A stretch of DNA of 55,322 bases, counting the filler, from Bipalium vagum (taxonomy: Eukaryota), in the NCBI GenBank assembly GCA_037834085.1. It is 2 parts of 2 records of this genome, joined end to end, with 100 filler letters (N's around TTAATTAATTAA, not from the genome) between each part and the next. Parts side by side here need not be neighbours in the genome. Positions count along the whole stretch, not along the records: positions 1 to 28,729 come from JBBMKC010046129.1; 1 more part is not named here. One strand, 5' to 3'. How positions within the stretch are numbered: the first letter of the stretch is position 1; every line of letters starts with the position of its first letter. The notes under the pieces are model-generated. The model searched no databases and was not told where the DNA came from. It saw only the letters and a list, made by a program, of their open reading frames with translations. Shown here in pieces: positions 1-55,322 of the stretch. The position numbers and the translations under genes are program-made.

Positions 1-904
1 CCTTTATTTTCAGGAACGATTAAGGAAAAAAGACCCAAACTGCCTAATTTCTTAACCTACACAATACTTGAGAATATCGAGACACACTACACTATTCATT
101 TTGTCAATCAATATATAAATTAAAGATAAGATTGTTATTTAAATTATCTTTATATAAGTATGATTACATAGACAATATATATAGTATTTCAATTTATAAA
201 ACTGTACTCTTTAAAGCATAAAATATGTAAAATTATTGATATTTATTACATACTCTGGAAAGTATGTAAGGATTTTCATAAACATTTCAATTGAAAAACA
301 TGAAAAATGCAAGTACTTACTACTAACTTGATAATTAAAATGAGGTTCTCAAAAGTTTTAAAGACACGTTAATACCTATAGAAAAACATCCTCCTAAATA
401 AATCAATTAATTCTTTAAAATATTTTTATTTCTCACAGAAAATTATATATATACTGGTGATGTAATATTAACTGACAATTTAACTAATCTTCAAAGAATT
501 GTATCTAATATTAATTAAAGTTTTCACTATTTTTATTATGTAAAACAGTTCATTTTTAAAACGACCTTATTAATATAATGAAAAAATGTGTATCTACTTA
601 ATTGAACTATAATAATATAATAATTTTATAAATGAAATAATAAATATCAATTGTTCATCGATTAATTCATTACCTCTTCCACTGGAAACAAGTGATTTTT
701 ATCAAAATGAGCAGCTTTGGGAATCAATTCCTTATCAGCAAAATCTCTACATGTTTTATAAAGTAGTTTGTGAGTATCTGGCCAATCTGACATGGTAAAA
801 CATCTTTTAATAATTGGCACTGAATTTTTGATGCAAAATTCTAAAAATTAAACTTAAACATATCTTTCACATGAAACAACTTAACTTATTAATCTTGAAT
901 TCAT
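1..904 (-). CDS. ACADS: Short-chain specific acyl-CoA dehydrogenase, mitochondrial (5' part; gene continues off the left edge)
   Basis: Not in the ORF track. Exons 904-886, 840-674 and 56-<1 have GT-AG introns of 45 and 617 nt in compatible phases. They give [62 protein letters not shown]|[19 protein letters not shown], which matches the recalled ACADS N-terminus ([46 protein letters not shown]). The N-terminal ~20 aa are basic and acid-free, like a mitochondrial presequence. The 19-nt first exon is the least certain part. Confidence 0.9.
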
Positions 905-1023
905 TTTATTTCATTAAAGCTAAGGTCAAAATTAGTTTAAAAATTACTTGAAAATGGTTCCGATAAACAAAGTTAAATAAAAAGTTAAAATATTAAATTA
1001 ACATTTTAAAAAAATAATCACCA

Positions 1024-1029
1024 TTTATT
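1024..1029 (-). promoter_or_regulatory. Probable polyadenylation signal (AATAAA) of the L3MBTL-like gene
   Basis: The only minus-strand AATAAA I found between the L3MBTL stop (1157) and the splice acceptor at 920. It lies about 128 nt after the stop and is followed by a T-rich tract. Confidence 0.55.
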
Positions 1030-1156
1030 AGGGAAAATAATGAAAATATCAAAGCTTAAAAATTATTATTTACAAATTCATAGACTATTTCCGATTCATT
1101 CAAAAAATTGAATATTATTATTTTTCGTAAAGATATAATCACAATGTAGAAGAATT

Positions 1157-4100
1157 TCAAGTGAAGTCAGATAATTTGCTTTCTGGAAATAGTTGTCTCA
1201 AATATTGAATGCTAGAGGAAAGTTTGATTGCTGGCCCTAATTTCATTCCCAGTACTTTCATCAAATCCATTTGCTTAAGACACATAAATGCAGCTCCATC
1301 GACTTCCTGAAATAAATTAAAGACCATCAGATTTTATTTTTCACATAGTTTAAAGCAAAAATTTTACATGTTCAATAAACCCATTTGTATATTGATCTGT
1401 TCCGATCAGTGATGATATAAGTTGAGATACTTCATGACAATTCCATTGCAAAATAGACTTTTTTATGTTCATCTTTCTAATGTGATCTGAAATATTTGAA
1501 TATTGATTCTTTTTGGATAAAGTCACTTTCGGTTTTCCTTTCGTTTTACAGTTTTTATTGCTCTGGATTTCTTGAATTATTTGAGTATTTTCATCTTTTA
1601 TGACTTTCAATGGCGGTAATATCTGTTCAACAATATTCCATTCCATTATTCGTCGATAATCATCACTTGGGTGATAGGGTGTTCGATTAGTATATGGTCT
1701 TAAAACTGATGAAGAAACAATTGCAACGGGATTTGGAATCAAGTTTTTCGGTGGATGATATTGGAAAAAAAATTTCTGGTCTTCTCTAAACAGATCAAAG
1801 TTTTCATCGTGATCTTTGATTTCTTGGAGTGAAAGAGATGGTGGAAAATCATACAATTTTGTGCGATTAAAATCACACGGAGAATTATTAAAAATTTGAG
1901 ACTCTTCAGATCTGAAATAAAAGTAAATGCCTGTTACATTAATAATATTGGTTTAAATAATACCGCGATAAAATTATTTAACATTTTTTTATAATGTCAA
2001 AAAATAAGATCTTTGTTATAATTATTTCGTTATTTATAAAATTTTTCTTTTTTTCTATATGAGGTGAATAATTTTAGTGTATCTTAATTTGATACTTTAA
2101 AAATAAGGTTTTAGTGAATTTTTGAGATTTTTCATTGTTCATCAATTGATAAGTTCATGTAATATTGATTGTCCTATAAAATTGCAAAATATTAAGATTT
2201 TAATTTTTAAAATTATTTTAATCTTTGAACATATTGTGCATAAGATGAAATGAGAGATATTTTTACTGAAAATATGAAAATTTAATTTTGTGAATGGTAT
2301 ATATTTAAGAAATGAAGAATTTTTTTGAAATAAATAATTTTTTGAAAAACCAAATATTTAATTTTATGATTAACTGATTATTGATATTTTCATTAATACT
2401 ATTTATAATAATGTTTGTTAAAAATGATTAAAATATTATTTTAATTATATTTGATATTATTACTATTTGATTATAATAAATATTTATTAAAAATTATTAT
2501 TATATCATTAAAAAGGATTTATATCAAGGTTCCATGTAATTTGTGAAATCGTTTTGAAAATAAATTTTAGATTAAATTAAGTAGTTTAAAACTTTTGAAA
2601 ATATATCGGTAGAGAAATTCTTAATGTCTCAATGTTTATGAACTTTGTAGAAGATTTTCCATTTAAAATAGAATTAAAAGTTTCGGAAAATTGTGTCAAT
2701 TGATTCATAACTTTCAAATATTAATTTGAAGTCCTTAAATTATTTTATTTATTTTTAAAACAAGAAAAAAAATACTTAATCCTAATGATAAATATTTGAT
2801 ATATTATTCTGAAATAGTAGAAAGAAAAGTTTCAAAATCTTTTGTTAGATAAAATTAATAAATTTAAAAAATAATCAATTAATAAAATAACTTTACCGAA
2901 ATATAAGGTGTTACAACAATACTGACGTTTTAATTTATTAATAAGAGATTATTTCTGAAAAGGCATCTGGTTATATTTTTAGATCATTTACGAACGTGAG
3001 TGTATCAAATTTGAAGTTTTTCTATTTATTCAGTCAAAATAGTTATATTAAAGTGAGAATTATCAAAAGAAAAATTATTTATACTGTTTCTTGCTTCAAA
3101 ATTGGAAAAGATCAATAGAGATTTTTTAAATTTTCTGTTGAAAATGGATTTTGATAAAATCTGATTCAAGGTAAAGTCAGTGATTGTGAAAGAACAATTT
3201 CGTCGTTCTAATTCATCCACAAGATAAAAGACTAATTTTGATAACATGATACAAGAATATGGTTCTTTTCGGGGTTCAGAATGGAACAATTTTCGTTGGT
3301 TTACTGGAAAAAAAATTTTTCACCAATAAAAGATTTATTGGAAACATTAATCAATTCTAATATAGTATAAAAATTTTAAAAAATAATTAAAAGGTCACAT
3401 AATTGCTATATATAATTGTAATACAGCGATCATTTCACGTTTTCATTAGTCCCTCTGGACACAGTTGATTCACAGTCAAGGTGTATCAGAGTTAGATAGC
3501 TTTGTCATAAATAAAGACCTCTACATGACCAAACATATAATTTTGATGATATAACCAAATTATTGTGAAGTTACTGATCACTTATTGGAAAAAATTCGAA
3601 GCAAGAGTAAATATTAATTATCGATTAATGTTAATCATTAATATTTAGTTATATTATTAAATCCAAAAAATAAATTACACAAGTGACAATTATAAATGAA
3701 AAGGCTCTAATTTTCAAAATGAAAGACAATCATAAATTAATCAAAATAATTTTTTTTAGACATTTCAGGGTTAAACGTATCATAGATTGATTAAAATTTC
3801 ATAACGTCGTCGATTATCATAACAGATCCACTTCTCATCACTCATTACGTTAGTGTAGGAAAATATTCTCGGTGATGACTTCATAGGTAGAATTACTTCT
3901 CAGTTCTGTCAATTCTTGTAGTTCCTAATCCTTTAGAATTTGATCTAAATTGCTATTTCTAGAAAGTTATTTCTCCAACCGTCATAAAATTCTTCTCCAC
4001 TGAATCTGCTTGACTTTTCTTTTTAAAGGAACATATCCAAATTGAATTGGATTTTCACCATCATTCATCTTCCAGATTTGTATTTTTATAGATTAATTTT

Positions 4101-7100
4101 TCGAAAAATCTCAAATTTTTGTGTTTTCCTATTTAAGATCGATATTACCACTGCTTCTTGATATCTGCATTATCTGTCTTGTCACTTCTGTAATATAAAC
4201 CTAGAATTGATTTTCACTTGTTTTGACAAAATTTTTAAAGTGGTTTCACAATCGAAAGATAAAAAAGTGGAACACAGGATTTAAAAATTTTTATAAGAAT
4301 GTAAGCTTAACTGATAAGAAATCGATCTCAACACAATGCAAACGGTCCTCAGTTTTATACCAATAGCAAAAATACAAATATTGTCATCATTAAATAAAGT
4401 AGAGTATAAGAAGAAAATTTGAAAAAAATCAAGTCTTACATTTCATTTTGCTCCATGGTTAAACTTGGAACAATGTCTATCGGAGCAGGAATTTTATATT
4501 CTTTCATTGAAAGATCCATCGGTTCAACATCATTTGTAGGAATTTCTATTTCCAACTGCTTCTGTACGGGAACAGTGGGCTCTAACTTTACGTTCTCGGT
4601 TGGCACTTCTTCAACTTTAGCAATATTATGCAAAATTCCGTCAACGTTATCAATGGACTGGATAACGGAGATTGGAATGCGGTCTGTCGATTTGAAGTCT
4701 TTATGCAAATTGCATTCAGCATACGGACAGCCCGATATCCTGTTTGCAACCATCTCATCGAAATTCACAAATCACAAAAAAAACCTTTGGTGATTCGAAT
4801 ATCTTGGCCCCTTAACGTGTCCGTATCCTTTGCAACCATAAATTGGGCACACACTCGATTCTATTGAAGCATCAACTGAAATGTTTTATTACGTCGATTA
4901 CTTTATTGACTTTATTTTATTGAAATAAGAATCAATTTTAATTGATTATTTTAAAACTTTTACGGGTAATTTTAAAAAGCTTAGTTATAATTTTAAATCT
5001 TTTTATGATCATTGTAAATAATTTATTGATATTTTTAAAGTATATTATCCTTTTATTTCGGCAATCATAAATACAGGAAAACAGCTTTAAATCGTAAAAA
5101 ATCCCCCAAAGCACTCCTAAGAAAAAAGTAATTGGAAGGACTTTTTTATGTACTTTACGAGCTGATAAGGACGTGATCCATCATAAACTGTTAAGATCTG
5201 ATCAAACGGTTAGATTGAATATGCTTGCAACAAAGAAATCAGTCTTAGCCAAGTATTATGGTAAAAATAGAGGTTATGTGTATCTTTTCTTTAGCGTTCG
5301 CCAAATGAGATTTCAATAACCGCAAATTATGATTTATTTATTTTTTCAAATTGAGATTATTCCCTTACCAATTTTGACTATATTAAATTGATCTATAAAT
5401 CAAAGTAATAAAGTAATTTAAATTATGAATTAATAAACTTAACTTTAAATTAAATTTAAAATAGAGAAAAGTAAAAAATATACGAGAATAACACTTACAA
5501 GTTGGAGGTGGTTGTAAAACGCATCCTGTCTTTGCACACCAGCCTACCGGAAGGATATTAACCCAAGAGCTTCCGAGATCAATTTTATAATTGTATTTTT
5601 CCGACCAATCATCGAAACCGATTGTAACTTGAAATTCTTCATTTAATTTGGCAATGTGACCCACTCTTATCAATTGGGGACATCTCTTATCAATGACTTC
5701 ACATCTCATCCCGACTTCAAGGTCGAACCACCACTGATTTCTCTGATTAACAAAAAATTTCAATTTTTATCACTATTATTTTTAAAAATTGATTTTTCTA
5801 AAATACAAATTAAATCAATAATTGAAAACTAAGATTGATTAAGATGATGGTTTTCCACTGAAAGAAAGGTGTACGCTCCTTTATAGTTCAGCAAAAGTCA
5901 ATTACTTCAAATTCAATACATTAATAAAAAAGGATTGTTGTAAAGAACCCTAAAAAATCAATTAACTTTGAGAAATTCTTGACAACCGCTAAGAAATTCG
6001 ATTAAAATAGTCAAATGTTGAAAAAAATGATATGTAATTCCAATAACAAAAGTCTATCAGAAAAGCTCATCACATCAGAATGACGGACTCTGTGCTGGTG
6101 CTAATGAACTGAAGAAAAAAACTGATATGATCTGATTATCGATTTAATGATTCATTTTGAAAATTTCAAAATGTCAACGAAGGATCGATTCCGATTGATC
6201 CGTTGAATAATGTTTATCAAAAATGAAAATTGAAATTCAAAGAGAACACGTAATGCTCTCAAAATCAAATAGAAAGTGTTATTAGAAACTAATCACACAA
6301 AACAATACATTTTTGATATTCAGTAAAAATTTAGACCCATTTTAGTGCGGGCTTCTTCCCTGTCATAATTGATATTTATTGATGTCGATTTTCTAAAAAT
6401 CTCTTTCAGACATTTTTTCATCAATTATGATACCTTATTTAATATCTAAACCTAGTTCAATTTATTTCCGTTACTACTCATTCTTCCGTAAAGGTAACTT
6501 TTTTCGAATGACAATCAATCTTGTCTTTTGAAACTGTAGTCACATTTTTATGACATCTTCGGAATCAAAACTTTAATGAGATATTATACCCTTATAGATG
6601 ACCGAAAAATGAAAATTAGACTTTGCCTTTAGCTGTTTTCGTTGCTGCATCAAATACAATGAAAAATTCCAATGAGAAATTGACATCATAGATTATGTTA
6701 TATTCGTAGAATGAGGTCATAATACATTAAAAGGGTGTAAGATAATCCGGTGACATTTTAAATGTTTTACCTTTATATATTGCTCTAAGTTTGAAACGTG
6801 AGTCACAACGATTATTTTTTATTGATTTTTTTTCAGGAAAAACCATTTAGATTTTGTTTTCGCTTTGATGATCCTGTCGCATGTTTTCAAAGTCTTAACA
6901 GTCTTCTTTAGGCTTCAACCAGTCATTACCAATTGGTCTTAGATTTGAAATTCCACCGATTTTATATTTTATAAGGTTTATCCAGTTAATTCCATTATAT
7001 AATGAAAAATATTGATACCTTCGATAAAATTATTTGCTTTAGAATATTTTGGTGAGACAGTAAAATTTAATAGAAGAATTTTAAAATTAAGTTTTAATAA

Positions 7101-10100
7101 TTAATATTGGTAGCACAATTTTAAGACTTTAAATCAAAAATTCTGATCAATATCCTGTAATGATTATTTTATAGCACATTTTCATTATAAGAAAAATTTA
7201 AATAAGATGGTGTAAATAATAATAATGGTTATATTTACAAGAGTTTTAATAATATTACCTCTTTGAAAATTGAATTAGGCACTGATTCAGAGTTTGTAAG
7301 TTGGAGATAACTTTCCCAGCTGAATGAGCTGAGATCGTGTCCATAGGCTAAAAAGTAAGTGAGAAAGAAAACATTTCTGCTGAATTTATTATTTAAATAA
7401 AATTACCTGAAGGGATTGATAAAACTTTCTCATTATCCTCACAATACCCAATAGGCAATAATAATGGTGAACAGCAATGGGCCCACATATCATATGAAGA
7501 ATCCCAGCCATCGAAATGTACCAAAACATGATCACCAATTATATCTTTTATCGTTGCCACACAAATCATTCCAGAATTTCTTTTATCTACAGCTTCTAAC
7601 TTTAAACCGATTTTAAAGGTATTTTTTGCAGACACCTTTATTAATTAATAGACAAAAAAATTATTACTTTTGTAAAATAAAAAAAACAAACTGCATTTTT
7701 AATAATAAAGAAAGAATCTTCATGTGCTGCTTCTGATTTGGTTTTTGCTAAATAAGTCGACCAGGCGAATGTAGAATAATTGTAATCTGAATATGAACAT
7801 GACAATGTCCTTTGGTTCTTATTTAATCCATGAATATATATTATTAACAATATTTCCACAAACATTTAAATATTTATTTTATTTTACTTGTTTTTGATTT
7901 AATTTTTTATTTTATAACTATTACAATTTTATTATTATTGTACTTTTTATTACTGTTAACATAACATTGTTATTAAATATTTTATTATTATTTATTAATA
8001 TATTATAATTTCTGATGATCCAAATATTTAATTATTAAATTTAATGTTCTTAAAATTTTTTCTTAATATTATCATTTTTATAATCATTAATATTATAATT
8101 ATTGTGCAATAATATAAAAGTAAGTTGTCAAGGATGATAAATTAAAAAATATAAATTTACGGCTATTATCATTAAATAATATAATCAAAACCGAAATAAT
8201 ATTAACCAAAACTTAATTGATATGTTAAATGAGATAATTAAAATTGATTCATTGATTTTTTTCTAACTTAAATCAAAAATATTAACAATGAAATATAATC
8301 TAAAAAAATTAAGGGAGTGATAATCTTATTAAAATGAAACAGATTTATTGTTAAAAGCAAAGTTTGGAAATACATTAAAGAAAATTTAAAATAAAATCGT
8401 TTATAAAAATTATCAGATTCCTTTATTCTTGGTACGGGGAAGGAAGGAAATCATTAATAACATTTTGAATGAGACTAATTGCTATCCTTCTTAACGATAA
8501 AGAAATTTTGTTATTTTTAATTAATTTGTAATAATAATAATAATAATAATTTTTTTAATTTTTATTTTGTTCTTAATCAGACTGCTGTGTCCTAAATTAA
8601 TTGAATGTTATTTTTATAATATCATTCAATAATTAGATAGAGAAATAAATCTGATAAATTGAAAAAATAATGATTATAATTAAGAAATAGAGTATTAGAT
8701 TATGAAACTGAAAAATAACACTATAAAACAATTAAATCGATCAGTTTATTTTTCTGATTATAATTTATAAGTAGATTGATCTCTGATAAATTTTACTCAA
8801 TGAGATCGATTTACCTTTCGGTGGTTGGAGTTTTCGATTGTTTTTTTCACACCAACCAGCAGGGAAAATTAATTGCGAATCTGCCATTGTCCAAAAATCG
8901 AACTGATCCTGGTATCCATCGAAATGAAGCCGTAAACGATATCCGGAAATTTCAACGATCGTAAAAACGCAAAAAAGACTCTCATTGTTTGGATCAATAC
9001 CCTCAAGTTTTTGATTCACTTTGAAATTATGTTTTAATTCACTTTCCATCTGGGAAAAGAAAGAAAGCAGTGTAAGAATTATTTTATGATCAATAACAAC
9101 CAATAGTAAAACTGAAAAACAATTTAAAATTAATGATAAGTATCGATTAGTTTCCAAAGGTTTTTATTTCATCGACTGCGATTTCTAAGGAAAATAATTA
9201 ATTTTCTGAATATCCAACAAAATAAATAATGGATCTTTATTTTATTTCCAAAAAATTTTATATCGACTTTAAAATATTTATTCTTTTTCTACCATTATCT
9301 GTCTAAATTTCAAAATGTTCTTACAACGCTTTTTCTGGATGTACCAACTTGATTTCTGATTCTTTTTGGGAAGGCATTAAATATTATCAATGACATATTG
9401 TACGTAGAGTTCATCGGTAATGGAAAAAATTTGATTTCTTTTAAGGTTACACTTACAAAAACCAAAATTTTCGATATTTTCCAATTGAAAAATTAATATA
9501 TCTGATTCATATACCTATTTAATTGATTAATACTAAATTAAAATTTTTAAAACATTGAAAATCGTGATGAGAAAAATGTATCATGTGTAATAGCAAAAAA
9601 ACCTTTGGTATTAAAGTATTTTATGTATAAATAAAGAAGAAAAATATTCTGGAAGTTAAAAATACTATATTTATTGAAAAAAAATAATTACGATAAAAGT
9701 AAAAAATAAGAATATAAAAGATTAAAAATTAAAATTAAGAAATCATTAAATTTTTTCAAAGAAAATTACCTTTTACTTTATTATTTTAAAAATTGTGATC
9801 TAATCTTAAATAGAAAAATAAAGATCAATAACAATATGAAAATCATTGTAAATTTCAAAGCTAGAAAAATATATATACACATAAATTTCAATTTTAATGA
9901 ATTTTTTTTATTATTTTTATATTTGACTAACAAATTTTGCAGCCCTGAGCTAAATTAATTTTCTTTATTATTTACCACTAGTTTTGGTCATTATTCTTAA
10001 TGTAATTACAACAATTTATTTAATTGGCCACTTTAATTTGTTTTAAAATGTATTTCCATTTTAATTATTTATCATCACCGTTCTTGGTGTAATATCCGTA

Positions 10101-13100
10101 TTGTTTAAATGAAAAAATTAATTAATATTCAAAAACATTTTCATGTCATTAAAATGGTGAAAGAATTTCTCATAACGTTATTGATTTGATTAAATTTGAA
10201 TAAGATTTCGTTTCTTTTTAAAAACAATTCTTCTTTCTTCCATGCGACCATAACTCGAAGACCAATATTCACTTCGGTTGTCTTAACAATTTTTTATTTA
10301 TTTATTTTTATTAAGCGAAAAGTTTTATTCTTTAAAAAAATTTTAATTCAGAAAATGACAACGAAACAGATTTTTTTATAACTACAAATTAAAATCGATT
10401 TCTTTAAAAATTTCCATCATAACATTTATTTAATAAATATATCGAAATGACAACAACCTATGAATAAATCATTAAAATAAAAACGTCTTTATACTTTTTA
10501 TCGCAAACCAAAAACTCAATCACTCAACTCATTTATTTAATGATTCAATAATTAATAATCAATAGTGACCGTGTTAAAACAAACAATTTTGAAATTGTAT
10601 TGATTAATTTTTTTATTTTATCCTTAACGAGAATATAATTCAATGGTTAATTACTCGTTCAATTGATATTTCATGTCACAAAAATCAATAGTGAGTTTCC
10701 AAATCAATATTTTTACAATATTTGTATCGATTTGACTAGCGGAGCATAGAAATAACGAGATTCAAACTTACATCAGTGCCACAGAATCGTATCCCAATAT
10801 TATCGAATAGCTTCGTGGGAACACTCTTTCCATTGATCGATTTCAGATATTCTGTCCAATCAAAATTCGTCGTTTTCGATTCTGGAGAAAAAATTATTAT
10901 AAAAATACATCATTTTTATCTTCACATTTATTTTGATTTATCAATTTTAAAAATGATCATCTCTGCCGTTCTGTCATTTGTTTGTGGAAGTCATCACTGA
11001 ATTTATATATCAGAACAATTGTGACTGTTTCAATTTATTAGAAATTTTATAGGAAAACAGTCAGAAATATTTTATTTATTTGATAATGAAATTTTGTATT
11101 AGAAACCAATCAATAATTTTATGACCTCTAATCATAAGATGAAGAACAAAAAACGGGGCGAGAAGTTTATCTTTCACAAATTGATTGATAATCACAATCA
11201 AGAAGTAATTCAAAAAATGGAAATTATTGATTTTATCAATATATTACAATATACAATCAATCGATTGTGTAATCGGAATCAGTGACATATTGAACAATGA
11301 TTTTGATCATTTTAGATTTCATTTCGGATTTTACTGTTCTTTTCTCAACAAAGCTCTTTTTGTTTCTAAATTAATGAAAAGCATCAGTCTACATTTATCA
11401 CTGTGTTTGCATATTTAAATTTTATTGTGTACTGCACAAATAAAGTCTGAAAAATCCATCTCACCATAAATAGCTCAGACTTTTGGACAAATCTTATTTC
11501 GAATAATGAAAATTTCGATCAGTGTTCAAAATGCATTTAATGTGTGGAAGATCTTTTATTATTTGATAATAAAATTATTCTTTTATTTTTCAAATGAAAA
11601 TAAATTTAGAACGTTCCAAAATTCTATCTTAAACATGAACGACATTATAGAGTAATAAAAATAGAAATGATCATTCTGAAAATGAGAATAAGAATAATTA
11701 AAAAATAAAAAGTTGATACTAAAATAATAATCATAATAATTATATCGTAAGAATTATTGATTTTTAAAAAATAATTCTGCTTCTTATCGTTTTTTATTTT
11801 CTATAAAGAAATGGAAAAAAAATACATTTGAAGAAATACATTTGAAAATACAATGAACACGTTTAACACTCGTTAGATCTAACTTTATCTAATTCCAATA
11901 AGACTGTGTCAAATGGAGATGTATAGAATAAAAATTAGCCTTAAAAGACATTCCTTTTGTAAAGCTAATGAAAGAAAGTTATTGCAGAACAATTTTGATA
12001 TAACTCTTGTCTAATTCCATATCAATTACGGTATTAATATTTTATTCATTTGTAATTCCTGAATTAAATACATTGTTTCAATTGTGTAATTTTCAAAATA
12101 AAATTATTAATTAATTAATTGTCATAACAGATTAATTATACTTTATATATTTTATTTTGAAATTATTAATTATTAATAGATATTTAATCTCAATACAAAA
12201 ACATTATCACAAATATAATAAGTGGTGATAAATGAAATATTTTAATTATAAAATTGTGATAATATTTTTTATAAAAATAAAAACATTTTTAAAAATATTA
12301 ATTTATTGTGAAAATCAATCACTTTTAAGTTTTGTAAAAATAAAAACGATGTTACATATTTTCCTTACATGGTCTAATCCATTATCATTTTTTCATAAAT
12401 CTATATAAGCTATAGTCCAATAATAAACTTCAACCTAATTCAAAAATCTGTTTATTAATGATTAAATGAATTTAATTGATACTCAGAAAACTGGGACAAA
12501 ATTTCTTCAATTTAATAAAAGGTCTCTGTTATATGAGAGATTAAGAGAAATATATTCAAAATGATTAATTTAATGTAATATTGATCGAAAAAACAGTTTA
12601 TGGAAATCACGGAACATACATTACACTTAATTGATTGCTCTAAATAAATTAAATAAGTTTTTCAGGAAGACATCAAAAATAAGTCGAAATTATTATACGT
12701 TTTAATCAATATATTTTGAATTAAATATTAAAAAACGAATTGTCTCAAACATTTTTATCGAGTAGATTTTTATATTCCATCCACAACTCCAAAAAACCTC
12801 ACACTCTCTCCTCATCCACTTAAGGATTCAATTTCTCTTGACCACAAAACATTTCTTTACATCTCCCAAAAAAGAATCAAAATATAATTATCAAATACCA
12901 ATGTGGCTATTGTCGCTCACATCACAATCAACAAAAATAAGCTATGATCATCAATGTCAATTTTTCCATATTATTACCCAAAAGAGCACTGAAATGTGAC
13001 TCAGATTTTATTGAAAATGATAAAGAAAGAAATCGTACAAGAAGGTAATAAATATTTCTAATAATGAGAATATCTGCTTCTTCTTTGGTATTGTCGAATA

Positions 13101-16100
13101 AAATAATTCAAAAAAGCATTCCATAAAATACTTCTCTTTTAGATTCTTAAAATTACAGTTTTTATCACAATGCATTCCCGAAAATAGTTCTCAAGAGATA
13201 TTTCTTTAATTTTAATAAATTTTTTTCTATTATTATTAATAAAAAATTATTGTTATTTATTATTATTTCTATAAAATCTGAGCTGAAATTATTCTCAGTC
13301 AAGCACAAACACGCAACTATAATTTCTTAATAATTTTCTTGTAACAAAAAATTTAAGCATTTTTTCAATGTTTTATTGTTTATTTTTTGATGAGTTTTTA
13401 ACGGTTATATTCCTCAAAAAACAGAAGTTTATTCTACATATCCACAATCGATATATTTGTGAAGGATATATTGTAATCTGCGCTTTACTTGATTCATTAT
13501 TCCAATAAGCTCAGCTCAGGGCAGATCTTCAGAAAGATATCACACTCAAAAAGCTAATATCAATAGTTTTAAAGCTAAAGGTCGACTCGACCAATAAAAT
13601 TCACAATATGCACACACACGTCTTTTTCAGTATCTCCAGCATCACTTGTATCCGGCAGTGCACCAGTGTGCTGTGCACATATGTAAATAAGAATATGCGA
13701 TTTTCAGAAATTAAGAAGAATCACGATCCAGTTCATTAAATATCAGAAAACGATAGTAGTGAGTAAATGTTTACCTTAAAATTTTATACAAACTGCGACC
13801 GTTTCCCGAATATCATATCCGAATAATTTAACACGAATTTAATTGAAATATAAAATCGATTTGAAAATATTTATCATCTCTCAATTGAATAATTAAAAAA
13901 TATTAACAAATAGAAATTAGATTTCTTAATTGTTTGAGACTTTCTCTATTTTTAATTAGTAACTATTTCATAAAATATACTAATTAAAAGATAGTAACAA
14001 TGATAATAATACTAATTAAAATAAACTTTAGAAATGATAAAAATTAATAATAATAATAAATCATTTAAAATATCCAAAATTAAGCATCGTTAAATAATTA
14101 ATTCTGTTGAGATTTTTATGCATTATTAAATTTTTGAATATTTATTAAAGAGCTCATTTTAACAAGAATAAATTATCATTATCTCACAGTAAAGACAAAA
14201 TTGAAATTCGCTTTTATTTTTCGATAAATATCAGTATTTGTTTCACCAATAATAATAGTAATTGACAAAAGAAATATATCAAATTGATTTTTTTGCGAGT
14301 GAAAATTTTTTTGTTAGATTTTTGAAATTTCATCTTTAGTTTGAAAAATAGAAAAAAATGATAAACCAATAATTATTAAATGATGATTTTAAAAAAAACA
14401 GTTGAGTTGCAATTTTTCATGGTTTTTTTAATGACTAAGTCAAGATAAGTTTCGTTAGAACAAAGCTATTAATTAAATAATAATAATCTTAATAAAAGCA
14501 AAAATGAATAAATACTTTAAAATATTTTTATGAAAAAACAAGAAAATACTTGATGAATCACGGTCAAGCTTTTCTCGCCGTGTTTTTGAAGAAAACCCCA
14601 CGACTTCGCCGTCAATAATTCTTCGCTTACGTTTTCGACCGTATGAAGAGGTATTTAATGGATTTTTAACACCATTTTTTAATTTCTCGTCATTTAAAAA
14701 TTTTTCTGGAATAATATGTTTAATAAACCAATTTTATTTGATTAATAATAATATTAATAATAAAAAAAGTTAAATATACCAGTTATTTATTATTTTTTCA
14801 TCTCAGGTCTATTTCATTCGTCCATTTTCCATAAAAATTATGAATAAACCACATTTTGTAATGGATTTATTGATTTATTTTTAATTTTTTTAAATTAAAT
14901 AATATTAAATTATTGATTTTTTTTTAAATTAAGTTTTAAATCAACAAAAAAATCAGAATAGTTAATTTGAAGTTTTCACGCCTTTCTTTTATTATTGCGT
15001 AACTCAATTAAAGATGCTGCAAAGTATAAATTTATCTCTTTGTCATGTCAAAGTGTTTCTATTAAAAACAGAAATTATGTAAAACACTTATTTAATTTTC
15101 AATAAATGAGAGTTTTTAGAATTATAGAAGTAAATAAATAAAAAATTAACAATAAAATAGAAATAATAAAATTATAATTATAATTATTAGTATTATTATT
15201 TTTTAAAATTAATATTAATAATAATAAAGTGAAAAATAATTAATAATCAAAAAATAATAACGGTACATAAGAACCTACCGTTTGATTCGTCCAAAATTTC
15301 AGTTGTAGAATCATCCTTTTCCTTTTTTGTAACAATTAAATCGACATTTGTTAACGATTCCGAATTGATATTTTCCTTCGAGTCCTTCAGTTCTTCTGTG
15401 TTTACTAAAAAAAATTTCCAAAATTTTTTCAAAATGATATTTGTCAAAGGAAACCTTGCTTGTTTTCTTCCCATAATTCTAGCATACCCATCTTATTGTG
15501 TCGAAACTGGAAGATGAGAAAATTATTTCAAAAATTTAAAAGATAAATTAATAAAATTAATAAAAAAAAGCGTTCCGATCAAAAGTACACTAAAGAAAAT
15601 TATTGATTTTATTAAAAAAAACTATTATAACTATAACATATTGATAATATTTATTTTAATTGGTTTTTTGTGTAATAAAATCATTTGAAAGTAACGTCTC
15701 AAGGCTTTCTACAAAAACCCGGATCAAAATTAATCGATTTAAATTTGCATAATCTTTCCAGAAAAAATTCTATTTAGAACCTGTCAAAGATGTTTTCTCC
15801 TAATTTTGGTTTGAACTCAACATTGTGTTGAAACCAGATTTTACAAAAATCAAGATCAGGATCATTTAAAAAATCAATATTGAGAAATTTCAAATAAATT
15901 AGGATATTATCAAAATATTTCAAATCTCATTTACAATCGATGAAATTTCGAAAATCAGACAGACGAGACTCGTATCCGCTGAATTAATTGCCAGTTTTGG
16001 TAGAATGTACTCCCCTTTCAATGAAAGGAATCTATGCAGAAATAAAAAAATGAGACAAGTAAAAAGTAAAGAAGACCCAGTTTCGTTTTTGAGGAAAATG

Positions 16101-19100
16101 TGATTTTTCCATAATGACAGAACATTGCTACGATTACAACGGGAAAAGTATTTCGTTAAATTTTTAAAATCAAATATTTCCATTACAAAAAAAGTAAATT
16201 TCAATAATCAAAATCTTCTCCAATATTTTAAAAATGTATACCGTTCTGAAGATGTGCAATAAGACAATGAAATACACTTTTCGTCTTTATGATCAATAAA
16301 TACATTATTTATAGAATCATTATTTTATCACTATTATTATTATTGAGTAAGAGGAAGACCGTCTATATTGACAGTCAAAACAATTGTGTCCCTTTTTCGT
16401 TGCGGTGTGATTAGACGGGAAAAGTAAGATAATGTTTACAACTCTTTACCACCGTAAACCGAGCTTAATTACTCTGGAGAAGGAGAGAAAGAAATGAAGA
16501 ATCTGTCAACGGAAATCGGAAATCGCAGTTTAAAAATATTTTTATTTTTCAAAATGTTTTGAATTAAAAAGTTTTGCGTGTTTACGTGCGAGTGTTTTTA
16601 TCGCTAAACTTGTCGCTTGTCTCTTAGTCCAAAAGTAAAATTGTATTGCATAATAGCGAAACGGTCTCATCGTCTGGATTGATAAAGAGAACATTTTACT
16701 GTTCGGAAAACGACGAAAATAATTCGCAACAATTTATTTATCAAAAACACAAAAACCAATGCTTTCCGATAATCTGTTTATCAATACTAAATCCAATTCC
16801 TGATTTCGTACACTACGACTTGATCACTTGCTGAAAATGGATTCCATGGAATTTTTAAAGAGATATTACGCGAACCAGAATAATTTTGTTCATTTTACAT
16901 TTCACGTCTTATTGATTATTATTAATAATGTTAATATTATTAGTGATGACTGTTTAAAATTATCGATAAATGAATCAGAAGTACCTAAATAAAGGAAAAG
17001 ACTTAAACTTTGAACCTTGAGATTTAAATAAAACTGATTTTCTTTGTATAGTGTTGAAAATTTAAACTTGGAAACCGCAGAACAAGATTAAAATCTAGAA
17101 AATGCTCTTTCGAAAAGAAAACCCACTGAAGAATCTTCAATAACAAAACGAATGATGATCAATAAAGTGAGATTTTTGATGAAAATGAATTAATCAAAGC
17201 TATTTTGAGGTAATTTTAAAATGATGATATAAATATTTTACAACGAAAATCATTTTAAAATGAAATATGCTTAAATCGATTTCAGATTGAACATGCTCAT
17301 AGACCAGTGATAACTTCCAACAAAGCTAACAAGAGCAACAACGAACAGAACAAGTGAAAATGAAACAAACAAACAAAAACCAAGGGGACGATCACAAAAT
17401 GGGAAGCAAAGTTGCGAAGATAATGATAAAAATAATCAACATATTTTTGGGTACTCGGAGAAACAAAAACTTTCCAGAAACACGTGTAACGTTTTTTGTC
17501 GAAGATTCAATGAATCAAAAATTATAATTTATAAATTTAATAATTATTAAATAATAAGTGACACATTAAATTATGGCAACAAAATAATTAATATTAGATT
17601 TTATCGATTGATTGTGTAAGAATAAGGAATTGGTAAAAGCAGAAAACAAACAGATAAAGCAGGAAGCAACAAAGTTCGAAAACGGAGAAGTGCAGCATTC
17701 ATGATTATTATATTAAATGAAAATGATCAGTAAACTTTTGATAGGAAACTTTTTTGATAATCAATGAATTAAAGAAATGTCAGACATGTTCGAACGAAAA
17801 GTTATTTTCAAGAACCAAAAATTGTCAAATATAAAAATAAGAATAATCAAAAGCACAATAAAATATGGTAACAAAAATAATCAATATAAAAATGAAATCA
17901 TTTAAAAATTTACAATTCTCTAAAAATATGAATATTGATAAATTATAAATTAAAACCACTAAGCATCTGACTAATAATGATGAAAAAATATATAATTTTC
18001 CAGATCTATTTTTATTAAATCTGTAATATTATTAATAAAATCATTAAAACAATAACAATTTTCTTTGTAAAGTGAAACCAATCTTTCGGACCATAGTTAA
18101 TCGATATAAATTGAATTTCATACAAAACATAAATTATGAATTTAAAAATATAAAAAGTTTTAATTAAATAAACCATTAGGAAAGATAATAGACACAAGTA
18201 AAAATTGGGTACAAGGAAAGTTAGACAAGAAGTATAATTAAATTATAAAATAAAATCATTAAAAACGTGGATAATGTGTTTGATAAAAGAGTGATATTTC
18301 AAAAGAAGAGATGATATATAAGTAATTTGAGAAATATTAAATTTAATAACCTTTTTAAGGTGATTTTAAAATAGGATGTTAAAAAACCAAAAAAATTTCA
18401 AAATAATCAATCTTTTTTCTAATCATATTTCGATCAATATCTTTTTTAAATATTGATTTTAAGTAAATCATAAAACCAATAAAGCTGTGATTATGAAAAT
18501 CAAATAACTTAAAGTATTTTAATGAAGGACTTTCTATGCAAATGGATATCGAATATCTGTGTTATTAATTGATTAAAATAGTTGGATCAATAAAGGAAAA
18601 CATCGATTTTAAGAAAATATTATTATAATATCTCATCAAAAGCATTCTGGTGAGGAACGCTAAAACAAAAAGTAAAGTGCTTTTTTAAAATTAGAATATA
18701 TAATAATAGATAATCTGATTTTATTGGAAAGAAAAGAAGAACATGAAAGATGGTAAAATAATAAGAAAATTTCAATGAAAATCAAATTGAAAATAGCTCT
18801 TTTAGTGAGAGATAAAAGAAAATTGGACAAGAAGTACTTTGCAAAATGATTTACAAGAGTCGGATTCAAATGATAGAAAATCTATCTTTTTTCACACTAT
18901 TTTTTTGCAATGATGATTTTCTTGTAGAGGAAACCCATGGAAAAAATCTTTGATCGAAAAAATTGATTTATTCATTAATTCCTTCTTTTTCTGATTTTTT
19001 TCATTGAAAATTAACGATTCTTCTTTAAAATTATTTTACGTTCTTATTTTTGGGTGCAAGTTTCGATACAGAGAAAAAAGAAATAGACCAAAGCATATAT

Positions 19101-21860
19101 TGTTGAGTTAACAAAATTAACAAATCATTCAAAACTGTTGTTGTTCTTAAATTAACCGGTCGCAAAAACTAAATAGTGGACAATGCGGAACGATGGTGTG
19201 CTAAACATACGGTGAAGACTACATTTAAACATGAAAAGATTTTAAAGCGAATAATTGACATTTCTGTCAGAGTGAATATTGATTTTAAATTTTATCAATT
19301 GATTTTTTAAGGAAATATATGATTTTCTCCTGTAGAAAACATTCCTTAAATAATGCTAAAGTTGCAGCTCCACGTTCCATCAGTTAATCTATTGAAGTGG
19401 AGTCAAAATTCAAGATTGATTTTTGTAATATTAATAATTATTATTATTATTATTATTTCCCTTTGTCAGCCTTGATATATATATTTTCTTGAGATGTCTT
19501 TTATTAATAATCAATACCATTAAAAAATCATGAAACATTGACAGATTGGTTGAAAGAATATGGACTGCAGCTTTAGTATTATTACTCAGTTAGGTAACAC
19601 TATTATTGATAAATAAAAACATTCATATTGGTACCAAATCAGATTGATATATTGATCAATCAATATCGATTATATTGAGTATTCGACCTAATTTACTTTT
19701 TCTTATTACAAATGTGCAAATTTCGGCCTGTTAAAAAAATAGAGAAACTTTCTTAATTGAGAATATGAATTAGAGAACATTTACAAGAAACATAGAACCC
19801 TTAATAACAACTTTGTTATATGAAATAATTTGTGGAAAAATTCCAGGAAAAGTGAACAGGAATTTTGTGTAATAATCGGTATTTTTTGAACCCAGTAATG
19901 AAGGAAAGATCGTATAGAAATCAATTAGAAAACATCATTCGAAAAATGTTGTACGGCCAGAAAATATAGTGAAAAATCAATAAATCGTTAAAGATTTTCT
20001 TTAGGAGATTTTAGCGGGCTATAATTCTATATTTATTTGATTTGAGAAAGAAATAATGGATCAAAACAAGTAATTTAAAGATCGATTTTGTATTTATTTC
20101 ATTTGATAATAATTTTAATAAAACGTTTAACCTATCGACGAAAATCAACATTAATTCCAATATCGAAGTTTTTTTCTGGTAACAGGAGAAAATGAATGAT
20201 TATGATAATGAGAAGGAGAATGACGATGAAACCAAGGAAAACCGAATAGAGGTACAGAAGTTTTTCACTGTAGGACATGTTTTAAATATATAACAAGATA
20301 CTGTGATGAAAAACTATCCGATACGGAAACTGTCCTCAGTAGACAGAACATCATCACGAGCAAAAATCGATTTGTTACCATCACTAATTCCATCTAAATT
20401 TCAAAAACCAAGAAAATCAGTATTTAATCAACGATATCTTTTGTATTATGTAAGTAATGAGTTAGGAACATTTTTATTACTCGCGAGTTGTAAATTTGAA
20501 CATTTCCTTTTCGATAATAGGAACAATTGATTATATCCAAAACAACAGTGGATTTATTTATAAAACAATGACAAGGATCAAATCAATAATTTCTGTCACA
20601 TTATAACCGAAATTTCAAAGAGAAAAACTAAAAAAACTAATGATAAAGATAATCGAAATGATAATATTTAATTTTTTATAATTGATTTTCTTATAAATAA
20701 TCAATAATAATAAAAATAATAATATATTAAAATCGATTGATAATTGATAATTACTAAAAATAATCAATAATAATATAAATAAAAAAATTAATTATCATTA
20801 ATAATAAGAATTGTAACAATAAAATTATAATAGAAATCAATAATAAAATTAAAAACAAATAATATTATTGATTATTTAAAATTTAATGAATAATGAAAAT
20901 AATTTTTAATAATAATAATGCTAGTAATAACTATAAATAAGAGAATAAAAATATTAATTATTATAATTAACAAGAATCGATAACAATAAAATTATAATAA
21001 ACAATCGATAATGAAATTAAGAATAATTATTTAAAAAATCGATATGAATAACGAAAATAATTGGTAACAAAATTATATTGATAAAAATAATAACAATCGA
21101 TAATTTCGAAAATTTTAAAGAATGAATTCTATTCGGAATTCGTTGATCTTTTGGGAAAAGAAGCGCGTATAAATACTCACATTGTGACCGTAAACTGAAT
21201 TTAAAAAAACAAATGAAAGTGAGTCGCTAAATTTTCAACCGAAAAATCTAAATGAAATAATAATGAACAGTGTTTTTTACCGAATACATATTTACAGTGA
21301 CTCAAAACCAAGCCCCAAAGAAAACGGTTTCGATTTGAAAATGGAGAAGAGCTTAATAATAATATAGTTGTTATTGCCGTACTCCATATTTAATTTTTTT
21401 GTTTGACATTCTTAATCAATAATCCTTCTACTTACAACAGTAGACAGTGTATGATGTCGTTTTATTTATATTAGCTGTATATAAAAGTTACTGACTGCTA
21501 CTTTCATCGATTGAAACATACAATCCAAATTTCAATATAGAATTATTTTCAGTTTCATAAGCAATTTTAAGAGCGCAAAGATCTCGCTGAATCGATTTCT
21601 GGTTGAATAAAGTTAGGAAATCGAAATTGAAGTGTAACTTTTCACCATTTTAAAATTTATAACGTGATTAAATGGCAATGAAAATATTGATAATTAACAA
21701 AATCCACTACTTGATGTCTTACTTTCAATGTTGATCCTGGTAAATAACCGATATTTTTGTTCCAAACCAATGGATCGTAACACGAGTTTAGTAAAGATTT
21801 GCAAAATTGATTTGTTGAATATTTAATGAATTCTATTCCCGGATCTTTTGTGTTATTCAT
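1157..21860 (-). CDS. L3MBTL: Lethal(3)malignant brain tumor-like protein (3 MBT repeats, C2HC zinc finger, C-terminal SAM), 14 coding exons, 852 aa
   Basis: Exons: 21860-21723, 15506-15455, 15404-15279, 14705-14550, 10881-10772, 9049-8815, 7786-7692, 7635-7407, 7347-7259, 5742-5499, 4875-4785, 4739-4440, 1911-1368, 1306-1157. All junctions are GT-AG and phase-compatible, and the total is 2559 nt. Motifs: N-terminal W..IGYLPGSTLK|FRHNKMGMLE; NLS-like RKRKRR; MBT1 LEGIDP...RLRLHFDGY; MBT2 LEAVDKRN...VHFDGWDSSYDMW; MBT3 CEVIDKR...GFDDWSEKYNY; C2HC CPIYGCKGYGHVKGPRYSNHQRISGCPYA; SAM EVDGAAFMCLKQMDLMKVLGMKLGPAIKL. Additional small exons in the long introns cannot be excluded. Confidence 0.92.
3790..4300 (-). 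mobile_element. Degenerate mariner transposase fragment (intronic)
   Basis: The minus strand at about 3805-3870 reads ...SDEKWICYDNRRR (mariner GDEKWIYYDN motif). NLEDE and ELTE remnants lie upstream. Many stops and frameshifts; boundaries approximate. Confidence 0.6.
5080..5320 (+). mobile_element. Small degenerate mariner fragment
   Basis: About 5170-5211 translates DVIHHKLLRSDQTV, resembling mariner GVIHYELLKPGQTV. The rest is decayed. Confidence 0.4.
13458..13679 (+). mobile_element. Possible short solo LTR
   Basis: GC-richer island with TGTG...CACA termini and an internal AATAAA (about 13593). The flanks tatt/tatg match only 3 of 4, so the TSD is imperfect. Confidence 0.35.
16340..20530 (+). 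mobile_element. Highly decayed LINE-like retrotransposon relic(s) in L3MBTL intron 1, antisense to the host gene
   Basis: CpG-richer 5'UTR-like block (16340-16860). FQIEHAHRP at about 17280-17306 resembles the IERAHR motif of L1-type ORF1. LGDF at about 20002 resembles the APE endonuclease GDFN motif. No intact ORF; may be several fragments. Confidence 0.45.
19351..19582. mobile_element. MITE-like element with ~40-bp imperfect terminal inverted repeats
   Basis: The left end aatgctaaagttgcagctccacgttccatcagttaatctat aligns with the reverse complement of the right end, aatactaaagctgcagtccatattctttcaaccaatctgt. TA at both outer edges; non-coding AT-rich interior. Confidence 0.55.
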
Positions 21861-23699
21861 TATTGAAACTGAAGATTACCTGAAAAATAGTTTCCATGTA
21901 AATCATTAAGCAATTAAATAATGTATTTTTGAAATGAAATATATATGAAATTAAAAAATTCGTTTTTACGTTAAAACTTTAACAAAATCAAATTTAAATT
22001 TTCAAAGAAAAACAAATTGTAATTTAAATAAATGTAAAAATGTTCGATTAAAAAATTCTAATTATTAAAACGAGAGCAGTTGGAAAATATTACGGGAAAT
22101 TAAATATAATAAAATATTTCTAATGGAAATGAGTTTTTTTGATTAAACGATTCAAAATGTAACAGTTGTGAAATTTAATTATTAAACATAACAAGGCATT
22201 AATAAAAAATTTAATTAAATATAAAAATTAATATAAATTATAATGTTTTTATAATTATTTGTCAAAATATCAATAATTTACCGGTTTTTTGCGTTAAGAC
22301 TTCTAACGAAATACCAACAAAATAAACGCGCAGTATATAATAGAATATATTGGTGAAATCATATATGCTAGTTAACAGTGGATAAATGAACACACAAATC
22401 CAGACACACATACACGAACACATACAGATACCATATACTGGAGTATATGGTTTGTTACACGGCACGCCGGATGGCGATAATAGTTAGTTATATCATGAGT
22501 TCCTACATTATGCATGTGTGCCAAAAATAAAGTATTCATACATTCAGTCGAATTGTGTGTAGACAGACATGCTTTCATCATCAATGCTAGCAGTATGTGG
22601 ACCGAGAGAGTTGGTATGTATGAACAAGTATAAATTCAATATTCCTCCCTCTCTACCATATCTTTCTATCTCCCCACTTATCAGTATCTGTCTTATTCTC
22701 TACCTATTGTAATGTTGTGTTTTTGAGATTATATATGCAGCATATATGTATTGATATGTATAACGACGTATAAAGAACGATTTGACTGACAAACATTCAT
22801 CTGATGACACGAAAGTATTTTTGAGAAACAACGTGCCTGTGTGTCTGTCGGTGGGTGGGTGTTGCATAAAATTACTTTAAAAAATAGAAGAAAAATGTAA
22901 AACTTTATACTTTCTTGTATGTGAGATGCGTGTATTGTAGCTTTGTAACAAAGGAAAACTGAATCTATATGATCACGGATTGATTGGATAATAATTATCG
23001 ATCATAGCATAATCCAATCCTAACGAATCGAAATCGTTTCAACACACTGTATCACAAATTTACGTTGGTAAATTCAATCTATTAATTTTCAAAATTATTC
23101 TTTGGCCGAAATGATTTTCCAGTTACAACATTCATTCATATTCATGTTCAATAATAATAGTAAAATGTTAGTTTAATAAGAAAGAGTCCATTTGGATTGT
23201 GTCGAAACGATTCCAGCTATTTTGACATACATCAATTGACAATCGTATTTTTTTCATTGTTTTAATATTTTTTATTAATTTCATTAATATTTAGGTAAAC
23301 TGCACTGTACAATGACAAATTTAAGAGTACCAGTCTTGTATTGTGATTTACCGTGATTGTCGTTTTTCAATTTCCATGAGACTAACGAAAAAGAAATCGG
23401 AAAAGTAAATTGACACAAAATTAAAAATAATAACCAAAAAACTATGAAAAGAAACTATTGATTAGTGTCATATGCAAATTAAAAATAAAAATCTAAGCTT
23501 ACAAATATCAATCCAACCAACACAAAATTGTTTTGAATCATCAAACTGAAAATTACATTTATTTCATTCGAATTCGTTTAACCACAATAAATATAAATAA
23601 TACATCGCGAAAATTTCAAAAATTGTTAATTATTATAATCATAATAATAATTCGACTAATATTGAGGCTGTTGAAGATTTGAACTAGTTTCATTTAGGT

Positions 23700-24250
23700 A
23701 AGTAATTTTTGGTGGGAGAAATGGTTACCTTTGAAAAACATTGAATTAGGATAAAGATATTTATTTAAATTACATGCACCTTATAAACCGATAATTTTTG
23801 TGAAGACTCATTATTGGAAAAATTTGATTTTTGGCCTAAAATTTTACATTCTTGTATAGAATTGAACTTTATCTTGTTGAGAGACCTATAGTGAGATCTA
23901 AATAAATGGTAATCTGACATTGCCAGATCCGTTACTTCCCATCCAAACTCGTTCAATTTTTTCAATTGTTCAAAGATGAGAGTGGTCTGGCATTGCTGAA
24001 CCAGACCACATTTATCTCATTTATCAATTTTTGACTGGTTTTTTAATCTTCTTAATTGATCACAATGCAAATCAGAAAAAACCGTTTATTATACAACCAG
24101 AATTCATAAGAAATAATTCCTTTCCAATCCAACCATACACAACATTATTTTGTTTGATATCAATTCATGTTATAGGTAACCATTTTTCGTAGTCCCCTTT
24201 TGGTTTAGAAATGGTTTACTCTTATTTTATAGTAGTAACTCAGATTAAAC
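23700..24250 (-). mobile_element. Degenerate mariner transposase, C-terminal half
   Basis: ORF 23765-23965 contains KLNEFGWEV...DLAMSDYHLFRS (YSPDLAPSDYHLF region). A frameshifted MLC..WLDWKGIISYE lies at about 24100-24150. Confidence 0.7.
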
Positions 24251-24856
24251 CTATCTATTTTTTATGTTAAGTAGTGTAGGATGCAAACATCAATTTTAAT
24301 TTATTTTTCACTTTAAAAGTCTAAGAGTTTTGATTTATTCTCAGATTTTTTGATGAGTCCACTTTTTTTTCTCACTTTCTTTTTTCTATGGTAAAATTAA
24401 ACCCTATCACGCTGTACTTTGATGATTGATAAAAAGTAATTTTTCGACTTAAATGAAAAAGGGAGATTTTTCTTTCATGATACTTATATCGTAAGGAAAT
24501 ACATATGTATATTATCGGTGAATTATTCCCATCTGAGAATAAGCTGTTAGGTGAATCCGGAAAATTCGGGATTTTGACTAACTTTTTTAAAGAAAATAAA
24601 TGTAGATGCTGGCTAGACCTAATTACTGTTGGGTTACCCATATTGGACAGATAGTGGTGATCAGTATATTAGTCATTGTGTTTTTCTATCAATAAAGTTT
24701 TATTGTTGGGGTCTTGATTCAGTTCTTAGGGTGCGGATATATTAGTATTTTTGTGGGAGTTTTGATTCAGATATAGTTGGGAGGGATGGAGACAACATTT
24801 TTATAAAAGTGAGGAGTTACGAGTACACGAGCACACCTTACTACGTCTAAGTATAA

Positions 24857-25818
24857 TAGTAACAATTTCAATTCCTTCTAATTGGTTAATTTTATTTGAG
24901 TTACTGGCCCAGTATGTGGACGAGCATTATCCTGTTGCAGAAGTATCCGCTTTCTGTTGACTAAAACAGGATATTTTATGGCTAATTGTTGGCAAATCCG
25001 ATCGAGCTGAATAAATTATAACTCAGCAGTAATGGTTTGGCCATCTGGAAGTACTTCGAAGTTTATAATCCCCTCAGTTCCATCACTCGCACAATATGAT
25101 CTTTTTTCCGAACCTATCTGGTTTTGGAACAGCCTTGGGCTTCTGACCTAGTTCTAGCCATTGATTTCTTCTGTTTGCATTTCAATAATATATCCATTTT
25201 TCGTCGCACGTGACTATGAGACGTATAAAGCGTTCATCATTTGAATTATTTAATAATTGACGACAGATCGACAAACGGTGTTCAGCTTGACTTGGCGTCA
25301 AATCATGCGGTACTTCAGAAACGCGCTTGTATCGCTTGTTACGTTGATGTAGATGACTAACCACAGATGGTTGTGATGTTCCGGTCTCAGCCGACAATCT
25401 ACGTGTACTATTTGATGGATTCATTTCTACGGCTTTGAGAATAGCTTCTGACGCTACAGTTGTGGAACGTCCACTGAGAGGATAATTATTGAGGTTTATA
25501 TCACCCTTGTTGAATTTTTTGAACCACTTTTGAGCAGTTCTTATGGACACTGATTTGTCGCCTTCAACTTCACATCTTTTCTTTACCATATTTATGGGTC
25601 TGAAATTATGCTTCCGGTAATGTTTCAGAAATATACGGATTGCTAATTTATCCATTCTTTTTTACTGAATAAATATATATATATACAAACTACATATAAC
25701 TTAATATAATTAAAAGTGTCCCTTTCTCAGCTTTCAAATGGTGTGCGAATAATATATGTAAAATTTACTTTTAAAGTTTATATAGGAAAAACACACGAAC
25801 TTATAAATCAACCCAATA
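24857..25818 (-). mobile_element. Mariner element: 5' TIR plus transposase pseudogene, 3'-truncated
   Basis: TIR ta-ttgggttgatttataagttcgtgtgtttttc (minus strand from 25818). ORF 25182-25655 has a mariner HTH (SIRTAQKWFKKF...SGR), EVPHDL (WVPHEL) and IVTCDEKWIYY, then a premature stop. It continues, broken, to LLQQDNARPHT (about 24915-24945) and ends before YSPDL. Confidence 0.9.
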
Positions 25819-25824
25819 TTTGAC

Positions 25825-27110
25825 TGTTTTAAGCAATTTCTATCGACACGAGTCTTCTTCCCAGCCATTATTCGTCCGAGATAAAGTCCCATTATAACAG
25901 CTTTATAGCTGATCTTAATTCTTTTCTTATAGAGCTTAATACCTCTTTTATCATTGGTTGGATGAGAAGTAGAAAATATTCTAAATTTACCTCTTCTTTT
26001 ATTCATAGGGAAACGCAAGTTTATGACAATTTCTTCATTATTTATTTCTTTATTTTACACTCAATAATCAATGCCATACCAATAATCAGAAACTGAATTT
26101 CTTGCCCTTAGTGACTAAAATAAATAAAGTTGACCTTGACATATCAGCTGCCAAATTTTTCTTTTTCTCCCTTTTAGCTTGTTAGACATCGTCTCTACCT
26201 GGGTAAACTACTTCATGATTGCTCAGTCGTTTCCTTCTTTTATCGGGCTTATTCCCTTAAAACGTCTGTTGTTTGCTTCAGTTTTCGATAAAACTTTTAC
26301 AGTTTGTATTCTGTTCGTAATGCTTTCCTTGATATCTGTGCATAGTACCATTCTTCCTCTCGTACTGCTGATTATAAATTGAGTAATAGTATCGACTTTC
26401 CACTTCTTCAATCCATTTTCTACCTACTTTGACAATGTTGACTCCCTGATGTTCGTTATCAGTATTTTCACTATTCCCTATCTACTACGATTTTGAGGAC
26501 GCATTCTGTTGAGTTAAATCAGTCTTTTTGACGTTTTTTATTCAGATGAAAATATCTTCCTTGACACTGAACTGTATTCTACATTCTGTGAACTATTTGT
26601 TGAATGTATTCTGATTTAATACAGACCCATTGTAAAACTAATCTCATAGATTTGAGTATTATTTTTTCTCATGCCGTCTGCAATTCTATCTTGCAAAGTC
26701 TGTTTTGCAATCTCCTTTTTCTAGATATTGTAATGTTGGGTTCACGTAGTCCAGATCGATTGGCATATTGTTATTTCTTACAAACTATGAAAATTGAATT
26801 ATTATTGTAAAAGAAAATAAAATTCAGAAGAGATTGTAAATGAGGTGAAGAAATTCGATAATGGTAGAGTAATACCAGTAGAAGTGAAATAAGTCCCTTA
26901 TAAAGATGCTGAAATAAGAAATCCAGTATCGGTATACCAAAAGTCATATATAAATAACACCTACAGAAATGGAAACAGACAGCAATCGGAAAGAAGCAGG
27001 CCAGTGGGGTTTTGTACAGTTTTAATAAAATTTGATACATTAGAAAATTCTGTCAAAATCGGAAAAGAAGACATTGTTTTTCTTGTGGTTAGGAAGAACG
27101 TGTAAGAATT
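25825..27110 (-). mobile_element. Possible decayed non-LTR retrotransposon ORF2 fragment
   Basis: A-rich, coding-like minus strand with short broken ORFs. ELRSAIK...NG at about 25890-25922 resembles the endonuclease-RT linker. Weak evidence. Confidence 0.3.
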
Positions 27111-28463
27111 GATTGCACCAAAGTATTGTTCAATCGTCACGGAGATAGATAGGCAATAAGCAGAAATATAATTATGAGCGAAAAAGAGGATAATAATAGT
27201 ACTTTATCTAATCTATTAATTAAAAAACAATCCAGGAATCATATAACTTATACTTAAACCACGATTACAAAGAAAATAGATTTAATTTTGAATCAGTAGA
27301 AACGTAGAAGTAAAACTAATTCTTCTTCCTCTTTCGATTTCGTTTTTTTCTTTTTCACACTATCCCTATACGTATTTACTCTTATTATATCTGAAATCCT
27401 TATTATCTAATATTAAACTTTGGGTGTTTTGCGCATCCTCTTTTCTTTTAATTTCTTTGCTGCCTTCTCTCATTTAATGGTTTTTCAGGGCATATCAGAA
27501 GATGAGAAGAGATGAAAAATCAATCCAAACAAAAAAACAAAAATCAAAAATACATAAAACCAAAGAGGAAATTTGAATACACATCAATCTCGAAAGAGTC
27601 ACTTTTCTGTTAAATAAATTTCTGCTTATCTACTTGAATATATAAAGTGTAAACGGTTGAAAGAAATGTGGAAAGCATTAAAAAATTCCTGAAAGGAGGA
27701 ATGTGAGTTTTGAAACATATTTTAAAAATTTTTTATAGTGCCCAATATGTTTTTATATTTATTAAAAAACTTTGATAAATTTAAATTTTTAGATTACTAA
27801 CTGCAATAATTAATTTTTTTAATATCAGAAAAATTTTAAAATTCTTTTACATTTTAAAATTTTATAGGAAAGGCTCATTATATTAATTTATTGAATTTTT
27901 AAAATCTATTTATGTATTTTCATGAGTATTAATAAAACTTTAAATTATGTCTGAAATTGTTGAAATCATAGCTAACAAAAATAATTATTAATAATAACAA
28001 ATAATAGTAATACACATATAATGTTTGTTAATTAATAATTAAATAAAAATAAAAATGTTTTCAAAAAGATAAAAAAATCAAACCCCGCTCCCTTGTGAAT
28101 CTTCAGCCGGTACTGATCAGCATTATAATATCATCAGGTTTGTCAATTAACTATTTTTCTTTATAAGATTCAACCACATGGCATCTCACAGGTAGTTAAG
28201 AATCTCTCTTGAAATTTGACTCAGCTCCCTTGTCAGTTATCAGAAGGCCTTGATCCACCATTAACCTCTAACGTCTCTGTAGCTGTTTAAAATTTACTGA
28301 AATTTTGTAGCTCCTTATATAGCATTAGTTTCCCTTAATCTGATATATGTGGTCTATTTTCTCAAAAATTGATAGTAATAATTTATTATTCTTAAGATAA
28401 CCTCCATAAACCAAACCGATATTTTGGACTTAAAATAATAATTATTTATGAAAATTTGTATTT

Positions 28464-28466
<3 letters not shown>

Positions 28467-28504
<38 letters not shown>
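28467..28504. repeat. (ATT)n microsatellite
   Basis: Direct inspection. Confidence 0.9.
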
Positions 28505-28510
<6 letters not shown>

Positions 28511-28729
28511 AATTATAATTATAATTTTTATTACTTGGACAACTCTTAAAAGAGAGGACAGAATCAAACTCAATAAAGAAATCCAAAATATGGAGGATGC
28601 TGTAATACCCCCCAATTAAATTCCTGAATGACCGATATCGTCATGTTGACAACAACTTATGTTTTGAATTTGAATCCAAGCACCATATTTTTGAACTTTC
28701 CTCATTCTAAGGAGATGGTTCAGGACTGT

Positions 28730-28829
28730 NNNNNNNNNNNNNNNNNNNNNNNNNNNNNNNNNNNNNNNNNNNNTTAATTAATTAANNNNNNNNNNNNNNN
28801 NNNNNNNNNNNNNNNNNNNNNNNNNNNNN
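28730..28829. other. Assembly gap: 44 N + TTAATTAATTAA + 44 N (artificial 100-bp linker)
   Basis: Symmetric N runs around a palindromic 12-mer (28774-28785) that contains stop codons in all six frames. Confidence 0.95.

Positions 28830-28898
<69 letters not shown>
28830..28898. repeat. (ATT)n microsatellite abutting the gap
   Basis: Perfect ATT run of about 23 units; probably caused the contig break. Confidence 0.95.
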
Positions 28899-29234
28899 GC
28901 TTTTATCCAAAGAAAATGATGAATATGTTTTTGTAAATAATAGTATGATTAAAAGACTATGACTTCTTTAAATTCAATGAGTCTAAAAAAATAAAGATTA
29001 TTCTCGTAAGTATTCTTTAAAAACAAAAAAATGAAAATAATGCAGGTTAATTTAATTCCATTATAACAATTGGCCACGTTAACCATTCAAAATTACATAA
29101 TATGAAATATGAGTTTTTCTATTACCTTCATTTGTCAGACCTTTAACCATCAGGTTATCTCTTGTTCAATTATATTGCTGTATTTCTAATAAGACTTTTA
29201 GAAAATCATTTTTACGAATATAGTTATATCAAAA

Positions 29235-29700
29235 TATCAGATTGTGTAAAAAGTAATGTCGGTTTTATGACACAAACTTTGAACGAAAATAATTAAGTCA
29301 TATAATTCAATTTATTCATTGAAGTAGTCATCATCTGCTTCTATAACCTTAAGCCAACGTTCAATTAGCATTTCAATTCTCGATTTGTAAAATTTCTGAT
29401 TTTTTGGAATTAATGAATTCGCGCAAGGCATTTTCCACATCTTTTTCGGTTTTAAAAGACTTGCTTGCAAGTTAGTTTGATAAAGACCGGAATAAATGGA
29501 TATCTGTAGGAGCGATATCTGGTGAGTATATAGGATGGGGAAGAGTTTCGTAGCTAAGGTCTTTTAATTTTTGTACAGTTAATTTTGACGTGTGAGGTCT
29601 TGCATTATTTTGCAGGTGAATTGGAATTTTTCTGTTGACCACTGATGGTTTCTGAATTTTAAGGTTTTCATGAACTTTATGAAGCATATTGCAGTAGACA
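29235..29700 (-). mobile_element. Mariner element 3' end (Hsmar1/cecropia-like): transposase C-terminus plus TIR
   Basis: ORF 29472-29687 contains HLQNNARPHT...LPHPIYSPDIAPTDIHLFRSL. After a stop it continues ...ERWLKVIEADDDYFNE*. The TIR ta-tcagattgtgtaaaaagtaatgtcggtttt resembles the recalled Hsmar1 TIR. Confidence 0.85.
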
Positions 29701-30740
29701 TCAGATGGCTACAAAGAAGATTTGAGAAGATCAGAAACTCAAAGAAGATTAAACCATATATTTTTATCAGTTTTTGTCAAATAAAATAAATTAATTCGTA
29801 TTTATTTGTTATTATAAGCAAGAAAATCATCAATAAAAAACTGATTATGTTCTTTTTTTTCATTTTCCAAACAGTAAAAAAGAAAGCTCGTCCAAATGGT
29901 TCAAATTATTTTTGTACCAATTAACAGATTCTCAGACCCTTGGCCTAATAAAATCTTATTTCTCCGTTATTCTTTCGCATTGTTTATTAATGTTTTTTAC
30001 AAATGATTTTGAAATTTATTATTTGCCTTTTTCCATTCACGTTTTTCTCAATTTAAGTATAAAATGTGATGCGGAAATGTTTCTTTTCCGTTTTCGAGCT
30101 TTAACTCTGCTTTTAAACAATTATTTTTCTACTGCTATTTTTCTTATTATCTCAGATTTTATTCTCATTTTCACACTGATGAAGCTAATTTGCAAGTAAA
30201 CAATCCATTTGATAATAATGTATTTGAGAACGATTTTTCCTGTTCCAAAATATCCTGGGAATGTTCACGATTTTAGTAGTCAGTTAATAATTATAATAAT
30301 ATTAATTTTATTAAAATAAATTCTCTATGAATGTTTGAATAGAAATGATCGATCATGTACTGATTGTTTTGACTTATTAATAAAACCTACGCAAACGTTT
30401 ACTAATAATGAACTCAACTGAGCTCAAAGTCAATTAAAATTAAAGCGAAATCTTTGATTGTACATATATTTGCTCTAATCACAGAAGTTAGTTTACATTT
30501 TCAAGTAGTGTAACCAGTTATTAAGGGAAATCTAAGTTCAACTGATCTGTACTTTTTCTTTGCTTAGGGAGAAGTAAATTTTAGCTGAAATTATTGGTAC
30601 GCTTTGCCATATCAGATTAAAAATGTATCTCTTATTCTTCATTATCCGTGAACTTTTCACCTTTTGAATTTGGTTGTCATTGACAGGAGGTAGTTTTAGA
30701 TGTTAGACCCGGTTCTGGTTATGAATTTTTTCCAGATATT

Positions 30741-30888
30741 ATGAATGTTCATGATTGTGCTGAAAAAATACTTTTCTTTCGCCATATATTTCTTTTTTGT
30801 TTTTAAGTGTTGATAACAAATTTAGCAAGATATTGCGCACCTCATCGTGCCTTTTTTCGTTCCAAATGGTTGCAATCACATAGGGCGT
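30741..30888 (+). CDS. Candidate 5' coding exons of the RING-H2 gene
   Basis: tttag|30826-30888|gtgagt is a clean phase 0-0 exon (QDIAHLIVPFFVPNGCNHIGR). A possible start ATG AAT at 30741-30746 is followed by a weak gttcat donor and a 79-nt intron. No homology support. Confidence 0.4.
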
Positions 30889-32112
30889 GTGAGTCAGTTT
30901 CTTATTTCTCATAGCAGTTATTATTAATCGGGAGATTATTGGTGTGATACTTGTGTATTATATTTAGAAATTAAACTTAGCGCGGTGCTCTGAGAGATAC
31001 TTAGTAAAAGTTACCTGAACACGAAATGTTCAATTATAAATCTTTTAATTTCATTTTTAAACATTTAAATTTTTATCAAAATTATTTCAATGAATCAATA
31101 TTTTATGACATACAAAGAAATTGTTCTGTAATTAAATCTGTTTATACTTCATAATCATAAAAATGATTTCAAAATATTTAATTATACACATTTTATATTT
31201 TGGAAATTATAAAAAATGGTTAATATTTGTATTTTTATTTTTTGTGAATTTTCTCCTTATCAGTTCCTGTTTTGGAAATAATTGACGTTTAATTGACATT
31301 CGATTTTTTGTTTTTTTCTCAAACAAAATTGTTCTCAATCACATTCTGTTTTTTTCAATTGTAAAAATAGGAAAATAATTTTTAGGAAGCTTTTCGTTGA
31401 AATTTGTATTTTTTGAAAAACAATTATTGATTTCAGTTTAAAAGGGTGAATTACAGATATTTTTGGGACTTTTTTGATTTTAATTTTTGTCAAAAATTGA
31501 AATTCTTTTCCATAAAATAAGGATTTGAGATTAATTAAATCAATATTTTAATGATCAATTTGTATAATATATAATGTATAATATTATTAATTTATTGGAC
31601 TCATGCTTACCACATAATTTTTTTCCAGTTCTTGATTTTTCATTGTTCTCTATACTTTTCTTAGACTTGTGCCGATGTATATTATATATATATATATATA
31701 TATAATTTATGTTGGAATTTCAAATTAACAAAGAAAAAAGTCAATGATATTTTATTAGCTCACTGATTAAGCTATTAAATAGTTAATACAATATTTTATT
31801 TTAGAATATTTTTCCAAAAATATATTATTATTAATTACGAAAATTTATTTTTTATGTCTAGAATCATAAAAAATAAAAAAATTTTCAAAATGTATTCAAA
31901 ACAACTTATCGGTCAACAATCGTATTATTTAAACAACAAATAGTTTTGAATGGATTTTTTTATTTTTATTAATAATCCTCACAACTATTTTATAATTATT
32001 ATTGTTATTGTGGCTTTTCTTCAATTCTAATTACAATTTTAATGTTTTAGTATTTTTGAGAATTTACTCTACCACATTTTTATTTTGTTTGTAACGTCCA
32101 TAAATATTTTAG

Positions 32113-35100
32113 GCTTTAGACGGTCTTCCCCATGCAGAGTTAAGGCAACATGGCCTTAGGGATCCATCAACGATTGCTACATCAAATTATTCTACTCCAT
32201 CACTCGATGCATCTTTCTTGGATCGAAGAAATTTACGATCTTCCTATTTCAGACATATTCTCGTTCCACATTTGAGACACGGCAGATATCTGACCCAAGA
32301 TGTCATTGCATCTGCGAGGGAACGAGAAGAACAGTTTTTAACCACCCATGTTTCCAGATCACATAACATTTCAAATCACTTCGGATCGGCAGATTCCGCT
32401 TTCCAGTTGACATCGATTCGGCGAATGTCATCCGGCTCCTATGTACAATCAGCTATTCATGAGCCAAATCGGAACATGACAGACGGCAATTTGCAACAGA
32501 ACTATTCTAACCGACCTTATAGTTTTTTCCGTCAGTCAGACACCTCATCAATCAACAATGACTTGGTCAATAATGATTCCATAAATCGCATTTCACCGGT
32601 CGGATCTGCATTAAATAACTTTCTTAGAGTATGTGGTCTGGAAGAGGTTCGACAGGTTAACAATATTATTTTTTTATTATTACTATTATTATTTTGACTG
32701 TTTTTAAAATAAATAAAAAAATGTATTAAGGAATTTAGGAAAGCATTTTATTAAAATATTTATTATGATAATCAATAATAATATAATAATAGTAATACAA
32801 TGTATATTTCATTTTCTTATTGATCTTATTTTATTTAACACATCAAAAAATCTTTGACATTCAGAAGGAATTATCGTTATAGAAGATAAATCCGTAATGA
32901 TAATGATAAAATAACATTGATAAAAGTATTGATATTAATATTTATAGTAATATTGCTAATAACATTGACATAAATAAATTATCAATAATAGCGTCGTCGA
33001 GCTGAGGATAATGCTATAGCTGAACAACAAGATTTGGGCTCTATTTTAAACGTGAATACCCAAGAATTGCATCCTTTGATGCGTCTATCAGAGCGAAATT
33101 TCCTCAATGTCATGCTTGATCACCGGTCTCCGTCTCAATTTACTCATCCCTTCACAATGTACGAATCCCAAGGCAACATGGAAAGTGTTATCCAGTTGGC
33201 TCTTCACCTGGAGACATCCTGGCGTGGTATCAATCCCAGTGAATTGGCACAATTACCGTGTCACTATTACAAAAATAATTCTGCTCTTCCGGAAAAGGAC
33301 TTGGAAAGACAAGACAAATGCATGGTATGCTTGGAGGAATTCGTTGAAAACGATCATCTTCGAACATTAAGTTGCAGTCATCAGTATCACGTTATGTGCG
33401 TTGATAAATGGCTGAAGGTAAATGTTTTGATTGATGATGCTCCTTGTCTTTTGTTCTAATAGAAATTATGACCACGATTAATTTTGAATGATCATTTTTA
33501 GTTTGAACCGGTTTTAATTGCTTGAAAATGACAATGCTTATCATCTTCTGATGTTTTTTTTTAGATGTATTTATTCTTCTTTTTTTGATTTTTACCATTT
33601 TTTTTCATATATTGATTATAAAATATTATTATTATTGATTGTTGATTATTATTATAAATTTATAAAAAAATTTTATTAAAATAAAATTGAAAACTTTTCA
33701 AAATAAAATCAATTAATGAAAATCGAATTTATTCAAAGATGTTCATTAACAACATCCTTCTCTTCCATTTTATGTTTAGCCGAAATTATTTTAACCTCGT
33801 CTATCCTTTCATACATGGAACCTTTTTGTATCATTATTTATTATTCGGTGTTAAACTATTACGAATAAAAATCAAACTCGGATAGCTTTCTCACAATCTT
33901 TTATTCAGTGTTATCAAAATGAAAATTCGAAATGCATCCTCAAAGTGGATGCGGAACGCAAAAAAACGTTTGAAATGTTGTTGAAAGAAATTTGAGGTTC
34001 CTTCCTTCGTCATTTCTATAGAATTAAGGGGTCACTAATGGTTATTAACGAAATTCTTATTCCTGACGTCGTTCCCAAAAATGGCTCATGACAACTGAGA
34101 CTGAAAACGAGAATATTTGGGATAAGTGCTCTAAAGAAGTCAAAATTCGAGCTGATGAGAAAGCTGTTCGGGTTTTCGATTATTACTTTTCATTTTGTGG
34201 TTAATCTATTAATCTCGAAAATATGTTTACTTTTAATAATAAATCAATGTTAAATGAAAAATTTCCAATGATCAATAAACTATAATAGCTAACCGAATAT
34301 GCAATCAATAGTTAAGCTACTGCTCAATGGTTTTGTAAGCGATATTGTTAGGGTCGTGTTGAGGTCGTTGTTAATTTGAGCGAAGTCAGCGAGAAGAAGC
34401 TGTAGCAGCAGAAATAAGAGCAGCAGCAGAAGCAGCAACAAAAATTCCAATTGAAAAAGCAATAATTAATTGAGAAGAGTGAAAGTGAAGTAAATTTTAA
34501 CAGCCTTTCTCTGTAAGAGTTCGAGATAAGTAAAAGATTGCCCGGGGGAATAGTGTTTAAGCAATCTTAATGGATTTTATTAAGTAAACATTTTAATTAA
34601 AGTATCAATAAAAAGCAGCTTTAATATTTCTGTTTTGTATTGATTTTAAAATGCCGTTTTCTAAGATGAACAAAGTCTATTAGGAAAACAGTCTTGACTT
34701 TTCTCCTGGACACAAAAATTTCCATACACAATTTTTTTGTTAGTAGTATAATTCTTTATATTTTCAATATTAAACTTGCAATTTTCTCAAATTTTCTTGC
34801 TTAATTTTGTTATATAAAAAATATCTCTCGCTTATTTAAACGAAAAATAAAATCAATGTTTATGGTCATTTTGCCAGGCAATTTTCTCAATTTCTGAATC
34901 GATTCACCCTCGAAACACGGTTTAAGATCCCTTTCACTTAACGTTTCAAAATATCCAGTTTTTGATTTCAGACTGAACTTGTTGGGGTGATGAGACAATT
35001 GTTTTTTATTTGAAAAAATATAAATGAAATTGTGGCGATGAAATCTGCCAAATCGCATAGCTTTAACTTGATTACATTTTTGTGAACGAAATAACAGTCC

Positions 35101-35297
35101 AATTATTATTTATACATATTTATTTTTCAAATTTACAATTTGAGCCAAACCGTGGAAATATCGATATTATTTATTATTGATGAACTGTAATTAATGGGTG
35201 AAATGTCTTTTATTCCGAAAAATATCATTATTCTTTCAATAACAATAAATAATAACATTTTATTAAATTTTAAATATTGAATTTCTTTAAATAAGTA

Positions 35298-35375
<78 letters not shown>

Positions 35376-35504
35376 GAAAGACCAATTAATCTAGAGAAAT
35401 AAATTGGAATAAAATATTTCTTCTCGTTTCAGATGAACCGTACCTGTCCAATGTGCCGAGCTGATGCTACGCGTGGGTCTTCGAGTTATATATTTGTGAA
35501 TTAA
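32113..35504 (+). CDS. RING-H2 E3 ubiquitin ligase, RNF38/RNF44-like (5' end uncertain)
   Basis: Exons 32113-32655, 32992-33417 and 35433-35504 are all phase 0 and GT-AG. The RING is split by the last intron: CMVCLEEFVENDHLRTLSCSHQYHVMCVDKWLK|MNRTCPMCRADA, matching recalled RNF38/44 (CVDKWLKANRTCPICRADA). It is preceded by RGINPSELAQLP. Confidence 0.88.
34346..34672 (+). mobile_element. Possible solo LTR in the last intron of the RING gene
   Basis: TGTTAG...GAACA termini, GC-richer interior with (GCA)n, and AATAAA at about 34607. No TSD found. Confidence 0.35.
35300..35374. repeat. (ATT)n microsatellite, intronic
   Basis: Perfect run of about 25 units. Confidence 0.95.
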
Positions 35505-36634
35505 ATTCTTTTACTGGTTTTTATTTTTACTTATCAACGGCTTTAACGTATCATTTGTAAAATTGCAACATATTATAACGGATCTTACTCTGTCCTAAAA
35601 TTTTAGTTAAAATTGGTTCCAATGCACTCTTATAATATATATTATTGTAAATTGTTGATATTGATAATCAATTATTTTATTATCATTATTATTTATTTTT
35701 ATTATTATTATTATCATTATTATTATTATTATCAAAATCAAGCTGTTCAATCCTATCAATACAAAAATACACCTAAGTGTCGGTACATTTGAATAAATAT
35801 TTGCAAATATTTTTATTTGTTATCGATTTTATTTTATTTGTTCATGTAATTAAATTGTAACTATATTTTCTGAGTTCGTGTTTCGTTCTGATGGCTGGAA
35901 ATTTTTTCAGTGAGATTTATTCGTCGTTTTTCCAGACAATGAGAAAATGGAAATGGATGATGGCATATATACGATCGAATAAGTGTTTCTCAAAGTTCAG
36001 GTTTCATCAAAGTAGACAGATAATTATTTAATTCGTACTGCAGCTTTACATATATATCTTCTGATAAATTGCTTTAGGAAATAGAACGGAACTTCAACTT
36101 AAAGCCTAAATTAATTTTTAAATCGTTTTTTGTTTCAATAAATCGTGGATTAAATTAATTAATTTTTCTAGTTATATAAATATACAATAATAAGACAGTA
36201 TATAAATATTAATAGGCTGAAAAAAACATTATGATATTCAGTAATAATAATAATAATAATAATAATAGAAAATCTTCATTCAGATTGTGAATTTTTGAAA
36301 AAGTTCACGAGAAAAGAATCAACTTTAATTTTAGAAGTACAGGTCATAAAGGTGTACCTTTTATTTTTAAAGGTTAGATTTTTCTTCAACCTAAAATTAC
36401 ATTTTGAAACATTGTCTAATATTATATAAGAGTGCAAATGTCAGTTTCTTTGATTAGTTGTTTTCTGACGTTCTTTTAAGTAAAATATTGCTTCTTCGCA
36501 AACATAATTTAATATTAGTAATTATCATAAAACATAAATGACATGTTATTATGAGCAGAGCATACAATAAAAATGGATTAATATTTCTGATAAATTGGTT
36601 TTCTTTCCCATTGATTGTCAACAAAAAATCAATC

Positions 36635-36695
36635 TCAATTATTGAAGTACAGATTGTGTTCATGGCCCCTAGGATTTCCATGTCTTTCGTAATTA
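36635..36695 (-). CDS. Candidate terminal exon of the 573-aa orphan gene
   Basis: A donor AC|gtaact at 38471/38470 overlaps the ORF stop and is phase-compatible with ttttatatttaag|T AAT TAC..., giving NYERHGNPRGHEHNLYFNN*. The N/H/Y-rich composition matches the main exon. Confidence 0.4.
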
Positions 36696-38466
36696 CTTAA
36701 ATATAAAAATAGTTTTTCAAGTGCTTCAATAATTTTCGATTATCTTGAAAATTATTTATAACAGATTTGTTTTGTAATCAATTTCGGATCTTTTATGATC
36801 CCGAACTGTTAAAATATATTTCTGTAATATTTTTTAGAATCATTAAGAGAATGATAAATGATATAACTAATATAAAGTATATACAAAGTAATAAGACAGA
36901 GTAAAAGGGGTTTTTCGATTTTAATAGTAATTTTTTATGATGTGAATAAAATTGTAATATTGAAACTATTATTTTATATTCTATTGTTATATATTTCTCA
37001 AAAAATAAGATATGGAAAAAATAATTATTTAAAATTAAAATACTAGAAAATAAAAATTAAATCAGCACCAATTATTGAATAATTATGCATTTCATTTAAT
37101 AATCTGAATTTTAAATCAAAGATATTTTAGAACTAATTAAATAAAAATAACATTACATTTTCACAACATTGAAATATTGTTTTCATAATTGATTGATAAT
37201 TTAACATAAATTAAATATAATTATTTTTAGATTTTTCTTTTCAATCGTTCTAAAATTATGGTCTTAGAATTTGTATTTGCGTTCTATAAGACTCGTTTTT
37301 TACAAATGCGTATTGATATAGCAAGTTTTGTGTTGCATTTAAATCTAAAAGTTTCATATGTTATGCAACAGAGTTGCTTCTACATAAAATAGTTGCAATT
37401 TGTCTAAAAATTTTAATTTATAAAATAAAGGTTCCAATGTCAATGAAAAAGTACATTGCCAGTGATTATTAATTTACAAAATAAAATTACATATTGTTAT
37501 ACTACAAACTCCTTAAAAACATTAAAAACTTTTAATAAAAAAAAGTAATATAAATATATTTACAATTTATTTCATGTCATCCATTTTTGCAGAAGAATTA
37601 TAATATGGAATAAAGTAATTTGATATATTCTTACAACTGAAAGGTCTCTCTCATGCTAAAACTCTGAGAAGCTTCGCTCAGCACATTTGATACCTGACAT
37701 TATTGAAGGCATGCATATTGATTCGGAGAGATATCGTTTCGAGATAATGTTACTATTGTGATCAAATCAACCTTGTCACTAAAACCCTTTTTCAAATACA
37801 ATTGGATTTTGCAAACATCAATTCCAAATTTTGTTGAAGATATTCATACGCAGATTTCATTGTGTAATGTCATTTCTGACTTATCAATAAGTTATTGATT
37901 ATTTTTAATATTTAAAAACTGTCAAAATTAATGAAAATAAATAAATTCCATTATTTATTAAATCATAATAAATCCGCCAAAAATATTTTCAACAGAAGCA
38001 AAATACTAATTCAAATAATCTTCACATCAATTAAGAAAACTATCATAAGGTTTAGTTCATATTTTATAAAGTTATTATCATAAAAATAAAATAATAACCA
38101 CACAAGCCTCAAATGCTTTTCAGTGGCAAAAGTATTTATATTACTTTTATAAGACTGATTAAAGAAAAATTAACAAAAATAAGAAACAAAATGAAAACAT
38201 TGCTTATGGATGATCATAGTCCCAAGTATCACGAAAAATCATTTATTTTTATTTATTTATTTATCTTATATATTTATATTATTATGCGATAACTTTAAAG
38301 CTATAAGAAAAGTATATTTTATTTTGAAAGATGGAATTTGTGATAAATCCCTAGGATAAGAAATATTGTAATTGTAATTTATTGATCTGGTTCATTGTGA
38401 CCATATCGTTTTTATAATGTATATTCTTTGATGGCAAAATTAAAGTCCAAATAAATTGACTGAAAG

Positions 38467-40188
38467 TTACGTGGACCACATATCTGAATATTTTTTAACA
38501 GCTTTGCTTTGATGAGCGTTGCCCACAGAATACGAATGTTTCTCATTGTCTGAAACAATGGGATAATGGTTTTGCTGATTAAAAACCGATTCGACATTGT
38601 AGCCGATTTCTTTTCTGATATATTCCGATTTTTCTTGATCGGTAAAATCAAATCTCACTCGTCTGTCGCCTGAGTTATACCGAGGATGAGATTTATTGTT
38701 AAAGCACTCTGAACATTGGCACAGATCAAAAGATTGACTCTTGTTTGGTGTTGGATTAACGGAGTTCGCTAGAACATTTTCATCGGGTGATGAAAAGTTA
38801 ATGCTTTTATGACACTTGATAATGGGTTTTATGGCTTGATTGCGTTTGTCTGCTTTCAATTGACTTATGGTAGAGCTTAGTTCGTCCAGTTTTCCAGTCA
38901 GCATATCGATTTTCTGGGTCACAGATTGCAAATGATTGAAATCTGAATTAGGAGCATTTGTTGGATAATGCTGTGAAGGTGGTTGTGGTAATTGAAAAGC
39001 TGAACCGCTGAACTGGTTGTGATAATTGTAGTTATGAGAAATTGAAGGGTCGTAGGAGGGTAATTGTTGAAATGGATAGGGAAAAAATTGATTTTTCTCC
39101 AATATGTTTGGAGGTCGATTTATTTGAGAATTCACCATGCTGTTCAAGCCTGATAATTGATTCTGTTGTGGTACTGAAATCTGATCTGAAACCGTTCTTT
39201 GAGGAAAGGTATTATAATATTGAGAATTGAATTGAGGTTGAAATTCCATGTTGGAATTGAATTGCAAATTTGGATTTGATGCTGTCATTGTGTTATTATT
39301 ACATGGTATATTGTTTAGCAGTTGGGAATATGGGTGTGGTTCATTATATCTTCTTAGCTCATCATATGGCATTTTGTGCATAAGGGTTGAATAGTCTGGT
39401 TTGAAATTGAAATTATGGTGAGATTTACCCATCAAGGTATTTGTTAAAAGAGGATATCTTAAATCGTAGAGAGACGAGTATTTGTCAATTCTCTTGGACC
39501 ATCGATTATAGGACCTTTCGTTGATACTACGTAGACTTCCAAGACCTCTATATAACTTTGAAGTGCGACTTCCTCTTTGTAATAGCAAATCTAGCCTATT
39601 GATAAAATCACCGTGGAATCTATTTTCGGACTTTTCATTACTCTCTATTTCAGACTTTTCCGATTCAGGACAACTTTCGTTAAATAAAGACGACCTGACA
39701 CCACTGGAATCTTGATTATTCAATTTACTGTTATATCCTTTTATTTGGTTGTGCCATTTTTCGGACGCCTTATCAAGACTTTCGGCCGTCTTTCGATTTA
39801 AGTCATCCCGTTCTTTGACCTTTTTCAAACGGGACATTTCTAAATAATTCACGGATTTCGATTTGTTTTGATTCTGATTTATCTGGTTGCTTGAAGAATG
39901 GATTATATCCCGAAGCTGGCTGGAATCCTTATTGCAATGTGTCAGCTCATTAAGAGTTAATTTCTTTGACATTATGTTGTCTATGTTTTTATCTGAAAGC
40001 TCATTGTTTTTCAGAAATGGTGGAGTCTTCATCTTTGAAATTGGCATATCGTCCTCATCATTAGACATAATCTTTTCCGGAGCATCATCATGCCAATTAG
40101 GGTCGTTTTGTTTTGCCAGTTCAGAAGCTTCTTTTATTCTTTGGATTCTATCTTTATTATAAATACGGTCTGGTTTTTTGTTACTCAT
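38467..40188 (-). CDS. Uncharacterised 573-aa N/Q/S/P-rich, probably largely disordered protein (large exon)
   Basis: A 1.7-kb stop-free frame in very AT-rich DNA with locally raised GC. The ATG directly follows a tttag acceptor. I recognise no TE or enzyme motif. It has a heptad-like segment LQSVTQKIDMLTGKLDELSSTISQLK, plus CQCSEC and RRVRF. Confidence 0.8.
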   Translation of the reverse strand: MSNKKPDRIYNKDRIQRIKEASELAKQNDPNWHDDAPEKIMSNDEDDMPISKMKTPPFLKNNELSDKNIDNIMSKKLTLNELTHCNKDSSQLRDIIHSSSNQINQNQNKSKSVNYLEMSRLKKVKERDDLNRKTAESLDKASEKWHNQIKGYNSKLNNQDSSGVRSSLFNESCPESEKSEIESNEKSENRFHGDFINRLDLLLQRGSRTSKLYRGLGSLRSINERSYNRWSKRIDKYSSLYDLRYPLLTNTLMGKSHHNFNFKPDYSTLMHKMPYDELRRYNEPHPYSQLLNNIPCNNNTMTASNPNLQFNSNMEFQPQFNSQYYNTFPQRTVSDQISVPQQNQLSGLNSMVNSQINRPPNILEKNQFFPYPFQQLPSYDPSISHNYNYHNQFSGSAFQLPQPPSQHYPTNAPNSDFNHLQSVTQKIDMLTGKLDELSSTISQLKADKRNQAIKPIIKCHKSINFSSPDENVLANSVNPTPNKSQSFDLCQCSECFNNKSHPRYNSGDRRVRFDFTDQEKSEYIRKEIGYNVESVFNQQNHYPIVSDNEKHSYSVGNAHQSKAVKKYSDMWST

Positions 40189-40259
40189 CTAAACTTCAAT
40201 CAATATTATTAAATTAATAAATAGATTTTATTTTCAAGGTTCATTTGCATATTATCTTA

Positions 40260-54000: not shown

Positions 54001-55249
54001 AAAATATTTTTAAAATAAAAATAATGATTTCAGATTTTTTCGTTCAAAAAAAAATTAATACCTTAAAAAATTAGAAAACAAATATTTATACTTTTAAGGT
54101 AATCCTTTAAAAAAACGTTAAATATTGATGAGCATAATGATTTTTAATTGACTTTAAAAATCAATAAAATATTTCATTTGTTCCAATACATTTACTAGGC
54201 CATATTGGTATTTTTTCCTAAAGTTGTATTACCAATATTCTCATTTTTTAGGGTATAAGATTTTATGTAAATTAAAATAAAACCTGAAAAAACTTATTTT
54301 GAATCAATCGTAGAACATGTTATTTTTAGACTTTTCTTAATTTTATAATCGCCTTACATGTTCCAGCATCCTGTTTAATAATTTTTTAATAATACTTAAT
54401 TAACATACTTAACACATAATTATTAAGATTGGCATTGGTTTGACTGAAGAATTTAATTGAAGTATTTCATTTCAGAACAGTGAAGTTTAAGATATAATTT
54501 CAAATGCAGCACCTTTCCTTTATCTTTATTTTTTAGAAGTAATCAAAATGGTAATTAAAATAAAAATCGTTGTTTAAAAATCATTTTAAAAATGTGTGTA
54601 TATCTCTGTTTAGAATTTAGTTTTCAAACTTAAATAAATATCCTAATTTTTAAATTATCCCTTTTTCAAATGACTCCCTTCTTTACAAAAAAAAACAATA
54701 CATTTAAGACGCCTTCCAACCCCAATGAAAATATTATTAAATAAACAATAAAGAACATTAAACTAGGAAACAATGTTTGAATAAATATTCTCTGGTTGTA
54801 AAATTCTATAAAATCCCTTAATAGACAGATTTTCTGATATCTAATTATCTTTCGCTCTGAACCGAAATTAATTTTTAATTAATAGAATATATTTACGTAT
54901 TTACAGACACGGGAATAAATTTGTGTCACCTACATCAAAATCATCAAAAATTATGTTCTCATAACTGATTATAATCATATTTTATATGTCTTGGTATTGA
55001 TATAATTAATAGTGTAACTTTAACAATATTAAGTAGAAATTGATTTTCATTATGATTTATAATGATAAAGGTTAATTCCGAGAATATGTGAACTAAAAGA
55101 TTTTGACCTTTAAAATAAAAATACAGATTTATAGCAAAAAATGCTTCAAACTGAACAAAAAATTATTTTAATCAGATTCATAAAAATTGAAATTTAGAGA
55201 TTTTTTATATTCATTTTCCTTTTTAAAAACGTTGAAAAGACTTAGAATT

Positions 55250-55250
<1 letters not shown>

Positions 55251-55322
<72 letters not shown>
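55251..55322. repeat. (AAT)n microsatellite running off the window end
   Basis: Direct inspection. Confidence 0.95.

What the first reader, a model, noticed from the sequence alone, without database searches (positions are those of the whole stretch)
886..1306. Candidate L3MBTL-ACADS operon resolved by spliced-leader trans-splicing
Seen: the L3MBTL stop (1157) and the ACADS ATG (904) are on the same strand and only 252 nt apart, whereas other genes here are 1-9 kb apart and interrupted by TEs. In transcription order the spacer holds AATAAA (1029-1024), a U-rich tract (about 1018-963), then a branch-point/acceptor aaCTAATtttgacctTAG ending at 920, 15 nt before the ATG. The AATAAA-to-AG distance is 104 nt. 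The nearest good donor (gtaatt, 947) would give only a 28-nt intron, shorter than any here (minimum 45). Established: nematode operons have about 100 nt with a U-rich element between the upstream 3' end and the trans-splice site, and flatworms use SL trans-splicing. Inference: a methyl-lysine-reading chromatin repressor and a mitochondrial butyryl-CoA to crotonyl-CoA enzyme may be co-transcribed. That would link a chromatin reader with short-chain acyl-CoA metabolism, but the functional link is speculative.
Basis: partly seen in the sequence, partly recalled or inferred. Interest (0 to 1): 0.78.

Follow-up and report, generated by a model that had tools for sequence, protein, structure and literature searches.

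The report
Candidate two-gene operon in a planarian
In a planarian genome, a chromatin-reader gene ends only about 100 bases before a fat-burning enzyme gene starts, which fits a flatworm operon, but no RNA data could be reached to show that the two are made as one transcript.

Summary
On the minus strand, a 3xMBT+SAM gene stops at 1159-1157. A short-chain acyl-CoA dehydrogenase (ACADS) gene starts at ATG 904-902, 252 nt later. The AATAAA (1029-1024), the T-rich tract and the only YAG acceptor (922-920) are all where stated.

I could add four things:
- The genome is a triclad planarian. It carries canonical spliced-leader (SL) RNA genes, so the machinery exists.
- The AATAAA sits in a small conserved island in a related species, so the upstream gene really ends about 100 nt before the ACADS ATG. 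This matches the flatworm operon spacing reported for Schistosoma mansoni (median 99 bp).
- A second, 84%-identical version of the ACADS 5' region exists in the same genome. It abuts a high-copy repeat instead of the MBT gene. It has lost AG 920 and the AATAAA, and its spacer diverges as fast as an intron.
- No RNA run holds this locus, so SL addition, a dicistronic precursor and a spacer promoter all remain untested.

Verdict: a legitimate but unproven operon candidate of a known kind, about 40% likely. The named acceptor is not supported by conservation, and the proposed chromatin-metabolism link has no evidence. Interest is modest.

The parts
5386..10909 (-). MBT-repeat exons of the upstream gene. 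The three MBT cores lie at about 8768-9163, 7396-7644 and 5386-5766.
   Evidence: Pfam MBT matches with E 1.1e-29, 6e-26 and 1.6e-15. Open frames are listed.
1368..1911 (-). Penultimate exon of the MBT/SAM gene. Its acceptor AG is at 1913-1912 and its donor GT at 1367-1366.
   Evidence: Read. It has a 72%-identical orthologous open frame in a related species (P0001 on L001).
1157..1306 (-). Last exon of the MBT/SAM gene (SAM domain), with stop TGA at 1159-1157.
   Evidence: Pfam SAM_1 E 3.7e-4. The exon is 79% identical to L001, and the stop is at the same codon position.
1005..1156 (-). Inferred 3' UTR of the MBT/SAM gene. The cleavage site was not mapped; the 1005 end is an estimate.
   Evidence: It lies between the stop codon and the conserved AATAAA. 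It is about 66% identical to the relative.
1024..1029 (-). AATAAA poly(A) signal of the upstream gene.
   Evidence: In L001 (related species) the hexamer is identical and the roughly 34 nt around it nearly so, while the flanks are 60-66% identical. In the second in-genome copy, which has no MBT gene beside it, the hexamer is broken by a 5-nt insertion.
963..1018 (-). T-rich tract downstream of the poly(A) signal.
   Evidence: 62.5% T, in the top 0.7% of 56-nt windows on this strand. The GTGATTATTT just after the AATAAA is conserved in L001. Sixteen nt of the tract are deleted in copy 2.
920..922 (-). TAG, the only YAG acceptor candidate between the poly(A) signal and the ATG.
   Evidence: It is not conserved in copy 2, where TTAG has become TTTA.
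947..950 (-). CAAG, an alternative and weaker acceptor. The A at position -3 is disfavoured.
   Evidence: It is the only other AG downstream of the AATAAA, and it is kept in copy 2.
906..914 (-). Upstream mini-ORF ATG AAA TAA in the would-be 5' UTR.
   Evidence: After splicing at 920 the SL's own terminal ATG would also read ATG CTT TAA. That gives two 2-codon upstream ORFs before the main ATG (inference).
886..904 (-). ACADS exon 1, which holds the start codon and the first part of a basic mitochondrial presequence.
   Evidence: Joining it to exon 2 gives [22 protein letters not shown]... with no acidic residues. It is identical in copy 2.
841..885 (-). ACADS intron 1, 45 nt.
   Evidence: GT..AG boundaries, phase 1. 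It is 44/44 identical plus one indel in copy 2.
674..840 (-). ACADS exon 2.
   Evidence: Pfam Acyl-CoA_dh_N E 8.6e-5. The two copies differ at 9 codons here, 4 synonymous and 5 nonsynonymous.
1..56 (-). Start of ACADS exon 3, cut by the contig end. It continues on G000:C251894 (locus L007), which overlaps the window start by 77 nt.
   Evidence: Exon 3 matches human and rat SCAD best, E 6e-48.

Best explanation
The locus is a tight head-to-tail pair in a triclad planarian genome. An L3MBTL-like gene (3 MBT repeats plus SAM) ends at a conserved poly(A) signal. Its mRNA 3' end probably falls near 1010-1000. About 100 nt further on, the ACADS (short-chain acyl-CoA dehydrogenase) coding sequence begins.

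The most likely mechanism is a two-gene operon of the flatworm/nematode type with an intercistronic region. RNA polymerase II would start at the MBT gene's promoter and read through both genes. The upstream mRNA would be cleaved and polyadenylated after the AATAAA. The downstream ACADS mRNA would be capped by trans-splicing of the planarian spliced leader onto an acceptor just upstream of the ATG. TAG 922-920 is the best candidate acceptor in this copy, and CAAG 950-947 is the fallback.

Shown here: the gene identities and geometry, the SL RNA genes in the genome, and the conserved poly(A) signal.

Inferred, not shown: co-transcription, SL addition, the acceptor used, and the absence of a promoter in the spacer.

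The pairing is probably a matter of shared housekeeping or germline-type transcription, not a functional chromatin-metabolism circuit.
For: 1. Geometry. Both genes lie on the same strand, with 252 nt from stop to ATG and 104 nt from AATAAA to AG. This meets the at-most-300-bp criterion for flatworm operon candidates. It also sits at the median intercistronic distance reported for S. mansoni operons (99 bp; PMC12582326). M. lignano operons peak at about 100 bp (PMC8629364).

2. SL machinery. The genome encodes SL RNA genes at two loci. Each has a leader ending ...TTTTATATG, a GTATGA donor, an AATTTTTGA Sm site and a three-stem fold with z = -3.4. SL trans-splicing is documented in Schmidtea (PMC10899757).

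3. Real 3' end. The AATAAA and its flanks are a conserved island in the orthologous contig of a related species. That leaves very little room for an independent promoter.

4. Spacer content. The T-rich tract is in the top 0.7% of windows on this strand, and a single YAG acceptor lies 15 nt before the ATG.

5. Assembly. The junction is not an assembly chimera. Contigs of run X1 cover 879-1061 and 1032-4000 without differences. The relative's contig is colinear across 1094.
Against: - No RNA evidence of any kind is available.
- AG 920 is absent from the second, 84%-identical version of the region (L005). That version keeps exon 1, intron 1 and an open exon 2.
- The spacer as a whole diverges between the two copies at the intron rate: 84.4% against 84.0%. 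So no spacer element shows constraint in that comparison.
- Copy 2 abuts a high-copy repeat rather than the MBT gene. If copy 2 is expressed, the roughly 190 nt it shares upstream of the ATG may hold a promoter.
- Splicing at 920 would put two mini upstream ORFs before the ACADS ATG.
- The acceptor and the AATAAA are individually common by chance, at 19% and 37%.
- The papers I could read say the prevalence of operons in free-living flatworms other than Macrostomum has not been estimated (PMC8629364).
Confidence: 0.4

Rival explanations
1. Two independent genes. ACADS has its own compact promoter and transcription start inside the 3' UTR or spacer of the MBT gene (within about 190 nt of the ATG). 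Its mRNA is conventionally capped, with no spliced leader.
For: A second version of the ACADS 5' region shares only about 190 nt upstream of the ATG and then runs into a repeat. It still keeps intact splice sites and an open frame, and its exons are less diverged than its introns (9/170 against 72/449 mismatches). If that copy is expressed, the shared 190 nt would suffice as a promoter. AG 920 is dispensable in that copy.
Against: The spacer is no better conserved than intron 2 between the copies, so there is no sign of a constrained promoter either. A promoter within about 100 nt of an active poly(A) site would face transcriptional interference, and this arrangement is unusual in a large, gene-sparse genome (inference). 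It is not shown that copy 2 is functional. Its identity pattern is a mosaic (64/64 in exon 1 plus intron 1, then 7 differences in 52 nt), which also fits gene conversion.
Confidence: 0.3
2. ACADS is SL trans-spliced but is not part of an operon. It would be transcribed from its own start site somewhere upstream, inside or beyond the MBT gene's last exons. The leader would then replace that outron.
For: [quoted passage not shown] The SL machinery is present. An acceptor-like TAG lies 15 nt before the ATG.
Against: It needs a promoter embedded in the upstream gene, for which there is no evidence. The acceptor is not conserved in copy 2.
Confidence: 0.12
3. AG 920 is a cis-splice acceptor. ACADS would have a non-coding first exon further upstream, with its donor at 1021 (gtgatt, 102-nt intron) or inside the MBT gene. 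Alternatively, read-through chimeric MBT-ACADS transcripts are cis-spliced.
For: The donor-like GTGATT at 1021-1016 exists, and the GTGATTATTT there is conserved in the relative. Flatworm SL acceptors are widely shared with cis-splicing (PMC12582326).
Against: That conserved GTGATTATTT sits right after the AATAAA, where a GU/U-rich downstream poly(A) element is expected. This explains its conservation better. AG 920 is lost in copy 2.
Confidence: 0.08
4. The adjacency has no mechanistic meaning. It could be a recent rearrangement or duplication break, or an assembly mis-join at a duplicated segment, and this ACADS copy may not be the expressed one.
For: The ACADS 5' region exists in two versions. 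The assembly is a fragmented graph with 77-nt contig overlaps and forks at ACADS exon 3.
Against: The related species' contig is colinear from the SAM exon through 53 nt past the AATAAA, which crosses the duplication boundary at 1094. Contigs of run X1 tile 879-1061 and 1032-4000 with no differences. The frame and splice sites of copy 1 are intact.
Confidence: 0.05

Closest known systems
Flatworm SL-resolved operons with an intercistronic region (S. mansoni, cestodes, Macrostomum lignano; PMC12582326, PMC8629364)
   Same: Two genes on the same strand, less than 300 bp apart, with about 100 nt between the upstream 3'-end signal and the acceptor. Most flatworm operons have two genes. The host has an SL RNA whose leader ends in ATG.
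   Different: No SL-bearing read, no precursor and no annotation support are available here. The host is a triclad, and none of the papers I could read estimates how common operons are in that group. The candidate acceptor is not conserved in the paralogous or allelic copy.
C. elegans SL2-type operons (Blumenthal; as summarised in PMC12582326)
   Same: About 100-nt intercistronic region, an AAUAAA followed by a U-rich stretch, then a trans-splice acceptor close to the ATG. The partner genes are functionally unrelated housekeeping-type genes.
   Different: I did not find a specialised SL2-like leader here; both SL RNA genes found carry the same leader. Parasitic flatworms show no SL specialisation (PMC12582326). 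The U-rich element is not shown to function, and part of it is deleted in copy 2.
UbCRBP (UQCRB)-enolase polycistron of trematodes (Op8 in PMC12582326)
   Same: It is the classic flatworm example of a mitochondrial-protein gene paired in an operon with a metabolic enzyme gene.
   Different: That pair is not adjacent in this genome. UQCRB is a single-exon gene with no enolase within 640 nt downstream, and the enolase hits lie on other contigs. It therefore gives no in-genome precedent for operons.

Membership tests
SL trans-splicing-resolved operon (flatworm/nematode type) | Adjacent genes on the same strand, separated by at most 300 bp | tested here: met
   252 nt from stop to ATG; 104 nt from AATAAA to AG. 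The criterion is from PMC12582326.
SL trans-splicing-resolved operon (flatworm/nematode type) | The host genome encodes an SL RNA (leader, splice donor, Sm site) | tested here: met
   There are two loci, G000:C77960 and C31059. Each has the leader, a GTATGA donor, an AATTTTTGA Sm site and a three-stem fold with z = -3.4.
SL trans-splicing-resolved operon (flatworm/nematode type) | The upstream gene's 3'-end formation signal lies inside the spacer | tested here: met
   AATAAA 1029-1024 is conserved, together with its flanks, in the related species' contig L001.
SL trans-splicing-resolved operon (flatworm/nematode type) | The downstream mRNA carries the SL at an acceptor upstream of its ATG | not testable with these tools
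   No RNA run holds the locus. Only one DNA-like run, X1, was found.
SL trans-splicing-resolved operon (flatworm/nematode type) | A polycistronic precursor exists and there is no promoter between the genes | not testable with these tools
   This needs nascent or long-read RNA and chromatin marks. None was available.
SL trans-splicing-resolved operon (flatworm/nematode type) | The acceptor is conserved in other copies or relatives | tested here: not met
   TTAG has become TTTA in copy 2 (L005). The relative's contig ends 53 nt after the AATAAA, before the site.
SL trans-splicing-resolved operon (flatworm/nematode type) | The gene pair is conserved in related species | tested here: inconclusive
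   L001 stops before any ACADS sequence. The closest ACADS exon-3 relative, P0002, has no DNA on hand. L018 is a distant, 44% GC organism with no MBT or SAM gene within 1.5 kb upstream.
L3MBTL-type MBT protein | Three MBT repeats | tested here: met
   Pfam MBT E 1.1e-29, 6e-26 and 1.6e-15 in three exons.
L3MBTL-type MBT protein | C-terminal SAM domain | tested here: inconclusive
   SAM_1 scores 21.2 bits, E 3.7e-4, just under Pfam's 23-bit cut-off. The nearest Atlas clusters for the adjoining penultimate exon (1353-1856) are SAM-domain proteins such as polyhomeotic-like and Scm-like, at scores of 0.79-0.84, which count only as leads.
L3MBTL-type MBT protein | Zinc finger between the MBT repeats and the SAM domain | tested here: not met
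   The exon at 4439-4771 has no Pfam match at E up to 0.01. So 'L3MBTL-like' is an architecture label, not a proven orthology.
ACADS / short-chain acyl-CoA dehydrogenase | Closest to characterised SCAD rather than to other ACAD classes | tested here: met
   Exon 3 (L007) hits human and rat SCAD at E about 6e-48. The next class scores 3e-27. There are 12 ACAD N-domain hits elsewhere in the genome.
ACADS / short-chain acyl-CoA dehydrogenase | N-terminal mitochondrial presequence | tested here: inconclusive
   The first 22 residues are basic with no acidic residue. No targeting predictor was run.

The most novel reading that the evidence does not exclude
The pair is a true, selectively maintained operon. 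It would couple a histone methyl-lysine reader to the enzyme that turns butyryl-CoA into crotonyl-CoA, so that chromatin repression and the supply of short-chain acyl donors for histone acylation are co-regulated in planarian cells. It would also be one of the first operons defined in a triclad, with a nematode-like intercistronic layout of about 100 nt that is U-rich.
Probability: 0.04. Interest if true: 0.75.

Novelty: new member of a known kind. Interest (0 to 1): 0.3.

Why it matters
If confirmed, this would be a concrete operon with mapped signals in a triclad planarian. Spliced-leader trans-splicing is known in that group, but the papers I could read say operon prevalence in free-living flatworms other than Macrostomum has not been estimated. 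It would also extend the roughly 100-nt intercistronic architecture seen in schistosomes, Macrostomum and nematodes. It would help fix chimeric or missed gene models in planarian annotations. As it stands, it is one plausible candidate among what may be hundreds, with no evidence of a functional tie between the two genes.

Tried and rejected
- **RNA evidence.** The one sequencing-run search returned a single DNA-like run and no RNA. Laying its contigs confirmed the assembly and showed the second haplotype or paralogue, nothing more.
- **Rfam SL families.** The nematode SL1 and SL2 models found nothing in the genome. No Rfam family matched the planarian SL loci.
- **Relatives through proteins.** The MBT-gene exon found one related genomic contig, which ends before the ACADS gene. 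ACADS exon 2 found nothing. ACADS exon 3 found P0002, a probable planarian relative with no DNA on hand. It also found P0003/L018, a distant 44% GC organism with nothing MBT-like upstream. Other hits were non-planarian.
- **Full-length ACADS transcripts.** These could not be reached. Exon-sized queries fall outside the length window of the word search, and a joined spliced model was deliberately not built or searched.
- **Supplement of PMC12582326.** It has no ACAD or MBT entry, and its operon lists give only orthogroup numbers.
- **UQCRB-enolase operon as an in-genome precedent.** The two genes are not adjacent here.
- **Homology upstream of 1094 between the two copies.** It is not significant; 94 of 500 shuffles score as well.
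- **Rossi et al. 2014 (SL3 paper).** It is not held in the library.
Full report
**Observation**

- The last exon of the upstream gene is 1306-1157, with stop TGA at 1159-1157.
- The spacer is 1156-905, which is 252 nt.
- AATAAA lies at 1029-1024.
- A tract of 62.5% T covers 1018-963.
- CTAAT lies at 935-931, and TAG at 922-920.
- The ACADS ATG is at 904-902.
- ACADS exon 1 is 904-886, followed by a 45-nt intron (885-841). Exon 2 is 840-674. Exon 3 starts at 56 and runs off the contig.

The upstream gene has three MBT repeats (Pfam E 1e-15 to 1e-29). It also has a weak C-terminal SAM match (E 3.7e-4; leads to SAM-domain clusters for the adjoining penultimate exon). No zinc-finger match was found, so 'L3MBTL-like' describes the architecture only.

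The downstream gene matches Acyl-CoA_dh_N. Its exon 3 lies on the adjoining contig C251894, which overlaps the window start by 77 nt. That exon matches human and rat short-chain acyl-CoA dehydrogenase at E about 6e-48, far ahead of other ACAD classes.

I searched the spliced gene models exon by exon only.

**Is it more than chance?**

In this 25% GC DNA the individual signals are common.
- An acceptor-like YAG lies 5-40 nt upstream of 19% of random positions.
- An AATAAA lies 60-200 nt upstream of 37% of random positions.

The unusual features are the tight spacing, the T-rich tract (top 0.7% of windows) and the scarcity of AG in the spacer. Only four AG dinucleotides occur there. Only two lie downstream of the AATAAA: CAAG at 950-947 and TAG at 922-920.

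**What organism, and does it trans-splice?**

The genome (G000) has 440.8 Mb in 272,664 contigs. The nematode SL1 and SL2 models found nothing.

I then used a 23-base stretch of the planarian spliced leader, recalled from memory, purely as a lead. It hit the genome twice without mismatch; the reversed control pattern gave no hits.

Both loci are complete SL RNA genes. Each has:
- a leader ending ...AAATTTTATATG;
- a GTATGA donor;
- an AATTTTTGA Sm site;
- a terminal hairpin.

The 105-nt RNA folds into the expected three stems, with z = -3.4.

So the host is a triclad planarian with the trans-splicing machinery. This agrees with published work on Schmidtea (PMC10899757).

**The upstream gene's 3' end**

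The word search with the penultimate MBT-gene exon found one relative, P0001. It lies on a 1,159-nt genomic contig from another species (L001).

That contig carries the two orthologous exons, with the intron and the stop codon in the same places. It also holds 190 nt of 3' flank. Identity to the window is as follows:

| Region | Identity |
|---|---|
| Last intron | about 60% |
| 3' UTR | about 66% |
| SAM exon | 79% |

Against that background, about 34 nt around CCCTAATAAA...GTGATTATTT are nearly identical. I take this to be the real poly(A) signal with its downstream GU/U-rich element.

The MBT gene's mRNA therefore probably ends near 1010-1000, about 100 nt before the ACADS ATG. The relative's contig stops 53 nt after the AATAAA. 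It cannot show whether ACADS follows there too.

**Fit to known operons**

The flatworm literature I could read defines operon candidates as same-strand pairs at most 300 bp apart. It reports a median of 99 bp between the upstream 3' UTR end and the SL acceptor in S. mansoni (PMC12582326). It reports a peak near 100 bp in Macrostomum lignano (PMC8629364).

This locus fits that description. The Macrostomum paper also notes that, among free-living flatworms studied earlier, there was no firm estimate of how many genes lie in operons.

**A second copy as a natural comparison**

The genome holds a second version of the ACADS 5' region, contig C240856 (L005). It aligns with window 1094-197 at 84% identity.

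- *What lies upstream of it.* Upstream of the point that matches 1094, L005 consists of a high-copy foldback repeat. The repeat has at least 40 scored copies, many of them at contig ends. It has no significant likeness to the MBT gene's end.
- *The MBT gene is single-copy.* Its last exons occur only once in the assembly.
- *Allele or paralogue.* Contig depths in run X1 are similar for the MBT contig (23.7), the copy-1 pieces (22.6 and 30.3) and the copy-2 pieces (21.8 to 35.1). This favours a paralogue, or a hemizygous arrangement, over a collapsed allele. I could not settle it. The assembly graph also forks at exon 3 in a way that fits alleles equally well.
- *Either way, copy 2 is not preceded by the MBT exons.*

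Identity between the two copies, by block:

| Block | Identity |
|---|---|
| Exon 1 plus intron 1 | 63/63 aligned bases, plus one indel |
| Exon 2 | 161/170 (9 codons differ, 4 synonymous and 5 nonsynonymous, mostly in the presequence) |
| Spacer | 146/173 = 84.4%, with four indels |
| Intron 2 | 84.0% |

So the spacer is no better conserved than an intron. Within it:
- TTAG at the proposed acceptor has become TTTA;
- the AATAAA is split by a 5-nt insertion;
- 16 nt of the T-rich tract are deleted;
- CAAG at 950-947 is kept.

Loss of the AATAAA in a copy that no longer follows the MBT gene fits its role as that gene's poly(A) signal.

Loss of AG 920 can be read two ways. Either the site is not needed, or copy 2 is no longer trans-spliced there. 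If copy 2 is expressed, the roughly 190 nt it shares with copy 1 may hold a promoter. That is the strongest point for the rival explanation.

The mosaic pattern of identity could also reflect gene conversion. I therefore do not treat copy 2 as proven functional.

**A further small point against site 920**

The planarian leader ends in ATG. Joined at 919, it would read ATG CTT TAA. A second mini-ORF (ATG AAA TAA, 914-906) follows before the ACADS ATG. Short upstream ORFs like these are tolerable but not ideal.

**What could not be done**

- No RNA run holds the locus. The only holder is a DNA-like run. Its contigs confirm the assembly across the spacer: pieces cover 879-1061 and 1032-4000 with no differences.
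- Attempts to reach planarian ACADS transcripts through protein look-ups failed.
- The UQCRB-enolase pair, a classic flatworm operon, is not adjacent here. It gives no in-genome precedent.
- The supplement of PMC12582326 names neither gene.

**Verdict**

My estimates are:

| Explanation | Probability |
|---|---|
| Two-gene operon resolved by SL trans-splicing | about 0.40 |
| Independent compact promoter in the spacer | about 0.30 |
| SL trans-splicing of a separately initiated transcript | about 0.12 |
| Cis-spliced 5' exon | about 0.08 |
| Artefact or meaningless adjacency | about 0.05 |
| Unassigned | the remainder |

If trans-splicing does occur in this copy, TAG 922-920 is the likeliest site, but conservation does not support it.

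Nothing supports the proposed functional coupling of a methyl-lysine reader with butyryl/crotonyl-CoA metabolism. Operon partners in nematodes and flatworms are usually unrelated.

This would be a new member of a known kind. It is of modest interest until an SL-tagged ACADS cDNA or a dicistronic read is shown.

Noticed in passing
G000:C77960:1673-1777 (+) = L003:1498-1602; G000:C31059 around 3630-3652 (-) = L002: There are two spliced-leader RNA genes of the planarian type. Each has a leader ending AAATTTTATATG, a GTATGA donor, an AATTTTTGA Sm site and three stems. The leaders are identical, but the upstream flanks and the 3' hairpin loops differ. No Rfam family matches them.
   Followed up: partly
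G000:C240856 (L005:134-1017) against window 1094-197: This is a second, 84%-identical version of the ACADS 5' region (spacer, exon 1, intron 1, exon 2, most of intron 2). It has an extra insertion of about 330 nt in intron 2 and rejoins the shared exon 3-4 contig through C37373. Whether it is an allele or a paralogue is unresolved. Depths in run X1 are about 1:1:1 with the single-copy MBT gene.
   Followed up: partly
L005:1-133 and at least 40 other places in G000 (for example C88243:12353-12492, C7990:839-958): A high-copy repeat (511 first-look candidates) with internal inverted-repeat structure, probably MITE-like. It is often found at contig ends and directly abuts the second ACADS copy at the point matching window 1094.
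   Followed up: partly
window 904-841 against L005:308-371: Exon 1 plus the 45-nt intron 1 are identical between the two copies (63/63 aligned bases plus one indel), while the flanks are 84% identical. Residues 27-60 of exon 2 also show no change. This looks like a gene-conversion tract or a constraint on the tiny intron, and it is not explained.
   Followed up: no
window 25185-25661 (-), and 23768-24016 (-): A Mos1/mariner-type transposase remnant. The N-terminal HTH_48 domain scores E 4e-7. A downstream frame holds a DYHLF-like motif typical of mariner transposases but has no Pfam match.
   Followed up: partly
window 1-77; G000:C251894 both ends; C37373; C264524; C19098: Contig ends overlap by exactly 77 nt and fork in pairs. 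The assembly is therefore an unresolved k=77 graph with many two-way branches, which probably inflates the contig count and splits genes such as ACADS over several contigs.
   Followed up: partly
G000:C65543:6199-6567 (L037:1438-1806): UQCRB (cytochrome b-c1 subunit 7) is a single-exon gene here. A TAG lies 8 nt before its ATG, and no enolase follows within 640 nt. The trematode UQCRB-enolase operon is not kept as an adjacency in this planarian.
   Followed up: partly
window 4439-4771 (-): A 111-residue open exon-like frame between the third MBT repeat and the penultimate exon. It begins with a Cys/His-containing stretch (CPYAECNLH) but has no Pfam match. It may be a divergent zinc finger of the MBT gene.
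   Followed up: no
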